A program made the translations under genes and the position numbers. Below the pieces are notes generated by a model. The model made no database searches. It saw nothing but the letters and a program-made list of their open reading frames with translations, and had not been told where the DNA came from. From an uncultured Candidatus Saccharibacteria bacterium (GTDB lineage Bacteria > Patescibacteriota > Minisyncoccia > UBA6257 > 2-01-FULL-56-20), in the NCBI GenBank assembly GCA_964361595.1, contig CAYIAX010000002.1, positions 7,722-71,721 on the forward strand: 64,000 nt of DNA, read 5' to 3'. Positions 1 through 64,000 of this stretch are shown piece by piece. How positions within the stretch are numbered: position 1 is the stretch's first letter; the number at the start of each line of letters is the position of its first letter.

Positions 1-32
1 TCGCAAGCTACGTTTTCTATCTTTTCTTAATT

Positions 33-2381
33 GTGCTCTCTGTAACTTTACTGCTCGCGGATCTCAAGGTTTTGTTTTCGGTGGGCCTCTTAACCGCTTT
101 GTTTCTCGTCGACCGTTTACTGCATCACGGGCAGGGCGACCGTCCGCTTTGGGAAATACCGGAATCAGGCCGGATTAATTTAGACTCGTATCTTACGGCC
201 AAGGCATTTTCGGCGCTTGAGCGCGCGTTCGACCGGAGCGGGATAAAAAAGATCGATCCCATGGTCGAGCTTCTCCGTGAAGTCATGAATGAAAAAATCG
301 GCAAGGAGATGCTCGCGCGGCTGGAGATCGACCCTTTGGAATTTTCCGCAAAGCTAACTGATTTTGCGAAGGAAGCAAAAGGAGAAAATACAAAAGAAGA
401 AAGGCGCGCCATTTGCGAGGTGGTTGTAAGGGAAGCCTGTTTGCGGGCTCTAAAACGCGGACACTCGTTTATCGGCATTCCGGACCTTATCGCTGCGCTT
501 GCGGCCTCAAGCCAGCCCCAGGTTATGCGTTTGTGGGCGGTTTTCTCGGTCTCGGCAGTGGATGCCGAACACGCGCTTTTAATGGGAGAGTTGCGTGAGC
601 CGGAAATTAGAATGAAAAAACTTCGCCACCGCGTGGTAAATCGCGCCTGGACAAGCAGGCCAACCCCAACTCTAGACAAGGTTAGCCAAGATTTTACGGA
701 CCTCGCGCGGAGCGGCGACGGGAGTTTGCTTGTGGGACACGGCGAAGAGTATAAAAGGCTCACCGAAGTTTTGGCGCGAACCGAAAATCCAAATGCGCTC
801 CTTGTGGGCGAAGCAGGGAGCGGCAAAGAAACCATGGTGAAGCACCTGGCCTACGAGATTACGCGCGATAACGTGCCGCCGGCGCTTTTCGACAAACGCC
901 TGGTCGCGATCTATTTAGGCCAACTCGTGGCCGGAGCTGCGCCCGAAGAATTGCACAAAAGACTGCAAACGATAGTCGCAGAAATTATGAAGGCGGGTAA
1001 TATCATCATTTTCATTCCCGATATGCATGAATTGGTGCACACCTCGGGCACAGCATATCTCTCGGCCGCCGACGCCTTGATGCCCGTTATTTCGCATCAT
1101 GCTTTTCCGATTATCGGTTCCACCTACCCGCGCGAATACAAAGAAAATATCGAATCCCGCAGCGATCTGCGCTCCATTTTCGAAGTGATCCGCGTCGAGG
1201 AGATAAACGAAGAAGAAGCCGCGAATGTTCTGATCCCGATGAATTTCGTCTTTGAGCGCAAACACGGGCTTAAGTCCAGCATGAGCGCGATCAAAGCCGC
1301 CGTAGGAGTATCAAAGAAGCATATAAAAGACGCGCCCTTGCCGGGCAGCGCCATTAATCTTTTGGAGGAAGCATTCGGCCGGGCGGCGGCGGAAAACCGC
1401 AAAGCCGTGGGCGAAGCGGAAGTATTGAAGGTGGCGGAAGAGAAAACAAACATTCCGCTTCATGAGGCCAAGGGGGAGGAAGCTGAACGCCTTCTTAACT
1501 TCGAAGCCCTGGTGCATGAGAAATTCATTGACCAGGAACCGGCCGTTACGGCCGTGGCCACCGCCCTTCGGGAATACCGAAGCGGCCTGGGGCGCAAAGG
1601 CGGGCCGATCGCAAGCTTTCTTTTTGTCGGCCCCACGGGCGTAGGTAAGACCGAGCTTGCAAAGAACGTGGCCAGATTACAATTCGGCTCGGAAGACGCG
1701 ATGGCGAGAATAGACATGAGCGAATACGCCGAAGGAGACGGACTTGCGCGCATGCTTGGCAGCGCGGACGGAAAAACCGGCGGCGTTTTCCTGGATGCCG
1801 TGCGGAGGCGGCCCTACAGCGTGATTCTTTTGGATGAATTTGAAAAATCCCACCGGGAGATCCGCAATCTTTTCCTCCAAATTTTTGACGAAGGCCGCGT
1901 AACGGATGCCGCGGGCCGGCAGGTGGATTTCAAAAACACGGTTATCATCGCCACTTCGAATGCGCACACGGAGATCGTGAGCGAGGCCTTAAGCCAGGGG
2001 GAATCGGTCGAAGCCATTTCGGAGTACCTGAAGCGGAAGCTCGTGGATGTTTTCCCGCCGGAGTTGCTGAACCGGTTCTCGAAAATCGTGGTCTTCCGCG
2101 AGCTCAAAATGGAAGAAATTGTTACAATTGCAGAGCTTCAGCTTAAATCCTTGGCTGAACAGCTTAAGGAGCAAAATATAGATTTTGTTTTCGAGCCGGA
2201 GGCGGTGGCGGAGCTCGCGAAACTTGGCTATGAGCCGATGTACGGCGCGCGCCCGTTGCGGAATGCAGTCGAGGAGAAAATACGGTCGCCCTTGGCTGAA
2301 AAAATATTGCGCAAGGAATTTACGGCTGGAGATAAAATAAAATTAGTGTTCGCGGAAACCTTTAAGTTCATAAAACAATGA
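33..2381 (+). CDS. Clp/Hsp100-family AAA+ ATPase (ClpC/ClpB-like) with two nucleotide-binding domains. The first domain looks degenerate. The ORF is open to the window start and may be 5'-partial.
   Basis: NBD2 has the canonical GPTGVGKTE Walker A, ILLDEFEK Walker B and a GARPLRN sensor. NBD1 has GEAGSGKE (Lys followed by Glu, not Thr/Ser) and IFIPDMHEL (DM in place of DE). GTG start at 33 with no upstream in-frame stop. Confidence 0.75.
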   Translation: MLSVTLLLADLKVLFSVGLLTALFLVDRLLHHGQGDRPLWEIPESGRINLDSYLTAKAFSALERAFDRSGIKKIDPMVELLREVMNEKIGKEMLARLEIDPLEFSAKLTDFAKEAKGENTKEERRAICEVVVREACLRALKRGHSFIGIPDLIAALAASSQPQVMRLWAVFSVSAVDAEHALLMGELREPEIRMKKLRHRVVNRAWTSRPTPTLDKVSQDFTDLARSGDGSLLVGHGEEYKRLTEVLARTENPNALLVGEAGSGKETMVKHLAYEITRDNVPPALFDKRLVAIYLGQLVAGAAPEELHKRLQTIVAEIMKAGNIIIFIPDMHELVHTSGTAYLSAADALMPVISHHAFPIIGSTYPREYKENIESRSDLRSIFEVIRVEEINEEEAANVLIPMNFVFERKHGLKSSMSAIKAAVGVSKKHIKDAPLPGSAINLLEEAFGRAAAENRKAVGEAEVLKVAEEKTNIPLHEAKGEEAERLLNFEALVHEKFIDQEPAVTAVATALREYRSGLGRKGGPIASFLFVGPTGVGKTELAKNVARLQFGSEDAMARIDMSEYAEGDGLARMLGSADGKTGGVFLDAVRRRPYSVILLDEFEKSHREIRNLFLQIFDEGRVTDAAGRQVDFKNTVIIATSNAHTEIVSEALSQGESVEAISEYLKRKLVDVFPPELLNRFSKIVVFRELKMEEIVTIAELQLKSLAEQLKEQNIDFVFEPEAVAELAKLGYEPMYGARPLRNAVEEKIRSPLAEKILRKEFTAGDKIKLVFAETFKFIKQ

Positions 2382-3025
2382 AAATAATTTTCGATATTTC
2401 GGTTGGCAAAATTGTAAAATATTTGGTCTTTGCCGATCTCGTTTTTTGGGCTGGCTGGGGCTTGATCTCGCCGATCTTCTCGATCTTTATCATCGAGAGA
2501 GTCGCCGGGGCGACGGTCGGCACGGTTGGCGTGGCCGCCGCCATTTATTGGATTTTGAAATCGCTTTTACAGATCCCCATCTCCCGCTATTTAGATCGCA
2601 CTCCCGGAGAGCGGGATGACTTTTACGCCTTGGCTGCTGGTCTGCTCGTGGCGGGATTTACGGCCTTTTCGTTTTTGATCGTGCGGGAAATTTGGCAACT
2701 TTATCTTACGCAAATAATCCAGGCTTTCGCTTTTAGCCTGTATTTCCCTTCGTGGATGGCTATTTTTTCCCGCCACTTGGATCGCGACAAGGTTTCCTTC
2801 GACTGGTCGCTCGACAGCACGCTTGTGGGGATAGCGATGGGTACCGCGGGGCTCGTCGGCGGCCTCATCGCAAAATATCTCGGTTTTCAGATGGTTTTTC
2901 TTCTGACCGGACTCCTCGCGATTGTAAGCGTGCTTATCCTCCTTACGATTCCCGAAGTGGTGTTGCCGCATAGGCGCGGGCCCGTTCCTCCGCCCGTAAG
3001 CCACCCTGGCGGCATCGGCAAGTAA
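2378..3025 (+). CDS. 6-TM membrane protein, resembling the C-terminal half of an MFS transporter
   Basis: Hydrophobic helices throughout. The start overlaps the upstream stop (ATGA). Confidence 0.4.
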   Translation: MKIIFDISVGKIVKYLVFADLVFWAGWGLISPIFSIFIIERVAGATVGTVGVAAAIYWILKSLLQIPISRYLDRTPGERDDFYALAAGLLVAGFTAFSFLIVREIWQLYLTQIIQAFAFSLYFPSWMAIFSRHLDRDKVSFDWSLDSTLVGIAMGTAGLVGGLIAKYLGFQMVFLLTGLLAIVSVLILLTIPEVVLPHRRGPVPPPVSHPGGIGK

Positions 3026-3027
3026 AT

Positions 3028-4761
3028 ATGCCCATTTCCAATCAAAAAATCGCCCAGGTGCTTTACGAAATTGGGGAATATTTGGACATGCAAAAGGTGT
3101 CCTTTAAGCCGCGCGCTTATGAAAAGGCCGCTCAAGCGGTTGAAGGACTCGCCGGAAGCGTGGAGGAAATTTACCGCGAGGGCGGCATCAAGGCTTTAAA
3201 AGACATTCCGGGCGTCGGCGAATCAATTGCGGAGAAAATTGAGGAACTCATTAAGACCGGCAAAGTGAAATATTATGAAGGACTTAAGAAAAAAACACCG
3301 GTAAACCTCGGGGAACTCCGCGGCATTGAAGGCCTGGGGCCAAAATCAATTCAAAAGCTATATGAGGAGTTAGGCATTCGCAGTTTGGCGGATCTGGAGC
3401 GAGCGGCGCAAAGAGGAAAGATTGCCGGGCTCTCCGGTTTCGGCAAAAAAACGGAAGCAAATATTTTGAAGGGCATCGAATTTCTCAAGGGCTCGAGCGG
3501 GCGCGCAATTTTGGGTTTTGCCATGCCGCAGATAAATTCAATTGAGGAACAGCTTAAAAAGTTAAAGGAGGTGGAGAAACTTACGGTTGCGGGCTCCGCG
3601 CGCAGAAAAAAAGAAACAATCGGAGATATTGATATCCTCGTCGTTTCAACTAAACCGGAACCGATCATGGATTACTTTACAAGCATGGCTCAAGTTGTGC
3701 GCGTTTACGCGAAGGGCAGAACCAAGTCCTCGGTGCGGACGCGGATGGGATTGGATGTGGACTTGCGCATAGTGCCCAAGGAATCTTATGGCGCCGCCTT
3801 GAATTACTTCACGGGTTCTAAGGATCACAACGTCGCTCTGCGGCAGGTCGCTATTAAAAAGGGATATAAGCTCAACGAATACGGCTTGTTCAAAGTCGGC
3901 CGCGGCAAAGAAAAAATGGTTGCGGGCGCGACCGAGGAAGAGGTTTACGCCGCTTTGGGCCTCGACTACATAGAACCGGAACTGCGCGAGCATACCGGCG
4001 AAATCGAACTGGCGGCAAAGCACGCGCTGCCGAAGCTTATCGGTTACGGCGAAATTTTAGGGGACCTACAGGTGCAGACCGACTGGACGGACGGTTCGGC
4101 TTCGATCGAAAAAATGGTGGAGGAAGCGCGGCGGCGGAAACTCCAATATATTGCGATTACAGATCACACGAAGCGGCTTGCGATGACCGGCGGCCTCGAT
4201 GAAAAGCGTATTTTAAAGCAAATGGCGGAGATAGACCATCTCAATAAAAAATTAGGCGGGAGTTTTAAGATCCTCAAGGGAACCGAATGCGACATCTTAA
4301 AAGACGGCACGCTTGATTTGCCGGATGAAGTTTTGGCAAAGCTCGATTTTGTGGGCGCTTCCGTCCACTCTTTCTTCCACTTGCCGCGGGCGGAACAGAC
4401 CGAGCGGGTAAAACGCGCAATGCGAAATCCCCATGTGGACATGATTTTCCATCCTACTGGCAGAATCTTGAAGCGGCGCGAGGCTTGCGATCTTGATTTG
4501 GATGAGGTTGTCAAGGCCGCGAAGGCGACGAAAACACTGCTCGAAATTGATGCTTACCCGGACCGCTCGGACCTCAAAGATGAATATATAAGGAAAGCGG
4601 TCGAGGCCGGCGTGAAATTAGCCGTTGATTCCGACGCGCACGCTCCGTCCCATTATGAGTTCATTGATTATGGCGTGGCCCAAGCCAGGCGGGGCTGGGC
4701 GAAGCGTAAAGATATCGTGAATAGTTGGCCAGTCGAGAAAATGTTAGCTATGCTTAAGTGA
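3028..4761 (+). CDS. polX: DNA polymerase X family protein with a C-terminal PHP phosphoesterase domain
   Basis: N-terminal HhH motifs (GIGxxIAxKI, GLGPKSIQK), a pol-beta palm, and a C-terminal ITDHTKRLAMTGG PHP motif. 577 aa. Confidence 0.8.
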   Translation: MPISNQKIAQVLYEIGEYLDMQKVSFKPRAYEKAAQAVEGLAGSVEEIYREGGIKALKDIPGVGESIAEKIEELIKTGKVKYYEGLKKKTPVNLGELRGIEGLGPKSIQKLYEELGIRSLADLERAAQRGKIAGLSGFGKKTEANILKGIEFLKGSSGRAILGFAMPQINSIEEQLKKLKEVEKLTVAGSARRKKETIGDIDILVVSTKPEPIMDYFTSMAQVVRVYAKGRTKSSVRTRMGLDVDLRIVPKESYGAALNYFTGSKDHNVALRQVAIKKGYKLNEYGLFKVGRGKEKMVAGATEEEVYAALGLDYIEPELREHTGEIELAAKHALPKLIGYGEILGDLQVQTDWTDGSASIEKMVEEARRRKLQYIAITDHTKRLAMTGGLDEKRILKQMAEIDHLNKKLGGSFKILKGTECDILKDGTLDLPDEVLAKLDFVGASVHSFFHLPRAEQTERVKRAMRNPHVDMIFHPTGRILKRREACDLDLDEVVKAAKATKTLLEIDAYPDRSDLKDEYIRKAVEAGVKLAVDSDAHAPSHYEFIDYGVAQARRGWAKRKDIVNSWPVEKMLAMLK

Positions 4762-4876
4762 TGAATCCCGTTATAAAATCAAAAGAAATTACGCATCGTG
4801 CAGTAATATTTAAATATCGCCTAAATCGTTTGCAGTCGGGCAAGCGCCAGTTTGGTTTTCTGACGGGATGAATCCG
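4761..4876 (+). repeat. ATGA-bounded ~115-nt hairpin element, copy A. Termini are ATGAATCCCGTTA ... TAACGGGATGAATCC.
   Basis: The 5' ATGA overlaps the polX stop (aagTGA). The 3' ATGA contains the NUDIX start codon. About 19 bp terminal stem including G-U pairs. Confidence 0.55.
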
Positions 4877-5359
4877 AGCGAAAAACCAGAAAGAAGAACC
4901 CGGCGGGAGATCTCCGCCGGTATTATTGTTTTCCGGCGCACGCGCGACGGGCTGAAGTTCCTGCTTTTGTATCACGGGCATAATTACTGGAATTTCCCCA
5001 AGGGAAAAATCGAAAGCGAGGAGCGCAGCTTGGCCGCGGCTTTCCGGGAAACGCGCGAGGAGACGGGGCTAACGGCCCGCGATCTGCGTTTGCTCCCGGG
5101 TTTTCGCGTGAATGAGCGGTTTACTTTCAGGCGCGGGAACCAGAGTGTATTTAAAATCGTCATCTTCTTTTTAGCCGAGACCCGCAATCCGCGCATCCAG
5201 GTCTCCGCGGAGCATAACGGTTATGCCTGGTACCTCTTTGAAGATGCCAAGCGGACGCTCACGCGCTACAAAGACAGCGAACGCGTCTTGAAGACCGCTT
5301 ATGAATTCCTGCGCGCTCCCCGCAGGCCCCAAGCGGAAGAAAAGAAAGAACAAAAATGA
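4868..5359 (+). CDS. NUDIX hydrolase
   Basis: Nudix box GKIESEERSLAAAFRETREETGL. Confidence 0.75.
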   Translation: MNPSEKPERRTRREISAGIIVFRRTRDGLKFLLLYHGHNYWNFPKGKIESEERSLAAAFRETREETGLTARDLRLLPGFRVNERFTFRRGNQSVFKIVIFFLAETRNPRIQVSAEHNGYAWYLFEDAKRTLTRYKDSERVLKTAYEFLRAPRRPQAEEKKEQK

Positions 5360-5616
5360 GCAAATTCAGCGAAAGAGTTTTGAGCGTGGTCTCGAAGATC
5401 CCGCGCGGCCGGACGTTAACGTATAAAGAAGTCGCGCGGCGTGCGGGCAGTCCGCGCGCGTTCCGGGCGGTCGGAAATATTTTGAACTCTTATGATTCAA
5501 AGAAGATGAAAGTGCCCTGCCACCGCGTCATCCGTTCGGACGGCCAAAGCGGCGGTTACCGCTGGGGCGCGCGTAAAAAGCTAATTTTGTTGAAGAAAGA
5601 AAGAGCCGCTGCTTAA
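5356..5616 (+). CDS. ogt: Methylated-DNA--protein-cysteine methyltransferase, short form with only the DNA-binding and active-site domain
   Basis: Active-site motif VPCHRVIRSDG (PCHR) at the expected spacing. 86 aa, so no N-terminal domain. Confidence 0.6.
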   Translation: MSKFSERVLSVVSKIPRGRTLTYKEVARRAGSPRAFRAVGNILNSYDSKKMKVPCHRVIRSDGQSGGYRWGARKKLILLKKERAAA

Positions 5617-5957
5617 GCGGCTTTTTCCAAGATCTTTTTGAATACTTCCGGTTCGTGGATCGCGAGCTCGGCGAGGATTTTCCGGTCGAGTTTAATATTT
5701 TTCTTTTTCAGATCGGAAATGAGCTTGCTGTACTTTGTGCCGTTCGCGCGCGTAGCCGCATTCAAGCGCACATTCCATAGTTTCCGGAAGTTGCGCTTTT
5801 TTTGTTTGCGGCCGCGGAACTTGTGCGTCCAAGCGTGCAGTAAGGCTTCTTTGGCGGCGCGTTCTTTGGATTTGCGGCCCCAGCGAAAACCCTTCGTATA
5901 CTTTAGAATACGTTCGCGCCGCTTATGCGCAATTTTTCCTCGTTTGACTCTGGGCAT
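5613..5957 (-). CDS. rplT: 50S ribosomal protein L20
   Basis: MPRVKRGKIAHKRRERILKYTKGFRWGRK... is a canonical bL20 N-terminus. Confidence 0.9.
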   Translation of the reverse strand: MPRVKRGKIAHKRRERILKYTKGFRWGRKSKERAAKEALLHAWTHKFRGRKQKKRNFRKLWNVRLNAATRANGTKYSKLISDLKKKNIKLDRKILAELAIHEPEVFKKILEKAA

Positions 5958-6060
5958 CGTGGGTCGCTCTAATTTAGATCGAATTTTTCCGAATATTTAC
6001 CGAATCGACGCATTTGTTTGAAATTTAGTTTCATTCGTTTTTTATTTGGGCGAGCAACGC

Positions 6061-6225
6061 TTAGATTCCGGCGAGGGGATAATTAAGGTGGATAACCTTG
6101 CGTTTGTTGCGCAAATTGCGCGTGGATTTACGCGTGCGGAAATGGTTTACGCCCATCGGACGGCGGATCAGCTTCCCGCGGCGGGTTACTCTTATCCTTT
6201 TAGTTATGCTTTTTCGTGTTTTCAT
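6061..6225 (-). CDS. rpmI: 50S ribosomal protein L35. Not in the ORF track because it is under 60 aa.
   Basis: Manual translation of the minus strand gives MKTRKSITKRIRVTRRGKLIRRPMGVNHFRTRKSTRNLRNKRKVIHLNYPLAGI*. It lies between infC and rplT as in the conserved operon. Confidence 0.65.
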   Translation of the reverse strand: MKTRKSITKRIRVTRRGKLIRRPMGVNHFRTRKSTRNLRNKRKVIHLNYPLAGI

Positions 6226-6326
6226 TTCATAGGTAGCGATCCGAAAAATCCGAATTACATCCGAATTATCCGAAAAAACTCATTCGTGGCATTCGGATGC
6301 ATTTGTAGATTAGGATTGCTTTTTAG

Positions 6327-6818
6327 TTATTTCTTCATGATCTGGACCACCATCCCGCGGCCGCCGAATTTCGGAGAGCTTAACAGTTTGTGCTCTATTG
6401 TAATCATTTTCAGGAATTCATCAAGTTTTTGGGCGGCCCAAGCTTTGTTGCCCTTTTCGCGCCCCCGCAGGCGCATTTGGATTTCAACCGGATGCCCTTC
6501 CCCTAAAAATTTTTCGAGCTGGCGCAGGCGGATCAATAAATCGTTGCGGGCGGCGCGGGCGCTGATCTGCACTTGCTTCAATGTTGCGCCTTTTTGCGCT
6601 TGCCGCTCCTTTTTTTCCGCTTTTTCCCGCTCGTAGCGGAATTTGTCGAAGCTCATGATGCGGACGACGGGCGGATTGGCGCTGGGGACGATTTCGATCA
6701 AGTCCAATCCCGCTTCCGGCCGCGCCAAGGCCAATGCCTTTTCCCGCGTCATCACGCCGAAGTTTTCGCCTGCGGACCCGATCACGCGGACTTGCGGAGC
6801 GCTTATTTGGTTGTTGAT
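6327..6818 (-). CDS. infC: Translation initiation factor IF-3, probably with a non-AUG (AUC/AUU/AUA) start. The longer ORF-track N-terminus is unlikely to be real.
   Basis: RINNQISAPQVRVIGSAGENFGVMTREKALALA... matches the IF-3 N- and C-domains. Head of the infC-rpmI-rplT operon. Confidence 0.8.
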   Translation of the reverse strand: MNNQISAPQVRVIGSAGENFGVMTREKALALARPEAGLDLIEIVPSANPPVVRIMSFDKFRYEREKAEKKERQAQKGATLKQVQISARAARNDLLIRLRQLEKFLGEGHPVEIQMRLRGREKGNKAWAAQKLDEFLKMITIEHKLLSSPKFGGRGMVVQIMKK

Positions 6819-6973
6819 CCTGGGTTTGGTAACTATGGCTGTATTTTCATTTAGCTTACGAAATTTTTGTTTGACTGTCAAAAGCGGGCGAAGATCATTC
6901 GGATCAGAAAATTCGCAGATTTGCAGGATTCGTAGTATGATAAAGTCAAAGTCGAAAAGTATATTGCTCAAAT

Positions 6974-7156
6974 ATGGATACCAAAATGAGTTGCGCAAAA
7001 TGCAACGGCGAAGCCAAGGGGTTCAAGTGCGCGATCTGCAAAGTCGAGTCCGCAGAGCATGACGTTTCCCATTGCCACGGCGTCCCGCCGTCGGATCGCC
7101 ACTGCATGCCGAAATGCGTTGCCTGCAACGAAGCCGAGGTGCAGTGCGTGTGCTGA
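6974..7156 (+). CDS. Small Cys-rich protein (11 Cys in 60 aa, several CxxC pairs). Putative metal-binding peptide.
   Basis: CAKC, CAIC, HCH, CMPKC, CVAC and CVC motifs. Followed by a hairpin plus T-run. Confidence 0.35.
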   Translation: MDTKMSCAKCNGEAKGFKCAICKVESAEHDVSHCHGVPPSDRHCMPKCVACNEAEVQCVC

Positions 7157-7187
7157 AACCCAAATCTACCAGTTTTTAGAAACAAAA

Positions 7188-7221
7188 AGCCGCGACAGTT
7201 ACCTGCGCGGCTGTTTCTTTT
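7188..7221 (+). terminator. Rho-independent terminator (agccgcg..cgcggct + gtttctttt)
   Basis: 7-bp GC stem followed by a T-rich run. Confidence 0.5.
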
Positions 7222-7261
7222 GGCTTTGATTTTTCCTATTTCTGTGCTAGAATATGGCCGC

Positions 7262-7588
7262 GGGGATGATTGGCTTCGATAGGTATGCGTCGTGAGCTGG
7301 CGAGCCGAGCGTGATCTCGTAAAACTCACATTCACAATAACTGCCAACTTCAAAGTTGCAGCTCCAGCCTACGCTTACGCGTAAGTTGGGATCGGCTAGC
7401 TTGGGTCTCTTAGGCTAATACCGGTCGTATACAAGGAGGCTAGTTCCGGACGATGGTTCTAATCCGGAGCAAAAATAAGAACCAATTCTGAGCAATCAGA
7501 ACTCGCCTTGAGTTTATCGAAGGGCTACGCTCGTAGAAGGTTCACCGATAGCATTTCCTAGACGCGGTTTCAACACCGCCATCTCCAC
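7262..7588 (+). ncRNA. ssrA: tmRNA (SsrA)
   Basis: The 5' GGGGAUGAUUGGCUUCGAUAGG pairs with the 3' ...GACGCGGUUUCAACACCGCCAUCUCCAC as a 7-bp acceptor stem. The T-arm GCGGUUUCAACACCGC is tRNA-like. An internal tag-like ORF ...GCC AAC UUC AAA GUU GCA GCU CCA GCC UAC GCU UAC GCG UAA is present. An extended -10 box TGCTAGAAT lies at 7245-7253. Confidence 0.85.
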
Positions 7589-7596
7589 TTAGAAAA

Positions 7597-7625
7597 TCTT
7601 TCCCGCCCAAAAGGCGGGATTAGAT
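7597..7625 (+). terminator. Hairpin plus T-run downstream of tmRNA (tcccgcc caaaa ggcggga ttagatttt)
   Basis: 7-bp GC stem followed by a U-rich tract. Confidence 0.5.
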
Positions 7626-7734
7626 TTTCAAGTGCTCCGGCCGAAGCGTCGGAGCATCCTTATTAAAATTCTACCCGGTGTGCTTATCTACTACAACGCT
7701 TAGGCAGACTTAAATTTGAGTATATACTATCCTC

Positions 7735-8175
7735 ATGCCCAAACAGCGCTTCCAGATTGTGCCTTCCGTGTACGTGATGCTAATGAAGGACGGCCAGATT
7801 ATTTTGGCGCGCCGGTATAATACCGGCTACTGCGACGGTGAATACAGTTTTCCCGCCGGACATCTCGAGGGAAACGAAACTTCTACGGCGGCCCTGCTAC
7901 GGGAAGTGAAAGAAGAGATCGGCGTTGAGCTTGATCCTGAAAACATCGAATTTGTTCACTTGATGCACCGCAAGGGGCCGGACGACGAACGCTATGATGT
8001 ATTCTTTGCCTGCGAGAAATGGGAAGGCGAACCGAAAATCATGGAGCCGAATAAGTGCGATGAGCTTGCTTGGTTTGACCTCGACAAGCTGCCGCAAAAT
8101 ACAATTCCCTATATCGCGCAGGCGACAAACTCCTACCGCGCCAAGATTTTCTACAGCGAGCACGGGTGGAATTGA
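7735..8175 (+). CDS. NUDIX hydrolase (MutT-like)
   Basis: Nudix box GHLEGNETSTAALLREVKEEIGV. Confidence 0.7.
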   Translation: MPKQRFQIVPSVYVMLMKDGQIILARRYNTGYCDGEYSFPAGHLEGNETSTAALLREVKEEIGVELDPENIEFVHLMHRKGPDDERYDVFFACEKWEGEPKIMEPNKCDELAWFDLDKLPQNTIPYIAQATNSYRAKIFYSEHGWN

Positions 8176-8246
8176 CAAGATAATAAGATTCTAGTATGAT
8201 AATCTCGGTCCTTTAACTTGAGAAGAAAGGAAGAAAGGATAGGTGT

Positions 8247-8969
8247 ATGAAACGCGCGCGTCTGATTTTCGGGCTGTTGGGCCTGGTACTCGCGGGATTG
8301 ATGTTCGCACTCTGCATGTACTTGAATGCGAACATCAAATACGTCGCGACTTTTTTCGTTGGCGTTTTCTTCGCGTCGGCGGTCTTCCTTTTCGTCACAA
8401 CCCTCTTCCGGGTGGAGCGTGACGAAGAAACCGGCGAGCTTGTCTACAGCGCCAACAATCCAGCTTGGCGTCTGTACGAGAAGATCGACGGTGGCGAACC
8501 CAAAGTGTGCCAGATGTACTGGTGCACTTTCTTCCCGACATTAGTGGTCTTCGGCGTCGTTGATCTCGTGGTACTCTTCGTATTTGCCGTGTATTACTCT
8601 TGGCAATATCGCGATTGGAGTGTACTCGGCGAAGCAGGGGCATTCTTAGGAGCCGGGATTGCCTGCGTCGTGGTTCTGCTGGCCTGCGTTATCGGCGCCG
8701 CCGAATTGGTTTATCGCTATCCACGGCTGGCGACCCCTTACCGCATCCTGTTCGCCATCGCAATCGTCGGCGGTTCCGGCCTCGCGGGCTACCATCTCAC
8801 AGAGACGCAATTAGACTGGATCAGTCTCTGGTTCTGGATCGGCGGTAGCATGCTCGGGGTGATCACGGCCATTTACATGGTCACACGGGCGTTCCGGAGC
8901 AAGTTTTACCACGAACGGATCAAGCCCTACGCTTGCCCGCGACTCCGCGTGGCTTCGCCGAAAACCTGA
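8247..8969 (+). CDS. Multi-pass membrane protein, hypothetical
   Basis: Six or more hydrophobic helices. Confidence 0.45.
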   Translation: MKRARLIFGLLGLVLAGLMFALCMYLNANIKYVATFFVGVFFASAVFLFVTTLFRVERDEETGELVYSANNPAWRLYEKIDGGEPKVCQMYWCTFFPTLVVFGVVDLVVLFVFAVYYSWQYRDWSVLGEAGAFLGAGIACVVVLLACVIGAAELVYRYPRLATPYRILFAIAIVGGSGLAGYHLTETQLDWISLWFWIGGSMLGVITAIYMVTRAFRSKFYHERIKPYACPRLRVASPKT

Positions 8970-8991
8970 CTTCTAAACCAGATAAAGTTAT

Positions 8992-9438
8992 TTGCCCTGT
9001 TGCATATCGCGGCGGGGCTTTTTTGTTATAATACAAGCGAACATGCATTCCGTCTGGATCGCGCTCCACATTTTCGGCACCGTTATCGGCGCCGGTGCGG
9101 TTACCACGGCTTATGCCCGCGAACTGTATTTTAGGTCGCATCCGGAGGAAATCGCGAAGCGCGGTTCGTTGCCCGTAATTACGCCGCTCTTAAACATCGG
9201 CTTTGCGGTAATTATTCTCTCCGGCTTCGGGCTGTATTTGGCAAATCCAGCCGAGTTTAACGCCTCGACGGGATTTATAATTAAAATTGCGCTTGTGCTG
9301 GTCCTGCTTTTAAACCACGTTTTTTTAAATGCGTTTTTGCGCGCAAAACGAAGTGAACTAAAAACCCTGTCCGTCGTTTCGGATTACGTTTCACTCTTAG
9401 GCTGGTACGCGATTATCGCCGTCTCCGTCGCAATCTAA
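8992..9438 (+). CDS. Membrane protein, hypothetical. The true start is probably the internal Met (MHSVW..., about 9043).
   Basis: Hydrophobic helices. Confidence 0.4.
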   Translation: MPCCISRRGFFVIIQANMHSVWIALHIFGTVIGAGAVTTAYARELYFRSHPEEIAKRGSLPVITPLLNIGFAVIILSGFGLYLANPAEFNASTGFIIKIALVLVLLLNHVFLNAFLRAKRSELKTLSVVSDYVSLLGWYAIIAVSVAI

Positions 9439-9472
9439 TCAGGTTCCAGGTACCAGGGATCCAAGTGTCTGG

Positions 9473-9865
9473 TTAGACCGCCGGTTCCTTGCGCGTGGCA
9501 ATTAAGTACGCAGCGATAAGCCAAAGCACGACAAACGATCCTTCGAAGAGGACGCCGGTCGTGTCGAGCAAGCCGGTTTTACCGGTAAAGCCGGCGTAAA
9601 TCAGCGCCAAAGGCCCCAAAAAAGTCAGACTCATCCAAACAGCCAATCCTTTTTTCACGCCTTCGCTCACGGTCGCTCGCCGTATGACCCAGGCAAAAAG
9701 CAAAGCGCCATAGGCAAAGCTCAAAATATGATTATGTCCTGCGGCAACCAGACTCTTGATTTTGGGTGCGCCGTCGATCAGGTAGAATCCCAGGGCGCTG
9801 AAAATCACAATCACGAGCGCGGAGACGATGATTAAATATTTTTCCGATCCGGATAGCTTTCCCAT
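9473..9865 (-). CDS. Membrane protein, hypothetical
   Basis: Four predicted TM helices. Confidence 0.45.
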   Translation of the reverse strand: MGKLSGSEKYLIIVSALVIVIFSALGFYLIDGAPKIKSLVAAGHNHILSFAYGALLFAWVIRRATVSEGVKKGLAVWMSLTFLGPLALIYAGFTGKTGLLDTTGVLFEGSFVVLWLIAAYLIATRKEPAV

Positions 9866-10008
9866 ATTTATTTTTTAGACTCCGACCTTTCCCGTGTTCT
9901 CGCCCCAAAAAGCGAGGGAATAAAGTTCAAATCTTTTTCGTTCATATTATACCATATTTGATTTCTTGAGTTTGAAATGGGATAGTACTTATAGAAAGGA
10001 GACCCCCC

Positions 10009-10359
10009 GTGCTCTTTGCGGCAGTCTATGAACTGGTTGTAGGCAGTTGGCCCTTTGAGGCGGACGAGTACCCGGAACTAAAAGGTGCTACCCGGGAGAA
10101 AAAATTCGCTTTTGGCTTGAATCATGTGCTGAAGCACATGATGAAGTCCGTCGGCGCCATCGCCGCTCAACTCGAAGATGTGGACCATCTGCGAGTTTCG
10201 GAGGTCAACGTAGGCGCAGTTCGCGTGCTCGCGCGCAAGATGATCGTAAACGCGATCCGTCTGGCCGAACTCGTCGGTTACGAGCCCGACGCCATTGTCC
10301 GCGACATGCAGGACTGGGTCGCGGCCAAGCAAAACGGCCAAGTCGCCGATTCAAGCTGA
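10009..10359 (+). CDS. Hypothetical protein
   Basis: 116-aa ORF with a GTG start. No motif recognised. Confidence 0.3.
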   Translation: MLFAAVYELVVGSWPFEADEYPELKGATREKKFAFGLNHVLKHMMKSVGAIAAQLEDVDHLRVSEVNVGAVRVLARKMIVNAIRLAELVGYEPDAIVRDMQDWVAAKQNGQVADSS

Positions 10360-10411
10360 CGCCACGCGTCGGCTTTTTGATTTGGCTGGGCTTGACAAAC
10401 CGTGAAAGGGT

Positions 10412-11167
10412 GTGGATAAGCCCTTAATAATTTCCTCTATAATGAGACTAGGCAAAGGTCGATTAGAAGCATCGCTTCTAAGCGTTAAAATTGACCAAAA
10501 ATTGATGAACAAAAACATAATTGCTGCGTTAGTTGTGGGAATAATTATCGGCGGATTGGCTTTTTGGGCGTTCGGGTCTGGCAGTAAAGTGCAGTACACC
10601 ACTTCTGAAGCCGGCAGCGGCGCGCCTTCCGGCGCGCACTTCAACCTTAATCTGATCGGCGTGCCCAAAGATAAAACCGCGGATATGACGGGCAGCCAGG
10701 GACGCCGGATTTTCGTTCCGCTTCAGGGTTCCTGCCAAATCCAGTTGGCCCAGGGCGAGTTCCAGGTGCTCGACGCCAACTGCACGGACGGCACGGGACG
10801 ATTCCAATTGCCGAATCCCGATCCGGACAACGACGGGACTACGATTTATTCCGTTTTTGCCCGCGCTCTGGGTAAACCGGGAGGCAGTTCGGAAACCACG
10901 ACCTGCGCAACCGATCCTGCAACCGGCGATACTTACTGCTCGGTTTACTCGATGGTAATGGTTCGCAATAAGGGCAAGAGTTCGTTTGATAACGTCACGA
11001 AACAGCTGCTTTATATCTATGCCGACATTGACGGCGACGGCCAGCTGAACCGCGTGCCGCTCTTCGACTCTGCTCTCCAGGACTATTATTGGCAGTACGA
11101 CAACAACGGCCTGAAGCTCGTCCAGTTGCGGTTCTACGAAATTCCCACCACGGTTTCGGCCCAATAA
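10412..11167 (+). CDS. N-terminally anchored or secreted hypothetical protein. The start is probably at MNKNIIAALVV (about 10505).
   Basis: Single N-terminal TM helix, then a Gly/Asp/Thr-rich ectodomain. A terminator follows. Confidence 0.5.
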   Translation: MDKPLIISSIMRLGKGRLEASLLSVKIDQKLMNKNIIAALVVGIIIGGLAFWAFGSGSKVQYTTSEAGSGAPSGAHFNLNLIGVPKDKTADMTGSQGRRIFVPLQGSCQIQLAQGEFQVLDANCTDGTGRFQLPNPDPDNDGTTIYSVFARALGKPGGSSETTTCATDPATGDTYCSVYSMVMVRNKGKSSFDNVTKQLLYIYADIDGDGQLNRVPLFDSALQDYYWQYDNNGLKLVQLRFYEIPTTVSAQ

Positions 11168-11191
11168 GCTGGAACCTGCATGGAGCAGAAG

Positions 11192-11217
11192 TACGGCGCT
11201 TGGGCGCCGTATTTTTG
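11192..11217 (+). terminator. Rho-independent terminator (tacggcgc ttgg gcgccgta ttttt)
   Basis: 8-bp GC stem plus T5. Confidence 0.6.
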
Positions 11218-11219
11218 TT

Positions 11220-11879
11220 ATGATTAATTGTATGGCCACGGTTTTGGTTAAGGATTACCTGAATGCGAAAATTATCGCCGTCGATCCGGACGCGCCGCTC
11301 CTTAAGGCCATCGATATACTTTTGAAGAACGGTTTCGACGGTTTGCCTGTCGTAGACTCGCAGGGAAACGTGCTCGGCGCCTTGACCGATCGCGATCTTA
11401 CCTTCCAGGGCTCCGTGCATCTGCCGACGTTTTTGAAACTACTCCAGGAATTTCATGTTTACAGCAAGGATTTGAAAGCGGTGCGTCCAGATGTGGAAAA
11501 AATTTTGAACCTGCGCGTAAAGGACGCGATGAATTCGTCCGTGCCCGTTATTAAATCCGACGCCGCGCTAGAAGAAGCTTGGAAATTGTTCAACGCCAAC
11601 CCCGAACTGACTTTTTTGATCGGGGTTGACGACTTCGGCAAACTCGCAGGCGTTTTAGCGCGGCGCGATCTCATTAAGTTTTTCGGCTCGCCTTCGGTCG
11701 TGAAAAATATAGGGAACCACCAGGAACTCGAAAAAAACGTCGCCAAGTTTCTCAAGGATTTCGAAAGCCAGTTTATTTTGGTGAACCGCTTTCATACGCT
11801 GCATTGGGTTTTGGTCAGCATGCTCTTTACGCTCGTGGGCTTTCTTGTTGCTTTTGCGCTCATCGTACGGTTCCGTTAG
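11220..11879 (+). CDS. CBS-pair domain protein with a C-terminal TM helix
   Basis: Two CBS-like units (GLPVVDSQGNVLGALTDRDL and VPVIKSD...) followed by a hydrophobic C-terminus. Confidence 0.6.
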   Translation: MINCMATVLVKDYLNAKIIAVDPDAPLLKAIDILLKNGFDGLPVVDSQGNVLGALTDRDLTFQGSVHLPTFLKLLQEFHVYSKDLKAVRPDVEKILNLRVKDAMNSSVPVIKSDAALEEAWKLFNANPELTFLIGVDDFGKLAGVLARRDLIKFFGSPSVVKNIGNHQELEKNVAKFLKDFESQFILVNRFHTLHWVLVSMLFTLVGFLVAFALIVRFR

Positions 11880-12222
11880 GACGAAAAATAAAATCCTTCG
11901 ACTCGTCCGCAAATTTGCGGATTCGTTCAGGATGTTTTCGCTGCAGCGAAAACAAAAAAGGCGCCGGAGCGCCTAGCGGTGATGGATGATTACAAACGGC
12001 AGTAAACGATGCGCGTGGGGATGCGGATTCTCCGCTTTCCACGCCCGCGCTTCTGGAGGATTTCCTGGCGGCGCTCGTTGTTGCCGCTTTTCATGATAAA
12101 TTCGTGATTGCAGCGTTCTTTACAAGAACAGCCGCCGCCAACTACGGTCAACCGACCATTATTCACGAAAATCCCTCCGCAGAAAGTTGCTCATTTTTTT
12201 ATACTCCTTTCGGTGTGAGTGG

Positions 12223-12678
12223 TCAACTACCCGCCCGCCGTATCTCCCGCTCCGCCGCTTTGCTCTTCAGGAGCTCCCGCTTATCTTCTTTCTTCCGGCT
12301 GCGGCCTAAGCCAAGCTCAAGTTTGATCAGTCCTTTCTTCAGGTAAGCGGAAAGGGGGATAAGATGAAAGCGTTTATCGGTGAGCTTTCCCGACAAGTTT
12401 TTAATTTCCTCGCGCCGCAAGAGGAGCCGCCGACCCCGTTTTGGATCGTAAGCCTCGGAAATATTCTTCGGCTGGTAAGGAGGGATTTGTGCGTTTAAAA
12501 GCCACGCCTCGTTGCCGCGGATCAAAACATGCGTGCCGCTCAAATTTAGGCGTCCGGCTTTTACGCTCTTCACCTCATGTCCCAATAGTTCGATCCCAGC
12601 TTCGAGTGTTGCCAAAATTTCGTAATCAAAACAAGCGCGGCGGTTTTCAGATAGAAACTGCATAGTTGCATTATACAA
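12223..12678 (-). CDS. smpB: SsrA-binding protein SmpB
   Basis: ENRRACFDYEILATLEAGIELLGHEVKSVK is a canonical SmpB N-terminus. Confidence 0.85.
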   Translation of the reverse strand: MYNATMQFLSENRRACFDYEILATLEAGIELLGHEVKSVKAGRLNLSGTHVLIRGNEAWLLNAQIPPYQPKNISEAYDPKRGRRLLLRREEIKNLSGKLTDKRFHLIPLSAYLKKGLIKLELGLGRSRKKEDKRELLKSKAAEREIRRAGS

Positions 12679-12729
12679 TTGCTGTAGCCGCTTTGTCTCA
12701 CCGCTTTTTTTGCGGTAAGGTAGAGGGAC

Positions 12730-14322
12730 ATGAGAAAGAAAATAGAATCAGAACTGGCGAAGATTTTTAAGAGTAAAGATTATGATTGGAATATTACTGT
12801 GTCTGAAAAGCTAGATTTCGGGCATTTTGCGACGACTTTGCCGCTCCGATTGGCAAAAACTGAAAAGCGAGCTCCGCTTGAGGCCGCGGCGAAGTTAAAA
12901 GAAACGATCGCGCAGGAGCTTATGCCTGGATTATTCTCGCGCGTAGAATTCGCGCCGCCGGGATTTATCAATTTTTGGCTTGCACCCGGCGCATTGCAGA
13001 AGGAACTCTCTATTATAAATAAAGAAAAAGCAAAATACGGCAGGTCTGCGGCAAAAAAAGAAAAGATCCAGCTTGAGTATGTTTCCGCGAATCCCACCGG
13101 GCCTTTGACACTTGCGAACGGCCGCGGTGGATTTTTCGGCGATACGCTGGCAAACGCGCTCATCTCGCAGGGCTACAAAGTTGAGCGCGAGTATTATGTG
13201 AACGATACGGGTAATCAGATCGTGGTGTTGGGAAAATCCGTGCTCGCTGCGGCAGGCTTAATTCCCATCGAAGAAAATTTTTATAAAGCTGCTTATGTCG
13301 CGGGTTGGGCAAAAGCGCATAAAGCACTTATAAAAAAGCACATAGCAGATCCGCACGCCCTGGGACGATTGGCCGCCGCTGACTTTTTGAAGGACATCAA
13401 GCATGTGCTTGGCGCAAAAGCCGGAATCAAATTCGATCGCTGGACTTCGGAGTACGGCCACATCCACCAAAAAGGGTTAGTTGAAAAAGCTTTGGCTGCG
13501 CTTAAAAAAAGCGGGGAAGTCTATAAAGAGGAAGGTGCCGTTTGGCTGCGGACCACAAGCTTCGGCGACGATAAAGACCGGGTTTTGATTACAACAGATG
13601 GATTTCCTACATATCTTTTAGCCGACGCCGGACATTATTTGGAAACCAAAATGCGCGGTTTTGACCGGAAAATCAATATTTTAGGCCCGGATCATCACGG
13701 TTATGTAAAAAGGATCCAAGCCGCGGCGCAAATCCTTGGCCTAAAAAAATCCGAGGTGCTGGTTACGCAGGCGATTAGGCTTATCCGCCGCGGCGAAGAG
13801 GTAAAAATGTCCAAGCGGAAAGGCGAATTCATAGCATTTGAGGAATTAGTGGATGAGGTTGGCCTTGATGCCGCGCGTTTTTTCATGCTAATGGTGGCTT
13901 TAGACACCCATATGGATTTCGATCTGGAGCTTGCGAAGGAGCGCTCGTTGAAAAATCCCGTCTATTACGTCCAATACTCGTATGTGCGGGCAATGAGCAT
14001 CATCAAAAAAGCCCAGATTAAGGGCGGAGTAAAACCGCAAGAGTTCGTTTTACTCACCGGCCCGGATGCGATTGCCTTAATTTTCAAACTCACCCAGTTT
14101 CCGGATATTCTTGAGCGCGCGTCCCAGGATTTTGGCGTTCACCGGCTCACGCATTACGCGATCGAACTCTCTCGCGCCTTCCACGCTTTCTATGAACGGG
14201 AGCGGATCATCGGCGCGGAACCGAAACTGGCTCGCGCGCGCGGCGCTTTGGTTGCGGCGACCGCCGTAGTTTTAAAAAATCTTTTCGATCTCTTGGGAAT
14301 TTCCGCTCCGCAGAAAATGTGA
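12730..14322 (+). CDS. argS: Arginine--tRNA ligase
   Basis: Class I signature ANPTGPLTLANGRGG, KMSKRKG and DALRY-type C-terminus ...FHAFYERERI. Confidence 0.9.
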   Translation: MRKKIESELAKIFKSKDYDWNITVSEKLDFGHFATTLPLRLAKTEKRAPLEAAAKLKETIAQELMPGLFSRVEFAPPGFINFWLAPGALQKELSIINKEKAKYGRSAAKKEKIQLEYVSANPTGPLTLANGRGGFFGDTLANALISQGYKVEREYYVNDTGNQIVVLGKSVLAAAGLIPIEENFYKAAYVAGWAKAHKALIKKHIADPHALGRLAAADFLKDIKHVLGAKAGIKFDRWTSEYGHIHQKGLVEKALAALKKSGEVYKEEGAVWLRTTSFGDDKDRVLITTDGFPTYLLADAGHYLETKMRGFDRKINILGPDHHGYVKRIQAAAQILGLKKSEVLVTQAIRLIRRGEEVKMSKRKGEFIAFEELVDEVGLDAARFFMLMVALDTHMDFDLELAKERSLKNPVYYVQYSYVRAMSIIKKAQIKGGVKPQEFVLLTGPDAIALIFKLTQFPDILERASQDFGVHRLTHYAIELSRAFHAFYERERIIGAEPKLARARGALVAATAVVLKNLFDLLGISAPQKM

Positions 14323-17300
14323 TAGAGTTCTTGCTCATGCCCAAACAAAAACTAAAAAAGTTTTTTTCTGAAGGCTGGAATCTGCCCAAAATCGAGGAGA
14401 AAGTTTTGAATTTTTGGAAAGTGAACCGGATCTTCGATAAATCCCTTGCTAAAAACAAGAAAAAGTCCGCTGCCCAGACCAAGACTTTCGTCTTTTATGA
14501 AGGTCCGCCGACCGCGAACGGCCGGCCCGGCATCCACCACGTGATCGCGCGTTCCTTTAAAGACGTAATCCTGCGCTACAAAACGATGCGTGGTTATTAC
14601 GTGCCGCGAAAAGGCGGCTGGGATACGCACGGCTTGCCGGTGGAACTTGAAGTGGAGAAACAGCTTGGACTTAAGTCCAAGAAAGAAATTGAAGCTTATG
14701 GCGTGGCCGAATTCAACCGCAAGTGCAAGGAGTCTGTTTGGAAATACAAAGACGAGTGGGAGCGGCTTACCGAGCGCATGGGCTATTGGCTCGACATGAA
14801 GCATCCCTACATTACATATGAGACCGATTACATCGAGACGCTTTGGTGGGTAATTAAAACCATTTACGACAAAGGCTATATGTACGAGGGACATAAAGTG
14901 GTGCCGTGGTGTCCGCGCTGCGGGACCGCGCTTTCCTCACATGAACTTGCGCAAGGCTATGAAGAAGTTACGGATCAATCGGTTTACGTGAAGTTCAAAT
15001 TAAAACCTGGGCAGAAATGGGGAAAGGATTACGAGACGAAAGACAGAGCTTACATCCTGGCTTGGACGACCACGCCTTGGACTTTACCGGGTAACGTGGC
15101 TTTGGCGGTCGGCGAGAAGATAAAATACAGCGCCGTGCGCGTGGACGGAGTAAAAGAACTTTTGATACTTGCTACCAATACGGTGGAAAAAGTTTTAAAA
15201 GACCGCACTATCGAAGTGGTACACGAAAATATTTCCGGGAGCGAACTCGTCGGCTTGAAATACGAGCCCCTCTTTCAGGTCAAAGCTTTAAATGCGCCTG
15301 CGGCGCACCAAGTTTATACTGCGAATTTTGTTACCACCGAAGACGGTACGGGCGTAGTGCATACGGCTGTGATGTACGGTGAAGACGATTATCAGCTAGG
15401 TTTGAAAGTCGGTCTGCCCCAGCATCACACCGTGGACGAACAGGGGAAATTCACGAAAGAAGTCGAAGGATTGAGCGGCATGTTCGTTAAGGCCAAAGAA
15501 ACCGAAAAAAAGATTTTCGAGCATCTGGAAAAGAACGGCAATTTGCTTAAGATCGAATCTTACACGCACGAATATCCGCATTGCTGGCGCTGCGGCACAC
15601 CGCTTTTGTATTACGCCCGCAATTCCTGGTTTGTGGGGATGAACAAATTGCGCAAGGAACTTATCACTAATAATAAAGCGGTGAACTGGACACCTGCGCA
15701 CATAAAAGAAGGAAGGTTTGGCGAATGGCTGCGCGAAGCAAAGGATTGGAACTTCTCGCGCGAACGCTATTGGGGCACGCCTTTGCCGATCTGGCGTTGT
15801 GATCTCTGCGAGCACAAAGAAGCCTTGGGCAGCGTCTCGGAGCTTGGCCAGAAAACCGGCGGGCTTAAAAACACTTATTGGGTTTTGCGGCACGGCGAGT
15901 CAGCCACGCAGTTGAAACGCATACACGATAACGGCGAAGGCGGTTTCCATTTGACTCTGAAGGGAAGGACGCAAGTCGAACGCGCCGCGGCAGCGGTTAA
16001 AAAACTTAAATTGGACTTGATTGTCTCCTCGCCGGTGCTGCGGACAAAAGAAACGGCGGAAATCGTGGCGGCGGCAGCCGGAGTTAAAATCGAAACCGAG
16101 CCACAGTTCAAAGAAATCCAGCTGGGCGATGTTTCGGGCAAGCCTTCGGCGACTTATCATGAAGCCTTCCCGACTTATGAAAGTAAATTCAAGGGGGCGC
16201 CCGCGGGCGGGGAGACTTTGACCGAATTACGGAAACGCACGTGGGCGGGCATTGAAACTTTGGAGAAAAAATATGCAGGCAAAAAGATATTGATCGTAAG
16301 CCACGAATATCCGGTCTGGATGCTTGCGCAAGCGGTGGAAGGATGGGATGAATCTAAAGCGATTTATGAAAAAGAAAAGCGCGGCTCCGATTTTATCGCC
16401 GCGGGTGAAATTCAAAAGGTGAACTACCGTCCCGGCCCGCGCAATGAAACCGGCGAGCTGGATTTGCATCGTCCTTATATTGATTCCGTAAAGTACGCTT
16501 GCACCTCATGCGGCAAGGGCAAAATGGGCCGCATCAAAGAACTGGCGGATGTTTGGTTCGATTCCGGCGCAATGCCGTTTGCGCAAATGCATTTTCCTTT
16601 TGGGCAATCGGAAAAATCTTTGACCAGCAAAATCCCCGAACTTGTTAAAAAAATACCTTATCCGGCCGATTATATCGTCGAAGCGATGGATCAGACCCGC
16701 GGCTGGTTCTATACTCTTTTAGCGGTGGCAACGCTTTTGGGGCAAGGCGCGCCGTATAAAAATGTTACATCACTGGGCCTCATTCACGATAAATACGGGC
16801 GCAAGATGTCAAAATCCAAGGGCAATGTGGTTGATCCGTGGCTGATGATGGAAAAATACGGGATTGATGCGGTGCGCTGGTATTTTTATGCCGCAACTCC
16901 GCCGGGCGAACCCAAAAATTTCGACGAGGAAGATGTCAAAAAAACCTTCCGCAAGCTGCACGCTATCCTCTACAACTCATTCGTTTTCTTCAAGACTTAC
17001 GGCAAGCCCCGCAGCAACACGGCTGCGCCGCGGCCGAGCCATGTGCTTGATCGTTGGATTTTGGCGCTCCTCGCCAAAACCGGCGCGGAGGTTACACTCC
17101 ATCTTGACCGTTATGAAGTGCGCGAAGCCGCGCTTGCGCTCGAAGCCTTGACGGACGATCTTTCCCGCTGGTTTATCAGGCGTTCGCGCCGCCGCTTCCA
17201 GCGGCCGACAAATCAGGGCGATTATCGTAACGCTTCGGCTACGCTCGAATATGTTTTGCGCGAAACCGCAAAAATGATCGCCCCGATGAACCCGTTTTTT

Positions 17301-17906
17301 GCCGAAGCGCTTTGGGAAGATTTGAGCAAATCGGAATCGGTTCATCTTGAAACTTGGCCGGAATTGAAACCAAAATCTGCTGACGAGAAATTACTGGCCG
17401 GAATGGAAGAGGTTCGTAAAGTCGCAAGCGCGGCTTTGGCAAAACGCGCCGAGCTGGGAATCAAATTAAAGCAGCCTTTGGCTTCGCTTACGCTAAAAAA
17501 AGCCATTCCGCAGCTTGCGAAAGAAAAACAATTGGCTGAAGTTCTGAAAGAAGAATTAAATATCAAAGCCTTACATGTTGACCCCAGGCTTAAAGAAGAA
17601 CTTGTTTTCGATACGAAGATAACGCCGGAGTTGAAAGCCGAAGGAACCCTGCGCGAAATCATGCGCACGGTGCAGGATTTGCGGCAGGAGGCGGGCTATG
17701 AACCCAAGCACAAAATCGTGCTGATGTTCGAATTGCCCAATGCGTTGCGCGAGCTTGTGGCAAAAAATGAATGGTTATTGAAAAAGGAATTGAACGCCAA
17801 CCTCGTAGAGTTCAAGCGGCAGGCGAAATTCGATGCCGAACTTGAAACCAAGATCGAAAACGAAAAAGTTTGGTTCGGCGTGAGAAAGATAAAACAGTCT
17901 ATCTAA
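14319..17906 (+). CDS. ileS: Isoleucine--tRNA ligase (type 2-like) with a histidine-phosphatase (PGAM-like) domain inserted in-frame at about aa 515-705
   Basis: [13 protein letters not shown] (HIGH), [21 protein letters not shown] and KMSKSKG. The insertion carries RHGES and IVSHEYP phosphatase motifs. 1195 aa. Confidence 0.9.
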
Positions 17907-18885
17907 GTCCAACTTTCTTTTGAACTTCTATAATCTTCTTTTTGGCAATTAGGCCAGCTTTTTTTGAGCCTGCATCCAATATTTTTACAAGCGTAGCAGG
18001 TTTTTTTATAAGTTCCGCTTTCTTTTTGCGGAAGGAAGCGAAGTGATCGCTTATAAGCTCACCTAAAACCGCTTTGAATTCTGAATACCCCTTGCCGGCA
18101 AACATTTTCTCGAGCGCGGGAATATTTTTGCCCGAAACGGCGGAGTAGATTTCGAGCAGATTCGAAATCGCCGGTTTTGCCTCCGGATCATATTTTACCT
18201 CCGAGCCCGAATCCGTAACGGCGCGGGAAATCTTCTTTTTTATCTCTTCCGGTGAATCGTCAATAAAAAGACAGCCTTGAGGATCAGATTTGGACATTTT
18301 CTTCGCGGGATTTGCTAAGCTCATCACGCGCGGGGTTTTGGTAAGAATGGGCTGCGGCTCCACGAATGTTTTTCCGAAACGGGAATTAAATTTTCGCACA
18401 AGCGTGCGCGTGAGTTCCAGGTGCTGAAGCTGGTCATCGCCAACCGGCACAAATTTTGCGTCATAAAGAATAATATCGGCGGCCATAAGCGTGGGATAGG
18501 TGAGGAGGCCGACATTCGCGTTTTCTTTTTCTGCCTCGCTTTTTCCCTTGAACTGTGTCATACGGCGAAGCTCGCTAATTGGCGTGATCGTGTTTAAGAT
18601 CCAGGCGAGCTCGCTGTGCGCGGAAATTTGCGATTGGAGGAAAACAATAGATTGCTTGGGATTAAGACCGGCGGCCATGTATTCGGCCGCAAGCTCAAGA
18701 ATTTGCTTTGATTTTTCCTTAGGCTCGAAGGGTTCGGTCAAAGAATGCAAATCAACGATTAAAAAATAGCAATAATACTTTCCCGAATTTTGCAGCTCGA
18801 CAAAGTTTTTAAGCGCGCCCAAATAGTTTCCTATGTGCAATCTGCCGGTTGGTTGGATTCCGGATACTAAAACGGGTTTAGTCAC
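17899..18885 (-). CDS. trpS: Tryptophan--tRNA ligase
   Basis: [15 protein letters not shown] (HIGH-like) and KMSKSDP. Confidence 0.9.
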
Positions 18886-19205
18886 TGTTTTAATAAAAAT
18901 TCTTTTATTACTTTATTTAATCTAATGAGAGAATTATTCTGGAACATGCCCTTACGCACCGCGCCTTCTAATAGTTTTATTAAGTCACCTTCACGATACT
19001 CGGAAGCAAATTGGCCAAAGACCCTTCTGTTGTTCGGGGTATGAACATAATAACAGAATCTGAACCGCGGTCCGATATCGGTAACTCCCTTTTGAATCAT
19101 CTTTTCGGCGCGGTATCCCCTATGGTTAGGTTTGTTAACTGGACGTTCATTCACCACGACTTCCGATTTGATCTTAAATCGGAATCTACGTTGCATTCGT
19201 GGCAT
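18882..19205 (-). CDS. Small basic hypothetical protein
   Basis: 107-aa Arg/Lys-rich ORF co-oriented between trpS and rnj. Confidence 0.35.
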
Positions 19206-19207
19206 TG

Positions 19208-21043
19208 TTATATTTCTATAACCACCGGCAAAATCATCGGCCGCCGCTTGGTTTTATTGTACAAAAATTGGCCGATTTGGTCGCGGATCAAGGTTTTCAG
19301 ATAATCCGATTCTGTCGGCTGGTAGCTCGGCAGGCGCGCAATGAGGCCGCGGATCCGCTTCCGAATATCTTCCAAGATTTCCTGGTTTTCTTTGAGGTAG
19401 ATAAAGCCGCGGGAAATAATATCGGGATTTTTCAAGAGACGGCCGTGATCGCGGTCAATCGTGGCGATGATTACAACCATGCCTTCTTGGGCCAAACTGC
19501 GGCGATCGCGGAGCACAACTTCTTCAACGTCGCCCACGCCTAAGCCGTCAACCATCACATAAAAAGCCGGTACGGTTTCTCCGGTAACGCGGAAAGTATC
19601 TTTTGTGAGTTCGGCTACCTGGCCGTTGTCCATCAAGATCGCATGGTCTTTGGGAATTCCTACTTCCCGCGCGGATTGGGTATTCGCGGCGCGCATGAAA
19701 TAATAGCCGTGGACGGGAATGATAAATTTAGGTTTGATGATTTCCATCACCAGCTTCAAGTCTCCCTTGGGCGCATGGCCGGAAGAATGGATGTCGATAA
19801 GATTCGAATGGTAGACGATCGCGCCCTGGCGGGAAAGATTATCTTTAACAACCTGAACGCTGCGTTCATTTCCGGGAATGACGGAAGAAGATAAGACGAC
19901 GGTGTCGCTGGGTTTGATTTTTATTTGCCTGTGCTCGCCATTGATGATTTTCATCAAGCTCGCGTTCGACTCTCCTTGTGCGCCGGTCGAAAGGATCAGC
20001 AATTTATCATCGCGAATTTTATGTATGTCTTCCAAGGGGACAATCGTGCCTTGTTTCGGCTTGATGAAGCCGAGATTTTGCGCGATCTGGATATTGGCTT
20101 TCATCGAATAGCCGGATAAGGCCACGCGCTTGCCCAGATGCTCGGCGATTTTGATGATTTCGGCGATCCGGGTCAAAAGCGAAGCGAAAGTTGCGACAAT
20201 GATCCGCCCCTCGGCTTTGCGGAAGATCTCTTCCAGATTCTTTTCAACTACTCGTTCGGAAAGGGAGTGCCCTTCTTCTTCGGCGTTCGTGCTGTCGATC
20301 ATAAAGCTGTGCACGCCCATGGCCGCAATTTTTTCAAACTCATCAAGCCCTTGCGCTTCCTCATTTTCGTCGTAATCAATGCGGAAGTCGGCGAAGTGGA
20401 CCATGTTGCCCACGGGCGTTCGCAGCAGCACGCCGGTAGTTTCGGGAATGGTGTGCGGCACGCCGAAAAAGAGCGCTTCAAAGTAATTTGAAAGCCGCGC
20501 GCGCATGCCGTTTTTTATAATTTGCACATTCATCTTCGGCGTGTTCGGAAAGTCTTCCTGCCGTTTCTCAATGATGGCTTTTGTGATCGAAGTTGCGTAA
20601 ATCGGCGGGTTTCCGATCCGCTCCAAAATATGCGGCAGGGCGCCGATATGGTCATAGTGGGCATGCGTGAGGATTAGAGCCTGGATATTCGCTTTGCGCT
20701 CCTCGAGATATGTAACATTAGGAATTATATAGTCCACGCCCGGCGTTTCTTCTTCGGGAAATTGGAGGCCAGCGTCAATGATGACGATCTCATTTTTATA
20801 TTCAAAAAACATCATATTGCGGCCGACTTCTTCAAGTCCGCCCAGAGGGACGAAACGCAGTGGCGCAATGCCGTTTGCGGAGTTCTTTTCGGCCGCCGGA
20901 GCGGGCTGGTTTTTTTGCGTGCGCAAAATACGCGCGCGGGAAGCGCTTTTAAATTTTTTGTCCAGATGCTGATTATGGCTCGGCGGATTCGCGCGCTGAT
21001 ACGAATGACCGCGCCGATGGCCGTCTTTTCTTTGTGTGTCCAT
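19208..21043 (-). CDS. rnj: Ribonuclease J (metallo-beta-lactamase/beta-CASP) with a basic N-terminal extension. The start is probably MDTQRK; the ORF-track first Met lies inside the palindrome.
   Basis: LILTHAHYDHIGALP (HxHxDH) and beta-CASP motifs. Confidence 0.85.
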   Translation of the reverse strand: MDTQRKDGHRRGHSYQRANPPSHNQHLDKKFKSASRARILRTQKNQPAPAAEKNSANGIAPLRFVPLGGLEEVGRNMMFFEYKNEIVIIDAGLQFPEEETPGVDYIIPNVTYLEERKANIQALILTHAHYDHIGALPHILERIGNPPIYATSITKAIIEKRQEDFPNTPKMNVQIIKNGMRARLSNYFEALFFGVPHTIPETTGVLLRTPVGNMVHFADFRIDYDENEEAQGLDEFEKIAAMGVHSFMIDSTNAEEEGHSLSERVVEKNLEEIFRKAEGRIIVATFASLLTRIAEIIKIAEHLGKRVALSGYSMKANIQIAQNLGFIKPKQGTIVPLEDIHKIRDDKLLILSTGAQGESNASLMKIINGEHRQIKIKPSDTVVLSSSVIPGNERSVQVVKDNLSRQGAIVYHSNLIDIHSSGHAPKGDLKLVMEIIKPKFIIPVHGYYFMRAANTQSAREVGIPKDHAILMDNGQVAELTKDTFRVTGETVPAFYVMVDGLGVGDVEEVVLRDRRSLAQEGMVVIIATIDRDHGRLLKNPDIISRGFIYLKENQEILEDIRKRIRGLIARLPSYQPTESDYLKTLIRDQIGQFLYNKTKRRPMILPVVIEI

Positions 21044-21051
21044 ATTTTTAT

Positions 21052-21072
21052 TTGGTGCTGGAGAGGAGATTC
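21052..21072. repeat. 21-bp direct repeat duplicating the 3' end of tRNA-Leu (ttggtgctggagaggagattc), identical to 21363-21383
   Basis: Exact match to the T-loop-to-CCA segment of the tRNA about 310 bp away. This is a classic att-like flank. Confidence 0.8.
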
Positions 21073-21120
21073 CCGCCCATTGCAAATGGGCGAGCCTCGC
21101 CCATTTGCAATGGGCGGGAA
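21070..21120. repeat. Perfect 51-bp palindrome (ttcccgcccattgcaaatgggcgag g ctcgcccatttgcaatgggcgggaa)
   Basis: 25-bp arms. It abuts the direct repeat, lies downstream of the GIY-YIG gene and upstream of rnj. Confidence 0.8.
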
Positions 21121-21123
21121 CTC

Positions 21124-21363
21124 TTACTTAAAAAATTGTTTTAGTTTTCTTCGACCACCTTCGCTTTTCCAATATTTTTCGCGCTCCTTAGCTGAACCGA
21201 GATTGGAAACTTGTTCGGAATATAAAATCTTAAATGGTGTTCTATTTCTTGTTGCTTTTACTTTACCCAAGTTATGTTCCTGAAATCGCTTTATAATATT
21301 TTCCGAAAATCCCGTATAAGTCTTTCCATCTTTTAAGCTCTGAAGGATATATACAGTATACAT
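21124..21363 (-). CDS. GIY-YIG nuclease-domain protein (YhbQ/UPF0213-like, 79 aa)
   Basis: MYTVYILQSLKDGKTYTGFSENIIKRFQEHN matches GIY-x10-YIG plus the Arg/His/Asn core. It starts 1 nt after the tRNA 3' end. Confidence 0.75.
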   Translation of the reverse strand: MYTVYILQSLKDGKTYTGFSENIIKRFQEHNLGKVKATRNRTPFKILYSEQVSNLGSAKEREKYWKSEGGRRKLKQFFK

Positions 21364-21450
21364 TGGTGCTGGAGAGGAGATTCGAACTCCTATGGTCTTG
21401 CGACCGCTGGCTCCTGAAGCCAGTGCGTCTGCCAATTCCGCCACCCCAGC
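21364..21450 (-). tRNA. tRNA-Leu (anticodon CAG), class II with a long variable arm and encoded CCA
   Basis: Folded by hand: acceptor GCUGGGG/CUCCAGC, anticodon stem-loop CUGGC-UUCAGGA-GCCAG, T-arm AGGAG-UUCGAAU-CUCCU, discriminator A. Confidence 0.85.
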
Positions 21451-21613
21451 GCGCAGGGTTAACTATTGTGTGCTCTATGGAGATGGAGTTGTTGAACTCA
21501 AGAATCCCTTCGTGGTTTAGGAATATAAGAAATTGACTGGTAGAAAGTGTAGTTTAAGCCAAAATCGGCCTCTTGTCAACCAAGCTTAACTCGGTCAACC
21601 CAGCCGAGCCGGG

Positions 21614-23251
21614 TCAATCTTTGAAAGTGCGCGCGGTTTTCACGTACCAGGACGAAACCGAACGGAAACGGTCGGCGGGTTCGCGAATGAACCCCTCTTC
21701 GACGCCGTGCAGATCTTTATTGGCGGCAAAAAGGTAATCCGGCGAAAAAAGGAAAACGGCCGGATAATCCGCCGCAATCACATTGCCCAGGTTCTGTAAT
21801 TGAGCCTCGCGGCTCACCGGATCAAAATTTCGGCGGATGCTTTCGATGAGCTGGTCCGCTTGCCGGTTGGAGTAAAGAGACAAGTTAAGTCCTGGATGGA
21901 AACGCTCATTCGAATGCCAGAAAGAATAAAGATCTTCGGCCGGATTCAAGACGTTCCCGAAAAGCAGGAGCTGGTACTCGCGATTTTTAATGGCGCGGTC
22001 AGAAATTTCCGCAACCGATAAAGAATTCACATTCACCTTCACGCCGATTTTACCCCAGGCTGAAGCAAGCCGGGCGGCGGTATCCGTAAGAAAAGGCAGA
22101 TTGGGGACGGTGAAATCCAATTCCAGAATTACCTTGTCCTTGCCGATCGTCTTTTCGCGATGGCCGTCAGCTTGCAGGGTCCACCCGGCATGCTCGAGCA
22201 ATTCATTCACGTTTAGGTCGGCCGGAGTGGAAGTTGCGGCGATCTGGAAGGGTTTGGGCACGGGATTTAGGACAGGCAAAGCGCGCCCGTTAAAGATTTC
22301 ACTCACGAGTTCCTCGCGGTTAATCGCCGCGGAAAGAGCTTTTCTTACAACCACCTCTTTTAGGGCCGGATGCTGGTTCTGATTAATGAAAACCGCATAG
22401 TAGCTTGGCAGATAAAATGAAAAAACCTGATAAGGACGCTGGATCTTGTCGGTGCGCTCATTTATATCCGCGAAGCCATCGATCTTGCCCGTGTTGAATG
22501 CTTTAACGACGTCATCTTTCTGCGCGAAAAACTGAATGAGGAAGACGGGGATCAAGGGTTGTTTTCCCGCGAAGCCAGGATTTTTGACCAGCTTATAACC
22601 AGCAATGAAGCCGTTGGCTTTTTTCTCATAAGTATCGAACTTATAAGGGCCGCTGCCGACAGGTTTCAGATTATATTCCGACAACCGCCAGTTCGAGAGC
22701 GGAGTTTCCGCGAATAAATGTTTGGGAATGGGGTAAAGATTTTCCAAGTGTTCGGCAAAAAACGGATAAGGCGAAGCTAAATTGAAAGTGAGCTCGAGTT
22801 CGCTGACGCGCGAAGCCGTAACTCCGTACCAGCTTTGCGTGTAAGGCGACAAGCTTTCCGGGTCCTGCAGTTTTTGCACCGTGAAAATTATGTCGTCACT
22901 CGTCAATTTTTCGCCGTTCGACCAAGTGAGCCCTTCCTTTAAACGCACTCGCCAGGTGCGGTCGCCCTTGTCGGCTTCGATCTTCTCGGCCAGGTCCGTG
23001 AGGTTTGCAAATAAGAGGCGTACCATGGCTTTGTCGGTTTCGCTCGCGGCCATTACTGGGTTTATATAGCTCGGCTGGCCAACGATGCCCTCGGTGAATT
23101 CTCCGCCTTCGGCCGGAACAACCCGCGTATAAGTTCCCAAAGCCAGAATTCCCCAGGCGGCTCCGCTCAAGATCAAAACCGCGAAAGCGGCAATGAAGAT
23201 TGTGCGCTCGGCGCGATTCAAAGCGCCGTAAATTTTTTTAAATAAAGCCAC
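21614..23251 (-). CDS. ABC-transporter solute-binding protein, family 5 (peptide/oligopeptide-type). No permease gene is adjacent.
   Basis: N-terminal TM/signal anchor and the SBP_bac_5-like core. 545 aa. Confidence 0.65.
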   Translation of the reverse strand: MALFKKIYGALNRAERTIFIAAFAVLILSGAAWGILALGTYTRVVPAEGGEFTEGIVGQPSYINPVMAASETDKAMVRLLFANLTDLAEKIEADKGDRTWRVRLKEGLTWSNGEKLTSDDIIFTVQKLQDPESLSPYTQSWYGVTASRVSELELTFNLASPYPFFAEHLENLYPIPKHLFAETPLSNWRLSEYNLKPVGSGPYKFDTYEKKANGFIAGYKLVKNPGFAGKQPLIPVFLIQFFAQKDDVVKAFNTGKIDGFADINERTDKIQRPYQVFSFYLPSYYAVFINQNQHPALKEVVVRKALSAAINREELVSEIFNGRALPVLNPVPKPFQIAATSTPADLNVNELLEHAGWTLQADGHREKTIGKDKVILELDFTVPNLPFLTDTAARLASAWGKIGVKVNVNSLSVAEISDRAIKNREYQLLLFGNVLNPAEDLYSFWHSNERFHPGLNLSLYSNRQADQLIESIRRNFDPVSREAQLQNLGNVIAADYPAVFLFSPDYLFAANKDLHGVEEGFIREPADRFRSVSSWYVKTARTFKD

Positions 23252-23256
23252 GGAAA

Positions 23257-23469
23257 CTAAAGGACCAAATTCAGAATCGCCAAAGCGACGAAAGCGATGC
23301 CAAGCACGATTGTGGCGATGAAAATGAACTTTTCCAAACCGCGGCGGGTTTGGTAAAAACCCCCGCCTTCGCCGCCGAAGATGCCGGACAAACCGGCGGA
23401 GCGCTCTTGAAGCAAAATCAAAGCGATTAAGGCGATGGAGACGATTATGTGAGCGATGGCAAGAATCAT
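23257..23469 (-). CDS. secG: Preprotein translocase subunit SecG
   Basis: LLQERSAGLSGIFGGEGGGFYQTRRGLEKF. Two TM helices. Confidence 0.7.
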   Translation of the reverse strand: MILAIAHIIVSIALIALILLQERSAGLSGIFGGEGGGFYQTRRGLEKFIFIATIVLGIAFVALAILNLVL

Positions 23470-23578
23470 CCCGTTAGAAGCAGATCATCAATCTGTAAAG
23501 TTTTATTGACCCGAGGGCAGTGTTCATCTTTTGGTATTGGTGGATATTAAATTTGATTACTGCTTCTAACGGGATCAT
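23464..23578 (-). repeat. ATGA-bounded ~115-nt hairpin element, copy C (minus orientation). Termini are ATGATCCCGTTAGAAGCAG ... CTGCTTCTAACGGGATGATTC.
   Basis: The 5' ATGA overlaps the stop of the upstream minus-strand gene (aaaTGA). The 3' ATG is the secG start. 16-bp perfect stem plus a 5-bp extension. Confidence 0.55.
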
Positions 23579-23928
23579 TTTTTTGTGGCTAAGTGGATGA
23601 CCGCACCCGCGATTCCCAGCGCAATCGCCGCGTATAGGTAAGTAAGAATCCCTCCCATGGTAAGATTTGCCGACAAAAAGTCAAGCGCGAAAAGAAAAAC
23701 TACATTGATAATAATAAACCCCAGGCCGAGCGTAAGAATGATCACGGGACCCATGAGTAGGGTAAGAATCGGTTTTACAAAAATATTTAAGAGCGTAAAG
23801 ATGAGCGCCAAGACCAAGGTTTGTTCGAAATTTCCCGTGAGCGTGAATCCGGGCAAGCGACTGTTCATTAAGAGAAGTACGGTAGCGAAAAAACCAGTGG
23901 CGGTAATAACGCGGGCGAGGAAGTGCAT
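23575..23928 (-). CDS. Small 4-TM membrane protein (DUF360 / holin-4-like family)
   Basis: Four hydrophobic helices. 117 aa. Confidence 0.4.
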   Translation of the reverse strand: MHFLARVITATGFFATVLLLMNSRLPGFTLTGNFEQTLVLALIFTLLNIFVKPILTLLMGPVIILTLGLGFIIINVVFLFALDFLSANLTMGGILTYLYAAIALGIAGAVIHLATKK

Positions 23929-23949
23929 ATTCTAATTATAGCGCATAGT

Positions 23950-25479
23950 TTAATGCATCAACTCCTTAAGCAGGCTGCGGCCGTTCATGTCCTCCGGTTT
24001 GGGAATTCCCATGAGCTCCAGGATCGTGGGGGCAACATCTGCCAAGAGCCCGCCAGTTTCTTGGGCGAGATTAGGCCAGTTCACGAAACGCCGGCCTTTG
24101 AACTCTCGGCCAATGAGGTAAAAAGGCACCGGGCTGGGATTGTGGCCTGTCTCCGCGCGGCCGCTTAAGGGATCGAATAAGGTTTCAATATTGCCGTGAT
24201 CGGAGGTGATAATGAGGACTGTATCGGTTTTCAAAACCGCATCGAGTACGCGTCCGATCTCGCGATCAATAACCTTAACCGCCTCAAGCGCGGCTTCATA
24301 ATTGCCGGTATGCGCAATCGTGTCGGGATTCGAGTAGTTGGCCAAAACAAAATCGAAAGCGTTATTTTGGACGGAATCAATGATGCGGTCGCTTACCGCC
24401 GCGGCCATCAGTTCGGGCCGTTCGTCGGGATGGGGAATGGCCAAGGACGGAATGAGCACGCGATATTCATTTTTAAACGGAGATTCGCGATGGCCGTTAA
24501 AAAAGAAAGTAACATGGGCGTACTTGTAGGTTTCGGCCAAGCGCAGCTGGGTTTTGCCCGCGTCGCTCAAAACTTTGCCTAAGGGTTCTAAAACTCCTTC
24601 CGGCGGGAACGCCACATCTAAATTCAAGCTTTCTTCATAGCGGGTCATGGTAACGAGCTTCAGGTTGGCAATGCGTTTGCGTAGCAGTTGCGGCAGGTCG
24701 CCCGCGAAAGCTTCCACTAATTGGCGCATGCTGTCTTCGCGGAAGTTGAAAAAAATCAGGCTCTCGTTGTCTTTAATCGCTCCGTCCGGTTTGAGCCGCA
24801 AGGGCGGAATGAATTCTTCCGTAAACCCCTTGGCGTAGGTTTCGCGGATCGTCGCGCCCAAGTCGTGAACCAAGTTGCCGCCTTCGCCCACTAAACATTC
24901 GTACGCGCGGCCCGTAAGCATCCATTTTTTTGTCCGGTCCATGGCGTAATATCTGCCCGTTAAGGTCGCCAAATTTTCCATCGGGATTTTCTCGAGCAGT
25001 TCCTCCAGGGAATGCGGCGGGCCATCCTTGCCGTCCGCGAAAAGGTGGAGCTTGAAGGGAATTTGCTTTTTTTTGGCAAGCTCGATTAGAGCCAAAAGAT
25101 GGTCAAGCGAGGCATGAACGGTGGCTTTGGTCAAAAGTCCTACCAGGTTCACGGCGGTTTTATTTTTTTCGGCGTGCTCCATAGCGGAAACCAGCGCCGG
25201 ATTCGAAAAAAAAGTTTCGTCCTGGATTGCCATCGTGATCCGCGGGAAGTATTGGTAAATTATTTTCCCGGCGCCCAAAGTGAGGTGCCCCACTTCGCTG
25301 TTGCCCACATCCCCCCAGGGCAGGCCGACGCTGATGCCGGAGGCCTGCAGACTCGTCATCGGATAATTTTCCGCGAGCCAATTGAATTTTTCCGGATTAA
25401 CAATGTAGACGGGATTTGCTTCTGTGGCCGGACCCAAACCCCAGCCGTCCAGGATGATCATGACGACGTTTCTTTTCAT
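23950..25479 (-). CDS. gpmI: 2,3-bisphosphoglycerate-independent phosphoglycerate mutase
   Basis: MKRNVVMIILDGWGLG N-terminus and the metalloenzyme-domain motif SDHGN. Confidence 0.85.
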   Translation of the reverse strand: MKRNVVMIILDGWGLGPATEANPVYIVNPEKFNWLAENYPMTSLQASGISVGLPWGDVGNSEVGHLTLGAGKIIYQYFPRITMAIQDETFFSNPALVSAMEHAEKNKTAVNLVGLLTKATVHASLDHLLALIELAKKKQIPFKLHLFADGKDGPPHSLEELLEKIPMENLATLTGRYYAMDRTKKWMLTGRAYECLVGEGGNLVHDLGATIRETYAKGFTEEFIPPLRLKPDGAIKDNESLIFFNFREDSMRQLVEAFAGDLPQLLRKRIANLKLVTMTRYEESLNLDVAFPPEGVLEPLGKVLSDAGKTQLRLAETYKYAHVTFFFNGHRESPFKNEYRVLIPSLAIPHPDERPELMAAAVSDRIIDSVQNNAFDFVLANYSNPDTIAHTGNYEAALEAVKVIDREIGRVLDAVLKTDTVLIITSDHGNIETLFDPLSGRAETGHNPSPVPFYLIGREFKGRRFVNWPNLAQETGGLLADVAPTILELMGIPKPEDMNGRSLLKELMH

Positions 25480-25564
25480 TAATCTAAGTTTAAACCAGAA
25501 CTTGTTTCGAATATATAGAAGCAGGCAGGCCTCGCCGTGGCTGTGTTGCGCGGCCAAAGCCGTC

Positions 25565-25596
25565 TATTTGCGATAATTTTGTTATTATGGTATAAT
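25565..25596 (+). promoter_or_regulatory. Candidate sigma70 promoter with an extended -10 (TTGCGA-17 bp-TGGTATAAT) upstream of the DGR target gene
   Basis: Sequence match only. Confidence 0.4.
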
Positions 25597-25633
25597 TTAA
25601 AGGTACTTTGAAATAATAAAAAACTTGCGATAT

Positions 25634-25680
25634 TTGCCATGGCTGAAAGCGCTTTTGTTTAGAGCTTTTTCAGCCATGGC
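25634..25680 (+). promoter_or_regulatory. 14-bp perfect inverted repeat (tgccatggctgaaa ... tttcagccatggca) in the 5' leader of the DGR target gene
   Basis: Lies between the putative promoter and the RBS (aaggaga-7 nt-ATG at 25728). Confidence 0.5.
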
Positions 25681-25727
25681 AAACTCCGAACAGTCGGAGA
25701 GCCCACTGGCAGAAAAGGAGACACCCC

Positions 25728-26432
25728 ATGTCGGAACATGGAACACCTCTGACGACTGTGCGCTTGCGGAAGCTATCGGGAACGGTAGTTCTCAATCTTC
25801 CCGAGATTGATTCCGAGCTGGCGCTCGACTTTTCCAATAACGCCGACGCTCTCGCGATTGTTCTTGAGCGGGCGCTGACTCGCGAGAACCTCGACGCGGC
25901 TTTGGTCGAGCTTGGGAAGAAACGACCCGAACCGAAAAAGCCCATCGAGCACGTCGGCGACTGTTTCCGCGAAACCGGCGAACTCGCGGGAACGATGATC
26001 CAAATCCCCGCCCTCCCGCGCCCGACTCTCGCGGAACTCCGGGAAAAGTTTCCCTGGATCCGAGGAGAGAACGGCATTGAGCGTGACATCTCCCCAGAGG
26101 GAGCTGTAACGCTTGTTCTGGGTACGGTGCTCCGTGAAGGAGAGCCGTCGATTAGCGGCCTGGAATACGAGCGCCGCCTCGCGCTCGTCAGTCGCCCGCT
26201 CTTCGGCTACCAGCAACTCGCCTGGCTCGTCGAGCATCAGGACGAGCACCCCGTTTTCAAGGCTCTTCTGGGACAGATTTATATCGACGGCCCGGGCCTT
26301 GTGGTGGTGATCGATGACGGCGTCCGGTACTTCCCGTCTCTTGATCAGATCGGCAAGCGGTGGAACCTGGATTTGCACTGGATCGGCCGCGGTCTGTACT
26401 CGCGCGGCCGGATCGCCTCCGGTAAGCAGTAA
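25728..26432 (+). CDS. DGR target (variable) protein, 234 aa, with the VR at its C-terminus and no signal peptide
   Basis: The C-terminal 40 aa are encoded by the VR. RBS AAGGAGA. Confidence 0.7.
   Translation: MSEHGTPLTTVRLRKLSGTVVLNLPEIDSELALDFSNNADALAIVLERALTRENLDAALVELGKKRPEPKKPIEHVGDCFRETGELAGTMIQIPALPRPTLAELREKFPWIRGENGIERDISPEGAVTLVLGTVLREGEPSISGLEYERRLALVSRPLFGYQQLAWLVEHQDEHPVFKALLGQIYIDGPGLVVVIDDGVRYFPSLDQIGKRWNLDLHWIGRGLYSRGRIASGKQ
26299..26419 (+). repeat. DGR variable repeat (VR)
   Basis: About 121 bp homologous to 26764-26884. At least 15 mismatches, every one at a TR adenine (e.g. AAC to ATC, GTC, TAC, CAC, CGC). Confidence 0.85.
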
Positions 26433-26485
26433 ATCTTAATCTCTTGGGTTCTTGGGATTTTTAATCCCTTAAACCCTTAACACCA

Positions 26486-26514
26486 AGCCCTTGCGCTCCG
26501 CGCAAGGGCTTTTT
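26486..26514 (+). terminator. GC-rich hairpin with a 4-nt loop plus T-run (agcccttgcgc tccg gcgcaagggct ttttt) 67 nt downstream of the VR. It could act as a terminator and as a DGR homing-associated stem-loop.
   Basis: 10-bp stem plus T5. Confidence 0.6.
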
Positions 26515-26763
26515 CAATCGTGATATGATCAACGCGGATAGTAGGCGATCTGTGTATGGCCAAGGTTATGCACGGCCGAATTCCCGGACAGCACCTGCCG
26601 GAACGGGAGCGGACAAGTCTTCTCCCAGTGTGCGGCGCTGGTTCGCAAATTTCTTTTGCTGCTTGGTGCGTAAAACTAAGGAATTACAGATTCCGGATAC
26701 GATTCAATCCAGAGACCTTTTTGGCGGATCGAAGGATGGTGGTTATGGCGGTTTTTCGCACAA

Positions 26764-26884
26764 TTGTGGTGGTGAACGATGACGGCAACCGGAACTTCCC
26801 GTATCTTGATCAGAACGGCAAGCGGTGGAACCTGAATTTGAACTGGATCGACAACGATCTGAACTCGAACGGCCGGATCGCCTC
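26764..26884 (+). repeat. DGR template repeat (TR). The ORF 26556-26900 is an artefact of TR/VR homology.
   Basis: Invariant, adenine-rich (AAC/AAT codons) copy of the VR. Located between the target gene and avd/RT. Confidence 0.85.
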
Positions 26885-26927
26885 TGGCCAGAAGCAATAG
26901 GAAATAAGGCAGGGCTCGGCGGAATGT

Positions 26928-27341
26928 TTATTTGGATAGCTGGCGTAGCCAGCCGCCGAGCATCTTGCCGATCTCGTCCAATGGTTCAGATAAAATAATG
27001 TATTTTTTGTTGTCGAGCGATTTTATGCGCCAGGCGATTTCCAGGAAAAACTTCGCAAGGTTCAACTTGGCCGCCGCCTGCTCTATATAGGGATATTTTT
27101 TATCCCTCGGTAGAAAAATCGCGGTATATACCGATTCGATTGTTTCAATAAACAATGAATCTATTTTATCACCCAATGTATAACGGGATATTTTCGGGAT
27201 ATGAACGGTAAATTCATGCCAAATTTCATAAGCCCGAACGAGCCGCTCGATTATCGGCAGATTGAGGTTCCCGGGGGGGGGGTTACGTGGAATGAGTTTT
27301 GCATGGATTATGAAATTCAGAAACACTTTTGAGGAAATCAT
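26928..27341 (-). CDS. avd: Avd-like accessory variability determinant (four-helix-bundle, 23S-rRNA-IVS protein family). Encoded antisense to the RT, with a C10 homopolymer in its 5' region.
   Basis: ...YTLGDKIDSLFIETIESVYTAIFLP...LNLAKFFLEIAWRIKSLDNKKYIILSEPLDEIGKMLGGWLRQL is four-helix-bundle-like. The C-run at 27274-27283 encodes NPPPG. Confidence 0.55.
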   Translation of the reverse strand: MISSKVFLNFIIHAKLIPRNPPPGNLNLPIIERLVRAYEIWHEFTVHIPKISRYTLGDKIDSLFIETIESVYTAIFLPRDKKYPYIEQAAAKLNLAKFFLEIAWRIKSLDNKKYIILSEPLDEIGKMLGGWLRQLSK

Positions 27342-28338
27342 CTCGGCTGAAAACCTGCTGATGGCCTGGCGGGAGTTCCTTTACGGCAAGCGCGGGAAGC
27401 CGGATGTGCAGGAATTCCAAATGCGGCTTATGGATAATATTTTCGCACTGCGGGACGAACTTGTAAACAAAACCTATAAACACGGCGGCTACAAGCATTT
27501 CCGGATCTCCGACCCGAAGCCGAGAGATATCCATAAGGCAGGCGTCCGCGACCGCCTGCTCCATCATGCCGTCTACCGCATTTTATACCCGCTGTTCGAC
27601 AAGACTTTCATTACCGATTCATATTCCTGCCGGTTGGGAAAAGGGACGCACCGGGCCTTAAACAAATTCCGGGCATTTGCGTATAAAGTTAGCCAAAATA
27701 ATACAAAAACCTGCTGGGTATTGAAGTGCGACATCCGCAAGTTCTTTGCAAGCATAGATCACGAAGTCCTCGCAAGAATTCTCGAGAAATATATAAAAGA
27801 CGAGGATACGATCTGGTTGCTCCAAAAAGTCATCGAAAGTTTTTCATCCACCCGCCCGGGCGTTGGCCTTCCCCTCGGCAATCTTACCTCCCAGCTGCTC
27901 GTCAATATCTATATGAATGAATTCGACCAGTTTATGAAACACGGTTCGACAAATTTCGACTCCGAGCTCGACTCGAGGAGCTTACCGCAGGCAAGAGCGA
28001 AATATTATATCCGCTATGCGGACGATTTTGTAATTCTGTCGGATAGCAGAAAATGGCTTGAACATTTAATCCCGATCATCCAAAAATTTCTGTTTGAGAA
28101 ATTAAAATTAAACCTGCATCCGAACAAAATCTCGATTAAAACCCTGGCTTCCGGAGTTGATTATCTTGGGTGGGTTCATTTTCCCGATCACCGGGTCTTG
28201 CGGACAAGCACGAAGCGGCGGATGCTGAAGCGGATTAAAACATTGCCATCGCCGGAAACAATGAATTCATATCTGGGACTTCTAAAGCATGGGAATACGC
28301 GGAAGATAAGAAAATCCAGTTTTCAGTGGTTTGTATAA
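27292..28338 (+). CDS. DGR reverse transcriptase
   Basis: RT motifs, including the DGR-type LPLGNLTSQLLVNIYMNEFD (IGxxxSQ in place of the group-II QG) and YADDFVIL. Confidence 0.85.
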   Translation: MSFAWIMKFRNTFEEIISAENLLMAWREFLYGKRGKPDVQEFQMRLMDNIFALRDELVNKTYKHGGYKHFRISDPKPRDIHKAGVRDRLLHHAVYRILYPLFDKTFITDSYSCRLGKGTHRALNKFRAFAYKVSQNNTKTCWVLKCDIRKFFASIDHEVLARILEKYIKDEDTIWLLQKVIESFSSTRPGVGLPLGNLTSQLLVNIYMNEFDQFMKHGSTNFDSELDSRSLPQARAKYYIRYADDFVILSDSRKWLEHLIPIIQKFLFEKLKLNLHPNKISIKTLASGVDYLGWVHFPDHRVLRTSTKRRMLKRIKTLPSPETMNSYLGLLKHGNTRKIRKSSFQWFV

Positions 28339-28506
28339 CAACCCGAAAGATTGACGCAGGGAACGAGAGGCTGTATGCTTAAACCAAAGAGTCACTAATC
28401 TATGTCTTAAACGCGCCAGTGCCAAATTTGAACGTCATCACAGTTTTGGCTGCGACAAACCGCCCTGGGGCGGCAATTTGGCGTGTTGAAGAACAAATAA
28501 AAAACC

Positions 28507-30030
28507 ATGCAAATTTCGTTGCCAGTCTTAATCGGCGGATCCGTAGTTTTGCTCCTCGCGGGGTATTTTCTCCGTCGTTATCTTGCGGCGCGCGACAGTA
28601 AATCTTTAGAATCGGAAGCGGAGCGCAAGGTTCGCGAAGCGGAAACGGAAGGAAAAAAGATAATAGTCGAGGCCAAAGAAAAGGCCGCCGCGGTTTTGGG
28701 CGAAGCGCAGAAGGAAGAAAGAGAAAGAAAGAGCCAGATTACGTCCTTGGAGTCGCGCTTGTTCCAGCGCGAAGAAATGTTGGACAAGAAGCTCATCGGC
28801 CTTTCCGAAGAAGAAACCAAGTTGCGGGCTAAAAACGATGAGCTGAAGCAGGCCGAGGCCAAAGTCGAATCTTTACGCAACGATATTCTAGCCCAGCTTG
28901 AAAAAGTTGCCGGCTTGTCCAAGGAGGCAGCCCGGGAGGAACTCTTCAATCAAATTAAAAAGAAGGGGCAAGAAGACTTGGGCCAGCTTTTGCAGAAAAT
29001 TGAAAAAGAAAAGCGCGACGAGATCGAAAAGAAAGCTTTGGATGTGATCACAATCGCTCTACAGCGTTATGCGCGCTCACACGTGGCCGAGATTACCACC
29101 ACGATTTTCCCTTTAGGCGACGAAGAGCTTAAGGGCAAGATCATCGGGCGGGAAGGCAGGAACATCCGCGCCCTGGAGCGCGCAACCGGCGTAGAATTTG
29201 TGATTGACGAAACGCCCGACAGCATCATCATTTCTTCCTTTGATCCGTATCGGCGAGAAATTGCCCGCTTAGCTTTGGGCAAACTCATCAAGGACGGCCG
29301 CATCCAACCCGCGAAAATCGAAGAGAAAGTGGAGGAAGCTAAAGCTGAACTTGCAAAACGTATCGAAGAAATTGGCGAAGCGGCGGCAACCGAGGTTGGC
29401 GTCTATGACCTGCCAAAGGAAATTTTGCAGCTTTTAGGCAGACTGCATTTCCGGACGAGCTACGGCCAGAATGTGCTTGTCCATTCGATCGAAATGGCTC
29501 ATATCTCTGCAATGATGGCGGCAGAGCTGGGGCTAAACGTAGAGGTCGCTAAGAAAGGCGCGCTCGTGCATGATATCGGCAAAGCGATTGACCACGAAGT
29601 GGAAGGCACGCACGTGGAGCTCGGCATGAAAATTCTTCGCAAGTACGGCGTGAACGAAGCGGTTATCCAAGCCATGCAGTCGCACCATGAAGATTATCCG
29701 TATGCGAGCCCTGAAGCCTACATCGTAACGGCCGCGGATGCCTTATCCGCCGCGAGACCCGGCGCGCGGCGGGACAGCTTGGAAAATTACGTAAAGCGCC
29801 TTACCGATCTTGAAAAAATCGCCACGGATTTTCCCGGCGTAAAACAAGCCTATGCGATCGCGGCCGGGCGGGAATTGCGGGTTTTTGTTGTGCCGGAGAA
29901 GATTGATGACTTCCGCGCCTTGGAGCTTGCGCGTGAAATTGCCAATCGCATCCAATCCGAGTTACAATATCCTGGTGAGATTAAGGTGAATGTTATCCGT
30001 GAAATAAGAGCCGTTGAGTACGCCAGATAA
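28507..30030 (+). CDS. rny: Ribonuclease Y
   Basis: N-terminal TM helix, a KH domain (KGKIIGREGRNIRALE) and an HD domain (HSIEMAHISAMMA...LVHDIGK). Confidence 0.85.
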   Translation: MQISLPVLIGGSVVLLLAGYFLRRYLAARDSKSLESEAERKVREAETEGKKIIVEAKEKAAAVLGEAQKEERERKSQITSLESRLFQREEMLDKKLIGLSEEETKLRAKNDELKQAEAKVESLRNDILAQLEKVAGLSKEAAREELFNQIKKKGQEDLGQLLQKIEKEKRDEIEKKALDVITIALQRYARSHVAEITTTIFPLGDEELKGKIIGREGRNIRALERATGVEFVIDETPDSIIISSFDPYRREIARLALGKLIKDGRIQPAKIEEKVEEAKAELAKRIEEIGEAAATEVGVYDLPKEILQLLGRLHFRTSYGQNVLVHSIEMAHISAMMAAELGLNVEVAKKGALVHDIGKAIDHEVEGTHVELGMKILRKYGVNEAVIQAMQSHHEDYPYASPEAYIVTAADALSAARPGARRDSLENYVKRLTDLEKIATDFPGVKQAYAIAAGRELRVFVVPEKIDDFRALELAREIANRIQSELQYPGEIKVNVIREIRAVEYAR

Positions 30031-30125
30031 TAGCAATCAATTTCTAATTTCCAATTACTAATTTCCAAATGTGGTTACCGTGCGGCGTTTTGAAGATTAG
30101 AAATTGGATATTGGAAATTTAACTT

Positions 30126-31475
30126 ATGCTGCTTAAACTTTCCCGCTTTTTTGTTTACACCGCTGTTTTCAGCGTTGTTGTAGTTTTGGCGAGGACATTT
30201 TTCCCTTTCATCGGAGGCAAATACTATTTTTTCCGAATTTGCGTGGAGCTGGGGATAATATTTTTCGCCCTTTGGTGGGGGTTTGAAGCTTCAGCCGGAG
30301 AGGTAAAAAAGCTTTTCAAACCGTTGCTCAAAAATCCGCTTTTCATTCTGGTTTCAGTTTTCGCTATCGTTTTCGTGCTGGCTGCACTTTTTGCTGACGA
30401 TCCCAAAGTAGCTTTCTGGTCAAATTATGAGCGAGGGGAGGGCGGATTCCAAATGTTGCATTATTACGCTTTCTTCCTTTTGCTCGTATTGCTTTTTCGA
30501 GACGAGCAGAAATGGAAAACTCTTTTTGTGTATTCTTTGGTTGCAGCGGCCTTAATGATTGGTTACGGATTGATCGCGCAACTAGGTTCGACTGGGAGTA
30601 TAACTTTTATAAGTCCTTACGGAGCAGATCCTCCTCCTACTTTTTGGGGAAAGCTCGCATCTGCTAGATTTCAGGGTTCCCTGGGTAACCCCGCTTATGT
30701 AGCGCCGTATTTGATGTTCGCGATTTTTTTTGCTTTATATCTTTGGCTTGCGCCGCTGACAAAAAAAATCTGGAGCTGGCGCGGAGTCGGCTACATCGCA
30801 CTCGCCCTCTCCTTCCTTTTCTTTTTCGTTTTGAGCCAAACGCGCGGAGCGCTCTTGGGCTTGGGCGCCTCTTTGATCCTTTACTTTTTGATTCTCGCTC
30901 TTTCGCGGCAAAATTTCCGCAAACCCGCCTTGCTGGGCCTCGCGATTGTCCTCGTGGCGGGAGGGCTACTTATAGCCAATCGCAATTCCGGCTTCGTGCG
31001 CGCCTTGCCGGGCTCCAGGATTTTTAACATTTCTTTTGGAGAACAAACTGTAAAAACCCGGCTTTGGACCTGGGGTTCGGCGTGGCGCGGCTTCAAAGAT
31101 AGGCCGATTTTGGGCTGGGGGCCGGAAAATTTCAGCACGGTTTTCGACAAACACTTCGACATAAGACACTATATACCCGGCCAAAATTCAGAAACTTGGT
31201 TTGATCGCGCACACGGCGTTCTCTTTGACTACTTAGCAGAAACAGGGATCTTGGGACTTTTAGCCTACATCGGAATTTTTGCCGCTTTCGCTTGGGAATT
31301 CTTCAAAAATGGCTTGAGCAATGGGCGCTCGCCGGCCGCCGCCGCGCTTTTCCCGGCGATCTTGGGCGGTTACCTCGTGCAGGGGTTGGTGCTTTTCGAT
31401 GTGCTGCCGATTTACTTAAATATTTTTATCGTGCTCGCAATGAGCGTGTACATTTTTAGCCATGAATCCCGTTAG
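30126..31475 (+). CDS. O-antigen ligase/polymerase-family (Wzy_C-like) membrane protein
   Basis: At least 10 TM helices and an SQTRGALLGL loop motif. Confidence 0.55.
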   Translation: MLLKLSRFFVYTAVFSVVVVLARTFFPFIGGKYYFFRICVELGIIFFALWWGFEASAGEVKKLFKPLLKNPLFILVSVFAIVFVLAALFADDPKVAFWSNYERGEGGFQMLHYYAFFLLLVLLFRDEQKWKTLFVYSLVAAALMIGYGLIAQLGSTGSITFISPYGADPPPTFWGKLASARFQGSLGNPAYVAPYLMFAIFFALYLWLAPLTKKIWSWRGVGYIALALSFLFFFVLSQTRGALLGLGASLILYFLILALSRQNFRKPALLGLAIVLVAGGLLIANRNSGFVRALPGSRIFNISFGEQTVKTRLWTWGSAWRGFKDRPILGWGPENFSTVFDKHFDIRHYIPGQNSETWFDRAHGVLFDYLAETGILGLLAYIGIFAAFAWEFFKNGLSNGRSPAAAALFPAILGGYLVQGLVLFDVLPIYLNIFIVLAMSVYIFSHESR

Positions 31476-31575
31476 AAAATTAACAAAAATGTTAATCTCA
31501 CAAGCAAAAGTTTTTATCTGCAATAATTCCTTTCAGTCGAAAGGATGGCTTCGTAATTTTCTAACGGGATGAATC
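31461..31575 (+). repeat. ATGA-bounded ~115-nt hairpin element, copy B. Termini are ATGAATCCCGTTAGAAAATTA ... TAATTTTCTAACGGGATGAATCC.
   Basis: The 5' end encodes the last codons and stop of the upstream gene (cat gaa tcc cgt tag). The 3' ATG is the start of the 31569 ORF. 15-bp perfect stem. Confidence 0.55.
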
Positions 31576-32186
31576 CTGCCATTAAAAAAACAATCAGCAT
31601 CCTGATCGTCGCGGGGCTTGTGGCCGTGGCAATCTACGGCTCCATACTTCCGTACCGCAAATCCGGGGCCTTCATCGAGGCCATGCGCAGGTTAAACTCC
31701 GCCAAGTCGCTCGATGAATTCAAAACCATCATGTCGCGTCCGCTTGAGATGACTTCGCCGATCGGACAGGACGAACTTGTCCGCAACTTGGCGAGCGTAG
31801 TCACAAATCTAGTGGAACGCAACGGCCAAGGCAGGCCCGAATTTGTGGCCTCCGTGATTGAATATTTGCAAGGTTACTACGATCCAATTATAAGCTATGG
31901 GAAAGGCCCGAGTTTTTCCCAGAATCTTTACGTGTTGGGCATTTTGAACGAGATCGCGTTTTTGCAAACCCAAGATAAGGCTTATCTTGCGGCCGCCAAG
32001 AATTATTTCAGCCGCGGCCATGAGTTGGGCCCGCGGCGGCCGCAATTCCTCTATGGCCTTTTTGACGTATATCGAGCCGAAGGCGATACTCAAAAAGCGG
32101 TGGAAATCGCGAATCAAATCTTGACGTATTGGCCGAACGATACGCAGATCAAAAGCCTTTTAGGAGGTACGCCGCCGCAGCGTTAA
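31569..32186 (+). CDS. N-terminally anchored hypothetical protein
   Basis: One TM helix, then a helical soluble domain. 205 aa. Confidence 0.4.
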   Translation: MNPAIKKTISILIVAGLVAVAIYGSILPYRKSGAFIEAMRRLNSAKSLDEFKTIMSRPLEMTSPIGQDELVRNLASVVTNLVERNGQGRPEFVASVIEYLQGYYDPIISYGKGPSFSQNLYVLGILNEIAFLQTQDKAYLAAAKNYFSRGHELGPRRPQFLYGLFDVYRAEGDTQKAVEIANQILTYWPNDTQIKSLLGGTPPQR

Positions 32187-32238
32187 CCCCTAAGCTTGGT
32201 TGACAATCAGAGGTGTAAGTTTTAAGGTATTCGGACAA

Positions 32239-33312
32239 ATGAAGAAAGCTCTAATTTTTGGCATTACCGGTCAAGACGGCAGTTATTTAGCCGAGTTTTT
32301 GCTCAAGAAGGGATATGAAGTGCACGGTGTTATGCGCCGCGCTTCTACCTTCAACACCGCTCGGATTGATCATATTTACCAGGATCCGCACGAGGCCGGC
32401 AAGCGGCTGATTCTCCATTACGGTGACTTGGCGGACGCGAATACGGTGCGCAAACTCATCTATAAAGTCCAGCCGGAGGAAATATACAATCTGGGCGCCC
32501 AATCGCACGTGCGCGTCAGTTTCGATATCCCCGAGTACACCGCGAACATAACTGGGGTGGGAACTTTGCGCGTGCTTGAAGCCGTTAAGGATTACGAAGA
32601 ATATGTCGGCAAGAAAGTGAGATTTTATCAAGCTTCGAGTTCGGAAATGTTCGGCGCCGCGCCGCCGCCGCAGAACGAATTAACTAGGTTTGAGCCAAGA
32701 AGCCCTTATGGCGTAGCCAAGGTTTTTGCCTATCACACGACAAAAAATTATCGCGAGGCCTACGGAATCTTTGCCGTGAACGGGATCCTTTTTAATCACG
32801 AGTCTCCGCGCCGCGGCGAAACTTTTGTAACCCGCAAAATTACGCGAGGCATAGCGAGAATTTTGGCGGGCTTGGATAAAAAGATCTATTTGGGAAATTT
32901 GGATGCCCGTCGCGATTGGGGATATGCGCCGGAATTCGTGGAAGCGATGTGGCTGATGCTCCAGCAGGAAAAGCCAAACGATTACGTGATTGGTACGGGG
33001 CAAAGCCATTCCGTCCGTGATTTAGTGGCCATGGCCTTTAAAGAGGCTGGCTTGAGCGATTGGGAATCTTATATCGGCATCGACCCCCGTTACTACCGGC
33101 CGGCGGAAGTGGAAAACCTGATTGCCGACCCGACGAAAGCCCACAAAGAACTCAATTGGCAGCATAAAACTTCCTTCGAAGAGTTGATTCGCATGATGCT
33201 TAAACACGATTTGGAACTGCTTGGCTTGCGGGAGGCAGCTGAAAAAATTAATGCCAAATCCGAAAAGGAATCGGAGATCGTGAAGGCTGCCGACCAGATC
33301 CGGACTGCTTAA
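32239..33312 (+). CDS. gmd: GDP-mannose 4,6-dehydratase
   Basis: [22 protein letters not shown] and the Gmd core with YxxxK. Confidence 0.85.
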
Positions 33313-33764
33313 TGGGGGCTCGCCGCTTCATACCTGCCGCTTTGTATAAAAAAATCCTTGCCGCCGTTCCGATTCCTTGCGTGGATGTCGTGATTGCGAA
33401 CGGAAGAAAATTTCTCTTGGTAAAAAGAAAAAATAAACCCGCGCAGAGGAAATGGTGGTTTATCGGCGGCCGCATTTTCAAAGGAGAAACTTTGCAAAGA
33501 GCATTGCGCCGAAAGTTAAATGAGGAAAGCGACATTAAAATTTTCCGCGTGAAGAAGTTGCTTGCGGCCCAAGAAACTATTTTTAAAAGCAGCGCCTTCG
33601 GTGTGCCCGCGCACACGGTCAATTCGGTATTTTTGGTTGAGACAAAAGAGCCAGGAAGCATGACCAAGCATAGCGATTATCACGAGTTTCGATGGTTTAC
33701 GCGCATAAACAAAAGTTGGCCGCTTTACGTTAAAAAAATGCTGCGGCTGGCGGGATTTAAATAA
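33312..33764 (+). CDS. gmm: NUDIX hydrolase, GDP-mannose mannosyl hydrolase-like
   Basis: Nudix fold (WWFIGGRIFKGETLQRALRRKLNEE). Located between gmd and fcl. Confidence 0.55.
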   Translation: MGARRFIPAALYKKILAAVPIPCVDVVIANGRKFLLVKRKNKPAQRKWWFIGGRIFKGETLQRALRRKLNEESDIKIFRVKKLLAAQETIFKSSAFGVPAHTVNSVFLVETKEPGSMTKHSDYHEFRWFTRINKSWPLYVKKMLRLAGFK

Positions 33765-33793
33765 ATAAAAAAGCTGCGGCCACGGGGGCGCAG

Positions 33794-34504
33794 CTAGTGA
33801 TTCAGAGCCCACTTTTCATAGTAAGCTCCTAATGCGGCTTTCAAATCTTCCTCCACTCGATTCTCGATCCCTTCGCGCTCGGCGATATCGCGCCCGAGGA
33901 GTCGCAGAAAATCGAGAAAGAACCTCAAGTAGGCTGGGTTGATGAGAGCGCGCGCTTCATCCGAAGGCAGCATACCAACCCATTCCAGGTTCCAGAAGAA
34001 AAATTTGAAAACGCAAGGCCGCATCGTCCTGAAGCCAAAGGGCTGGCTCCTGTCGTAGAGCGGCAGCTCATGGCCTCGGTGGGCGGCGCTGGCAATGATG
34101 TTGAGCGGCGTGAACCGCTCAACCCTGTCTGCAATCCGCAGCGCGGTTAGGAGCGACGAATCCGCTGGCTCATCCAACCGCTTCGAATGCTGCAGTATCG
34201 CATCGACGATGCGGTTTCTGCTTGCTTCGTTGAACGGACTGCGGCCCAGAATGGCGCCGAGATACTGCTTGAGGCCGCCTGCCCTTTGGATTTCGGGTTG
34301 AAGGGCGAAGCAGCGGTCAAGGTTGTGTAACCAAGACGCGACCCGGTACTCCTCGGGATCGAAGCTTAAGAATTGCGCAATCCGCAAGCCGAGTTTTTCG
34401 ATTGCGCAGACGTGGATCAGATCGTGCCCGCCTTCGCCATGCGGCGAGACATAGATAGGACTCAACCAAGCCTGGATGGCTTGGGCGAATTCAGTCATAA
34501 CCAC
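33794..34504 (-). CDS. Hypothetical protein, possible HD-domain phosphohydrolase
   Basis: An H..HD-like motif (HGEGGHDLIHV). Confidence 0.35.
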   Translation of the reverse strand: MVMTEFAQAIQAWLSPIYVSPHGEGGHDLIHVCAIEKLGLRIAQFLSFDPEEYRVASWLHNLDRCFALQPEIQRAGGLKQYLGAILGRSPFNEASRNRIVDAILQHSKRLDEPADSSLLTALRIADRVERFTPLNIIASAAHRGHELPLYDRSQPFGFRTMRPCVFKFFFWNLEWVGMLPSDEARALINPAYLRFFLDFLRLLGRDIAEREGIENRVEEDLKAALGAYYEKWALNH

Positions 34505-34555
34505 CCTCCTTCGCTGGCCACATTATACGCTTTTTTTCAGTTCTGTAAAGGTTGA

Positions 34556-35530
<975 letters not shown>

Positions 35531-35536
35531 CGATTT

Positions 35537-36289
35537 ATGAATCCGGACGACTTAAAGCGCATCCGCGTTGATATTCTGGAAATGATTCATGCGGCCGGCG
35601 AAGGGCACCTGGCCAGCTCTTTTTCCGTCGTGGAATTGCTTTACGCAATCTATGCGGGGATGGACAAAAACGACTCGTTTTTTTTGAGCAAGGGCCATGC
35701 TAGCGCCGCGCTCTTTGCGGTACTTGCGCATTTCGGGCACATCGACCGGAAAGAGCTGGCCGGTTATTGCAAATACGACTCGCGGCTCGGCGGGCATCCA
35801 TATAGAATTTCTCAAGCGGTGATGGCCGCGACCGGTTCTTTGGGGCACGGTTTTCCGATGGCGGCCGGATATGCTCTGGCTAAGAAAATAAAAAACGAAC
35901 CCGGCCGGGTTTTTTGCCTGGTTGGCGACGGCGAAACGAACGAAGGCAGTATCTGGGAGACGGCGATGTATACCGAACAGCTGGGCTTGAAAAACCTGGT
36001 TTGCGTGATTGACGAAAATAATTCCCAAGTGCGGGCAAAAGTTTCGGTTAACATCCAGCGGAAATTCGAAGCCTTTGGCTGGCAGACGGCAAGCGTGGAC
36101 GGACACAACCTGCAGGCGATCAATAAGGCCATATTTTCTCCCGCAGCCGTAACTTCTCCTTACTGCGTCGTTGCGCATACGGTCAAAGGCAAAGGCGTAA
36201 AACAGGTGGAAGCCGACATGTTTTCCTGGCACCATAAAGCGCCAACCGAGGCGGAACTCCAAGAGTTCAAAAAGGAAATATTTTCATGA
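35537..36289 (+). CDS. Transketolase, N-terminal (TPP-binding) subunit
   Basis: Split-transketolase N-terminal motifs (GHASAALFAVLAHFG, GSLGHGFP). Confidence 0.8.
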   Translation: MNPDDLKRIRVDILEMIHAAGEGHLASSFSVVELLYAIYAGMDKNDSFFLSKGHASAALFAVLAHFGHIDRKELAGYCKYDSRLGGHPYRISQAVMAATGSLGHGFPMAAGYALAKKIKNEPGRVFCLVGDGETNEGSIWETAMYTEQLGLKNLVCVIDENNSQVRAKVSVNIQRKFEAFGWQTASVDGHNLQAINKAIFSPAAVTSPYCVVAHTVKGKGVKQVEADMFSWHHKAPTEAELQEFKKEIFS

Positions 36290-37203
36290 GAAAACAATTT
36301 GCAAAAACAATGCAGGAGCTTGGCGCTGACGAGAGGTTGGTTATTCTCATCGGCGACATTAGCCATTATTTGCTCAAGGATTTTGCCGAAAAATATCCGC
36401 GGCGTTTTTACAATATGGGAGTTGCCGAACAGGCGATGATGAGCATGGCGGCGGGCCTCGCGATGCACGGTTTCACTCCCGTCGTACACAGCATTACGCC
36501 ATTCGTGACGGAGCGCTGTTTCGAACAAATCAAAGACGACGTTTGCTACCAGCATTTGGGCGTGAAAATTGTAAGCGTTGGCAGCGCTTTTGACTACGCT
36601 TCGCTCGGCTGCACCCATCATTGCTATGATGACTTAGCCATCCTGCGGGCCCTGCCGCATATGCAAATTATTTACCCGGCCTCGCCTCAAGAGTTCGATG
36701 TTTTATTCAAGGAAACTTTTAGAAACGGCGAGCCGACGTACTTCCGACTGCCGGCCAAAACCCACGGCTTGGAAACGCATCCGCGTTTCGGCGAAGCCGA
36801 GAAGTTGAAATCCGGCGAAGATGTAACCATAATTGCTATTGGCCCACAGGTGGCGAACGCTTATGAAGCCGCCGGTACTTTATCCGGAATGGGAATCACT
36901 TGCGATTTGATTTATCTTTCGACCATTAAACCCATCTCCGCGGCGTCGCAGGAAATGATCCGCGAGAGTTTGAATCGGACCGGTGCGCTCATTACCGTCG
37001 AGGAACACTCGATTATCGGCGGCGTTGCCGACGCAATTGCGGCGATCGGACAGGGAATTAAATACGAAGAGCGGCGTTTGGGCATCCGCGACAAGTTTTT
37101 GACAAACTATGGAACCTACGAAGAACACTGCGAAGCCAACGGTTTGACCAAAAACGGAATTATCAAAACCGTTCATGAAATTAAGTCAAAAAATAATTCA
37201 TAG
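36286..37203 (+). CDS. Transketolase, C-terminal (pyrimidine-binding) subunit
   Basis: Transketolase Pyr and C-terminal domains. Start overlaps the upstream stop (ATGA). Confidence 0.8.
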   Translation: MRKQFAKTMQELGADERLVILIGDISHYLLKDFAEKYPRRFYNMGVAEQAMMSMAAGLAMHGFTPVVHSITPFVTERCFEQIKDDVCYQHLGVKIVSVGSAFDYASLGCTHHCYDDLAILRALPHMQIIYPASPQEFDVLFKETFRNGEPTYFRLPAKTHGLETHPRFGEAEKLKSGEDVTIIAIGPQVANAYEAAGTLSGMGITCDLIYLSTIKPISAASQEMIRESLNRTGALITVEEHSIIGGVADAIAAIGQGIKYEERRLGIRDKFLTNYGTYEEHCEANGLTKNGIIKTVHEIKSKNNS

Positions 37204-38239
37204 CGACATCAAGAGCATTTGCGACACGAGCGACTTAAGCGAGTTGCGCGGCAAGAGCATTATGATTGCGGGAGCTAACGGCCTCATCGGCGCCTACTTA
37301 AGCCACCTGATCAATTATTTGAATGAGAATTTTGATTACAATATTCAAGCCGATCTCATCACACGGGGAGAAATCACGCCCGAAAAGCGCATCTATGACT
37401 TAAAGGACGCCAAGAACTTCAACCTGATCCAGCAGGATTTGGCGAAGCCGGCTGTCTATGTGAAAAAATATGATTATATCGTGCATGCTGCGGGCTACGG
37501 CGCTCCCAGCAGGTTTTTACAGGAACCGCTTAACGTCATCGATGTGAACTACATCGGCCTCAAGAGCATTCTGGAGAGCTACCGGCAGGTTAATCCGGCA
37601 GCAAAAATTTTATATTTAAGCAGCAGCGAGATTTACGGTTCGCCGCCGGCAGACCAGATCCCCACCGTGGAAACTTATGAAGGCAGAAGTTCGGTTTTAA
37701 ACAACCGCGCTTGTTATATCGAATCAAAGCGGCTCTCGGAGGTGCTGGCTTTGGCTTACATCAACCTCTATAAAATGAACGTTAAAATCGCCCGTCCGGC
37801 GCTTTCCTATGGCCCCGGTTTGTCCTTCGACGACCAGCGGGTAATCGGCCAGTTCATGAAAAAAGCTCATACCTTAAAGACAATCGAGATGATTGACGAC
37901 GGCAGGGACCTCCGCTGTTTCTGCTATATTTCCGATGTCATAAAACAGCTTGTGCATATTCTTTTGTTCGGCAAAGACGTGATTTACAACGTGGGCTCTT
38001 CGCAGGAAGAAATCAGCATTAAAGATTTGGCGATGATGATCGGGGAACTTATGTCCGCCCAAGCGGTGGTCGGCCGCGGGAAAACCACCGAGGTCATCGG
38101 AGCGCCCAACCGCGTTTGTTTGGATATGCGAAAACTGGAATTTGAATTCAACTTCAAGCCGACCGTGAAAATGAAGGAGGGGCTCCAGCGGACGATCGAA
38201 TGGAATTTGGCGGTGGAAGCGGAAAAGCAAAAAGCATGA
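37175..38239 (+). CDS. NAD-dependent sugar epimerase/dehydratase (extended SDR)
   Basis: IMIAGANGLIGAYL Rossmann motif and a YxxxK motif. Confidence 0.6.
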   Translation: MKLSQKIIHSDIKSICDTSDLSELRGKSIMIAGANGLIGAYLSHLINYLNENFDYNIQADLITRGEITPEKRIYDLKDAKNFNLIQQDLAKPAVYVKKYDYIVHAAGYGAPSRFLQEPLNVIDVNYIGLKSILESYRQVNPAAKILYLSSSEIYGSPPADQIPTVETYEGRSSVLNNRACYIESKRLSEVLALAYINLYKMNVKIARPALSYGPGLSFDDQRVIGQFMKKAHTLKTIEMIDDGRDLRCFCYISDVIKQLVHILLFGKDVIYNVGSSQEEISIKDLAMMIGELMSAQAVVGRGKTTEVIGAPNRVCLDMRKLEFEFNFKPTVKMKEGLQRTIEWNLAVEAEKQKA

Positions 38240-39174
38240 ACGCAAGAGGCGCGCAAGAAAGAATTTTAACCGCCCGGGACTTTGAACAAGTTTTTGGAGA
38301 AGAAATCAGCGCTGAAATCAGCCGGCTCGTTGCCGCATTCGACTTTCGCTATGCGGAGGTCGGGACGGAGGAGCGCGACCGGTATCTTTTGGAGATCTTA
38401 AAGCGGCTGGGAGACGCGAATCTCGCGGCGGCCGGACCGCACCGCCTCCCGCAATGGGAAACGGGCTGGGGTGAAAACCTGGAGAATCTGGAGAAGAATG
38501 AAGCGGATCCGCTGCTGCCGAAATATTTCGGGAAGTTCGGCGTTTTGCGCTGGCGGCAGCAATTTATCAAGCCGCTGACGAAAAATTTTGAAAGCAAAAC
38601 TTTGCGGATAATCCAAGAATGGCTTTTCGAAAAATACCTGCCCGAGGCGAAAGCGATTTACGAGTTCGGCTGCGGCACCGGCCATCACTTGCTCAATGTC
38701 CGCCGCGTCAACAAATCCGCTCCGCTCTGGGGCCTTGACTGGGCAACTTCCTCGCAGAAAATCATCGCCGAGCTGGCCAGGCGGAATCCGGAGGCCGGAG
38801 TGAATGGGCGCCGCTTCGATTTTTTCAATCCGGACTATGCGTTCAAGCTTCAACCCGAAAGCGCGGTTTATACGGTGGCTGCGCTTGAGCAAACAGGAAA
38901 AGCTTACGAAGCGTTTGTGGAATATCTGCTTGAACAAAAGCCGAAAATTTGTTTTCACACCGAGCCAATCGGGGAGTTGCTCGACGAGCATAACCTCCTG
39001 GATTACTTGTCGCTGCGGTATTTCGAGAAAAGAAATTATCTTTCGGGATTTTTGAACTATTTGCGGCGGCTCGAGAAAGCGGGCAAGCTCGTCATCCACA
39101 AAGCCCAGCGGACATACATCGGCAGCCTCTTTATCGAAGGCTACTCGGTCGTGGCCTGGTCGCCGCTTCCTTAA
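38236..39174 (+). CDS. Class I SAM-dependent methyltransferase
   Basis: Motif I EFGCGTGHHLLNV. ATGA overlap with the upstream gene. Confidence 0.5.
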   Translation: MNARGAQERILTARDFEQVFGEEISAEISRLVAAFDFRYAEVGTEERDRYLLEILKRLGDANLAAAGPHRLPQWETGWGENLENLEKNEADPLLPKYFGKFGVLRWRQQFIKPLTKNFESKTLRIIQEWLFEKYLPEAKAIYEFGCGTGHHLLNVRRVNKSAPLWGLDWATSSQKIIAELARRNPEAGVNGRRFDFFNPDYAFKLQPESAVYTVAALEQTGKAYEAFVEYLLEQKPKICFHTEPIGELLDEHNLLDYLSLRYFEKRNYLSGFLNYLRRLEKAGKLVIHKAQRTYIGSLFIEGYSVVAWSPLP

Positions 39175-40250
39175 TGGCGTCTCCGATTAAAACAATTTAT
39201 TTCGTGCCATCGGGACCCGAGGGTTTAGGCGGGAAAATATTCAAGCCCAACCCGCCGATTTCTCCGACCGCCGCCTTGGGCGGCGGCTTCCCGGAATTCT
39301 TTAAAGAGCGGGGAGTCGAAGTTAAAACTATCGACGCCTGGGATCCCAAGGCGCACAATCCTGGCGATGCGGTGGTTTTTATCAACCACCCCGACGACAG
39401 CTTGTTCTGGCGGTGTTTGTATTTCTTGAAATACACCGCGCGCGGAAAAAAACGCTTCGCCGTCACCCGAGCAGAGCTTTTCCGCATCGCCAAAAATTTT
39501 TCCAAGCGGGTCCTCTTCCAATGCGAGCCGCCGATCAATATGCCTTACCCCTACAAACATTTAGAACTGCTCCACGAGCTTTATGATGTCATTTTTTTGT
39601 ATCATAAGATGTCAACAGAATCTCCGAAAGTTAAGTATATATTTTGGCCGCGCGAGTTCCGGGAAGAGTTCGAAGAATTTTTCGCCGTCCCCAAGGAAAA
39701 ATTTCTGGTGATGATGAATCACAACGCGCGGCCGCGGGCGTTTTTCAATAAAGAACTCTACAGCGAGCGGCTGCGGGCGATAAAGTTCTTGAGCCAGGCG
39801 AATGATTTCGATCTCTACGGCGGCCGCTGGGACAAGCGCCCGTTTTTCCCTTTCTGGCACTACCGCTCGGCGGTCCAAAAATGCTGGCGAGGCTACGTGG
39901 ATGGGGATAAAATCAAGACCCTGGCTGCTTATAAATTTTCGATCGCTTTCGAAAACTCACGCTATCCCGGCTACTTGAGCGAGAAAATTTTCGATTCTTT
40001 CCTCGCGGGGTGCATACCCGTGTATCTGGGCGCGCCCGATGTAACCGATTATGTCTCCGCGGATTGTTTCATTGATATGCGGAACTTCAAAAATTACGGC
40101 GAATTGGAAAAATACCTGCGGTCACTTTCGCCGGCCGAGTGCGCAGAATACCGGCAGCGAATCAGACAGTATCTCTTGAGCCAAAAAAACAATATTTTCT
40201 CGAAGCGCAAATTTGCCGAAATCCTGTGGCGTGAAGTGAGCGCGTTCTAA
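39174..40250 (+). CDS. GT10-family (alpha-1,3-fucosyltransferase-like) glycosyltransferase
   Basis: YKFSIAFENSRYPGYLSEKIFD matches the GT10 FEN...Y[VL][ST]EK signature. Paralogous to the N-terminal half of 47904-49988. Confidence 0.55.
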   Translation: MASPIKTIYFVPSGPEGLGGKIFKPNPPISPTAALGGGFPEFFKERGVEVKTIDAWDPKAHNPGDAVVFINHPDDSLFWRCLYFLKYTARGKKRFAVTRAELFRIAKNFSKRVLFQCEPPINMPYPYKHLELLHELYDVIFLYHKMSTESPKVKYIFWPREFREEFEEFFAVPKEKFLVMMNHNARPRAFFNKELYSERLRAIKFLSQANDFDLYGGRWDKRPFFPFWHYRSAVQKCWRGYVDGDKIKTLAAYKFSIAFENSRYPGYLSEKIFDSFLAGCIPVYLGAPDVTDYVSADCFIDMRNFKNYGELEKYLRSLSPAECAEYRQRIRQYLLSQKNNIFSKRKFAEILWREVSAF

Positions 40251-40275
40251 GCGGCGTCCGGCACCGCTCTTAAAA

Positions 40276-41286
40276 TTGGAATCGAGCCGAGCGTACTGGC
40301 GTGCCATGCAGTTCCTGGATACGAGGACGAATGGCAAAAACGGGTTCGCCATGTGGCGTGATGCTAACGGGATAAATACTTCGCTCAACTGCGATAACTC
40401 GACCACCACCGTTCAGGTGGCCGGAGCGGCAAGCGTGATCAATCGAATCAACCCGAGCACCGGCGGTGTGTACAATGAATGGCATCACGTTGCGATTACA
40501 AAAGGTACTACTGCTTCGTCGACGGACGCATTCAAGCTGTATGTCGACGGTAACCAGAAAACAAGCGGCAAATGTTATACCGCAACGAGTACCGATTCCA
40601 TTTGGATAGGCGGCAACCCTTCATCCTCTATCGGTTTGTTCAACGGCTATATTGACGAAGTGAGAATCTGGAACGCAGAAAGGTCATCTTCGAGTATTGA
40701 AACATACAGCGGTCAAGAGGTAACTTCCACAAGCAGCGGACTCAAAGGTTACTGGCGTTTCAACGGCACTTCAACCGACCTTGCGACAGGCAATTCGACG
40801 TCGGGACAAAGCGGAAATCCGACATTTTCAACCTATACCCCGTTCGGACACTTTATTCTAGACCAGAATTTATATCCGACTTCTGTGAACACGAGCACGC
40901 GCGAACTTAAATGGCATGCTTCCACCACCTATTCGAATGAATGGCTAGGCGCTATTTCTGCATGGAACGCATTAGGGAAAATCACTTTTTCTTCGACTAC
41001 TCCTTCAAGCACAGCATATGTGAAGGTGTATGATGTGAATGAGCCACTGGAAGATTTCACTGGGGTGTGGACGCCACTCGTTGGACTTCCTGATACAATC
41101 GAATTAAATCTGCCGAAATTGGCGGGCGGCACTTCCTCCTCTACACAAAAAACCGCAACTCATGAACTCGGCCACGCCCTTGGGCTGGCCCACAGCATAT
41201 TCGGAAACGTTATGTATTACATACAAACGACACAGACTTGGTTAGGAAACAAGGATATTGACGACTTCAATTATTTTTGGCCGTAG
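40276..41286 (+). CDS. LamG/concanavalin-A-like lectin domain fused to a metzincin zinc-metalloprotease motif
   Basis: LamG-like WHHVAITKG...LYVDGNQ...GYIDEVRIWN and a C-terminal HELGHALGLAHS (HExxHxxGxxH). Confidence 0.5.
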   Translation: MESSRAYWRAMQFLDTRTNGKNGFAMWRDANGINTSLNCDNSTTTVQVAGAASVINRINPSTGGVYNEWHHVAITKGTTASSTDAFKLYVDGNQKTSGKCYTATSTDSIWIGGNPSSSIGLFNGYIDEVRIWNAERSSSSIETYSGQEVTSTSSGLKGYWRFNGTSTDLATGNSTSGQSGNPTFSTYTPFGHFILDQNLYPTSVNTSTRELKWHASTTYSNEWLGAISAWNALGKITFSSTTPSSTAYVKVYDVNEPLEDFTGVWTPLVGLPDTIELNLPKLAGGTSSSTQKTATHELGHALGLAHSIFGNVMYYIQTTQTWLGNKDIDDFNYFWP

Positions 41287-41328
41287 GTTAAAAAAGTCGG
41301 AAATAATAACACAAAATGCTACAATAAC

Positions 41329-42192
41329 GTGAACATGGGTAAACCAATATTATTTGTGGGAAGTGCTGCCGTGGTAATTGTGGCTATAAGCCTTAGTGCT
41401 TACTTTTATTTTCACGGATTCCCCGCTTCAAACATCGTTGAGAATACACCATCTGTTGGTGAACAAGGAATAGTGCAAACACCTAACGAGACGACCGATG
41501 TTACACAGGAAATAACCTCATCAAGCGAAACAGGAAAAAGCGGTCCGTTGGTGATAAGAGAAATCCAACAGGAATACGAAGCCGATTTTTCGAATGACGG
41601 AATATTAGTGGGGGGGTCGCATAATATATTTGTTGCCAAGATCATAAAAAAAGTTGGCAACGAGAGTCGTTTAAGTGCTCCTAAAACCCAGTTCGAAGCA
41701 GAGATTATTTACAATATCAAAGGCAGTTTATCCGGGAAAGTCATTGTTAGCCAAACGGGCGGTTACCTCAACGGCATATTATACGTGGTCGGCGGCATAA
41801 ACTTCGGCGACGTAGTTGGCCCCACCAACGAATCCGAAGCAAAATATCTACTTCAGCCGGGATATACATACCTTTTGGCGACACGGCATATCAAGCCGGA
41901 TGATTTTTACACGATGCTCTCTTTTCCAGGCGTGGGCGCTAAGTTAATCAGCGATAATCAGGGTCTATCAAGCATTCAGCTTCGTGCTTTAGCCGAGAAC
42001 GACTCTCGGGTTCGCGTACTGCAAATGGCTTATCCGAAAGAGATACTTTTAAGCTCTGATATTCGGAACAGCACAACCATAAACAGCTACAAATCCCTCA
42101 CCGAAGCGCAAAAGTATGCCTTGCCTTACTACGCCGGTTCCTATAGCCCGCCTCCAACTTCTACCACCAGCACGGCGACCTCGACGAGGTAA
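41329..42192 (+). CDS. N-terminally anchored secreted hypothetical protein with a Thr/Ser-rich C-terminal tail
   Basis: TM helix at aa 6-27. Ends PPPTSTTSTATSTR. Confidence 0.4.
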   Translation: MNMGKPILFVGSAAVVIVAISLSAYFYFHGFPASNIVENTPSVGEQGIVQTPNETTDVTQEITSSSETGKSGPLVIREIQQEYEADFSNDGILVGGSHNIFVAKIIKKVGNESRLSAPKTQFEAEIIYNIKGSLSGKVIVSQTGGYLNGILYVVGGINFGDVVGPTNESEAKYLLQPGYTYLLATRHIKPDDFYTMLSFPGVGAKLISDNQGLSSIQLRALAENDSRVRVLQMAYPKEILLSSDIRNSTTINSYKSLTEAQKYALPYYAGSYSPPPTSTTSTATSTR

Positions 42193-42224
42193 ATCTTTGC
42201 GGGCGAGCAGCTTCGCCAGCTTTA

Positions 42225-43532
42225 TTGATTCTTCACGCCGGATGTCCTATGATGAAGCCCATCACGGCGATGAAGGATGAAAACAACAAGCCAAGTTCGC
42301 GCCGGACAACCTGCCGGATCTGTGGAAGCAGCAAGCTTTTCCAATTTTTGAGCCTCGGCGAGACGCCGCTCGCCGACGCTTTCGTTGAAAAGGAGGATTT
42401 GGACAAGCCGGAAGCGAAGTACCCGCTGGACGTCGCGGTTTGCGAAGACTGCGGCTTGGTCATGCTCGTAAACATCGTGCCGGCCGAAGTCCTCTTCGGC
42501 GACACTTACGCGTTTTACACTTCGGGCTCCCCGCAGGCCGTCGCGCATTTCCGGAAATATGCGCATACGGTGATGGAGCGTTTTCCCGCGCTGGCAAAAA
42601 AACTTACGATTGATATCGCTTCGAATGACGGCGTGCTGCTGCGTCCCCTAAAGGAAATGGGAGCGAAAGTTTTGGGGATCGACCCGGCGAAAAATGTCGC
42701 GGTCGTTGCAAACGCGGCGGGCATTGAAACGATTGTAGATTTTTTCAACATCGCTTGCGCGCAAAAAATTCTTAAGGAGCGGGGCCAAGCCTCCCTCGTC
42801 CTCGCAAATAATGTTATTGCCCACGTTGACGATGTCCGCGGTTTTACGGACGGAGTAAAACTTCTGCTTGAGCCGGACGGGGTTTTTATCTTCGAGGCCC
42901 AGTACTTCCCGAATCTTCTTTTTAAGAATCAGTTTGACAACGTTTACCACGAACATCATTCGTTCTACTCTCTGCGGCCGCTCAAGCTTTTGATGGAAAA
43001 GAGCGGGCTTGAGATTTTCGACGTCGAAGAAGTGGATACGCAAGGCGGTTCCCTGCGCGTGTATGCCAAGCACAAAAACGGCCCTTATCCTGTCGCGCCC
43101 GTTGTCGCCAAAATGATCCAGACCGAACTTGAGCTGGGGCTCGCGAAGACAGAGACATACCTGGAGCTCGCTAAGCGGGCGCAAACGGTCAAGACGGAAT
43201 TGATCAAGATCCTTGAAGATTTGAAAGCGCAGGGCAAAAAAATCGTCGGTTACGGCGCACCCGCCAAGGGCAACACGCTTTTAAACTTCTGCGGCATCAG
43301 CACCCAATATCTCGATTACATCATCGACAAAACGTATTTCAAGCACGGGAAATTCACCCCAGGCATGCATATCCCGGTTTTTCCGGTTGAGAAAATCGAG
43401 GAAGACGGGCCGCCGGACTGCTATCTCCTGCTCGTCTGGAATTATGCGGCCGGAATTTTAAAGCAGGAGGAGGAGTTCAGGAAGCATGGCGGCAAGTTTA
43501 TCATTCCGATTCCAATTCCGCAGATAGTATGA
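42225..43532 (+). CDS. Putative sugar C-methyltransferase (zinc-ribbon + SAM methyltransferase + C-methyltransferase C-terminal domain, TylCIII/NovU-like)
   Basis: N-terminal CRICGSS...C..C, motif I IDIASNDG, and a C-terminal domain typical of the family. Confidence 0.55.
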   Translation: MILHAGCPMMKPITAMKDENNKPSSRRTTCRICGSSKLFQFLSLGETPLADAFVEKEDLDKPEAKYPLDVAVCEDCGLVMLVNIVPAEVLFGDTYAFYTSGSPQAVAHFRKYAHTVMERFPALAKKLTIDIASNDGVLLRPLKEMGAKVLGIDPAKNVAVVANAAGIETIVDFFNIACAQKILKERGQASLVLANNVIAHVDDVRGFTDGVKLLLEPDGVFIFEAQYFPNLLFKNQFDNVYHEHHSFYSLRPLKLLMEKSGLEIFDVEEVDTQGGSLRVYAKHKNGPYPVAPVVAKMIQTELELGLAKTETYLELAKRAQTVKTELIKILEDLKAQGKKIVGYGAPAKGNTLLNFCGISTQYLDYIIDKTYFKHGKFTPGMHIPVFPVEKIEEDGPPDCYLLLVWNYAAGILKQEEEFRKHGGKFIIPIPIPQIV

Positions 43533-44371
43533 TTGACAAGTCAAAAGTTCTCGTAACCGGGGGGCGGGGGATGATGGGCAGCCGCATTCCGTTCGGCATC
43601 AAGCTTGATCGGGACGATTTGGACATCCGGCGGGAAGATTCCGTAAACGCGGCTTTCGCGAAGCACGAGCCGCAACTCGTCATCCACCTGGCTGCGCTCA
43701 AAGACAAGGCATATTGCCAAGCTCATCCGGCCGACGCTTATAACGTCAATGTTTTAGGCACATTGAATGTCGCCAAAGCCTGCCGATCGCGTGACATCCC
43801 GCTCATCTTTGCTTCTTCCTATTATGTTTTCGATTGCAATGCGCGCGCGCCCTACCGCGAAAACGATCTTGCGCATCCGATTAACGTTTACGGCAAGACG
43901 AAATTCGCGGGCGAGCTCATCGTGGAAGACTTGGTGAAACGGCATGCGATTGTCCGTTTGGGCCTCGTCTACGGCGAAGGCATCGAAGACAGCTTCATTA
44001 ACGTGGTTGCCAAGCGCATCGCAAAAGGCGAAAGTATTGCGGAGCGCGACGACAGAAAGTTTTCCCTGACCAGCATCCGAGGCTTTTTGGACGGCATTTC
44101 GCTCGTCATCGAAGACGGCCTGCATGGATTATTTCATTTAGCCGAAAGCGGCGGACCGTCTTACTACGAGACAGCAACCTTTATAAAAGAACAATTGAAT
44201 CCAGCCGCGACTGTCACGGTCATCACGCCCGGTCCGGATGACGCTGCCGCCCCGCCTCGCGGCGGCGGCTTCGGCGTGCTCATGCCATCGGCGGTTTTTT
44301 CTCCGCGGAGCTGGCAGGCGGCTTTAAGTGATTACTTGCTTTCCCTTAAAACCAAAACGGCTGGGCAATAA
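43529..44371 (+). CDS. RmlD-like NAD(P)-dependent sugar reductase
   Basis: VLVTGGRGMMGS and an RmlD substrate-binding domain pattern. Confidence 0.5.
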   Translation: MIDKSKVLVTGGRGMMGSRIPFGIKLDRDDLDIRREDSVNAAFAKHEPQLVIHLAALKDKAYCQAHPADAYNVNVLGTLNVAKACRSRDIPLIFASSYYVFDCNARAPYRENDLAHPINVYGKTKFAGELIVEDLVKRHAIVRLGLVYGEGIEDSFINVVAKRIAKGESIAERDDRKFSLTSIRGFLDGISLVIEDGLHGLFHLAESGGPSYYETATFIKEQLNPAATVTVITPGPDDAAAPPRGGGFGVLMPSAVFSPRSWQAALSDYLLSLKTKTAGQ

Positions 44372-44375
44372 TCCA

Positions 44376-45584
44376 ATGAAAATAGCCATCATCGAGCCGG
44401 TGCTTAGTTTGCCGTACGGAACCTCGAGGTTCGCCTTGAGCGTTGCGGCGGCCCTCCAGAAACTGGGGCATCAGGTCTTGATCTATACGAACGAGTTCAA
44501 TGAGGATATTTTTTCCGGACTGGCGCGAGGTCTGAATGTTAAAGTCGTCCAGCCGCGCCTTCGCGAAGAAGACTTAAAAGGCGCGCGAACCGTTTTCGGC
44601 AAGCTAGTCCAGCGCTGGCAGCGGCGAGCGCTGGCGGCGGAAAATTCCCGGTTGATTGCGGAGGCGATGGATAAAGATTTCGACATCATTGATTGCCAGA
44701 ATCTTTACACCTACCGCGTCGGTTATCTTTATAAAAAGCGCGTTAGGAAAAACGTGAAAGTAATTTGGAGCCTGTACGATGTTCCTTGGATTCACCGGCC
44801 GGCCGGCCGCTTTCTCTACGACTTACCTCGGCGGCTGAATTCATATCTCGAAGAAATTTTGGAAAAGAAATTCTACAATCAGGTGGACAATGTCGTACTT
44901 TTGGAAAACCGCAACTATCCGGTCGCGCGGCGGCTGGGCTTTGCCGATTCACAAATCACCAAAATTTTTTGGAGCGGCGTTGAGGAAAAATTTTACTTTC
45001 CGGTGAGGGACATAGCCAAAGTTGAAGAGGTTAGGCTTATGAGCGTCGGCGCGCTGACGCCGCAGCGCCGCTACGAGGACATCATTGTAGCCGTCGCCTT
45101 GCTGAAGCAAAGAGGAATTTCGGCAAAAGCAACGTTAGTTTGCAGAGTTTCTCCCGACACAGTCTCGTACCAAGAGGAAATTTCCCGTTTTGCCGAAGCG
45201 CAAGGCGCGGCGGCCGACATCGACTTCCGTTTTGCCGGCGCGAGCGACGATGAATTGCGCGAGCTGCAGCGCCAGAGCCAGTTTTACGTTTCGCCCAACG
45301 CCATCGGCATTTGGAGCATGGCGGCATTTGAAGCCATGGCTGCCGGGCTTTTCCTTGTGGTTTCCCGCGTAACCAGCAACGCCGCCGTTTTAACGGAGGG
45401 GGAACATGCTTTGTTTACGGATCCGGCGAAGCCCGAGGATATTGCAGCCAAGGTTGAGACAGCTCTCAAGAATCCCAGAATGTACGAGCAAATTGCGCTC
45501 AAGGGCCAGCGCTTCGTGAAAGAAAACTTCACTTGGGAAAAATACGCCGAAAAACTTTTGGCGGCTGCCCAGTCGCATTATTGA
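44376..45584 (+). CDS. Glycosyltransferase family 4 (GT1-fold)
   Basis: C-terminal EAMAAG motif (E..E-like) and GT-B architecture. Confidence 0.65.
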   Translation: MKIAIIEPVLSLPYGTSRFALSVAAALQKLGHQVLIYTNEFNEDIFSGLARGLNVKVVQPRLREEDLKGARTVFGKLVQRWQRRALAAENSRLIAEAMDKDFDIIDCQNLYTYRVGYLYKKRVRKNVKVIWSLYDVPWIHRPAGRFLYDLPRRLNSYLEEILEKKFYNQVDNVVLLENRNYPVARRLGFADSQITKIFWSGVEEKFYFPVRDIAKVEEVRLMSVGALTPQRRYEDIIVAVALLKQRGISAKATLVCRVSPDTVSYQEEISRFAEAQGAAADIDFRFAGASDDELRELQRQSQFYVSPNAIGIWSMAAFEAMAAGLFLVVSRVTSNAAVLTEGEHALFTDPAKPEDIAAKVETALKNPRMYEQIALKGQRFVKENFTWEKYAEKLLAAAQSHY

Positions 45585-45587
45585 ACT

Positions 45588-46556
45588 ATGGATTTGGGAG
45601 CGTTGCTTAAAGAACGCGTCAGCCGGAACAACCTGATTCTTTTTTCGGAGCGGCGGGCAAAATTCAGGGAACACCCCTTCGGCGCCGCCTGGCAGGCCCT
45701 GCGGCGGCGAATCAGCCAGTTTTTCGACGTGCGGATACCGAATCTGCTGGGTGCGTCGGAGTTTGCAGCCTCTAAAACTTTTTTCAGCGCGCCGATAAAA
45801 GTATTGCGGCGCGACAAATTTTGCATGGATACTTGGGGAGTAATCGGCGGCGGCACCGACATTTTAACCACAAAGTTCTTTATCGATACGATCCGAAAAG
45901 GCGTAACCGTAATCGATGGCGGGGCATATATCGGCTGGTACACGCTTCTTGCCGCAGAACTTACGGGAAGTACCGGCAGTGTCCATGCTTTCGAACCGAC
46001 TGCCCGGACCCTGCCGGTTTTAAGGAGAAATATCGCCGGCCGGAAAAATATTTTTTTGAATAACGCCGCGCTTTATAAACAAAGCGGCCAGATTGAATTT
46101 TATGATTTCGGCAAGGGCTTAGGCTATGCCAATGCCGTCGTATCCGAGGCGAAGCCGCTTCCGGGAAAAAGGGGAGAAAATCACGGCCAGCACCTGCTGG
46201 TTCAAGGAGTGAGCCTTGACAACTATTGCGCAAAAGTCGGAATCACCCCCGATTTTATCAAGCTCGATCTTGAAGGCGGGGAATACGACGCGCTTTTGGG
46301 AGCGCAAGCGGTGCTTAAGTCAAAGCAACCCATCGTTGTCATTGAAGTGTCGCAGACGGAGATTCAAAGCGGAGAATATAATCGCATCGCTGATTTTCTT
46401 AGAGTCCATGGCTACGAGGCCTATCGCATGTTTGCTGACAAGGATTTTAATGCGCAGCTGCAGCCGTTTAAGCCCGCGCAGGCGAATAATTTCGCCATGG
46501 AAAACATAATTTTCAGCGCTCGGATGAGCGGGTTGCCGTGGCGGATCGTAAGTTGA
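45588..46556 (+). CDS. FkbM-family methyltransferase
   Basis: VIDGGAYIGWYT...FEP...DFIKLDLEGGE is FkbM-like. Confidence 0.55.
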   Translation: MDLGALLKERVSRNNLILFSERRAKFREHPFGAAWQALRRRISQFFDVRIPNLLGASEFAASKTFFSAPIKVLRRDKFCMDTWGVIGGGTDILTTKFFIDTIRKGVTVIDGGAYIGWYTLLAAELTGSTGSVHAFEPTARTLPVLRRNIAGRKNIFLNNAALYKQSGQIEFYDFGKGLGYANAVVSEAKPLPGKRGENHGQHLLVQGVSLDNYCAKVGITPDFIKLDLEGGEYDALLGAQAVLKSKQPIVVIEVSQTEIQSGEYNRIADFLRVHGYEAYRMFADKDFNAQLQPFKPAQANNFAMENIIFSARMSGLPWRIVS

Positions 46557-46568
46557 GCACCTTAAAAC

Positions 46569-47867
46569 ATGGGCAGTAAAAATATTTTAACCGCAGGGAA
46601 ATGGCTGTTTCTTGCCGGCATAGCACTGCTCATTATCCGCAGCAACAGCTATCCTTGGCCCCTAAAGCGCGCAAGCGATATTCTGTTTCTTTTAGCGGCG
46701 CTTTTGGCCTGCTCAAGTTTTGTTCGCGAAAAACCCTGGAAAGTCGGCAGAATCCGTCAAGGCATTTTCGGCTTTTTGCTGATCTTCGGCGGTATTCTGA
46801 TTGCAACTGCTTTCGCTTATTTCCTCAACGGGACCAAAGTTACCGCCGCCGGCGTTTTAGCGTTCGGCAGATTCATCGAGGTAGCCGTTATTTTCTTGCT
46901 CGCGGGTTTTTTTCTAAAGCAGGATCCCAGGTTTTTAAAAGAAGCTGCTTTGGCCCAGCTCTCCACGTTGATCTATTTAATCGCTCTAATTTATCCGGCA
47001 TTAGCGCCTGAAGGCCGCTTCCGCCTGTTTGAGAACTGGCCGTCAAACGCCGGTTACTATCTGATTGCGAGCCTAAGCATGATTTATACCTGGCTTGCCA
47101 TTCGCGCTTCCGGCCCGGCGCGGTCAGCGCTGTACTTCGCTTTATTCGCCGGCCTGGGCGGCATCCTTTTATGGACGATGTCGCGCGCAAGCTGGTTGGC
47201 AGTTTTGCTGTCAATTGGGCTGATTATTTTTACGCGGCTGTTTGTCCCCGGTGAGCAGCGCCGGTCAAAAATCAAAAAAGCCGCGGTCGGACTTTTCACT
47301 GCGCTTTTAGGCATCGGTTTTGGTTTTTTGTTGTTATCTGCTCCCGTCAAAAACCAGGTTTTAACGAGATTTTTTCCCCAGCTTCAACTTGATATTTGGG
47401 CACAGGCACCGGCGGCTACGATAAAAAATATTTTAGAAACAGATTTGATGCCAGATTTAAGCGATCCCAATCGTATCATTATTTGGAAAAAATACATTTC
47501 TTTGCTCTTAAAAAATCCGCTTGGATTGGGCCTAGATTATCCGCCGGTTACGCTCGGCGATGAATCAAAAGGTCCGCATAACACCTTGCTCGAGTTATTG
47601 TTGGTTGCCGGCCCTTTCGGTTTGGCCGGATTCCTCTATCTTTTCCTTGTAGCGGTGAAGAACGCGGCAACCCAAGCGAGGAGAAGCGGCTACGGAGCAG
47701 TCTGGCCGATCTATCTTCTGGCTGTTTTGGCGGGATTCGCTACGGCTGCATTTTTCGACAATATGTCCACTTTCAGGTTGATGTGGATTCTGATCGGCGT
47801 CGGTTTCTTTTTGGACGCCGAAAACCAAAACAAAGAATTGGCTGGAAAATCAGCAGTCCTAGACTAA
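46569..47867 (+). CDS. O-antigen polymerase/ligase-like (Wzy-family) membrane protein
   Basis: At least 10 TM helices and a Wzy_C-like loop (MSRASWLAV). Confidence 0.5.
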   Translation: MGSKNILTAGKWLFLAGIALLIIRSNSYPWPLKRASDILFLLAALLACSSFVREKPWKVGRIRQGIFGFLLIFGGILIATAFAYFLNGTKVTAAGVLAFGRFIEVAVIFLLAGFFLKQDPRFLKEAALAQLSTLIYLIALIYPALAPEGRFRLFENWPSNAGYYLIASLSMIYTWLAIRASGPARSALYFALFAGLGGILLWTMSRASWLAVLLSIGLIIFTRLFVPGEQRRSKIKKAAVGLFTALLGIGFGFLLLSAPVKNQVLTRFFPQLQLDIWAQAPAATIKNILETDLMPDLSDPNRIIIWKKYISLLLKNPLGLGLDYPPVTLGDESKGPHNTLLELLLVAGPFGLAGFLYLFLVAVKNAATQARRSGYGAVWPIYLLAVLAGFATAAFFDNMSTFRLMWILIGVGFFLDAENQNKELAGKSAVLD

Positions 47868-47903
47868 GCGGTCTATGCTAGACTGGTTTTGAAACTGTAG
47901 ATT

Positions 47904-49988
47904 ATGAACGTCTACATCATTCCATTTTCCGAAGACGAGCTTGGCGATCAGCTGTTCAGCGATGCACAGGTGCTTGCTTGGAAACACACCGTGATCCTTT
48001 GGCGCAAGCTCAAGGCCGAGTGCGCGCAGCAAGGAATTCGGCTTCAGACGATTGACTTCTTTGACCCCAAGCGTGCCCAGCCAGACGACGCGCTCCTGGT
48101 TTTAAATCATCCGGAGGAAAGTTTTTGGTGGCGGTTGTATTACCTTTGGAAATACAGGAAATCGAAAGGTGGATTCGTTTGGCGAAAACGCAAAATATTT
48201 TTTGCGGTGCACGCTTATTTTAAAAGAAAAATTTTGCTGCAGCTGGAGGCGCCGGTTGTGGCTCCCGCCACTTACCGCCGGCTGCCGAGTTTGGCGAAAC
48301 TTTACACCGAGGCATATTTTATCGTCAACGACCTTCCTGAAAAGTTCGGCTATGTGGCGCCCGTTTACGACATTTACAACGGCCGGGACAAACGCGAGAT
48401 GATTAAAAAATATGCCGCTCTCGCCAAGGACAAATACTTGTGCATGATCAATGCGAACAACGCCCCGCACGAGTTCTGGGGATCGCTTTTAGGCGAACGC
48501 ATCAAGGCGATTAAATTTTTCAGCCGCTTCCCTGATTTTGATTTATATGGCTCCCGCTGGAATTGGCCCCCTCGACATCCGTGGTGGTGGTTTTGGCGAA
48601 GTTTTGTTAAAAAAGCCTGGCGCGGGGCGCCACCGGACAAACTCGAAACACTTTCAAGGTATAAATTCGCTTTGGTTTTTGAAAATTGCGCTTATCCCGG
48701 CTACGTGAGCGAGAAAATTTTCGACTGTTTCGTAAGCGGCGTTGTCCCTGTCTATCTCGGCGCGCCGGACATCCACGCGCACATTCCCGGCGATTGTTTT
48801 GTGGATTTCCGGCGCTTTTCTTCTTACGCGGCACTGGATGAATTTTTGAGATCATTGACCGAGCAGGATCTCGCGGCCTATCGTCGCGCGGCCTCCGAAT
48901 TTCTCCGCAGCGGGAAAGATCGGCCGTTTACACAGGCTTTTTTCGCAGAAAAACTTCTTGAAATCATTAACCCCGAGCTTCGGAAGCTTGCCGCCCAAGT
49001 CCCCCGGCCTCTGGTTTCAGTCGTTTTGCCCGCCTATAACGACGCTAAATACCTAAAAGGCGCAATCACAAGCGTGCTGGCGCAGACTTACGAAAACTGG
49101 GAGTTGGTAGTCGCCGACGACGGATCAACCGATAACACCAAAGCGGTGGCCAGTTTTTTTGGCGACAAGCGAATTCATTATTTTTACCAGGCAAACAAAG
49201 GCTTGGCATCAGCAAGGAATTTCGGTTTGGCGCACTGCCGCGGCAAGTATGTCGCGCTTTTGGATGCCGACGATCTCTTTTTGCCGGAAAAACTTGAGCG
49301 GCACGTTGCTTACCTCGAAAAACACCCGGAATGCGATTTAACCTACGACGAGTTGATATTTATAAGAGACGAGGAACCGGGAAAGTTTTGGAAAGTTATC
49401 GGCATTGAACATTTATCCGGCTTTTTGAAAGAGCCGTTTATCAAGATGGCCGGGCACTGCATCGGCCCCTCGGCGGCTTTTTTCCGGCGCGAGCTTTTTC
49501 AAGAATACGGCGGATTTCCGGATGGCTGGCGAAGGAATGAAGATTACTATTTCTGGTTGAAGCTGGCGGTGCGCGGCGCCTATTTTCAACATCTTAAAGA
49601 ACCGCTCACAATCTCGCGTTTGCGAGCGCAAAGCCTGTCAAGATCGGGTATTCACCTGAAAGAAGCGGCGGAATTAAATTTACAAATTTTCGACTGGCTC
49701 GACAAAGAACTCGCAAAAGATGATTTCGCGAGGGGCTACCTGCCGGATTTTCTTTCCGTCACGCGCCGTCGCCTCGCGCTTGGATATTTTATTTTACAAG
49801 ACAAAGAAAGCGGAATCCGAGAACTTAAAAAATGGCGTTACGGCTGGTTGTTGACTCCGTTCTTCCGTTTATTGCCGTCTCGTTTGCTCTCCTCGTTGCT
49901 TACTCGCCTCCGCGGCGCCCGAGAGAAATTTCTGTACCAGGAAACAGCTGGGCCGCTAGGAACAATTCCGCCGCCAGTTTTACATTAA
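47904..49988 (+). CDS. Bifunctional glycosyltransferase: N-terminal GT10 (fucosyltransferase-like) fused to a C-terminal GT2 domain
   Basis: N-terminal YKFALVFENCAYPGYVSEKIFD. C-terminal VSVVLPAYNDAKYLKGAITSVLAQTY...DDGSTD...DADD. Confidence 0.6.
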   Translation: MNVYIIPFSEDELGDQLFSDAQVLAWKHTVILWRKLKAECAQQGIRLQTIDFFDPKRAQPDDALLVLNHPEESFWWRLYYLWKYRKSKGGFVWRKRKIFFAVHAYFKRKILLQLEAPVVAPATYRRLPSLAKLYTEAYFIVNDLPEKFGYVAPVYDIYNGRDKREMIKKYAALAKDKYLCMINANNAPHEFWGSLLGERIKAIKFFSRFPDFDLYGSRWNWPPRHPWWWFWRSFVKKAWRGAPPDKLETLSRYKFALVFENCAYPGYVSEKIFDCFVSGVVPVYLGAPDIHAHIPGDCFVDFRRFSSYAALDEFLRSLTEQDLAAYRRAASEFLRSGKDRPFTQAFFAEKLLEIINPELRKLAAQVPRPLVSVVLPAYNDAKYLKGAITSVLAQTYENWELVVADDGSTDNTKAVASFFGDKRIHYFYQANKGLASARNFGLAHCRGKYVALLDADDLFLPEKLERHVAYLEKHPECDLTYDELIFIRDEEPGKFWKVIGIEHLSGFLKEPFIKMAGHCIGPSAAFFRRELFQEYGGFPDGWRRNEDYYFWLKLAVRGAYFQHLKEPLTISRLRAQSLSRSGIHLKEAAELNLQIFDWLDKELAKDDFARGYLPDFLSVTRRRLALGYFILQDKESGIRELKKWRYGWLLTPFFRLLPSRLLSSLLTRLRGAREKFLYQETAGPLGTIPPPVLH

Positions 49989-50014
49989 AAGAAATTTACG
50001 TTACAGTTGGCTTT

Positions 50015-51013
50015 ATGTCACAGCTTAAGGGCAAGACAATTTTTATAACCGGCGGAACAGGTTCGTGGGGTTACGAACTCACGAGCCAGATACTTAAGCA
50101 AGATCCAGCGGAAGTCAGAATCTTCAGCCGCGGCGAGCATGCGCAGATCGAAATGGCGAGAGAGTTTGGCGACCCGCGTTTGGATTTTTATATAGGTGAT
50201 GTGCGTGACGAAGAGCGTCTGAAGGAAACCATGAGGGGAGCTAATATAGTTTTTCATTTAGCCGCGCTGAAACATGTGCCCATCTGCGAGCGCCATATTT
50301 GGGAAGCCGTACAAACCAATATTTACGGAACGAACGCCGTGGTCCGCGCTGCGCTGTTCAACAACGTTGACGTGGCGGTATACGTTTCATCAGACAAGGC
50401 GGTGGAGCCGATTAATCTCTACGGTGAAACCAAAGCGATTGCCGAAAAACTTTTCGTAGCCGCGAATTCTATGCCCGGGAAGACCCGTTTCGCCTGTCTG
50501 CGCGCGGGAAATGTTATCGGCACCCGCGGCAGCGTCATCCCTTTCTTTAAGAAGCAAATCAGCAGTTCCGGCAAAGTTACCTTGACCGACAAGCGCATGA
50601 CGCGGTTCTTTGAACTGTCTGGACCAGTTATCGAACTTTTATTGCGGGTGGCTGAAGAGGCGTGCGGGGGAGAGATCTTTATCCCCAAAATGCCGTCGGC
50701 CAACATCGAGACGCTTGCCAAGGTTATGATCGAAAAGCTTAGCGGGGGTACCGCTACGATAGAATACGTGGGAATGCGGCCGGGAGAAAAGATTCACGAA
50801 CTTCTTATCTCCGAGAGCGAGATCGATCGCGTAGCGGAATTCCCGGGAAATTTCGTGATCTTGCCTTATGATTTTTTAAACAAACACGAAAAGTTTGTTG
50901 GCTACACTGGAAAGATGACTAAACTCGCGGGCGCCTATAGTTCAGGGACGATACCACTGCTCGAAGAGAAAGAAATAGAGGCTGTGCTAAAAAGGAGCGG
51001 ATATCTAAGTTAG
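50015..51013 (+). CDS. UDP-GlcNAc 4,6-dehydratase-like (PseB/CapD family)
   Basis: GKTIFITGGTGSWG, the K..H catalytic region and polysaccharide-biosynthesis-domain features. Confidence 0.65.
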   Translation: MSQLKGKTIFITGGTGSWGYELTSQILKQDPAEVRIFSRGEHAQIEMAREFGDPRLDFYIGDVRDEERLKETMRGANIVFHLAALKHVPICERHIWEAVQTNIYGTNAVVRAALFNNVDVAVYVSSDKAVEPINLYGETKAIAEKLFVAANSMPGKTRFACLRAGNVIGTRGSVIPFFKKQISSSGKVTLTDKRMTRFFELSGPVIELLLRVAEEACGGEIFIPKMPSANIETLAKVMIEKLSGGTATIEYVGMRPGEKIHELLISESEIDRVAEFPGNFVILPYDFLNKHEKFVGYTGKMTKLAGAYSSGTIPLLEEKEIEAVLKRSGYLS

Positions 51014-51017
51014 TTTA

Positions 51018-51902
51018 ATGAATTCGAAGACAGTTGCTATCCTCGGCGCGACCGGCATGCTCGGGAGCGCAACTTACGACGAACTTAAAGACCGCTACGA
51101 GCTCACGCTGGTTGTGCGTGACAAAAATAAAATAAAGCTTTTAGAGGACCGTTACGGGGGCACGGCTAGGCATAAAGTCGTAGAATTCGATGCCGCTCTT
51201 CTCTATCGAGATTTCGCGGCGGAGAACGGCCAGCAAAGTTCCTCCTGGAATGAATTGCTGACCGGAATCGGTGATGTTCGCTACGTCATTAACGCTATCG
51301 GCGTTACTATTCCATTTGTCTTGGAAAACCCAGCCCTTACTTTTTTTATAAACGGCGGCCTACCGCATCTTTTAGCGAGTGCGTTCCGCGGAAAATTGAT
51401 CCAGATCACCACGGACTGCGCCTACAGCGGCAGCGAGGGGTTTCCTTACGACGAAAAATCGCCGAAATCACCGGTTGATATCTACGGCCTTTCTAAAATA
51501 TTGGGCGAACCGGCGGGCTGCCTCACGCTTCGCACGTCCATCGTGGGCAGGGAGCTTGAAGGCCATACCGGCCTTTTAGACTGGTTCTTGGCCCAACAAG
51601 GCAAAACCGTAACCGGCTTCGCCAATCAGTTTTGGAACGGCATTACCGCCAAGCAGTTCGCCAAAATTTGCGACAAGGTTATGAGCGATCCAGGGAAGTT
51701 TCCCCGGAGTGGTTTATTTCATGTTTTCTCCACCACGATTTCCAAATACGAAATGCTTTTGAAATTCAAAGAGAAATTTAGTATCGATTGCGAGGTCAGT
51801 AAGGACGAAACAAGAAAACTTAATCGTACGCTTGCTACTATTTATGATTTCAATAAGGAACTCAATCTGCCCGCTTTCGATGAAATGCTTAAAGAGATTT
51901 AG
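51018..51902 (+). CDS. NAD(P)-dependent sugar reductase/epimerase (RmlD-like)
   Basis: VAILGATGMLGS Rossmann motif. Confidence 0.5.
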   Translation: MNSKTVAILGATGMLGSATYDELKDRYELTLVVRDKNKIKLLEDRYGGTARHKVVEFDAALLYRDFAAENGQQSSSWNELLTGIGDVRYVINAIGVTIPFVLENPALTFFINGGLPHLLASAFRGKLIQITTDCAYSGSEGFPYDEKSPKSPVDIYGLSKILGEPAGCLTLRTSIVGRELEGHTGLLDWFLAQQGKTVTGFANQFWNGITAKQFAKICDKVMSDPGKFPRSGLFHVFSTTISKYEMLLKFKEKFSIDCEVSKDETRKLNRTLATIYDFNKELNLPAFDEMLKEI

Positions 51903-51911
51903 CGGCTGAAG

Positions 51912-52865
51912 CTATGCTGTCAGTTCGCCGAATTTATTTCTTATACCGTCGAAATAGCCCCGTACGATCGAGACGATTTTCCTAAGCTTATGGTCTTCAA
52001 ATAGGACAATCTTCCCAAAACTCATTACCTCGCTCATTAAATTGTTTAAGAGCCAGCGGGGAACCAGGCGCCAGTAAGTCTTATACATATAAACGCTGTT
52101 CCGGTACATGTAATAATAGCGCGCAGCCGAATAATTCGGTACGACGAATTTTCTCCCCAGGAACGATTTTAAGATTGGCTTGGGACCGGCCGTTTCTTCA
52201 AGAACGGCATCGGGGACAAGCAGGATTTTGTATCCTGCCTGAAGCAGCCGGAGGCAAAATTCATGATCTACCCACATGACGAACAAGTCTTCTTTATACC
52301 TGCCACTGGTTTTCCAGACAGAAGTTTTAACGAGCTGGCCGGTTTGAACGGTAGTTGGCACGAAGTATGGGTTCTTGCCCGGATAAACTGTTCCTTTGAG
52401 ATTTGTATAATTCGGTGCGATCACGGCGGTTTTTTCCTGGTCTTGGGGCGAAAGCGAAGCGTAAGCGGCGAACAGCTTTTTTACAAGATCTTTTTCGGGA
52501 TTAGCAGCATCGTCGAGGGTGATGATCCAGCCGTAACCTTTTCTAAGCGCGTATTCGGCGCCGCTGTTGAACCCGCCGCCGACTCCTTCGTTTCGGGAAT
52601 TCTTAATCAGGGCAGCGTTTTTAAAGTTTCTGACGGCGTTTTCAACCACGGCGAGTTCGTCCGGCCTCGAACCGTTATCGATTACGACAACCTCATCAAC
52701 TTGTCCGGAAATGGCCGGCAGGCTCGTATGAATACTTTCCCCGGAATTCCAGGTAAGGATAAGCGCGCATACCTTATGGTTTTCTATGTTTTCGTTGCGG
52801 CTCTCTGGTTTGTTATTGGCCATAATTTCTGCTAGATTGTAGTGTATTGCCGGATTATAGGGCAT
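51912..52865 (-). CDS. Glycosyltransferase family 2
   Basis: CALILTWNSG...VVVIDNGS...TLDDAA (DxD-like). Confidence 0.6.
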   Translation of the reverse strand: MPYNPAIHYNLAEIMANNKPESRNENIENHKVCALILTWNSGESIHTSLPAISGQVDEVVVIDNGSRPDELAVVENAVRNFKNAALIKNSRNEGVGGGFNSGAEYALRKGYGWIITLDDAANPEKDLVKKLFAAYASLSPQDQEKTAVIAPNYTNLKGTVYPGKNPYFVPTTVQTGQLVKTSVWKTSGRYKEDLFVMWVDHEFCLRLLQAGYKILLVPDAVLEETAGPKPILKSFLGRKFVVPNYSAARYYYMYRNSVYMYKTYWRLVPRWLLNNLMSEVMSFGKIVLFEDHKLRKIVSIVRGYFDGIRNKFGELTA

Positions 52866-52902
52866 AAAATTGAGCTTGTCATGTTTCCCGAATTGCGGGT
52901 AA

Positions 52903-53964
52903 GTGTTTTTTAAGGTGAAAATAATTTACAGCGGCATCCAGCGCGAAAACTATAATCCCGATCGGGGGCGGAGTTTTGAATACGGCAATTTTTATCTGAC
53001 CTTGAAAACTTTGCCGGGAATCGAGGTGATTGAGTATCCTTTCGATCCGATTATCCAAATCGGCCGCAAGCGCTTCAATCAGGAGCTTCTTGATTTGGTT
53101 GAGAAAGAAAAACCAGATTTGTTTTTCGCTTTCATGCTTTCCGACGAGCTCGACCCCGCTGTGCTAAATGAAATCAAACGTTTAACGACGAGTGTAGCTT
53201 GGTTTGCCGATGACCATTGGCGGCTTTGGAATTATTCGCGTTATTACGCGCCTCATTTCACCTGGAATATTACCACTTGGTCCAAGGCTCCTGCGGCTTA
53301 TGCTGATTACGGCATAAAAAATGTAATCCGTTCGCAGTGGGCCTGCAATACGAATGAATGGAAACCTGCCGAGGTGGTGAGTCAGGATATAGATGTTTCT
53401 TTCGTCGGACAATATAATTCCTCCCGTGGGAAAATTATCGAAGAACTCCGCAAGGCCGGCGTAAATGTTTGGGTCCGCGGCTGGGGCTGGCCGGAGGGCC
53501 GGCTTTCTCACGCGGAAATAATTCAGGCTTTTGCCCGCAGCAAAATCAACCTTAACTTCAATACGCCGCCGCCGCTTTTTAATCCGCGCATGTTCGCGCG
53601 CATCTTTTTCCGCCGCTCTTTGAATAAGATCGTTCCTTCTTTAAGGAGGCTGCCGCAGAACATTTCAACCTGGCGGCACATGTCCATTCCGCAGATTAAA
53701 GCGCGGCCATTCGAAATTTTAGGTTCCAAAGCGTTCCTTATTTCCGCCTGTGCGGACGACGTCGAGCATTATTATGCAGACGGCAAAGAAATAGTTTATT
53801 ATGACGGAACCATTAAAGATTTGGTTGATAAAATAAATTATTATCTGCCCCGCGAGGAAGAACGGCGCCGGATTGCCGAGGCAGGTTATGAGCGAACCGT
53901 AAAAGAGCACACATACAAAATCCGATTCGAGCAGATTTTCAAAATTATTGGTCTGAATCGGTAA
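52903..53964 (+). CDS. CgeB-like glycosyltransferase-domain protein
   Basis: DUF3880/CgeB-like pattern (WFADDHWR...FVGQYN..R...GWGW). Confidence 0.45.
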   Translation: MFFKVKIIYSGIQRENYNPDRGRSFEYGNFYLTLKTLPGIEVIEYPFDPIIQIGRKRFNQELLDLVEKEKPDLFFAFMLSDELDPAVLNEIKRLTTSVAWFADDHWRLWNYSRYYAPHFTWNITTWSKAPAAYADYGIKNVIRSQWACNTNEWKPAEVVSQDIDVSFVGQYNSSRGKIIEELRKAGVNVWVRGWGWPEGRLSHAEIIQAFARSKINLNFNTPPPLFNPRMFARIFFRRSLNKIVPSLRRLPQNISTWRHMSIPQIKARPFEILGSKAFLISACADDVEHYYADGKEIVYYDGTIKDLVDKINYYLPREEERRRIAEAGYERTVKEHTYKIRFEQIFKIIGLNR

Positions 53965-54069
53965 ATCAAAGTGTAAAAATCAAAGTGCAAAACGACAATT
54001 CAAAATTATAAAAATTTTTAACTTTAAACTTTCATTTTGATTTTTGATATTTAATTTTTCCATTTAATT

Positions 54070-55038
54070 ATGAACAAGGATCCTTTAGTCTCAATAATTA
54101 TTCCCAGTTATAATTCCGCCAAATTCGTGAGCGAGGCGGTAGATTCGGCGCTCGCTCAAACTTATCCGAAAATTGAAATAATTATTGTAGACGACGGTTC
54201 GTCGGATAACACCAAGGAAGTCATTGCTAAATACGGGGATAAAATAAATTATATTTACCAAGCCAATAAAGGCTTGGCCGGGGCGCGTAACACCGGAATT
54301 GCGGCGGCAGCGGGGGAGTTCGTTGCTTTGCTTGATGCCGACGACATTTTTCTGCCGGAAAAAATCGCCAAGCAAGTCGAATTCTTAAAATCCCATCCTG
54401 GCTGCGACATTTCTTATTCTGACCTCTACCACTTTTGGGATGACCGGCCGCAGGAGCTTTTGGAACTTGGCTACAAATACTATTCCGGCGATGAAGTGCT
54501 GCCGCGGCTAATCGAGCGGGATTTTATCGCGCCCCTAACCATGCTGATACGCAAATCGGTTTTCGAACGCTTCGGAGTTTTTGATGAACAATTCCGGCGC
54601 TCCGAAGATTTGGAATTTCTGGTGCGGATTTTGAAGCAGGGGGCTCGCATCTGTTTTTTGTCCGAACGCTTGGCCAAGCTGCGTTTGCGCCGGACGGATA
54701 ATCTACAGGGATTTGGCAGCCAGCCGGAAGTGAAACGCACTGGCCTCATGATTTTTGAGGCCTTGAATCGAGAAGTGAGTGAGACGGAACGCAAGCGCTT
54801 GAACCTGCTTCATAATCTCGTGCGTTATCGCTTTAAAACCGGTTTGGCGTATCTGGAAAACGGAGACAAGCGGAATGCCAGAGGTTACATCACGACGGCA
54901 TTCAAGAGTCTGCGCTGGGGGAAGATCTGGGGTTGGCTTTTTTGGTTCCCACTGGCGCTTATCCCGGCCGGCCTTTTGGCCGCGGTCTTGAGGGCTTATC
55001 ATGTAAGAAGGCAGAGATCGTTACTCAAACGTAAATGA
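54070..55038 (+). CDS. Glycosyltransferase family 2
   Basis: VSIIIPSYNSAKF...IIVDDGSSDNT...LLDADD. The region aa 19-110 is nearly identical in motif layout to the GT2 half of 47904-49988. Confidence 0.75.
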   Translation: MNKDPLVSIIIPSYNSAKFVSEAVDSALAQTYPKIEIIIVDDGSSDNTKEVIAKYGDKINYIYQANKGLAGARNTGIAAAAGEFVALLDADDIFLPEKIAKQVEFLKSHPGCDISYSDLYHFWDDRPQELLELGYKYYSGDEVLPRLIERDFIAPLTMLIRKSVFERFGVFDEQFRRSEDLEFLVRILKQGARICFLSERLAKLRLRRTDNLQGFGSQPEVKRTGLMIFEALNREVSETERKRLNLLHNLVRYRFKTGLAYLENGDKRNARGYITTAFKSLRWGKIWGWLFWFPLALIPAGLLAAVLRAYHVRRQRSLLKRK

Positions 55039-55071
55039 TGCCAATCTGCGAATGTAATGCTAATCTGCTAA

Positions 55072-55476
55072 TTGCGAATGGATAAAAATCAAACAAAATT
55101 AGTTTATCCAGATTTATCCTATAAAGTTTCAGGGATTCTGTTCGCGGTTCACAATGAATTGGGCAGGTATTGCAACGAGAAACAATATTCAGATTGCATA
55201 GAAAAGCATTTTAAGAAATTTAATATTCCATATGAAAGAGAAAAGTTTCTGCCAGCTTCTTTTGAAGGCGAGCTAAAGGGAAGAAATAAAGTTGATTTTC
55301 TGGCGGATAATAAAATTATTGTTGAGGTGAAAGCAAAACGAGTTTTGGGACGGGAAGAGTATTACCAAACGAGACGATATTTGGAAGCAGAAAAGAAAAA
55401 ATTAGGAATTATCGCGAATTTTCGAGAAAAATATCTTCGACCAAGAAGAATTTTAAACTCCTCGGTCAGTTATTAG
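55072..55476 (+). CDS. GxxExxY-family protein (PD-(D/E)XK nuclease-like)
   Basis: YKVSGILFAVHNELG...EVKAK pattern. 134 aa. Flanked by imperfect direct repeats. Confidence 0.65.
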   Translation: MRMDKNQTKLVYPDLSYKVSGILFAVHNELGRYCNEKQYSDCIEKHFKKFNIPYEREKFLPASFEGELKGRNKVDFLADNKIIVEVKAKRVLGREEYYQTRRYLEAEKKKLGIIANFREKYLRPRRILNSSVSY

Positions 55477-55581
55477 CAATTCGAATTATTGGCATGAAAT
55501 TGGCATATCAGCATTTCCAGGGATAACTTAGCTATTAGCAATTCGCGTGATTGGCATAAAATTAGTATATTAGCATAACTT

Positions 55582-56625
55582 ATGAAAACAGCATTAATTA
55601 CCGGCGGTGCGGGATTTATCGGCAGTCACACTGCTGATGCCTTAAAAAAAGCCGGTTATCGCGTAAGAATTTTAGACAACCTTGAACACATTGTGCATGG
55701 CGGAGTTTGGCCTACGCATATAAAAAACAAAGGGTTCATCCTAGTTAGAGGAGATGTGCGTTTTAAGAAGGATTGGCTACGGGCACTCCAGGGCGTGGAC
55801 GTGGTTTTCCATTTTGCCGCCTACCAGGACCAGCGGCCGGATTTCAGTAAGTTTTTCGAGGTGAATACAATGGGCACGGCACTGCTCTATGAAATCATCG
55901 CTGAAAATAAACTGCCCGTGAAAAAAATTGTCTTGGCTAGTTCGCAATTCGTTTACGGCGACGGCGAGTATGAATGCGTGCACAAGCGTAAAATTTTCTA
56001 TCCGGAATTGCGCGCAGAAGCTGATTTGAAGAAAAAAAGATTCGAGATTCTTTGCGCGCACGGCAAACCGGCGCGCTTCCGGCCGTTCCGAGAGGAGCAG
56101 AAGCTTACACCCACGAACTCTTACGGATTATCCAAAGAGGCGCTCGAACATTTGGCTTTGCGCTTGGGTAAAACTTACAACATTCCCACAACCATCTTGC
56201 GCTATTCAATCGTGCAAGGCGCTCGCCAATCGCCCCGCAATCTTTATTCTGGCGCTTTGAGGATTTTTATCACGCAAGCGCTTAAACATAAACCGATCAC
56301 CGTCTATGAAGACGGCAAGCAGCTGCGGGATTTCGTGAACGTGAAGGACGTGGTCCGCGCTAATTTCTTGGCGTTAAAACCAAAGGCGGATTTTGAGATC
56401 TTGAATGTCGGCGGCGGCAAGGCGTGGACAGTGCTCGAATTTGCGGAACTAGTGAAGAAACTCACAAAATCAAAATCCGGGATTGCAATCGGCGGTTATC
56501 GCCGGACCGATACGCGGAATGCGGTTTCGGACATTTCCAAATTCAAACATTTGGGCTGGCGGCCAAGATACACGCCGAAGGATTCGGTCAAGGAGTACAC
56601 CGCGTGGTACAAAGCGAATTTTTAA
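55582..56625 (+). CDS. NAD-dependent nucleotide-sugar epimerase/dehydratase (extended SDR). Possibly a GDP-heptose-modifying enzyme.
   Basis: ALITGGAGFIGSH and YGLSK (YxxxK). Confidence 0.65.
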   Translation: MKTALITGGAGFIGSHTADALKKAGYRVRILDNLEHIVHGGVWPTHIKNKGFILVRGDVRFKKDWLRALQGVDVVFHFAAYQDQRPDFSKFFEVNTMGTALLYEIIAENKLPVKKIVLASSQFVYGDGEYECVHKRKIFYPELRAEADLKKKRFEILCAHGKPARFRPFREEQKLTPTNSYGLSKEALEHLALRLGKTYNIPTTILRYSIVQGARQSPRNLYSGALRIFITQALKHKPITVYEDGKQLRDFVNVKDVVRANFLALKPKADFEILNVGGGKAWTVLEFAELVKKLTKSKSGIAIGGYRRTDTRNAVSDISKFKHLGWRPRYTPKDSVKEYTAWYKANF

Positions 56626-56667
56626 TGCGTCCTTGCTAAGAGACAAAATTCCTTTTATAGTAGCCTC

Positions 56668-57678
56668 GTGATCGTAGTCCGCGCGCCTTTAAGATTGAGT
56701 TTCGTTGGGGGGGGAACAGACTTGCCCGATTTTTATACCCGCCATCCCGGACGGGTGATTTCAGCGACGATCGATAAATTCGTTTATCTTGTCATCAATC
56801 ATACGCCGCTTGTGAACCGGGTTTCAGCTCGTTATTCAACGTCAGAAACAGTCAATCATCCTTCCGAGCTTCAGCACACGCGCATCAAAGCGGCGCTCAC
56901 GGATTTGGGAATTACAAACAACATTGAAATCGGATCTTTCGCTTCGTTGCCGGCCAAAACCGGCCTGGGTTCATCCTCTAGTTTTTCCGTGGCGCTCTTA
57001 AAAGGCCTGCATGAGTTTTTGGGCAAGAACATAGATAAAAACGAGTTGGCCAATGCAGCAAGCCGTTTGGAAATCGAACTTGTGGGCGAACCGATCGGCA
57101 AGCAGGATCAATACGCCGCCGCTTTCGGCGGTTTGAATATTTTTACGTTCAATCCCGACCACAGCGTTAAAGCGGAGCCTGTTAATCTTGATTACAAAAC
57201 TAAGGCGGATTTAGAACACCATCTTTTAGTTTTCTTCATGGGCACCACGCGTCCGGCCGGCGCGGTTTTAGCCGAGCAAAAAGCCAACCTCGAGCAAAAA
57301 ATCGAAACCATGAAAGCGATGGCGGACTCGGTGCCGGAATTCCATGCGCGGTTAGCGAAAAGCGATCTGCCCGGCTTGGGCGCGATGCTTCAGGACGGTT
57401 GGGCGGCCAAGAAGAGCCTTGCCGCTTCCATCTCGAACTCGATAACGGATGAATTTTACAGCGCGGGTATGAATGCTGGCGCCTGGGGCGGCAAGGTAAA
57501 CGGCGCGGGCGGCGGCGGCTGCATTATGTTCCTCGCGCCGGCCGAGAAGCGCGAAGCGATACGCGAAGGCATGAGGCAAGTGGCCAAGCGGAACGAACTC
57601 ACTGATTTTTGCGAGATCCCTGTTAGATTTTCACAATCCGGTTCGGAAATTATCTTTAAAGATACTCACTTCAGCTAA
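56668..57678 (+). CDS. GHMP-family sugar kinase, D-glycero-alpha-D-manno-heptose-7-phosphate kinase (HddA)-like
   Basis: VVRAPLRLSFVGGGTDLPDFY and GHMP motif PAKTGLGSSSS. Confidence 0.65.
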   Translation: MIVVRAPLRLSFVGGGTDLPDFYTRHPGRVISATIDKFVYLVINHTPLVNRVSARYSTSETVNHPSELQHTRIKAALTDLGITNNIEIGSFASLPAKTGLGSSSSFSVALLKGLHEFLGKNIDKNELANAASRLEIELVGEPIGKQDQYAAAFGGLNIFTFNPDHSVKAEPVNLDYKTKADLEHHLLVFFMGTTRPAGAVLAEQKANLEQKIETMKAMADSVPEFHARLAKSDLPGLGAMLQDGWAAKKSLAASISNSITDEFYSAGMNAGAWGGKVNGAGGGGCIMFLAPAEKREAIREGMRQVAKRNELTDFCEIPVRFSQSGSEIIFKDTHFS

Positions 57679-57717
57679 TGTTATGTCGTGGTCATAATCA
57701 TCGGTCATAGTTAGATC

Positions 57718-58272
57718 ATGCAGCGCGCAGTTTTTTTAGATCGCGACGGAACAATTAACTACGAAGTTGATTACCTTTTCAAACTTTCACAGCTTCGTGT
57801 CTTGCCCGGGACGGCAAATGCGATTAAGGCTTTAAACAAACTTGGTTTTTTGGTGGTTGTAATTACTAACCAGCCGGTGGTGGGAAGAGGTTTTCTGAAA
57901 GAAAAAGAACTTGATCGCATTCATGCCGTTTTGATTGAAAGGCTAAAAAGAGGAGGTGCGCACGTTGATCAAGTTTATTACTGCCCTCATCATCCTAAGG
58001 CCAAACTCAAAAAGTACCGGATCGAATGCAGGTGCCGTAAACCGGGTTTAGGCATGATCAAGAACGCACTTCGCGATTTTAAAATTAATACGAAGAAAAG
58101 CTTCTTTGTGGGCGATATGACGCGGGATATTTTAACCGGTAAGCGCGCGGGTCTCAAGACCATTCTTGTGCGGACCGGCCACGGTGGCCGCGATGGCAAG
58201 CACGATGTAAAACCGGATTACGTTGTACGCGATTTGGCAGCGGCTGTAAAAGTAATTAGGAAACATGTCTAA
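57718..58272 (+). CDS. gmhB: D,D-heptose 1,7-bisphosphate phosphatase (HAD family)
   Basis: VFLDRDGTIN and GDMTRD(I) HAD motifs. The CxH...CxC zinc site is typical of GmhB. Confidence 0.7.
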   Translation: MQRAVFLDRDGTINYEVDYLFKLSQLRVLPGTANAIKALNKLGFLVVVITNQPVVGRGFLKEKELDRIHAVLIERLKRGGAHVDQVYYCPHHPKAKLKKYRIECRCRKPGLGMIKNALRDFKINTKKSFFVGDMTRDILTGKRAGLKTILVRTGHGGRDGKHDVKPDYVVRDLAAAVKVIRKHV

Positions 58273-58984
58273 AGTTACACAAACTGTTATTCTCTCGGCG
58301 GGACTGGGTACGCGTCTCCGGCCCTTAACCGACAATCTCCCAAAAGTAATGGTTCCCATTCTTGGCAGGCCCTTGCTCGGTTACCATTTGGAGCAGCTAA
58401 AAAAATGCGGTGTAGACGAGGTTTTTTTGAATCTTCATTACCTGCCGGACGTGATCCGTAATTACGTAGGCGACGGTTCGAAGTGGGGAGTAAAAGTAAC
58501 TTATAAATTCGAATCGGAGATCCGCGGCACCGCGGGCGGGATCAAGAATTTTGAGAGCGACTTGAAAGATAGGTTTTTCGTAATTTACGGAGATATGTTC
58601 AGCCTGCTTGATTACGAAAAACTCGCAGCCGAGCATGATAAGAATCCAGAATCATTGGGCGTCGCGGTCGTGGGCAACCCAGATCATCCGGAAGATTCAG
58701 ATATCGTTGAACTGGATGTGGATGGGAAAATCGTAAAATTGCACCGCAAACCTCACGCCAAGCTGCCCGAACGGTACAAAGAGCTTTTAGCCACATATCT
58801 TTTTACGCGCCGCTTGTTCGATTACATTCCAGATGTGAATACATCTAATCTTGATCACGAAGTGCTTCCAGTTGCACTCGCAAAAGAGAATATGCATACA
58901 TTTGAAACATCTGATTACGTTAAGGACGTCGGTACGCCGGAGCGGTATCGAGCTGTAGAAGATTATTTGGCCCGGCAGAAATAA
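58265..58984 (+). CDS. Sugar-1-phosphate nucleotidyltransferase (HddC-like guanylyltransferase)
   Basis: ILSAGLGTRLRPLTDNLPK (GxGTRLxPLT). Confidence 0.65.
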   Translation: MSKVTQTVILSAGLGTRLRPLTDNLPKVMVPILGRPLLGYHLEQLKKCGVDEVFLNLHYLPDVIRNYVGDGSKWGVKVTYKFESEIRGTAGGIKNFESDLKDRFFVIYGDMFSLLDYEKLAAEHDKNPESLGVAVVGNPDHPEDSDIVELDVDGKIVKLHRKPHAKLPERYKELLATYLFTRRLFDYIPDVNTSNLDHEVLPVALAKENMHTFETSDYVKDVGTPERYRAVEDYLARQK

Positions 58985-59032
58985 AGAGCTTGATATTCAA
59001 TAAAAAGGCCTTTTTCTACTATCCTTGAAGCT

Positions 59033-59872
59033 ATGCCACAAGTAACAGTGCTGATGGCCACATGGAATCGCGCCCAGATGATCCGGCGCGCGATCGAATC
59101 CGTTCAAGCCCAAACATTTAAGGATTGGGAGCTTGTGATCGTGGATGATGGCTCAAGCGACAACACCAAAGAAGTTGTGGAGGAGTGGCAAAAAAGAATC
59201 CCGCCAAAGGACGGGCAAGCGCGCATAGTTTTTCTTTCCAACGACGTAAACCAGGGGATTTCCAAAACCTATAACAAGGGCCTGCGCGCGGCGCGGGGAA
59301 AATATGTGGCGATGATTGACGATGATGATCCCTGGGCGGATGAAAAAAAACTCGAGAAGCAGGTGGCATTCCTCGAAAAAAATCCGGAATACGTCGGCTG
59401 CGGTGCGGGCGTAATTGTCGTGGATGGAAGCGGCAAAGAAATGTATCGTTACTTCAAGCCCGCAACCGATGGAGAAATCAGGAAATACATGCTTTTTTCT
59501 AATCCAATGGCAAACAGCACGACCATGTTCCGGCGCGAAGAAGCGGTGGCAACCGGCCTTTATGATGAAGGCACTCGCTATTCCGGCGACCGTGATTTTT
59601 GGCTCAAGCTCGGCTTGCGCGGCAAACTTTGCAACTTCAAGGAATATTTTTCTTACTACACGATGACGGGCGGCAATACTTCAATTGCGCGCATGCGGCC
59701 GCACCTCAAGGCCTCGCTCATGATCATGAAACGGTACAAAGGAAAATATCCGCATTACTATCCGGCGCTTTTATTGAACACGCTCCAGTATTGGTACTCG
59801 TTCCTGCCGGAATTTATTCGGCGGGCGCTTCACGTATCGCTGGCTCGCTTGAAGCGGGCGCTCGTAGGATAA
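59033..59872 (+). CDS. Glycosyltransferase family 2
   Basis: VTVLMATWNR...VIVDDGSSDNT...MIDDDD. Confidence 0.65.
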   Translation: MPQVTVLMATWNRAQMIRRAIESVQAQTFKDWELVIVDDGSSDNTKEVVEEWQKRIPPKDGQARIVFLSNDVNQGISKTYNKGLRAARGKYVAMIDDDDPWADEKKLEKQVAFLEKNPEYVGCGAGVIVVDGSGKEMYRYFKPATDGEIRKYMLFSNPMANSTTMFRREEAVATGLYDEGTRYSGDRDFWLKLGLRGKLCNFKEYFSYYTMTGGNTSIARMRPHLKASLMIMKRYKGKYPHYYPALLLNTLQYWYSFLPEFIRRALHVSLARLKRALVG

Positions 59873-61316
59873 GCCGTATTTCTTTAAAAAGAGGTTCCTT
59901 AAGCGTGAAAAGCAAGCCGAAGTAAATTGCTCCAGATAAAGCAATCACAATTAGCACATGGAGTTTCACGGCCAGGAGGAACCAAGCAACAATTGCGAGG
60001 GCGATGTTCGCGGGAATTAATCGTTTGAGCTTGGAGAATACGGAAAAATCAACAAGCTTTTTAGTTTCGCGCCACAAGTAGATATTTGTGACGATTTGCG
60101 AAATTAAAGTTGCCCAGGCAGAGCCGGCAATTCCATAAACGGGGATCAAGGCTAAGTCGAGAATGACATTTAAAATCACTCCAATCGCCGAATAAATTAT
60201 GAGTAACTTTTGGCGATTGTAAGCGAAAACGGTATTCGCAAGAATTACAGCCGGGAAATTTACCGCCAGCGTCAAGGCAAGGATCTTAAACGACCATGCT
60301 CCCGGCAGGTAAGCTGATCCAAATAGTAAAGTTATCACCTGGGTGCCGGTGATAAGTCCGCCTACCGCCAGGGGAATGGCCAAGAGAAAAGCCAGAGCGA
60401 CGACTTGTTCAAGAACCGATTTCACTTTGGAATCAGCGTTGTGGGCCAAGCGGGAAATGGCAGGAAAAATGCTTACGGATAAAATGGCGGGAAATAGATA
60501 GAGCAGTTGGATTACTCTTAAAGCTACTGAATAAAAACCGACTTCAGCGGCGGAGCGGAAAGCCCCAATAATTAAAATATCCGTGTTTACCATGATGCCG
60601 CCCAAGACTCCAGAAAGCGCGAATGGCCAGGCGGAATTCAAAATTGCAAAGGTCTTTTTTAACGAAAAAAAACGAAAGGGGTTAGGCAAATCCCGGCGCA
60701 GAAAAATAAATGTTGCAGCCATGCCCAAACCAGTGCCTAAAGTGTAAGCATAAGTGAAACCTAGGGCCGAAGGTCGGATTAAGAGGAAGAAGAAACCAAA
60801 GCCGACCAGCGCCAAGTTTGTGAAGAGAAAAAGCATAGCTTCCCATTCCATGCGCTCGCGGGCGCGGATAACGGAAAAACCGAATTCACGCAAAGTATCG
60901 AAAATTAAAACCAAAGAAACGATGGGCAAAAGAGGAATTGCACTTTCAACTTTGGTGAGTATAGGTCCCAAAAAGATGACGAGGATTACGCCCAGCGCCA
61001 AGAGTACGAGTTTAAGCCGGAGCGCCGTGCCCAGGAGTTCATCTTGCTCTTCGCGGCTGGTGCCTTTGGCAGCTTCGCGCGTAACGATGGCGTTAATGCC
61101 GGAATCCGTAAAAATCGTAAGAAAAGCTACGAATGTAATGGCGTAAGAAAATGCCCCCCAGCCTTCGGCGCCCAAGACGCGCGCGGCGTAAATGATGATT
61201 ATCGCTCGCAGCAAACGTCCGCCGATATTCGACACGCCCAGCCAAAAAGTATTTTTCGCCACGGTTTGGCGAAAAGAAGTGTTATGGAAAAGCAGCGCCT
61301 TTACCTTTTTAAGCAT
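59814..61316 (-). CDS. wzx: Polysaccharide flippase (Wzx, MOP superfamily)
   Basis: About 12-14 TM helices and a polysaccharide-biosynthesis-protein pattern. 500 aa. Confidence 0.7.
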   Translation of the reverse strand: MLKKVKALLFHNTSFRQTVAKNTFWLGVSNIGGRLLRAIIIIYAARVLGAEGWGAFSYAITFVAFLTIFTDSGINAIVTREAAKGTSREEQDELLGTALRLKLVLLALGVILVIFLGPILTKVESAIPLLPIVSLVLIFDTLREFGFSVIRARERMEWEAMLFLFTNLALVGFGFFFLLIRPSALGFTYAYTLGTGLGMAATFIFLRRDLPNPFRFFSLKKTFAILNSAWPFALSGVLGGIMVNTDILIIGAFRSAAEVGFYSVALRVIQLLYLFPAILSVSIFPAISRLAHNADSKVKSVLEQVVALAFLLAIPLAVGGLITGTQVITLLFGSAYLPGAWSFKILALTLAVNFPAVILANTVFAYNRQKLLIIYSAIGVILNVILDLALIPVYGIAGSAWATLISQIVTNIYLWRETKKLVDFSVFSKLKRLIPANIALAIVAWFLLAVKLHVLIVIALSGAIYFGLLFTLKEPLFKEIRLILRAPASSEPAIREAPAE

Positions 61317-61330
61317 TTATTTTATAGTGG

Positions 61331-62038
61331 TTGGCAATGAAAGCAGTAATCCTAGCCGGCGGCATGGGCACGCGCTTGCGCCCGATTACTTACGAAATTC
61401 CCAAGCCGCTCGTTACGGTGAAGAAGAAGCCAATTGTAAATCATCTGATCGAGCTTTTTCACAAACACGGTTTTAACGAAATTGCCTTGCTCGTTAATCG
61501 CGATCATGAAGAAGATTTCAAGCGCTGGCGGAAGGCGTGGGAGGATGATTTACCCACTCGGGAGATTACCACATTCTTTGAGGAGACGCCACGCGGAACT
61601 TTCGGCGGCATGGAACTAGTAAAAAGTTGGTTAGGCGGCGAAAAATTTATTCTCTCCAACGGTGACGAACTTAAGGATTTCGATTTAACGGCGCTCAAAA
61701 ACTTTCACGATACCCATAAACCAGTCGGAACGATTGCGCTTGTCGAAGTGACCAATCCGCAAGAATACGGAGTTCCGGTTTTGAACGATCATCATGTAGT
61801 AGAATTTTTGGAAAAGCCGCAAAATCCTCCTTCGAACTATATCAACTCCGGTCTTTACATGCTCGAGCCGACAATTTTTGAATATGCGGATTTTTCCAAG
61901 CCAACGCTCATGATTGAAAAAGATATTTTTCCGGCTTTAGCGGCTGCGCAGAAACTCGCGGGGTTTAAAGTAAAAAACGGCCGCTGGTATGATTGCGGAA
62001 CTCTCGAGCGCTGGGAGCGCGCCATGCAGGAGTGGTAA
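61331..62038 (+). CDS. Sugar-phosphate nucleotidyltransferase (mannose-1-P guanylyltransferase / glucose-1-P thymidylyltransferase-like)
   Basis: VILAGGMGTRLRPITYEIPKPL. Confidence 0.7.
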   Translation: MAMKAVILAGGMGTRLRPITYEIPKPLVTVKKKPIVNHLIELFHKHGFNEIALLVNRDHEEDFKRWRKAWEDDLPTREITTFFEETPRGTFGGMELVKSWLGGEKFILSNGDELKDFDLTALKNFHDTHKPVGTIALVEVTNPQEYGVPVLNDHHVVEFLEKPQNPPSNYINSGLYMLEPTIFEYADFSKPTLMIEKDIFPALAAAQKLAGFKVKNGRWYDCGTLERWERAMQEW

Positions 62039-62057
62039 GCTGGCTTATCGCTTATCG

Positions 62058-62975
62058 CTACAATGTTTTGAGCGTTGCTCTAATGCCTGATTCGAGCGGT
62101 ACCTGCGGGCGCCAGCCCAAGCGGCGAGTGGCGCGTTTGGCGTCGAGCGCAATTTGGTAAACTTCGCCTTTGCGATAAGGGGCGTAGAGCGGTTTTTCTC
62201 CGAAGCCCAATTCGTTTGCGATGGCGTCGAAAATCATCTGGTCGGTTATTTTTTTGCCCCAACCGAGATTCAAGATTTCATTTTTACCTTTGCGGAGAAC
62301 GGCAAGATTGGCGCGCACAATGTCGCTCACAAAGGTGTAGTCACGAGCTTTGGTGCCGTCGCCGAAAATAATCGGCCGCTTACCGGATTTGATGAGGCCG
62401 CCAAAAATAGCGATTACGCCGGCTTCGCCCTTGGGGTTCTGGCGCGGCCCGTACACATTGGGGTAGCGAAAAATCAAATATTTAAATCCATAATGCCGGC
62501 TGTAAAAACGGATCAGTTCTTCGCCGATGTGTTTCGAAAGCCCGTAAGGAGAGAGCGGTGTCGATTCCGTGGTTTCCGGAGCGGGAATTTTTTTGGGTTC
62601 GCCGTAGATCGCGCCGCCGGTTGAGGAAAAAATAAACTTCGCCGGCTTTTTGCCGTATTTGCCTAAAGCTAAGAGCACATTCGTGGTCCCTAGGATATTT
62701 GTTTCATAAGTCGGCAGGGGATTGCGCAGGGATTTCAGGATTTCGGCGATCGCGGCATGATGATTTACCACTTGCGGACGTTCATGCTTGAAAATTTTTT
62801 CCATCAAACCTAAATCACGAATATCGGCTTTATAAAATTTAGCTTTGGGGTTTACGTTGCGTCGAAAACCTGTCGCTAAGTTGTCGATTACTGCAACTTT
62901 GTGGCCAGCCTTAATATAGGCATCCGTGATGTGGCTAGCGATAAATCCTGCGCCGCCCGTAACAATAATCTTCAT
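62058..62975 (-). CDS. NAD-dependent nucleotide-sugar epimerase (GalE/UDP-glucuronate decarboxylase-like)
   Basis: IIVTGGAGFIASH and YGLSK. Confidence 0.7.
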   Translation of the reverse strand: MKIIVTGGAGFIASHITDAYIKAGHKVAVIDNLATGFRRNVNPKAKFYKADIRDLGLMEKIFKHERPQVVNHHAAIAEILKSLRNPLPTYETNILGTTNVLLALGKYGKKPAKFIFSSTGGAIYGEPKKIPAPETTESTPLSPYGLSKHIGEELIRFYSRHYGFKYLIFRYPNVYGPRQNPKGEAGVIAIFGGLIKSGKRPIIFGDGTKARDYTFVSDIVRANLAVLRKGKNEILNLGWGKKITDQMIFDAIANELGFGEKPLYAPYRKGEVYQIALDAKRATRRLGWRPQVPLESGIRATLKTL

Positions 62976-62976
62976 A

Positions 62977-63984
62977 TCAGCTTTTTACAAAAAAAGATTT
63001 TAAGGTTTTTAGAATGATGGCCAGATCGAGAATGAGCGATCGGTTTTTAAGATAGTAGATATCGTACTGAAGTTTTTCGTAAGCATCCTCGACGGAGGCG
63101 CCGTAACGGTAATTTATCTGCGCCCAGCCGGTTACTCCCGGCTTAACCAGGTGCCGGATGTCATAATAGGGGACAGTGCGGGATAAATCTCCCGTAAACT
63201 CCGGACGCTCGGGACGCGGGCCCACGAACGAGAGTTCGCCTTTGATAATGTTAACCAATTGCGGCAATTCATCAAGGTGGCTCCGCCGCAGAAAGCTGCC
63301 GATCGCGGTTGTGCGATCATCATGTTCCGCCGCCCAGCGGGCGCCGTCTTTTTCGGCGTCCATGCGCATGGTCCGGAACTTGTAAAGCGTAAACGCTTCG
63401 CCGTATTTCCCAATCCGCGCTTGAGAGTAAATGACCGGGCCGGGAGAAGTAAGTAGAATAAAGAGCGCAAACAAAAGCTCCAGGGGGAGAAGGATAATTT
63501 GGAGGACTAAGGCAATCGCCAATTCGGCGGCGCGTTTTAAGCCGTCATAAATTGTGTTTGTCGCGGGAATTTTTTCCAAAAACCATTCTTCGGAGAGAAG
63601 CGACAGGGGGACGCGCCGGAAAACTGTTTCATAGAAAACGGGCAAGTCTTCCACGCGCACGCCGGCCGCGAGGAGCTGGTACAAAAGCTTGTTCAAGTCC
63701 GACGCTTTTTTGAAGTGCGCCGGCACGACGATCAAATCGATATTGTGCGCACCAATGAATTTTTTCCAGTCGGCAATTGCGGCGAGGTGCGCAGGCATCG
63801 TTTCTTCCTTGAGCCAAGCGGAGACCGTATAGCCGAGCTGGGGATTTTCTCCTAGAAATTTCATCACCGTTTCAGCTTCCGCGCCTTTGCCCACTACGAC
63901 TATCCTGGAGAGCGGTTCGGCGGTAGTGGTAACCCGGTTAAAAAGCCGCCGCCAATAAGCTTCAAGCACGGCAAAGAAAGCCAA
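62977..63984 (-). CDS. Polyprenyl-phosphate sugar-phosphotransferase (WbaP/WcaJ-like initiating glycosyltransferase). Possibly N-terminally truncated by the window end.
   Basis: C-terminal bacterial sugar-transferase domain ...LDELPQLVNIIKGELSFVGPRPERPEF... The ORF is open toward position 64000. Confidence 0.75.
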   Translation of the reverse strand: MAFFAVLEAYWRRLFNRVTTTAEPLSRIVVVGKGAEAETVMKFLGENPQLGYTVSAWLKEETMPAHLAAIADWKKFIGAHNIDLIVVPAHFKKASDLNKLLYQLLAAGVRVEDLPVFYETVFRRVPLSLLSEEWFLEKIPATNTIYDGLKRAAELAIALVLQIILLPLELLFALFILLTSPGPVIYSQARIGKYGEAFTLYKFRTMRMDAEKDGARWAAEHDDRTTAIGSFLRRSHLDELPQLVNIIKGELSFVGPRPERPEFTGDLSRTVPYYDIRHLVKPGVTGWAQINYRYGASVEDAYEKLQYDIYYLKNRSLILDLAIILKTLKSFFVKS

Positions 63985-64000
63985 GAAGGCAAAAAGGTTG

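Follow-up and report, generated by a model that had tools for sequence, protein, structure and literature searches.

Two adjacent minus-strand genes, encoding a holin-like protein of family PF04020 and SecG, are joined by a 108-nt hairpin element (copy C) within a 64-kb stretch of DNA, referred to here as the window. The preliminary description of this DNA had named the flanking genes as DUF360-like and secG, and domain matches assigned them accordingly. The features of the locus are as follows.

23575..23928 (-): upstream host gene, PF04020 (Phage_holin_4_2/DUF360, holin-like); its TGA (23577-23575) lies within aaATGA
23575..23578 (-): 5′ copy of the putative duplicated target, ATGA; ATG 23578-23576 is read as the retained original start, TGA 23577-23575 is the PF04020 stop
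23474..23578 (-): relic mini-ORF of 34 codons, MIPLEAVIKFNIHQYQKMNTALGSIKLYRLMICF followed by a stop, opened by the 5′ ATG and closed by a TAA 4 nt short of the secG ATG
23468..23575 (-): copy C, 108 nt from inverted repeat to inverted repeat, ATCCCGTTAGAAGCAG ... CTGCTTCTAACGGGAT
23575-23560 (-): 5′ arm, ATCCCGTTAGAAGCAG, giving MIPLEA in the relic frame
23483-23468 (-): 3′ arm, CTGCTTCTAACGGGAT, holding the TAA of the relic ORF; its final AT doubles as the A and T of the secG ATG
23465..23469 (-): 3′ copy of the putative duplicated target, ATGAT; the secG start codon is ATG 23469-23467
23257..23469 (-): downstream host gene, secG (PF03840, E = 4e-15)

Positions 23575-23560 pair with 23483-23468 without a mismatch, as expected from the 16-bp perfect stem reported earlier, and the inner helix AUCAA/UUGAU is present beyond an internal loop. 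This loop had been given as 2x2; it folds as 2x3, with UA facing GAU, and was the sole point needing correction. Both junctions had been read correctly: the upstream gene ends within the 5′ terminus, and the secG ATG takes its A and T from the end of the 3′ arm and is completed by a G. Folding of the RNA from 23455-23590 (-) gave a minimum free energy of -35.1 kcal/mol, compared with a mean of -19.3 ± 3.1 for 200 shuffled sequences (z = -5.05), 0/200 of which were as stable. No intrinsic terminator site was predicted at copy C, where the sense 3′ arm runs into GAUUCUUGCC with no U tract. Read on the antisense strand, copy C alone has a T7 run behind the hairpin. The empty site predicted for copy C reads ...CACAAAAAAATGATTCTTGCC...; ...CCACAAAAAAATGATTCTTGCCATC...

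The window contains seven occurrences of the arm core ATCCCGTTA, where 0.41 would be expected by chance. Of full hairpin copies it has exactly three, A (4765-4869, plus strand), B (31466-31570, plus strand) and C (23468-23575, minus strand), each co-oriented with its flanking genes; the gene pairs are unrelated. As had been stated for copy A, the architecture of copy C recurs in the other window copies.

4761..4871 (+): copy A, inverted repeats 4765-4869; its 5′ ATG (4761-4763) lies 1 nt inside the stop of a PolX/PHP gene
4868-4870 (+): ATG of the NUDIX gene downstream of copy A; the relic ORF MNPVIK...FGFLTG ends at TGA 4869-4871
31462..31572 (+): copy B, 5′ ATG 31462-31464, inverted repeats 31466-31570, downstream ATG 31569-31571
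31473-31475 (+): stop TAG of the Wzy_C gene upstream of copy B, inside the 5′ arm
31570-31572 (+): TGA ending the relic ORF of copy B, MNPVRK...RNFLTG

Hairpin copies in other genomes

Scanning of public genomes for the hairpin termini yielded at least 120 loci, almost all from CPR/Patescibacteria among the matches listed; viral contigs gave 0 matches. Among the listed matches, the start codon ATG of a long ORF coincides with the end of the 3′ arm in ~85% of copies, and a second ATG stands just before the 5′ arm, being lost in ~10%. Taking the better of the two orientations, the ORF starting at the 3′ end of the element reached at least 60 codons in 112/127 copies, nearly all with an ATG start. 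Nearly all arm pairs lie 92-119 nt apart, with a 277-nt outlier in L070. Stem positions 1-12 are near-invariant in 108 copies, most of these positions being fixed by the search pattern.

Orientation had been proposed to match local transcription at every copy. In the listed matches from other genomes, a unique orientation with the 3′ arm ending in ATG was found for 108/126 copies, in agreement with that proposal. Related loop sequences were co-oriented relative to the gene in 32 comparisons and opposite in 1.

Short repeats flank the listed copies (TGAA/TTCA 62, TGGA/TCCA 10, TGA/TCA 10, TAAA 6, TGTA/TACA 5, and others; 15 imperfect), and the duplicated flank covaries as ATGA/ATGA, ATGG/ATGG or ATGT/ATGT. 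Judged from this covariation, the flank repeat is a target-site duplication at start codons; its length is ambiguous between 2 and 5 bp, depending on where the element ends are drawn. Following excision in silico, ATG was restored precisely at the junction in most copies. Copies away from a start codon lie no more than four codons from it, or else at stop codons or intergenic sites. Three intragenic copies, inserted after codons 1-4, restore no AUG (L071, IscS-like; L005, lipoprotein; L018), and in all three the terminal A of the element falls on codon position 1, resulting in an in-frame AUU at the 3′ junction.

Hairpin copies also occur in tandem (L044, L085, L089, L110), and near-identical interiors are found at different genes with different flanks (twice in L026, and in the pairs L074/L084 and L043/L114). 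Dispersal is apparent from 27 extra copies in ~900 kb of other loci, next to the three in the 64 kb of the window. The host genes serve varied functions (NUDIX, secG, a TPR protein, murC, aaRS). Several recur in different genomes (pilC, ssb, secG, clpP, ftsH, grpE, hpf), and the secG start in L041 also bears a family member; since the same host genes recur, selection at the level of the host is possible instead of pure parasitism. In the closest relative of the PF04020-secG locus (L125), the PF04020 protein is 55% identical and secG adjoins it without the element, across an unrelated spacer. No description of the family was found in the literature searched by sequence and keywords (open-access papers and bioRxiv).

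Full-length GIY-YIG elements and the probable derivation of copy C

In L070 (2980-3264), the hairpin termini enclose a GIY-YIG protein (PF01541, E = 1.2e-16). Ends common to the short copies and to GIY-YIG elements were further found in L126 and, by scanning metagenomes for full-length elements, in at least 120 loci, resulting in 114 elements with flanks. The full element measures ~280 nt, carries terminal inverted repeats of 11-14 bp (ATCCCGTTAGA...TCTAACGGGAT) and has as its sole predicted product a Slx1/UPF0213-type GIY-YIG nuclease of 93-95 aa. Among the matches listed, this gene is the only ORF found between these ends, and the repeats encode its N- and C-termini. In the 280-nt version the ORF comprises 94 aa (MNPVRD...RFLSLTG, then stop), starting at the original ATG of the host and ending in a TGA that overlaps the rebuilt host ATG (ATGA); the same ATGA overlap with the next gene was seen in three independent genomic contexts. 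The ORF is intact in 83 of the 114 flanked elements listed, most of which end in the overlapping TGA; in 11 listed elements with an intact ORF, the stop is a TAA lying 7 nt upstream of the ATG. Among the listed 114, the flanks include ATGA/ATGA (44) and ATGG/ATGG (7).

Homology searches with the GIY-YIG protein gave 2295 homologues; the best 120 of 2295 are 86-119 aa long, most of them 93-95. The C-terminal LTG before the stop is conserved in the 18 homologues examined, the MNPVRD start in most, and the residues Y, Y-T-G, R, H and E are conserved in the GIY-YIG proteins. PDB entry 1zg2 is the closest solved relative (E = 1.4e-8). The 64-kb window itself holds no full-length GIY-YIG element of this type; tRNA-linked GIY-YIG cassettes lie at 21053-21383.

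Element lengths are bimodal, at about 90-135 nt (mini) and 275-285 nt (full). Both forms have the same termini, target and orientation, and their homology covers both termini, extending to at most 22 nt at the 3′ end. A full copy is followed by a mini copy in tandem in L150, which is from the same sample as the window, and in L253. The termini of copy C are those common to at least 120 loci and to the full-length elements, and one full-length GIY-YIG protein (P0063) begins MIPLE, as does the relic frame of copy C.

From these comparisons, the hairpin arms are taken to be the terminal inverted repeats of the GIY-YIG element. The sequences of flanks and junctions show an element that inserts at start codons, ATGAA being preferred, and duplicates 2-5 bp. 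One ATG stays with the promoter, ribosome-binding site or upstream stop of the host and serves as start codon for the element ORF (MNPVRD...), and the host ATG is rebuilt from the terminal AT of the element and the duplicated G, with the end of the nuclease ORF (...SLTG-TGA) overlapping it as ATGA. Copy C, by the same comparison, has evidently lost the nuclease gene and retained the two termini and ~80 nt of degenerate interior; with the gene gone, the repeats would therefore fold as a single hairpin with a 16-bp stem in the PF04020-secG mRNA.

Copy C shares the features of a MITE. It is short, lacks an intact transposition gene (a 34-codon relic stands where full-length relatives have an intact GIY-YIG ORF), and belongs to a set of several dispersed copies with an autonomous partner bearing the same ends. 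Its inverted termini ATCCCGTTAGAA/TTCTAACGGGAT are perfect over 16 bp, and it is flanked by ATGA(T), in a family whose duplications vary from copy to copy. Copy C is probably a MITE-like, non-autonomous and ORF-less descendant of a small GIY-YIG mobile element widespread in CPR/Patescibacteria; it would pass ribosomes on to secG and be mobilised in trans by the nuclease. The GIY-YIG nuclease would act on full and mini forms alike, and a 2-nt staggered cut would leave the 2-bp minimal duplication that is observed. GIY-YIG enzymes leave 2-nt overhangs, which fits this minimum.

A wider proposal is put forward more tentatively. The hairpins and their 280-nt parents may form an unrecognised class of prokaryotic DNA transposon, with a ~94-aa Slx1/UPF0213-type GIY-YIG nuclease as sole protein, whose termini are encoded by its own repeats. 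Such an element would be specific for start codons, borrow the transcription and translation start signals of the host, return ribosomes through the ATGA overlap, and spawn hairpin MITEs before several per cent of CPR genes. If so, part of the stand-alone UPF0213/Slx1-like GIY-YIG family, whose bacterial function has so far been unclear, would gain a concrete and testable role, and homing-endonuclease chemistry would be joined with transposon-style ends and duplications in one type of mobile element. It would also represent a new parasitic lifestyle for gene-dense, streamlined genomes, in which a start codon is occupied, its expression signals are borrowed and the start is restored. In practice, a stable 100-nt hairpin stands before a noticeable fraction of CPR housekeeping genes (secG, ssb, clpP, ftsH, grpE, pilC, aaRS). 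Such hairpins affect gene calling in CPR genomes through spurious short ORFs and wrong starts, and the mRNAs bearing them raise the question of how translation is initiated in organisms with unusual ribosomes.

Proposed translation into secG and readings at the RNA level

Ribosomes ending PF04020 at its UGA would restart on the overlapping 5′ AUG and translate the 34-codon relic ORF, melting the stem. On reaching the UAA in the 3′ arm they would terminate, and reinitiation would follow at the secG AUG, 4 nt further on. Such a relay, with the relic mini-ORF passing translation on to secG, is likely. The layout is that of the full-length element, whose ORF starts on one ATG and stops on the other. 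In 3/3 window copies, no stop interrupts the relic ORF before the 3′ arm; elsewhere the mini-ORF is open in 37/99 copies, compared with 13/99 in a reverse-complement control (Fisher p = 1.4e-4). Shine-Dalgarno-like motifs were counted in 14 copies versus 2 in the control. The relic ORF has internal stops in 62/99 mini copies, which limits a relay that ends in the 3′ arm to a part of the family. No correlation was found between a leaderless context and an open relic ORF. The stem of -35 kcal/mol, beginning 1 nt past the 5′ AUG, should hinder initiation there. The relic ORF was also considered as a genuine small protein and rejected, the differences among related copies falling evenly on the codon positions (7/8/8, 4/5/7, 7/8/10) and internal stops present in 62%. 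In the MS2 coat-replicase and ribosomal protein operons, too, an upstream stop overlaps or abuts a downstream AUG, and this AUG is hidden by a stem until a ribosome arriving from upstream melts it; here, unlike in other ATGA-overlap systems, the coupling device would come from a mobile element and act through an intervening parasitic or relic ORF.

The preliminary description took the constant orientation as favouring function at the RNA level. The agreement with transcription stood, but the RNA level is not its main explanation: descent from a co-oriented GIY-YIG gene, inserted at a start codon, would be what fixes the orientation, and RNA or translation constraints appear secondary and modest. 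The sense RNA is 1.4 kcal/mol more stable than the antisense, a modest bias, and the G-U versus A-C mismatches in the stems (2 versus 2) are too few to inform.

Transcripts of Correia elements in Neisseria are cleaved by RNase III, for which a long perfect dsRNA stem is a typical substrate. The stem of copy C, with 16 bp, and those elsewhere, with up to about 23 Watson-Crick pairs, might be cut in the same way, uncoupling the cistrons and leaving secG with a short leader or near-leaderless, translated directly from the 3′ AUG. This would accommodate the 62% of copies in which a full relay to the 3′ arm is impossible, the ~10% that lack the 5′ ATG yet retain the host gene, and the leaderless appearance of 28/99 host genes. 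Processing alone, however, would not select for open relic ORFs, which are enriched threefold over the control, and the in-frame AUU junctions suit reinitiation better than de novo initiation. We regard such processing as an unlikely main account of the hairpin; it is compatible with the origin of copy C from a mobile element and does not exclude it. A host cis-regulatory RNA is less probable still. In that case the conserved 12-bp stem would hide the start codon and govern how a regulon is translated, perhaps through a binding protein or temperature, and the likeness to a mobile element would be secondary or the element fully domesticated. The start codon is indeed partly paired within a very stable stem, the sense strand is slightly the more stable, and the genes recurring in different genomes include hpf, ssb and, among stress genes, clpP, ftsH and grpE. 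Covariation is seen at stem positions 13, 14 and 16, in the inner stem, where a plain transposase-binding repeat would not need it. Against regulation stand the signs of mobility (flank duplications that covary, tandem arrangement, and near-identity between copies at unrelated genes), the nuclease-encoding element with the same termini, target and orientation, the orthologous locus L125 without the element (though with an unrelated spacer), the mixed functions of the host genes and a stability of -35 kcal/mol, which exceeds that of thermosensors. None of the Rfam 15 covariance models matched at gathering score, and permissive E-values gave chance matches to miRNA precursors alone.

Removal or skipping of the element in RNA, by splicing or by ribosomal bypassing between the identical duplicated codons as in T4 gene 60 and the mitochondrial byp elements, is extremely improbable. 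Such skipping would suit flank copies that are identical even where the fourth base varies, a stable hairpin immediately after the take-off codon, and the three copies inside ORFs without a restored AUG (L071, L005, L018). Efficient removal, however, would tolerate insertion anywhere in ORFs, whereas ~85% lie exactly at a start codon; bypassing does not require the in-frame AUU seen in 3/3 intragenic cases, and the full-length elements plainly read as ORFs that end at ATGA. Readings of the arms as attC, hammerhead, hairpin-ribozyme or tRNA-like motifs were rejected by eye, the motif order being wrong or core motifs absent.

Relation to known mobile elements and GIY-YIG proteins

REPINs, mobilised in trans by RAYT, resemble the CPR hairpins as ~100-nt non-autonomous elements with co-evolving arms. 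They differ in being extragenic, free of flank duplications, species-specific in sequence and tied to an HUH transposase, the first three of which are not seen in the CPR family. We consider it very improbable that the hairpins are REPIN/REP-like or IS200/IS605-type elements (PATE) moved as single-stranded DNA hairpins by an HUH (Y1) transposase, with the GIY-YIG gene as mere cargo. The size of ~100-120 nt would agree with this, as would the compensatory changes in the long hairpin. To our knowledge (ISfinder), however, IS200/IS605 and RAYT elements make no target duplication, whereas flank duplications are present here, and the GIY-YIG gene, with its repeat-encoded termini, is the only ORF between these ends among the matches listed.

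Correia/NEMIS of Neisseria, ERIC, RUP and BOX come close as elements of ~100-150 nt with terminal inverted repeats that form mRNA hairpins, flank duplications, many dispersed copies and no intact ORF. These bacterial MITEs are co-transcribed with genes and alter the expression of their neighbours. The CPR family differs in lying exactly on start codons with the ATG rebuilt, in spanning many CPR phyla instead of one genus, and in having an autonomous partner with a gene for a 94-aa GIY-YIG nuclease in place of a DDE transposase. Correia elements have a TA duplication and 26-bp repeats; membership of Correia/NEMIS was rejected, as the CPR termini and duplications differ from these.

In the T4 seg genes and I-TevI-type endonucleases, a selfish GIY-YIG gene likewise sits between co-oriented host genes with damage to the host minimised, and free-standing homing endonuclease genes pass through a similar cycle of gain, degeneration and loss. 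Homing genes lack terminal inverted repeats and target duplications and home to cognate alleles only, and their enzymes have DNA-binding domains. The CPR protein, in contrast, is a bare Slx1/UPF0213-type catalytic domain, and its element is repeat-bounded, present at many unrelated genes and accompanied by MITE derivatives. Inverted repeats with flank duplications at many unrelated genes argue for a transposition-like spread.

The minimal single-domain architecture is shared with the stand-alone Slx1-like proteins of UPF0213/COG2827 (1zg2), a family regarded as vertically inherited repair proteins (PMC1564403). The CPR clade is distinct in its repeat-encoded extensions (MNPVRD, RFLSLTG) and in its position at start codons with the ATGA overlap. 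Small GIY-YIG ORFs have also been described by Tsurumaki et al. 2024 in CPR rRNA genes, inside insertions that belong neither to the group I nor to the group II introns (PMC11270868). The insertions differ from the present elements in lying within rRNA genes, and the organisms and the kind of small GIY-YIG ORF are the same.

Hairpin element at the PF04020-secG junction

Read on the minus strand, copy C has the form aaATG-ATCCCGTTAGAAGCAG-(76 nt)-CTGCTTCTAACGGGAT-GATTCTTGCC. Its arms (23575-23560 and 23483-23468, 16 nt each) were perfectly complementary, bearing out the 16-bp stem proposed in the preliminary description. Folding with ViennaRNA (-35.1 kcal/mol) also recovered the inner AUCAA/UUGAU helix, while the 2x2 internal loop described between the two had to be replaced by a 2x3 loop (UA opposite GAU). 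Shuffled sequences averaged -19.3 ± 3.1 kcal/mol (z = -5.05) and none of 200 was as stable. The hairpin is real and non-random. The stop codon of the upstream gene and the secG ATG were located within the 5′ and at the 3′ terminus, respectively, as had been described.

In the window, the arm core ATCCCGTTA occurred 7 times (0.41 expected), and a tolerant arm-pair search returned exactly three elements.

Hairpin elements found by the arm-pair search, and the genes at copy C
4765-4869, plus strand: copy A, between PolX/PHP (upstream) and NUDIX (downstream) genes
31466-31570, plus strand: copy B, between Wzy_C (upstream) and the gene of a 205-aa TPR-like protein (downstream)
23468-23575, minus strand: copy C, between PF04020 (upstream) and SecG (downstream) genes
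23575-23928, minus strand: PF04020 (Phage_holin_4_2/DUF360) ORF upstream of copy C, TGA at 23577-23575
23469-23467, minus strand: ATG of secG (PF03840), downstream of copy C

The architecture said to be shared with copy A was common to all three, with the consensus ATG(A)-ATCCCGTTAnAA...81-84 nt...TTnTnACGGGAT-GA. Interiors were unrelated in sequence and total length was nearly constant (105, 105 and 108 nt for A, B and C). In 3/3 copies the 3′ AT of the element and the next G formed the host start codon, and directly before the element's 5′ end came a second ATG, at or adjoining the stop codon of the preceding gene. At 30038-30106, just upstream of the Wzy_C start at 30126, lay an AT-rich inverted repeat, CAATTTCTAAT...ATTAGAAATTG; being without the CCCG core, it was rejected as a family member.

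Hairpin family and full-length GIY-YIG element in other genomes

Scanning a species-representative genome collection with the pattern ATCCCGTTANAA-N65-95-TTNTNACGGGAT yielded at least 120 loci. Among the matches listed, nearly all belonged to many classes of CPR/Patescibacteria, ultra-small bacteria, and a few records were labelled Omnitrophota, Planctomycetaceae, Smithellaceae, Firestonebacteria or Limnocylindrales; the scan found none in viral contigs. Also among the matches listed, 108/126 copies had a single orientation with the 3′ arm ending in ATG, 83 of these 108 carried ATGA directly before ATCCCG, and an ORF of at least 60 codons ran from the 3′ end in 112/127 copies for the better of two orientations (median 194 codons, vs 11 in the other). 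Related loop cores were oriented alike relative to the downstream gene in 32 cases and oppositely in 1 (alignment score ≥28; 13 vs 0 at ≥32), and therefore the earlier claim that orientation follows local transcription holds family-wide.

Flank repeats covaried across copies (ATGA/ATGA, ATGG/ATGG, ATGC/ATGC, ATGT/ATGT, ATAA/ATAA, TTGA/TTGA). With the element ends taken as TCCCG...CGGGA, duplications among the matches listed were TGAA/TTCA (62), TGGA/TCCA (10), TGA/TCA (10), TAAA/TTTA (6) and TGTA/TACA (5); they were 5 nt long in 5 copies and imperfect in 15. In most copies, removing the element in silico left an ATG precisely where the flanks were joined. Tandem copies (L044, L085, L089, L110) and near-identical interiors at different genes with different flanks (two in L026; L074/L084; L043/L114) were found as well. 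Flank covariation, the ATG left on excision, the tandem copies and the shared interiors mark the family as mobile, with a preferred target (ATGAA and similar); it is kept almost only where a gene boundary gets rebuilt. ATAAA-type copies lay at stop codons or in spacers (e.g., L058). At L059 (3087-3188), between a patatin-like ORF and murC, the upstream ORF currently terminates inside the element; with the element removed in silico, no stop preceded murC. L095 (2525-2554) held a 30-nt mini hairpin consisting of the arms alone (GCCCCGTTAGAAATCAGATTTCTAACGGGGC), and other loci had arm pairs 43-81 nt apart.

Among the arm pairs of the fetched loci, one pair was 277 nt apart (L070, 2980-3264: aaaATGAATCCCGTTAGAGAC...GTCTCTAACGGGATGAaaa). 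The ORF from its 5′ ATG, MNPVRDDEYYYVYVLRS...GKRFLKNRLKRFLSLTG and stop, encoded a GIY-YIG domain (PF01541, E = 1.2e-16), and its TGA overlapped the ATG of the next gene. The protein database held 2295 homologues (E ≤ 1e-8), of which the best 120 measured 86-119 aa (most 93-95) and were 66-97% identical to the query. In the 18 homologues read, the C-terminal LTG before the stop was always conserved (RFLSLTG in most), the N-terminus was MNPVRD in most, and the fold residues Y, Y-T-G, R, H and E were invariant. Homologue P0063 begins with MIPLE, the exact frame of copy C (ATG-ATCCCGTTAGAA). The nearest solved relatives were UPF0213 protein BH0048 (1zg2, E = 1.4e-8) and an SLX1 homologue. Three independent genomic contexts (P0046, P0027, P0041) each showed a 4-nt overlap between the nuclease gene and the gene after it; one of these also had the upstream gene running into the nuclease ATG, the layout seen in copy C. 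In L126 the inverted repeat was 14 bp long and perfect, and the direct repeat was ATGAAT. When metagenomes were scanned for the full-length form, at least 120 loci matched. Among the matches listed, 83 of 114 elements with flanks kept a frame of 80 aa or more intact, most such ORFs stopping in the TGA of ATGA and 11 in a TAA 7 nt before ATG; the 114 flanks included ATGA/ATGA (44) and ATGG/ATGG (7).

The sequences show insertion of the element at start codons, accompanied by a short duplication. Its ORF, full or relic (a short degenerate frame from the 5′ ATG toward the 3′ arm), takes over the original host ATG as its start; the element's terminal AT and the duplicated G make up a new host ATG, which the stop of the full ORF overlaps or abuts. 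Element lengths were bimodal (~90-135 nt and 275-285 nt, almost none between). Hairpins of the short, ORF-less form (minis) were present on 14/120 contigs with a full-length element (metagenome matches listed), and in L150, which like the window originates from the Hainich H43 sample, and L253, a full element was followed by a mini in tandem at the rebuilt ATG. One element lineage (86-88% identity) occurred in unrelated flanks. The shared termini, the ATG/ATGA layout and the tandem arrangement indicate that the hairpins are ORF-less derivatives of the GIY-YIG element. A full-element profile matched both termini of the minis, with the 3′ match extending to as much as 22 nt; this accounts for the TCCT bulge that long mini subfamilies carry in their 3′ arm, a remnant of ...CGTTTCCTATCTCTAACGGGAT (RFLSLTG). 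Copy C is best explained as a relic of this GIY-YIG mobile element, which targets start codons. The GIY-YIG protein would mobilise both forms. A 2-nt stagger is typical of GIY-YIG enzymes and would match the minimal duplication, 2 bp when the ends are drawn as ATCCCG...CGGGAT.

Recurrent hosts, stem pairing and expression of the host gene

Among the matches listed, hairpins stood at the start of pilC in four genomes (L008, L022, L080, L089), of ssb in four (L034, L044, L049, L065), and of clpP (L016, L053), ftsH (L035, L090), grpE (L081, L118), hpf (L047, L059), glyS (L011, L092) and PF04020 (L009, L061) in two each; secG (window and L041) and an rmuC-like gene also recurred. Recurrence was ~3 times a rough estimate for random gene choice, and a host-level benefit may lie behind it. 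Within the ssb group, the sequence of the 5′ copy (ATGT or ATGA) agrees with the second codon of the gene concerned; this points more to repeated insertion at favoured sites than to a single ancient event. Covariation was seen at positions 13, 14 and 16 of the stem, which were Watson-Crick in 101, 105 and 77 of 108 copies listed, against about 50, 50 and 35 with partners shuffled; position 15 was usually mismatched. Sense RNA was slightly more stable than antisense (-34.6 vs -33.2 kcal/mol; better in 65 and 42 copies, respectively; p = 0.004), with 314 vs 266 G-U pairs. Pairing is thus under genuine though modest selection, whose target could be the RNA or, during mobility, DNA in single-stranded or cruciform form.

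The sequences place the native expression signals upstream of the 5′ ATG. A -10-like box ended 4-10 nt upstream of it in 28/99 copies (peak 6-7 nt), which suggests leaderless mRNAs; other copies had Shine-Dalgarno motifs, or the stop codon of an upstream gene overlapped. Once the element ORF is translated, the host gene would be expressed via termination-reinitiation. At copy C, ribosomes that terminate on the UGA of PF04020 would reinitiate at the AUG overlapping it, translate 34 codons (MIPLEAV...MICF) to the UAA in the 3′ arm, and restart on secG 4 nt downstream. For this relay, the relic ORF was open up to the 3′ arm in 3/3 window copies and in 37/99 others, vs 13/99 reverse complements of the same elements (p = 1.4e-4) and ~11 with shuffled interiors, and Shine-Dalgarno-like motifs favoured the sense strand in the 3′ half (14 vs 2). 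The relic peptide as such showed no conservation. Three elements lay 1-4 codons inside ORFs, with no ATG rebuilt and an in-frame ATT (AUU) at the 3′ junction, which also speaks for the relay; these genes may be AUU-initiated or reinitiated.

Intragenic elements and their junctions
L071, 7373-7489: IscS-like, MKR/IYLDY
L005, 4498-4604: lipoprotein, MRK/IYY
L018, 2107-2208: M/FDT

Against the relay, the relic ORF had internal stops in 62% of minis, the 5′ ATG was lost in ~10%, and ribosomes should start less readily on the 5′ AUG because of the stem. RNase III processing of the stem could plausibly provide a parallel route, with a precedent in Correia elements, for which such processing is known.

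Known systems and other features of the window

The hairpin element behaves like a MITE, with which it shares terminal inverted repeats, target duplications that vary between copies, a short ORF-less form in dispersed copies and an autonomous partner with matching ends; its parent is unusual. This full-length parent resembles free-standing GIY-YIG homing endonuclease genes, but adds inverted repeats, target duplications and many unrelated insertion sites, and its protein is a bare Slx1-type domain. Stand-alone prokaryotic Slx1-like proteins have been read as vertically inherited repair enzymes (PMC1564403), and PMC11270868 notes GIY-YIG ORFs within CPR rRNA genes, in insertions that are not introns. 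No description of start-codon insertion, ATGA hand-over or hairpin derivatives was found in open-access papers and bioRxiv. There is a fair chance that the GIY-YIG element and its hairpins represent a new transposon class.

In the window, tRNA-Leu(CAG) (21364-21450, minus strand) was directly followed by a 79-aa GIY-YIG ORF (21363-21124; PF01541, E = 2e-14) and a perfect 25+25-nt palindrome (TTCCCG...CGGGAA, 21070-21120). The 20 nt at the tRNA 3′ end, GAATCTCCTCTCCAGCACCA, were present twice (21383-21364 and 21072-21053). The stretch 21053-21383 (minus strand) appears to be a GIY-YIG insertion of another type, rebuilding the tRNA 3′ end. Small GIY-YIG ORFs with a duplicated tRNA 5′ half were seen in L001 (~1900-2400), L053 (~2490-2950) and L107 (~4150-4600), in the order partial tRNA copy, ORF, complete tRNA (ORF coding orientation), which suggests tRNA-gene-targeting relatives in other CPR genomes. 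The window further contained a 134-nt direct repeat (85% identical; 26299-26432 and 26764-26897, 465 nt apart), a 47-nt direct repeat (83% identical; 55468-55514 and 55530-55576, 62 nt apart) and a tmRNA gene (7262-7590, plus strand; Rfam RF00023, 114 bits) missed by ARAGORN.

What the first reader, a model, noticed from the sequence alone, without database searches (positions are those of the whole stretch)
25560..28340. Complete diversity-generating retroelement (target/VR, TR, Avd, RT) with an unusual layout
Two ~121-bp near-identical segments are present: 26299-26419 inside the 3' end of the 25728-26432 gene, and 26764-26884 in intergenic DNA. They differ at 15 or more positions, and at every difference the intergenic copy has an A. 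That is the signature of DGR mutagenic retrohoming (TR adenines to random bases in the VR). The copy with Asn codons (AAC/AAT) is the template repeat. The genic copy encodes ...VIDDGVRYFPSLDQIGKRWNLDLHWIGRGLYSRGR, diversified at exactly those codons.

Downstream is a reverse transcriptase with the DGR-type LPLGNLTSQ motif and YADD, and a four-helix-bundle Avd-like gene. Two features are unusual:
- avd is encoded on the opposite strand, diverging from the RT.
- the target protein is small (234 aa), has no signal peptide and no obvious C-type-lectin signature. This suggests a cytoplasmic or novel-fold variable ligand-binding protein.
Basis: partly seen in the sequence, partly recalled or inferred. 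Interest (0 to 1): 0.8.

Follow-up and report, generated by a model that had tools for sequence, protein, structure and literature searches.

The report
CPR-type diversity-generating retroelement with 5′ leader RNA
This is a genuine, intact diversity-generating retroelement of the kind already known to be standard in tiny groundwater (CPR) bacteria, so its "odd" layout is ordinary; the less expected part is a conserved, structured RNA leader in front of the template that seems to do the job the downstream spacer RNA does in the textbook phage system.

Summary
VR 26299-26419 and TR 26764-26884 differ at 15 of 121 positions, all at TR adenines (P≈6e-11). The RT is DGR-type: it is 30% identical to Bordetella phage Brt along its full length. 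Avd passes Pfam's bAvd cutoff.

The two "unusual" features are not unusual. TR-(avd)-RT is architecture B3 of Wu et al. 2018, which covers 90% of CPR DGRs. CPR targets are typically small and lack signal peptides or known domains.

A sister element is demonstrably active: three near-identical contigs differ almost only at A-templated VR positions.

New here: a 227-nt covarying leader (26536-26763) lies 5′ of the TR. One continuous strand pairs with the TR 3′ flank and then the TR 5′ flank. This is the connectivity of BPP-1's primer and stop strands, but upstream of the TR instead of downstream.

Also new: a hypermutable repeat sits at the avd 5′ end.

Verdict: a new member of a known kind, with an RNA-level twist worth testing.

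The parts
25728..26432 (+). Target (variable-protein) gene, 234 aa. The N-terminal ~75 aa are poorly conserved. Residues ~80-234 form a conserved CLec-like domain.
26299..26419 (+). Variable repeat (VR), covering residues 191-231 of the target.
   Evidence: 15/15 mismatches to the TR fall at TR adenines. The variable positions lie on the C-terminal beta-strands and loops of the model.
26406..26435 (+). IMH-like end of the VR. It has a GC-rich block GGCCGGATCGCCTC (26406-26419), identical in the TR, followed by the VR-specific flank GTAAGCAGTAAATC (26422-26435) across the stop codon.
   Evidence: The flank is complementary to leader strand 26653-26665 (6 WC + 1 GU + 3 WC). It carries a compensatory T>C/A>G change relative to the family consensus.
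26446..26476 (+). Hairpin 14 nt downstream of the target stop codon. It is a candidate equivalent of the homing-enhancing stem-loop that follows the BPP-1 VR.
   Evidence: DNA and RNA folds have z-scores of -6.1 and -5.2 for 26405-26525. The cross-family alignment gives only weak support, with 3 covarying pairs.
26485..26514 (+). Intrinsic terminator of the target gene: a 12-bp GC stem, a 3-nt loop and a T5 run.
   Evidence: Equivalent hairpins plus T-runs occur in most relatives.
26520..26529 (+). Extended -10-like element (GTGATATGAT), 7 nt upstream of the leader start. It is the inferred promoter of the TR RNA.
   Evidence: TGnTAnnAT is conserved at a fixed distance from GGATAGTAG in all 11 elements. 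Transcription itself was not tested.
26536..26763 (+). Structured 5' leader of the TR RNA. Its elements are: two compound hairpins (26536-26646); the primer-like strand (26653-26665); the stop-like strand (26666-26677); the hairpin GGAAT/ATTCC (26680-26694); a conserved A-rich single strand (26695-26706); a hairpin (26707-26737); and the stop-partner strand (26750-26761).
   Evidence: Nucleotide conservation in 11 loci. RNAalifold gives 95 pairs, 42 with double changes. For 74 pairs in 10 helices, 95.3% of cells are paired against 39-51% in slid controls; 41 pairs have double changes against 7-13; 0/500 shuffles reach the observed values. There are many G.U pairs, so the + strand is the folded one. 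No Rfam family matches. CM R1 scores 105.5 bits here and 43-79 bits next to B3-type RTs with other targets.
26764..26884 (+). Template repeat (TR): 31 adenines and 11 AAY codons.
   Evidence: Theoretical diversity is about 1e18-1e19. Only one codon (AAG, K210) can mutate to a stop codon.
26885..26903 (+). IMH*-like 3' flank of the TR. Positions 26891-26903 form the 3' arm of long-range helix H6 with leader strand 26653-26665.
   Evidence: H6 has 12 pairs, 5 with double changes, and 93.9% of cells paired. Its distal part covaries with the TR flank within the family and across lineages. In the window itself the duplex is interrupted, at -15.2 kcal/mol.
26914..26961 (+). Stem-loop just downstream of the TR (arms GCTCGGCGG 26914-26922 and CCGCCGAGC 26953-26961), enclosing the avd stop codon. 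It is a candidate Avd-binding stem-loop and/or a shared terminator for the convergent TR RNA and avd mRNA.
   Evidence: Present in all 11 loci, with -31 to -50 kcal/mol over 120 nt and compensatory changes in L006 and L023. Handa et al. predict Avd-binding stem-loops just downstream of the TR, including in CPR DGRs.
26928..27341 (-). avd (accessory variability determinant), 137 aa if it starts at ATG 27341.
   Evidence: Pfam bAvd PF22296 scores 43.0 bits against a cutoff of 40. NCBIfam DivGenRetAVD scores 66.6 bits, below its cutoff of 80. Identity to relatives' Avd is 56-69%. Only the C-terminal 17 aa align to BPP-1 Avd.
27273..27282 (.). Homopolymeric G10 (C10 on the avd-sense strand) at the 5' end of avd, 27 nt upstream of RT ATG 27310. 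It is a candidate slipped-strand ON/OFF switch.
   Evidence: The tract lies at a fixed distance from the Avd N-terminus in all family members, with length 7-11. It is replaced by (GT)13 in L001 and (CT)20 in L070, and L061 has G8. It is absent in 0/40 B1-type elements. Frame is ON in the window, L010 and L032, and OFF in L022, L035 and L041.
27310..28338 (+). DGR reverse transcriptase, 342 aa (an alternative in-frame ATG lies at 27292). It overlaps the avd 5' end divergently.
   Evidence: RVT_1 at 5.6e-24. The best solved relative is 8ub7_A at 2.4e-39, against about 1e-21 for group II RTs. It is 30% identical to BPP-1 Brt over the full length, E 8e-49, with R74 conserved, I181 replaced by L, and motifs LGNLTSQ and YADD.

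Best explanation
SHOWN. The locus is an intact chromosomal DGR of the CPR-specific type, with gene order target/VR - TR - avd(reverse) - RT. It sits between housekeeping genes (iPGM and RNase Y) in a Parcubacteria genome from Hainich groundwater. The TR differs from the VR only at adenines. The RT is a DGR-clade enzyme and Avd is present. A sister element of the same family is diversifying in nature. A 227-nt RNA structure with strong covariation lies directly 5' of the TR. In it, one continuous strand pairs first with the TR's 3' flank (H6) and then with the 12 nt just 5' of the TR (H7), so the TR is held as a closed loop.

INFERRED (about 0.6). The TR RNA is transcribed from its own extended -10 promoter at about 26536. 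The leader recruits RT-Avd. The H6 leader strand acts as the cis-primer (priming nucleotide near G26665). cDNA synthesis starts at the last TR base before H6 and misincorporates opposite adenines. It stops at H7, the equivalent of BPP-1's cPRT-stop duplex. The RNA-linked cDNA then anneals to the sense strand of the target. The primer strand pairs with the VR-specific IMH flank and so provides directionality (the Naorem 2017 model). The cDNA then replaces the VR.

The outcome is up to about 1e18 variants of the C-terminal CLec-like binding surface of a small, probably cytoplasmic protein whose ligand is unknown.

Relative to BPP-1, the RNA has the same cyclic order of elements but is opened at a different point. 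Its functional non-coding part is therefore 5' rather than 3' of the TR.
For: TR/VR evidence:
- A-specific TR/VR differences: 15/15, P=5.6e-11.
- The same signature appears in 10 relatives.

Protein evidence:
- RT: closest solved relative is 8ub7 and identity to Brt is 30%.
- Avd passes the Pfam cutoff.

Layout and activity:
- The layout is conserved in at least 20 loci. It equals Wu et al.'s B3.
- Activity in the family: L036 vs L046 differ at 22 positions in 2057 nt, all in the VR, 21 of them at TR adenines. L036 vs L039 have 20 of 23 differences in the VR.

Leader RNA:
- Leader covariation.
- The CM finds the leader beside B3-type RTs with other target families. It does not find it in B1-type elements or BPP-1.
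- The distal H6 strand covaries with the TR flank across lineages.
- The A-mutagenesis boundary is sharp. TR adenines inside H6 are unchanged in 32/34 cases, while adenines 2-3 nt upstream can be mutated.
- The complement of the VR flank is in the leader (perfect runs of 8-12 nt in 11/14 loci), not downstream, where runs are 4-6 nt.

Comparison with BPP-1:
- The BPP-1 control reproduces the published primer/IMH asymmetry (Naorem 2017).
- The order of BPP-1 RNA elements is taken from Handa et al..
- Generic scan: the bipartite strand is downstream at +40 to +51 in 32/37 B1-type elements and upstream in 7/8 B3-type elements, Fisher P=1.2e-4.
Against: - No expression, cDNA or read-level data exist for the window's own element. 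The only other contig carrying it is the same assembly.
- Several near-identical contig pairs of relatives show no VR change (L004/L034, L010/L048, L030/33/49), and many relatives are decayed. Activity is therefore intermittent at best.
- In the window itself H6 is interrupted (three 5-bp segments, -15.2 kcal/mol), and the VR-flank duplex is only 6+1+3 bp.
- The generic scan is ambiguous for the window and for BPP-1 taken individually.
- The 'VR pairs better than TR' asymmetry is absent in L058, L059 and L061.
- A conserved stem-loop also exists downstream of the TR. Part of the functional RNA may therefore still lie 3' of the TR, as Handa et al. assumed for CPR DGRs.
- The CM did not detect the leader in the more distant B3 elements L060 and L063-L068.
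- NCBIfam's Avd model is below its cutoff.
Confidence: 0.85

Rival explanations
1. The element is a silent or decaying relic. The TR/VR differences record past mutagenic homing, but the cassette in this genome is no longer active, or is switched off most of the time.
For: Many relatives are clearly decayed. Some keep a target plus leader remnant plus only an RT C-terminal fragment, or no RT at all (L002, L005, L009, L011-L013, L024, L026, L028, L040). L029/L045 have a frameshifted RT and a diverged TR. Near-identical contig pairs with identical VRs exist. The avd frame depends on a mutable repeat and is OFF in several assemblies.
Against: In the window every part is intact. The RT ORF carries all motifs. 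avd is in frame with ATG 27341. The leader scores 105.5 bits. The TR and VR have no non-A differences in 121 nt. A sister element is visibly diversifying.
Confidence: 0.25
2. The leader is a real structured RNA but not the priming scaffold. It would be, for example, a protein-binding platform or a regulatory/stabilising 5' UTR. Priming would then occur from sequence 3' of the TR (the downstream stem-loop and antisense-avd region), as in BPP-1.
For: A conserved stem-loop lies 20-35 nt downstream of the TR in all loci. Handa et al. report Avd-binding stem-loops and stop duplexes for CPR DGRs using 40 nt upstream plus 100 nt downstream. The bipartite-strand scan is ambiguous for the window itself (up -29.0, down -27.1).
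Against: H6 and H7 covary (13 pairs between them have double changes). They place one continuous leader strand against both TR flanks. That is exactly the primer-then-stop connectivity of BPP-1 Sp47-70. No comparable complement of the TR/VR flank exists downstream. The A-mutagenesis boundary coincides with the end of H6. Only 13-44 nt separate the TR flank from the convergent avd stop.
Confidence: 0.3
3. The variable domain is a new fold rather than a C-type-lectin fold.
Confidence: 0.15
4. The two repeats are an ordinary duplicated gene fragment that diverged by neutral mutation. The RT would then belong to a group II intron or a retron.
For: NCBIfam's best-scoring model for the RT is group II intron RT/maturase, at 149 bits.
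Against: That score is far below the model's cutoff of 300, and NCBIfam returned no DGR RT model for comparison. All 15 differences fall at adenines of one copy (P=5.6e-11). The RT scores 139 bits to bRT against at most 81 bits for group II RTs. No group II intron or retron RNA is found by Rfam. Avd is present.
Confidence: 0.01

Closest known systems
CPR (Patescibacteria) DGRs: architecture B3 'TR-(avd)-RT' of Wu et al. 2018; DGR clade 2 of Roux et al. 2021; the survey of Paul et al. 2017
   Same: The gene order and the inverted avd match. The host lineage and groundwater habitat match. The target is small, without TM, signal or known domains, and its VR is C-terminal. The TR is rich in AAC codons. 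The window's element is a member of this class.
   Different: Nothing at the level of the cassette differs. The target family has no Pfam or NCBIfam model, and I could not check whether it is one of Wu's UVR1-6 classes because the supplements are not held. The 5' leader RNA and the avd repeat are not mentioned in the papers I could read. Paul et al. 2017 could not be read.
Bordetella phage BPP-1 DGR (mtd-avd-TR-Sp-brt), the mechanistic prototype
   Same: The RT is homologous over its full length (30% identity), with R74 and the (I/L/V)GxxxSQ motif. Both use an Avd cofactor, adenine-specific mutagenesis and a GC-rich block followed by divergent IMH/IMH* flanks. In both, an RNA strand pairs with the TR 3' end and is directly followed by a strand that pairs just 5' of the TR. 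In both, the primer strand is more complementary to the VR flank than to the TR flank.
   Different: avd is inverted and lies downstream of the TR. The structured non-coding RNA is a 227-nt 5' leader rather than a 140-nt 3' spacer, giving a permuted connectivity. The host is cellular and the location chromosomal, and the target is not a phage tail fibre. Avd is barely alignable to BPP-1 Avd. The post-VR hairpin is AT-rich and weak.
C-type-lectin-fold DGR variable proteins (Mtd 1yu0, TvpA 2y3c)
Retron msr-msd RNA
   Same: This is a topological analogy only. In both, the structured non-coding RNA and the priming strand lie 5' of the reverse-transcribed template. A helix between the 5' strand and the template's 3' end sets the initiation site.
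   Different: The RT is not of the retron clade (retron St85 model 54 bits against a cutoff of 235). The element has an Avd cofactor and a homologous VR target, and its mutagenesis is adenine-specific. Branch chemistry was not tested.

Membership tests
Diversity-generating retroelement (DGR) | A TR/VR pair whose differences fall almost only at TR adenines | tested here: met
   15/15 mismatches in 121 nt, P=5.6e-11.
Diversity-generating retroelement (DGR) | A reverse transcriptase of the DGR clade, with the (I/L/V)GxxxSQ motif 4 and YxDD, closer to bRT than to group II or retron RTs | tested here: met
   The motifs LPLGNLTSQ and YADD are present. bRT (8ub7) scores 139 bits against at most 81 bits for group II RTs. 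Identity to Brt is 30%, E 8e-49. No formal phylogeny or myDGR HMM run was possible.
Diversity-generating retroelement (DGR) | The VR lies inside the 3' end of a protein-coding target, and the TR is non-coding and close to the RT | tested here: met
   The VR covers residues 191-231 of a 234-aa ORF. The TR is 426 nt upstream of the RT start, in intergenic DNA. ORF 26556-26900 reads through the TR but overlaps the structured leader and is judged not to be a gene.
Diversity-generating retroelement (DGR) | An accessory Avd protein | tested here: met
   Pfam bAvd scores 43.0 bits against a cutoff of 40. The NCBIfam equivalog scores 66.6 bits, below its cutoff of 80, so membership rests on Pfam and on context.
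Diversity-generating retroelement (DGR) | IMH at the VR end, a differing IMH* at the TR end, and a downstream inverted repeat | tested here: inconclusive
   A GC-rich block is shared by both repeats and is followed by flanks that differ at non-A positions. A hairpin lies at 26446-26476, but cross-family support is weak. Function is not testable here.
Diversity-generating retroelement (DGR) | Ongoing mutagenic homing (population heterogeneity at A-templated VR positions) | not testable with these tools
   No reads are available, and the only other contig is the same assembly. The feature is met for the sister element L036/L039/L046.
DGR architecture B3 / CPR DGR clade | The order TR-(avd on the reverse strand)-RT, in a CPR host | tested here: met
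   Window coordinates. The same order appears in all intact relatives, which carry Parcubacteria/Patescibacteria record titles. The definition is in Wu et al..
C-type-lectin-fold variable proteins | The CLec fold topology, with the VR forming the C-terminal binding face | tested here: inconclusive
C-type-lectin-fold variable proteins | Sequence membership in a known CLec/FGE-sulfatase/DUF1566 family | tested here: not met
   No Pfam, NCBIfam or PDB sequence or profile match was found.
BPP-1-type DGR RNA (upstream strand - TR - 3' spacer) | The primer strand, stop strand and RT-binding elements are located in a spacer 3' of the TR | tested here: not met
   Only 31 nt lie between the end of TR homology and the convergent avd stop. 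The covarying primer-like and stop-like strands are 5' of the TR. B1-type elements keep them at +40 to +51.
BPP-1-type DGR RNA (upstream strand - TR - 3' spacer) | One strand pairs with the TR 3' end and is immediately followed by a strand pairing just 5' of the TR. The primer strand is also more complementary to the IMH than to the IMH*. | tested here: met
   H6 and H7 share a continuous strand at 26653-26677. The asymmetry holds in 14/17 family members and in L070, and partially in the window.
Group II intron / retron | The RT passes the family model, and the cognate RNA (intron domains or msr/msd) is present | tested here: not met
   TIGR04416 scores 149 bits against a cutoff of 300. Retron St85 scores 54 bits against a cutoff of 235. 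No Rfam match was found in 25400-28600.

The most novel reading that the evidence does not exclude
B3-type (CPR) DGRs use a circularly permuted DGR RNA. The cis-priming strand, the cPRT-stop strand, a short hairpin, an A-rich single strand and an RT-binding hairpin all sit in a ~230-nt 5' leader. This is a retron-like order, instead of the 3' spacer of BPP-1. The primer strand doubles as the guide that recognises the VR's IMH flank. In the sub-lineage that includes this window, DGR activity is additionally gated by a hypermutable simple-sequence repeat at the start of avd.
Probability: 0.5. Interest if true: 0.7.

Novelty: new member of a known kind. Interest (0 to 1): 0.5.

Why it matters
As a DGR, the locus adds one more example to a class already catalogued in thousands. 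It shows that a ~560-cluster family of unannotated Parcubacteria proteins are DGR targets, or ex-targets, with a very divergent lectin-like binding domain.

The part that could matter to specialists is the RNA. How DGR cDNA is primed, stopped and directed to the VR has been worked out only in one phage. The survey that extended the model to other taxa looked at 40 nt upstream and 100 nt downstream of the TR.

A natural variant that keeps the same strand connectivity but moves the scaffold to the 5' side gives three things:
- independent covariation-based support for the primer/stop-duplex model;
- independent support in a distant lineage for Naorem's idea that the RNA primer reads the IMH;
- a compact RNA-RT-Avd system from a minimal genome for reconstitution or engineering.

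The avd repeat, if real, would be a simple way for a cell to switch hypermutation on and off.

Tried and rejected
- Foldseek against afdb50 was unavailable. Foldseek against PDB gave nothing significant.
- A profile of the target family against PDB sequences gave only designed helical repeats, which is noise.
- Pfam scans of ten longer family members, looking for fused domains, found nothing usable.
- The first related-loci run, with the 50-sequence alignment, failed for lack of a conserved stretch. It was repeated with 12 sequences.
- L025 (Paracoccaceae, 26% identity) looked like a non-CPR relative of the target core. It is a chance hit inside an arginase-like ORF.
- Supplements of Wu et al. 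are not held, so the VR could not be matched to UVR1-6. Paul et al. 2017 is not held.
- The look-up of encoding contigs with Avd returned only the window's own assembly, so no population variants were obtained.
- I first thought that 'the primer strand complements the VR flank better than the TR flank' was new. It was published for BPP-1 by Naorem et al. 2017.
- A simple longest-perfect-run test for that complementarity in other B3 elements was indecisive. It was replaced by a CM search and a bipartite-strand energy scan.
- The Rfam hit to mir-4659 at 25625-25693 is a palindrome artefact, scoring 25.7 bits against a gathering threshold of 92.
- Motif hits L037, L043 and L054 (the last from a viral contig), which lack RT, avd and target, were not pursued.

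Full report
**1. The observation**

- At an ungapped offset of 465 nt, 26299-26419 (inside gene 25728-26432) and 26764-26884 (intergenic) differ at 15 of 121 positions.
- At all 15 the intergenic copy has A. That copy has 31 A, so the chance of this pattern is 5.6e-11.
- Homology continues for 13 more bases with five differences that are not A-specific. This is what is expected of an IMH/IMH* pair after a shared GC-rich block, GGCCGGATCGCCTC.
- The changed codons are almost all AAC/AAT in the template.
- The template holds 11 AAY codons and could specify about 1e18-1e19 variants. Only one codon (AAG, K210) can mutate to a stop.
- No second VR exists in the window.

**2. The proteins**

Reverse transcriptase. 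The ORF downstream (27310-28338; an in-frame ATG also lies at 27292) is a reverse transcriptase.
- Its best solved relative, by a wide margin, is 8ub7 chain A (2.4e-39, against about 1e-21 for group II intron RTs).
- I fetched the Bordetella phage BPP-1 record. The window's RT aligns with Brt end to end at 30% identity (E 8e-49). The alignment includes the residue equivalent to R74 and the LGNLTSQ and YADD motifs.
- NCBIfam returned no DGR RT model. Its best model (group II RT) scores at half its cutoff.

Avd. The minus-strand ORF 26928-27341 passes Pfam's bAvd threshold (43 against 40 bits). It falls short of NCBIfam's equivalog cutoff (66.6 against 80).

Rfam finds no intron or retron RNA.

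The DGR call is therefore secure.

**3. Is the layout unusual? No**

- Wu et al. 2018 define architecture B3 as TR-(avd)-RT with avd on the reverse strand. [quoted passage not shown]
- Every intact relative I recovered has this order: 10 loci from reference genomes, about 15 from metagenomes and 9 from the viral collection with other targets.
- The record titles are Parcubacteria, Paceibacterota, Sungiibacteriota, Liptonbacteria and the like.
- The window itself is identical to a contig from Hainich groundwater, 0.1 µm fraction.
- The cassette sits between iPGM and RNase Y genes and is not in a prophage.

**4. The target**

- It has no Pfam, NCBIfam or PDB sequence relatives, and a family profile finds none either.
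- It belongs to a family of about 210-aa CPR 'hypothetical proteins'. There are 149 clusters at 90% identity and 558 representatives at 50% identity, 165 of them below 1e-30.
- The family has a variable N-terminus, a conserved core and a C-terminal stretch that varies exactly at the Asn-templated positions.
- AlphaFold gives a very confident model for residues 76-234 (pLDDT 96.8, pTM 0.90).
- Foldseek finds nothing significant.
- I read this as a very divergent CLec-like domain. Roux et al. 2021 predicted exactly this for uncharacterised CPR VR domains. They also noted that CPR targets typically lack transmembrane or other conserved domains (PMC8144416).
- The protein has no hydrophobic segment, so a cytoplasmic location is plausible but unproven.

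**5. Is the family active?**

I could not test the window's own population. A sister element could be tested.
- Contigs L036, L039 and L046, from three samples, are near-identical.
- L036 vs L046 differ at 22 positions in 2,057 nt. All 22 are in the VR and 21 are at TR adenines.
- L036 vs L039 have 20 of 23 differences in the VR.

On the other hand, three other groups of near-identical contigs have identical VRs. Many family members are decayed:
- orphan targets with a leader remnant;
- RT C-terminal fragments fused directly behind the target;
- a frameshifted RT with a drifting TR.

**6. The non-coding anatomy, which is the unexpected part**

Conservation and structure.
- I aligned the interval from the target stop to the avd stop in 11 intact elements. 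The 227 nt directly 5' of the TR (window 26536-26763) is conserved at the nucleotide level.
- It starts at a shared GGATAGTAG, 7 nt after an extended -10-like TGnTAnnAT.
- RNAalifold predicts a structure in which 42 of 95 pairs show double compensatory changes.
- I counted the 74 leader pairs. 95.3% of cells are paired, against 39-51% when partners are slid by 1-3 columns. 41 pairs have changes on both sides, against 7-13. None of 500 shuffles reaches the observed values.
- Abundant G.U pairs show that the + strand, which is the TR sense strand, is the folded one.

Architecture, in order:
1. Two compound hairpins (26536-26646).
2. A continuous strand. Its first half (26653-26665) pairs with the sequence at the 3' edge of the TR (26891-26903; helix H6). 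Its second half (26666-26677) pairs with the 12 nt just 5' of the TR (26750-26761; helix H7).
3. A short hairpin (26680-26694).
4. A conserved A-rich single strand.
5. Another hairpin (26707-26737).

The TR is thus a closed loop. A further conserved stem-loop (26914-26961) encloses the avd stop codon just downstream.

**7. Comparison with the BPP-1 RNA**

According to Handa et al. (bioRxiv 10.1101/2023.10.23.563531), the BPP-1 RNA runs in this order:
1. upstream (avd) strand;
2. TR;
3. template strand TR117-129;
4. Avd-binding stem-loop;
5. primer strand Sp47-56;
6. stop strand, which pairs with the upstream strand;
7. short stem-loop plus adenosines;
8. single-stranded 'thumb ring';
9. bRT-binding stem-loop.

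The CPR leader has the same cyclic order: hairpins, primer-like strand, stop-like strand, short hairpin, A-rich single strand, hairpin, stop partner, TR, template strand. The chain is opened at a different place, so the functional RNA lies 5' of the TR.

Their survey of other taxa used only 40 nt upstream and 100 nt downstream of the TR. It would not have seen this leader.

Four further observations fit the reading that the H6 leader strand is the primer strand:
- **Covariation.** Its distal part covaries with the TR flank within the family and across lineages.
- **Mutagenesis boundary.** TR adenines inside H6 are unchanged in the VR in 32 of 34 cases, while adenines 2-3 nt upstream can be mutated. 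The mutagenesis boundary therefore coincides with the end of H6, as with A56/G117 in BPP-1.
- **VR-flank complementarity.** Its invariant proximal 9 nt are a perfect complement of the VR flank CAAGTAGCA in 14 of 17 distinct family members. The TR has CAACTGGCA instead, giving a mismatch and a wobble. The window carries a compensatory change. No such complement exists downstream of the TR.
- **BPP-1 control.** The same asymmetry holds in BPP-1. Sp47-56 pairs 9 WC + 1 GU with VR118-127, but 6 WC + 1 GU + 3 mismatches with TR118-127.

That last point is not new. Naorem et al. 2017 noted it and proposed that it explains homing directionality (PMC5703328). The CPR family is an independent confirmation. 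The asymmetry is absent in three other B3 elements, so I treat it as suggestive.

**8. Generality**

- A covariance model of the leader core finds it next to B3-type RTs that diversify unrelated targets: L061 79 bits, L070 79, L059 64 and L058 43.
- It also finds the leader as a remnant beside orphan targets.
- It does not find it in B1-type elements, in BPP-1, or in the more distant B3 elements L060 and L063-L068.
- A model-free scan looked for a strand whose 5' half pairs with the TR 3' flank and whose 3' half pairs with the TR 5' flank. In B1-type elements it lies downstream at +40 to +51 in 32 of 37 loci, which matches the mapped Sp47-70. In B3-type elements it lies upstream in 7 of 8 loci. 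Fisher P = 1.2e-4.
- The scan is noisy for single loci, including the window and BPP-1.

**9. A second thing noticed: a repeat at the avd 5' end**

- On the avd-sense strand, a start codon is followed at once by poly-C. In the window this is C10, which is + strand G10 at 27273-27282. It lies about 10 nt before the conserved Avd N-terminus.
- The tract is present in all family members, with 7-11 units. It is replaced by (GT)13 in L001 and (CT)20 in L070. It is G8 in L061. It is absent from 40 B1-type elements.
- The assembled length puts avd in frame in the window, L010 and L032, and out of frame in L022, L035 and L041.
- This looks like a contingency switch on Avd and hence on mutagenesis. Homopolymer lengths in short-read assemblies are unreliable, so read-level data are needed.
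- I found no paper linking DGRs to such repeats.

**10. Verdict**

The finding is real and correctly identified as a DGR, but the reasons given for high interest do not hold. The layout and the domain-less small target are the known norm for CPR DGRs. The fold is most likely a divergent C-type lectin.

It is a new member of a known kind.

The interest lies in the covarying 5' leader, which implies a permuted DGR RNA, and to a lesser degree in the avd repeat. Both are supported by comparative evidence only and need the experiments listed.

Noticed in passing
One continuous strand pairs with both TR flanks. No Rfam family matches it. It travels with B3-type RT/Avd regardless of the target family.
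   Followed up: yes
window 27273-27282; same site in L001, L061, L070 and all family members: A hypermutable simple-sequence repeat sits at the 5' end of avd. It is G10 here, (GT)13 in L001, (CT)20 in L070 and G8 in L061. It puts avd in or out of frame in different assemblies, so it is a candidate phase-variation switch for the DGR. It is absent from 40 B1-type elements.
   Followed up: partly
L036 6388-6533, L039, L046: Three near-identical contigs from three samples differ almost exclusively at A-templated VR positions (22/22 and 20/23 differences lie in the VR). This is direct evidence of natural DGR activity in a sister element.
   Followed up: yes
L002, L005, L009, L011-L013, L024, L026, L028, L040; L029/L045: Many family members are decayed cassettes. 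Some are orphan targets that keep a recognisable leader remnant. Some have RT C-terminal fragments fused just behind the target. One pair has a frameshifted RT and a drifting TR. The genome VMFS01 carries two such target copies (L002, L011).
   Followed up: partly
window 26914-26961: A conserved stem-loop has arms that flank the avd stop codon. The 3' arm lies in the codons for Avd's C-terminal MLGGW. It shows compensatory changes in L006 and L023. It could be an Avd-binding stem-loop, a bidirectional terminator for the convergent TR RNA and avd mRNA, or both.
   Followed up: partly
window 25633-25683: A 21-nt inverted repeat (90% complementary, 9-nt loop) lies in the 5' untranslated region of the target gene, just downstream of a good sigma-70-like promoter (25568-25596). 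It produced a spurious weak Rfam miRNA hit. It may be an operator or attenuator. Its conservation was not checked.
   Followed up: no
window 26556-26900: A 114-aa ORF reads through the TR in the VR's frame. It overlaps the structured leader and is best explained by the TR's homology to coding sequence, not as a gene.
   Followed up: partly
L061 3-761 and 1856-2797: This contig carries an RT followed by a second cassette (leader, TR, avd). That indicates two DGRs in tandem.
   Followed up: no
L014 (record labelled Nanoarchaeota archaeon): A target-family homolog (53% identity) occurs on a 6-kb contig binned as an archaeon. This is either misbinning or transfer between co-occurring ultrasmall lineages.
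   Followed up: no
L037, L043, L054 (L054 is an IMG/VR contig): Three contigs match the leader motif pattern and share a conserved upstream sequence. They have no detectable RT, avd or target homolog nearby, and the CM does not hit them. This is probably chance, but it is unexplained.
   Followed up: no

What the first reader, a model, noticed from the sequence alone, without database searches (positions are those of the whole stretch)
26928..27341. C10 homopolymer in the 5' coding region of an antisense avd: possible slip-strand on/off switch for DGR activity
A run of 10 G on the plus strand (27274-27283), read as C10 on the minus strand, sits within codons 19-23 (NPPPG) of the Avd-like ORF. 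It is also 9 nt upstream of the RT start codon on the other strand. Homopolymers of nine or more G/C are classic phase-variation tracts. A change of one C would truncate Avd, and it could alter the RT 5' leader. Either effect could toggle mutagenic homing. A divergent avd/RT arrangement is itself uncommon.
Basis: inference. Interest (0 to 1): 0.5.

Follow-up and report, generated by a model that had tools for sequence, protein, structure and literature searches.

The report
Slippery C-tract switch in DGR avd
A run of ten C's at the start of the helper gene (avd) of a targeted-hypermutation system sets that gene's reading frame; relatives keep the run but vary its length, so it looks like a random on/off switch for the hypermutation machinery.

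Summary
It is the only homopolymer of 9 or more in 64 kb.

It lies in codons 20-24 of a bona fide Avd in a complete DGR. TR and VR differ at 15 positions, all at TR adenines.

Comparative evidence:
- Of 147 related Patescibacteria (CPR) DGR loci, 123 carry poly-C (7-14, one of 30) at the same site, although Avd is only 42-62% identical.
- Six carry a dinucleotide repeat there instead.
- 771 kb of flanking DNA holds three G/C runs of 8 or more.
- The frame between an upstream start and the Avd domain is near random in repeat-bearing loci (40% in frame). It is in frame in 18/18 loci without a repeat.
- Three natural populations show length polymorphism (C9/C10, C9/C10, C7/C8/C9) in otherwise identical DNA, flipping avd between in-frame and out-of-frame.

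This window's allele (C10) is in frame. C9 or C11 gives peptides of 29 and 38 aa. Its own three assemblies all read C10.

Verdict: a conserved slipped-strand (contingency) tract that very probably gates Avd, and so DGR activity. Switching rates and the effect on retrohoming are inferred. I found no prior description.

The parts
27273..27282 (-). C10 homopolymer (G10 on the + strand). It is the frame-setting simple-sequence repeat in codons 20-24 (N-P-P-P-G) of avd. It also lies in the 5' leader of the RT gene on the other strand.
   Evidence: sequence; only run of 9 or more in 64 kb. (homologous poly-C in 123 of 147 related loci). (C9 or C11 truncates the product).
26928..27341 (-). avd ORF (137 aa, coordinates include the stop codon), read from ATG 27341-27339. 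The GTG at 27326-27324 aligns with the start codon conserved in relatives (MxQLNFH...).
   Evidence: Pfam bAvd; homologues share the N-terminal leader; alignment of leaders.
27261..27341 (-). N-terminal leader of Avd (residues 1-27). It holds a short, low-confidence helix and a disordered linker encoded by the tract. Its first 32 nt overlap the RT coding start head-to-head.
   Evidence: pLDDT 51-59; residues 18-24 below 50. (leader conserved in relatives).
26931..27260 (-). Avd four-helix-bundle domain (residues 28-137).
   Evidence: helices 28-45, 50-75, 83-105, 111-136; pLDDT above 88. (Foldseek matches to Bordetella phage Avd 4dwl and 8ub7 chains B-E, TM 0.81-0.85 normalised to target).
27310..28338 (+). 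DGR reverse transcriptase, 342 aa from ATG 27310. An alternative in-frame ATG lies at 27292, 9 nt after the tract. The tract is in the RT 5' leader, not in RT coding sequence.
   Evidence: RVT_1, E 5.6e-24. (best solved relative is Bordetella bRT 8ub7_A, E 2.3e-39; query residue 2 aligns to bRT residue 4). (the RT frame is not preferentially open through the tract in relatives).
26764..26884 (+). Template repeat (TR), inside ORF 26556-26900.
   Evidence: 121-nt match to the VR with 15 mismatches, every one at a TR adenine.
26299..26419 (+). Variable repeat (VR) at the 3' end of the target gene.
   Evidence: (the only TR-like copy in the window).
25728..26432 (+). DGR target gene (234 aa, no Pfam match).
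27439..27467 (-). Weak sigma-70-like promoter match (TTTACA-17-GAAAAT with TG) inside the RT coding region, pointing toward avd. It is only a candidate avd promoter.
   Evidence: one site found against 1.4 expected in shuffles, so it is not significant on its own.

Best explanation
The C10 tract is a conserved hypermutable simple-sequence repeat (a contingency tract) in the 5' coding leader of avd, in a Patescibacteria (CPR) DGR with TR-(avd)-RT architecture.

Proposed mechanism:
- Translation starts upstream of the tract, at ATG 27341 or GTG 27326. It reads through the tract as a disordered Pro linker and continues into the Avd four-helix bundle.
- Slipped-strand mispairing during DNA replication adds or removes a C. 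Each change of one C moves the Avd domain out of frame or back in.
- Because Avd is the obligatory partner of the DGR reverse transcriptase in the Bordetella phage model, an out-of-frame allele should silence adenine-mutagenic retrohoming. An in-frame allele should permit it.
- The allele in this window (C10) is in frame, i.e. ON.

Shown here:
- the tract, its coding position and the in-silico truncation;
- its conservation as DNA;
- its replacement by other repeat types in some relatives;
- near-random frame states among relatives;
- length polymorphism in identical backgrounds.

Inferred:
- that switching is frequent and reversible;
- that out-of-frame alleles make no Avd;
- that DGR activity follows the tract state.
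For: 1. **Anatomy.** G10 lies at 27273-27282, in codons 20-24 of a Pfam-supported Avd. C9 gives 29 aa, C11 gives 38 aa and C10 gives 137 aa. The next canonical in-frame start is codon 56.
2. **The element is a real DGR.** TR and VR differ at 15 positions, all at TR adenines. The RT's best solved relative is bRT. The Avd fold is confirmed.
3. **Conservation as DNA.** Of 147 related loci from GTDB genomes and metagenomes, 123 have poly-C of 7 or more at the homologous site (mode 9-10, range 7-14, one of 30). The proteins are only 42-62% identical. The 771 kb of flanks holds 3 G/C runs of 8 or more, about a 2700-fold enrichment.
4. **Other repeat types at the same site.** (CA)n occurs in L096, L141 and L143, and (GA)n in L068 and L075. 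Flanking bases carry 0.6 bit or less. The repeat property is what is conserved, not a motif.
5. **Frame states.** Repeat-bearing loci are in frame with an upstream start in 52 of 129 cases (40%; against 1/3, p = 0.09). Repeat-less loci are in frame in 18 of 18 (Fisher p = 4e-7).
6. **Start codon position.** The first codon of the domain is never ATG. TTG is equally frequent there in ON, not-ON and repeat-less loci (29-32%), so out-of-frame loci have no compensating start.
7. **Direct polymorphism.**
   - L017 (C10, out of frame) and L110 (C9, in frame) differ by that single base in 3988 nt.
   - Rifle Giovannonibacteria: C10 in 4 contigs (135-aa Avd) and C9 in 3 contigs, with identical flanks. 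Linked SNPs occur in all four combinations with tract length, which suggests recurrent change.
   - A third population has C7 x3, C8 x4 and C9 x1. The six core contigs differ only by tract length plus one SNP in about 530 nt.
8. **Not assembly noise.** Four other populations give one reproducible length across 3-9 independent assemblies each.
9. **Control.** Of 77 viral-contig Avd relatives, one has the tract. This set includes 13 of 14 with the same divergent layout that lack it.
10. **Literature.** CPR DGRs (clade 2) show lower-than-average activity (PMC8144416).
Against: - The window's own population shows no variation. All three assemblies read C10, but they are low coverage (3-5x), come from one site and are not fully independent.
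- Consensus tract length is stable across many samples in four other populations, one of them out of frame with no canonical start. So switching is not fast enough to move the consensus, or selection holds it.
- An 'out-of-frame' population (Ryanbacteria, C10, with only a TTG two codons before the tract in frame) still shows differences between samples clustered at the VR end of its target gene. A minority of ON cells could produce this, but so could expression despite the frame.
- No reads, transcripts or proteins were available, so switching rate, reversibility and the Avd-minus phenotype are unmeasured.
- The tract is always C on the avd strand. Common descent explains this, but it could hint at a strand-specific role.
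Confidence: 0.7

Rival explanations
1. RNA-level recoding. The tract is a slippery site where RNA polymerase (reiterative transcription) or the ribosome (tRNA-Pro slipping on CCC-C, stalling on PPP) changes frame. Some Avd is then made whatever the DNA-encoded frame. On this reading the tract tunes Avd to a low level rather than switching it.
For: - Frame states among relatives are near random, yet the Avd domain stays intact in all of them.
- Some populations keep an out-of-frame consensus across many samples.
- One nominally out-of-frame population still shows variation clustered at the VR end of its target gene.
- A 10-nt homopolymer read as CCC in every frame is an ideal slippery sequence (established knowledge on transcriptional slippage and tRNA-Pro frameshifting, from memory).
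Against: - DNA-level length changes are directly observed in three populations.
- There is no fixed shift direction. In the first 62 tract-bearing loci examined, offsets 0, +1 and +2 occur 15, 24 and 23 times.
- No conserved stimulatory element flanks the tract.
- The same site carries (CA)n or (GA)n in some loci. Dinucleotide repeats are classic substrates for DNA slippage, not for frameshifting.
- Loci that lost the repeat are always in frame, so the frame matters.
- This rival can coexist with the main explanation.
Confidence: 0.17
2. RT-side element. The G-run acts on the other strand, as a variable spacer in the RT promoter or as a G-rich element in the RT 5' leader. Its position in the avd leader is incidental.
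For: - The tract lies 4-44 nt (median 19) upstream of the conserved RT ATG in relatives. In the window it is 9 or 27 nt upstream.
- Repeats in the promoter regions of Neisseria porA/opc, Haemophilus hif and Bordetella fim genes are known precedents (from memory).
- The run is always G on the RT strand.
Against: - No promoter-like hexamer pair spans the tract in the window.
- No conserved hexamers flank it in 123 loci (0.6 bit or less).
- The distance to the RT start is not fixed.
- (CA)n and (GA)n substitutes share nothing with a G-run except being repeats.
- The 18 of 18 in-frame result in repeat-less loci shows the region is under coding constraint for avd.
Confidence: 0.08
3. No function. 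The run is a codon-usage accident (three CCC proline codons), or its apparent variability is a sequencing or assembly error at a homopolymer.
For: - Illumina reads are error-prone at long G/C homopolymers.
- The window's own copies do not vary.
- Gene callers often truncate avd even when the tract is in frame (P0003).
Against: - The site is about 2700-fold enriched for G/C runs over flanking DNA, in 123 of 147 loci.
- Proline is mostly not kept in repeat-less relatives. In one (Kuenenbacteria) it is encoded by mixed codons, CCA CCA CCC CCG.
- Each length variant is reproduced in 3-5 independent assemblies from different samples and assemblers.
- Invariant populations give the same length in up to 9 assemblies.
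- A closed genome (CP066687.1) carries G10 in frame.
Confidence: 0.03

Closest known systems
Poly-G/C contingency loci of Campylobacter jejuni, Neisseria and Haemophilus (phase variation by slipped-strand mispairing within the reading frame; e.g. PMC8355987, PMC5084427)
   Same: - A G/C homopolymer of 8-11 nt lies near the 5' end of the ORF.
- A change of one base truncates the product.
- Close relatives carry both ON and OFF lengths.
- The tract encodes a tolerant linker.
   Different: - The host is an uncultivated groundwater Patescibacterium, not a host-adapted pathogen.
- The gated gene is not a surface or modification gene. It is the accessory protein of a retroelement that itself generates diversity.
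- The tract is conserved across a whole clade of elements, and the neighbouring DNA has almost no other long G/C runs (3 of 8 or more in 771 kb of flanks; none of 9 or more elsewhere in the window).
- Switching rates are unknown.
Bordetella phage BPP-1 DGR (avd-TR-brt; bRT-Avd complex, PDB 4dwl and 8ub7)
   Same: - An RT related to bRT (E 2e-39).
- An Avd four-helix bundle.
- A TR/VR pair with adenine-specific differences.
   Different: - avd is inverted between TR and RT, and its 5' end overlaps the RT start head-to-head (architecture B3, typical of CPR; PMC5758913).
- Avd carries a 27-residue N-terminal leader that contains the repeat.
- No such tract occurs in 76 of 77 viral-contig Avd relatives.
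Phasevarions (phase-variable DNA methyltransferase genes with simple repeats) and repeat-controlled mutator states such as repeats in mismatch-repair genes (both recalled from memory, not checked here)
   Same: A stochastic repeat switch sits upstream of a system with wide downstream consequences, giving second-order control of variability.
   Different: Here the downstream system is targeted hypermutation of one ligand-binding gene. It is not genome-wide methylation or a change in the global mutation rate.
Programmed transcriptional slippage or ribosomal frameshift sites (dnaX, IS elements, endosymbiont poly-A tracts; from memory)
   Same: A long homopolymer lies between an upstream start and a downstream functional ORF that is often in another frame.
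   Different: - No fixed frame relation.
- No conserved stimulator.
- The DNA length itself varies.
- Dinucleotide repeats can substitute.

Membership tests
Diversity-generating retroelement (DGR) | Reverse transcriptase of the DGR type | tested here: met
   RVT_1, E 5.6e-24. The best solved relative is Bordetella bRT 8ub7_A, E 2.3e-39, over residues 2-310.
Diversity-generating retroelement (DGR) | TR/VR repeat pair whose differences fall at template adenines | tested here: met
   TR 26764-26884 against VR 26299-26419: 121 nt and 15 mismatches, all at TR adenines.
Diversity-generating retroelement (DGR) | Avd accessory protein (four-helix bundle) | tested here: met
   Pfam bAvd at 43 bits against a cut-off of 40. 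The AF2 model has four confident helices. Foldseek matches 4dwl and 8ub7 chains B-E, TM 0.81-0.85 normalised to target.
Diversity-generating retroelement (DGR) | Ongoing mutagenic retrohoming | not testable with these tools
   The three assemblies of this population are identical. No reads were available.
CPR-type DGR, architecture B3, TR-(avd)-RT (Wu et al. 2018, PMC5758913) | avd on the opposite strand, between TR and RT | tested here: met
   for the window. The same layout occurs in nearly all related loci in which an RT was found. B3 accounts for 90% of CPR DGRs.
Simple-sequence-repeat contingency (phase-variable) locus | Homopolymer of about 8 or more within the 5' part of the ORF, well above chance | tested here: met
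   C10 in codons 20-24. It is the only run of 9 or more in 64 kb, against about 0.07 expected.
Simple-sequence-repeat contingency (phase-variable) locus | A one-unit length change shifts the frame and truncates the product | tested here: met
   C9 gives 29 aa and C11 gives 38 aa. The next in-frame canonical start is codon 56.
Simple-sequence-repeat contingency (phase-variable) locus | Tract-length polymorphism in otherwise identical sequence (related populations) | tested here: met
   L017 against L110. Giovannonibacteria C9 against C10. A third population with C7, C8 and C9.
Simple-sequence-repeat contingency (phase-variable) locus | Tract-length polymorphism in this window's own population | tested here: inconclusive
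   Only three low-coverage assemblies from one site exist, and all read C10.
Simple-sequence-repeat contingency (phase-variable) locus | Both ON and OFF alleles among homologues, with the ORF otherwise intact | tested here: met
   52 loci are in frame and 77 are not, out of 129 repeat-bearing loci. All 18 repeat-less loci are in frame.
Simple-sequence-repeat contingency (phase-variable) locus | Measured high-frequency, reversible switching with a phenotype | not testable with these tools
   This needs reads, cultures or reporters. The four-gamete pattern only suggests recurrent change.
Programmed transcriptional slippage / ribosomal frameshift site | Fixed frame relation between the upstream and downstream ORFs across homologues | tested here: not met
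   Offsets 0, +1 and +2 occur 15, 24 and 23 times in the GTDB set. States are mixed across all loci.
Programmed transcriptional slippage / ribosomal frameshift site | Conserved stimulatory element next to the slippery run | tested here: not met
   Flanking positions carry 0.6 bit or less. Rfam finds nothing.
Phase-variable promoter spacer | Repeat placed between -35 and -10 hexamers, or at a fixed distance from them | tested here: not met
   No promoter-like pair spans the tract. Flanks are not conserved. The distance to the RT ATG ranges from 4 to 44 nt. CPR promoter rules are unknown, so this is a weak negative.

The most novel reading that the evidence does not exclude
A whole clade of Patescibacteria (CPR) DGRs places its hypermutation machinery under a second, stochastic mutational switch. 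A conserved hypermutable repeat in avd keeps most natural populations in a DGR-OFF state and lets subpopulations flip ON.

If true, this would be:
- the first phase-variation system described in CPR bacteria;
- a built-in regulator of DGR activity;
- an explanation for the low apparent activity of CPR DGRs;
- an explanation for the many 'truncated' Avd annotations in databases.
Probability: 0.6. Interest if true: 0.82.

Novelty: new variant of a known kind. Interest (0 to 1): 0.74.

Why it matters
How DGRs are switched on and off is largely unknown outside the Bordetella phage model, and CPR bacteria carry a large share of known DGRs.

A conserved slippery repeat that sets the avd reading frame gives a concrete, testable regulator. 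Tract length can be read from metagenomic reads and correlated with VR diversification.

If the link holds, it means:
- Targeted hypermutation in these minimal-genome symbionts is bet-hedged at the population level. Most cells are stable and a few diversify.
- Phase variation extends to a huge uncultivated lineage.
- The lower activity reported for CPR DGRs has an explanation.

There is also a practical annotation point. Out-of-frame avd alleles are being called as N-terminally truncated or missing genes, so DGR surveys may misjudge which CPR elements are complete.

Tried and rejected
1. **Avd starting downstream of the tract.** Rejected. The domain-start codon is Leu in most loci and never ATG. 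TTG there is not enriched in out-of-frame loci. All repeat-less loci are in frame with the upstream ATG.
2. **The tract as RT coding sequence (poly-Gly extension).** Rejected. Once the conserved RT codons are excluded, the RT frame is no more open through the tract than the other frames (46 of 73, against 52 and 31). An earlier biased count had suggested otherwise.
3. **The tract as a Shine-Dalgarno or G-rich motif for RT.** Unlikely. The distance is variable (4-44 nt), and (CA)n or (GA)n can replace it.
4. **PPP as a needed protein motif.** Rejected. Repeat-less relatives mostly lack Pro there, and the segment is predicted to be disordered.
5. **A known RNA family at the site.** None found.
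6. **Variation in the window's own population.** Looked up via Avd, RT and RNase Y. Only the same two long contigs and one 1-kb contig exist, all C10.
7. **Length differences within 90% protein clusters as evidence of OFF states.** Not reliable alone, because gene callers truncate avd even when it is in frame (P0003). I therefore fetched the DNA.
8. **Profile search of Avd against PDB sequences.** Found nothing. Fold comparison was needed.
9. **Paul et al. 2017 (PMC5436926).** Could not be read.

Full report
**1. The observation**

It is the only homopolymer of 9 or more in the 64-kb window. About 0.07 such G-runs are expected from composition.

On the - strand it reads AAC CCC CCC CCC GGG. 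These are residues N20-P21-P22-P23-G24 of the 137-aa ORF 26928-27341(-).

Two ENA contigs from the same aquifer well (Hainich H43, replicates R1 and R3) are 100% identical to the window and also read C10.

**2. What surrounds it**

The ORF is an Avd:
- Pfam bAvd scores above its gathering threshold over residues 32-134.
- An AlphaFold model built on 40 homologues gives four confident helices (28-45, 50-75, 83-105, 111-136).
- That model matches the Bordetella phage Avd structures 4dwl and 8ub7 chains B-E, with TM 0.81-0.85 normalised to target.
- Residues 1-27 are modelled with low confidence. The tract-encoded residues 18-24 fall below pLDDT 50.

On the other strand an RT ORF starts at ATG 27310 (MKFRNTFEEII...) or at ATG 27292. 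Its best solved relative is Bordetella bRT (8ub7_A, E 2.3e-39), with query residue 2 aligned to bRT residue 4.

Upstream on the + strand lie:
- a 234-aa target gene (25728-26432), with a VR at 26299-26419;
- a TR at 26764-26884.

TR and VR differ at 15 of 121 positions, every one at a TR adenine.

So this is a complete DGR with the layout target-TR-(avd)-RT. That layout is architecture B3 of Wu et al., which makes up 90% of CPR DGRs (PMC5758913). Homologues are all from Patescibacteria (CPR) metagenome-assembled genomes. In nearly all of the 160 related loci in which an RT was found, the RT sits divergently and immediately upstream of avd. The divergent arrangement is therefore the norm for this clade, not a rarity.

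The 5' ends of the two genes overlap head-to-head, by 32 nt in the window. In relatives, the conserved avd start (MxQLNFH...) is antisense to RT codons 1-7 (MKIQLxH...).

**3. The tract is a conserved DNA element**

I anchored 147 related loci on the first residue of the Avd domain. They comprise 80 from GTDB species representatives and 80 from metagenome contigs, minus those cut by contig ends, plus the window itself.

| Feature at the homologous site | Loci |
|---|---|
| Poly-C of 7 or more on the avd strand | 123 |
| Dinucleotide repeat instead | 6 |
| No repeat | 18 |

- The poly-C lengths are C7 x4, C8 x18, C9 x35, C10 x41, C11 x18, C12 x3, C13 x2, C14 x1 and C30 x1.
- The dinucleotide repeats are (CA)n in L096, L141 and L143, (GA)n in L068 and L075, and a marginal (CT) run in L033.

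The Avd proteins are only 42-62% identical, so three CCC codons are not being kept by chance. The 771 kb of flanking DNA in the same loci holds only three G/C runs of 8 or more, an enrichment of about 2700-fold.

Positions flanking the tract carry at most 0.6 bit of information, and Rfam finds nothing. The conserved feature is therefore 'a simple repeat here'. It is not a sequence motif and not a proline requirement:
- Repeat-less relatives mostly lack Pro at this position.
- One relative (Kuenenbacteria) keeps PPPP with mixed codons, CCA CCA CCC CCG.

As a control, 77 more distant Avd relatives on viral contigs contain the tract once. Among them, 13 of the 14 with the same divergent layout lack it.

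**4. The tract is coding, and it sets the frame**

The first codon of the Avd domain (L28 in the window) is Leu in most loci and never ATG. TTG is equally frequent there in in-frame, not-in-frame and repeat-less loci (29-32%). Translation must therefore begin upstream and cross the tract.

- All 18 repeat-less loci have an upstream ATG in frame with the domain.
- Among repeat-bearing loci only 52 of 129 (40%) do. A further 31 have only a Leu-type TTG or GTG at the domain start, and 46 have no canonical start at all.
- The contrast is strong (Fisher p = 4e-7). The 40% does not differ from the 1/3 expected if frame is random (p = 0.09).
- In the first 62 tract-bearing loci examined (61 GTDB loci plus the window), the upstream ATG sits at offsets 0, +1 and +2 in 15, 24 and 23 loci. 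No single programmed shift would rescue them.

In the window, C10 is in frame with both ATG 27341 and GTG 27326, the latter being the homologue of the conserved start.

| Tract length in the window | Product |
|---|---|
| C8 | 37 aa |
| C9 | 29 aa |
| C10 | 137 aa (full Avd) |
| C11 | 38 aa |
| C12 | 30 aa |

The next canonical in-frame start is codon 56, which would delete helix 1.

**5. The length really varies at the DNA level**

Three populations are polymorphic:
- **Hainich H43.** MAG contig L017 (C10, out of frame) and ENA contig L110 (coverage 28, C9, in frame) differ by that single C in 3988 aligned bases.
- **Rifle Giovannonibacteria.** Four contigs carry C10 and a 135-aa Avd (MSEFNSSHYAPPPRILSVI...). 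Three carry C9, and the gene caller falls back to a 120-aa product. The flanks are identical. A cluster of linked SNPs about 420 nt away occurs in all four combinations with tract length, which suggests recurrent length change rather than two clonal lineages.
- **ERZ272933xx series.** Contigs that share an identical Avd core carry C7 (x3), C8 (x4, plus one with a 3-nt insertion) and C9 (x1). Only C9 is in frame, and it corresponds to the 129-aa proteins P0077 and P0262. Over about 530 nt the six core contigs differ only by the tract and one SNP.

Other populations give one reproducible consensus length:

| Population | Assemblies | Length | State |
|---|---|---|---|
| Ryanbacteria | 9 | C10 | out of frame with the upstream GTG; a TTG two codons before the tract is in frame |
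| Giovannonibacteria lineage with closed genome CP066687.1 | 6 | G10 | in frame |
| Jorgensenbacteria | 3 | G9 | out of frame, no canonical start |
| Population of RT P0129 | 9 | G9 | only a TTG at the domain start is in frame |

This reproducibility argues against assembly noise as the source of the frame states. It also shows that the population consensus is not in constant flux.

**6. Mechanism**

The best-supported reading is a classic slipped-strand contingency tract in the 5' coding leader of avd. Replication slippage changes the tract by one unit, and the Avd domain moves into or out of frame.

Avd is required with bRT for cDNA synthesis in the Bordetella phage system (PMC6182149 and the cryo-EM study). 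DGR mutagenic retrohoming should therefore follow the tract state. That last step is inference.

Two further points fit this reading:
- Roux et al. report that the Patescibacteria DGR clade shows lower-than-average activity (PMC8144416).
- Loci that have lost the repeat are always in frame ('locked ON').

The window's allele is ON.

**7. Rivals**

- **RNA-level slippage or tRNA-Pro frameshifting on the run.** This could make the DNA frame partly irrelevant. It would explain stable out-of-frame populations, and the clustered variation at the VR end of the target gene in the Ryanbacteria population. It is not excluded and may coexist with DNA slippage. Against it stand the observed DNA polymorphism, the lack of a fixed shift or stimulator, and the dinucleotide substitutes (confidence about 0.17).
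- **An RT-side role (promoter spacer or leader element).** This lacks support. No hexamer pair spans the tract, no flanks are conserved, and the distance to the RT ATG varies from 4 to 44 nt. The RT frame is not preferentially open through the tract (about 0.08).
- **Accident or artefact.** Very unlikely (about 0.03).

**8. Comparison with known systems, and novelty**

The tract works like the poly-G/C contingency loci of Campylobacter, Neisseria and Haemophilus. It meets their sequence-level criteria. Switching rate and phenotype could not be tested.

It is not a programmed frameshift site, because the criteria of a fixed frame relation and a stimulator are not met. It does not fit a promoter-spacer repeat.

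What is new is the target and the scale:
- The switch gates the accessory protein of a diversity-generating retroelement.
- It is conserved across a large CPR clade.

Full-text searches found no paper linking DGR or Avd with homopolymers. The only paper that mentions both Patescibacteria and phase variation is an unrelated study of archaeal DNA methylation. The key CPR-DGR paper (Paul et al. 2017) could not be read, so prior mention there cannot be excluded.

I rate it a new variant of a known kind.

**9. Verdict**

- Observation: confirmed, with coordinates one base off.
- Interest: 0.74.

Noticed in passing
window 27310-27341; related loci L003-L162 at the avd/RT junction: avd and RT overlap head-to-head at their 5' coding ends, by 32 nt in the window. 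In relatives the avd start peptide MxQLNFH is encoded antisense to RT codons 1-7 (MKIQLxH), around a palindromic CAATTG. The two promoters must therefore each lie inside the other gene, and the avd mRNA is antisense to any TR-to-RT read-through transcript.
   Followed up: partly
L096, L141, L143 ((CA)n); L068, L075 ((GA)n); L114 (C30); L086 (C14): At the site of the poly-C tract, some relatives carry long dinucleotide repeats, up to about 18 CA units. One carries a 30-nt C run.
   Followed up: partly
L174-L183 (Kuenenbacteria, Rifle), about 15-30 nt into avd: The proline stretch is kept (ITPPPPT) but encoded as ACC CCA CCA CCC CCG. This breaks the homopolymer and looks like a 'locked-ON' derivative. 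It is identical in 10 assemblies.
   Followed up: partly
L202-L208, positions 843-869 (just downstream of the avd stop codon): A tight cluster of five C/T differences separates two haplotypes in the Rifle Giovannonibacteria population. It lies in the avd-to-TR spacer and recombines freely with tract length. Its meaning is unknown.
   Followed up: no
L214, L216 (and protein P0265): In some contigs of one population the sequence upstream of the avd leader is replaced. The junction lies inside the ...GAATTGGATTTTCAT motif, so the RT start is missing there. This is either a rearrangement or an assembly breakpoint at the avd/RT overlap.
   Followed up: no
window 26556-26900 (+): The TR lies inside a 114-aa ORF whose C-terminus parallels that of the target protein (…GKRWNLNLNWIDNDLNSNGRIASGQKQ against …GKRWNLDLHWIGRGLYSRGRIASGKQ). 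I did not assess whether it is translated.
   Followed up: no
window 56707-56714 (+): The second-longest G run (G8) encodes the glycines of a conserved-looking …SFVGGGTDLPDFY… motif near the N-terminus of a 350-codon open reading stretch. This resembles a sugar-kinase (GHMP-like) motif, from memory. It is probably ordinary codon use, but it is the only other G/C run of 8 or more in the window.
   Followed up: no
Protein clusters of P0077, P0084, P0056, P0096: Public protein sets hold many N-terminally truncated Avd calls (70-107 aa) beside full-length ones (124-135 aa) at 90% identity or more. Some reflect out-of-frame tracts. Others are gene callers avoiding the overlap with RT, as with P0003 from an in-frame C10 contig. 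Avd annotation in CPR DGRs is therefore unreliable.
   Followed up: partly
L220 and L219-L232 (IMG/VR contigs): Fourteen 'viral' contigs carry the divergent avd/RT layout typical of CPR, and only one (L220, C8) has the tract. I did not examine whether these are CPR phages or misbinned CPR DNA.
   Followed up: no
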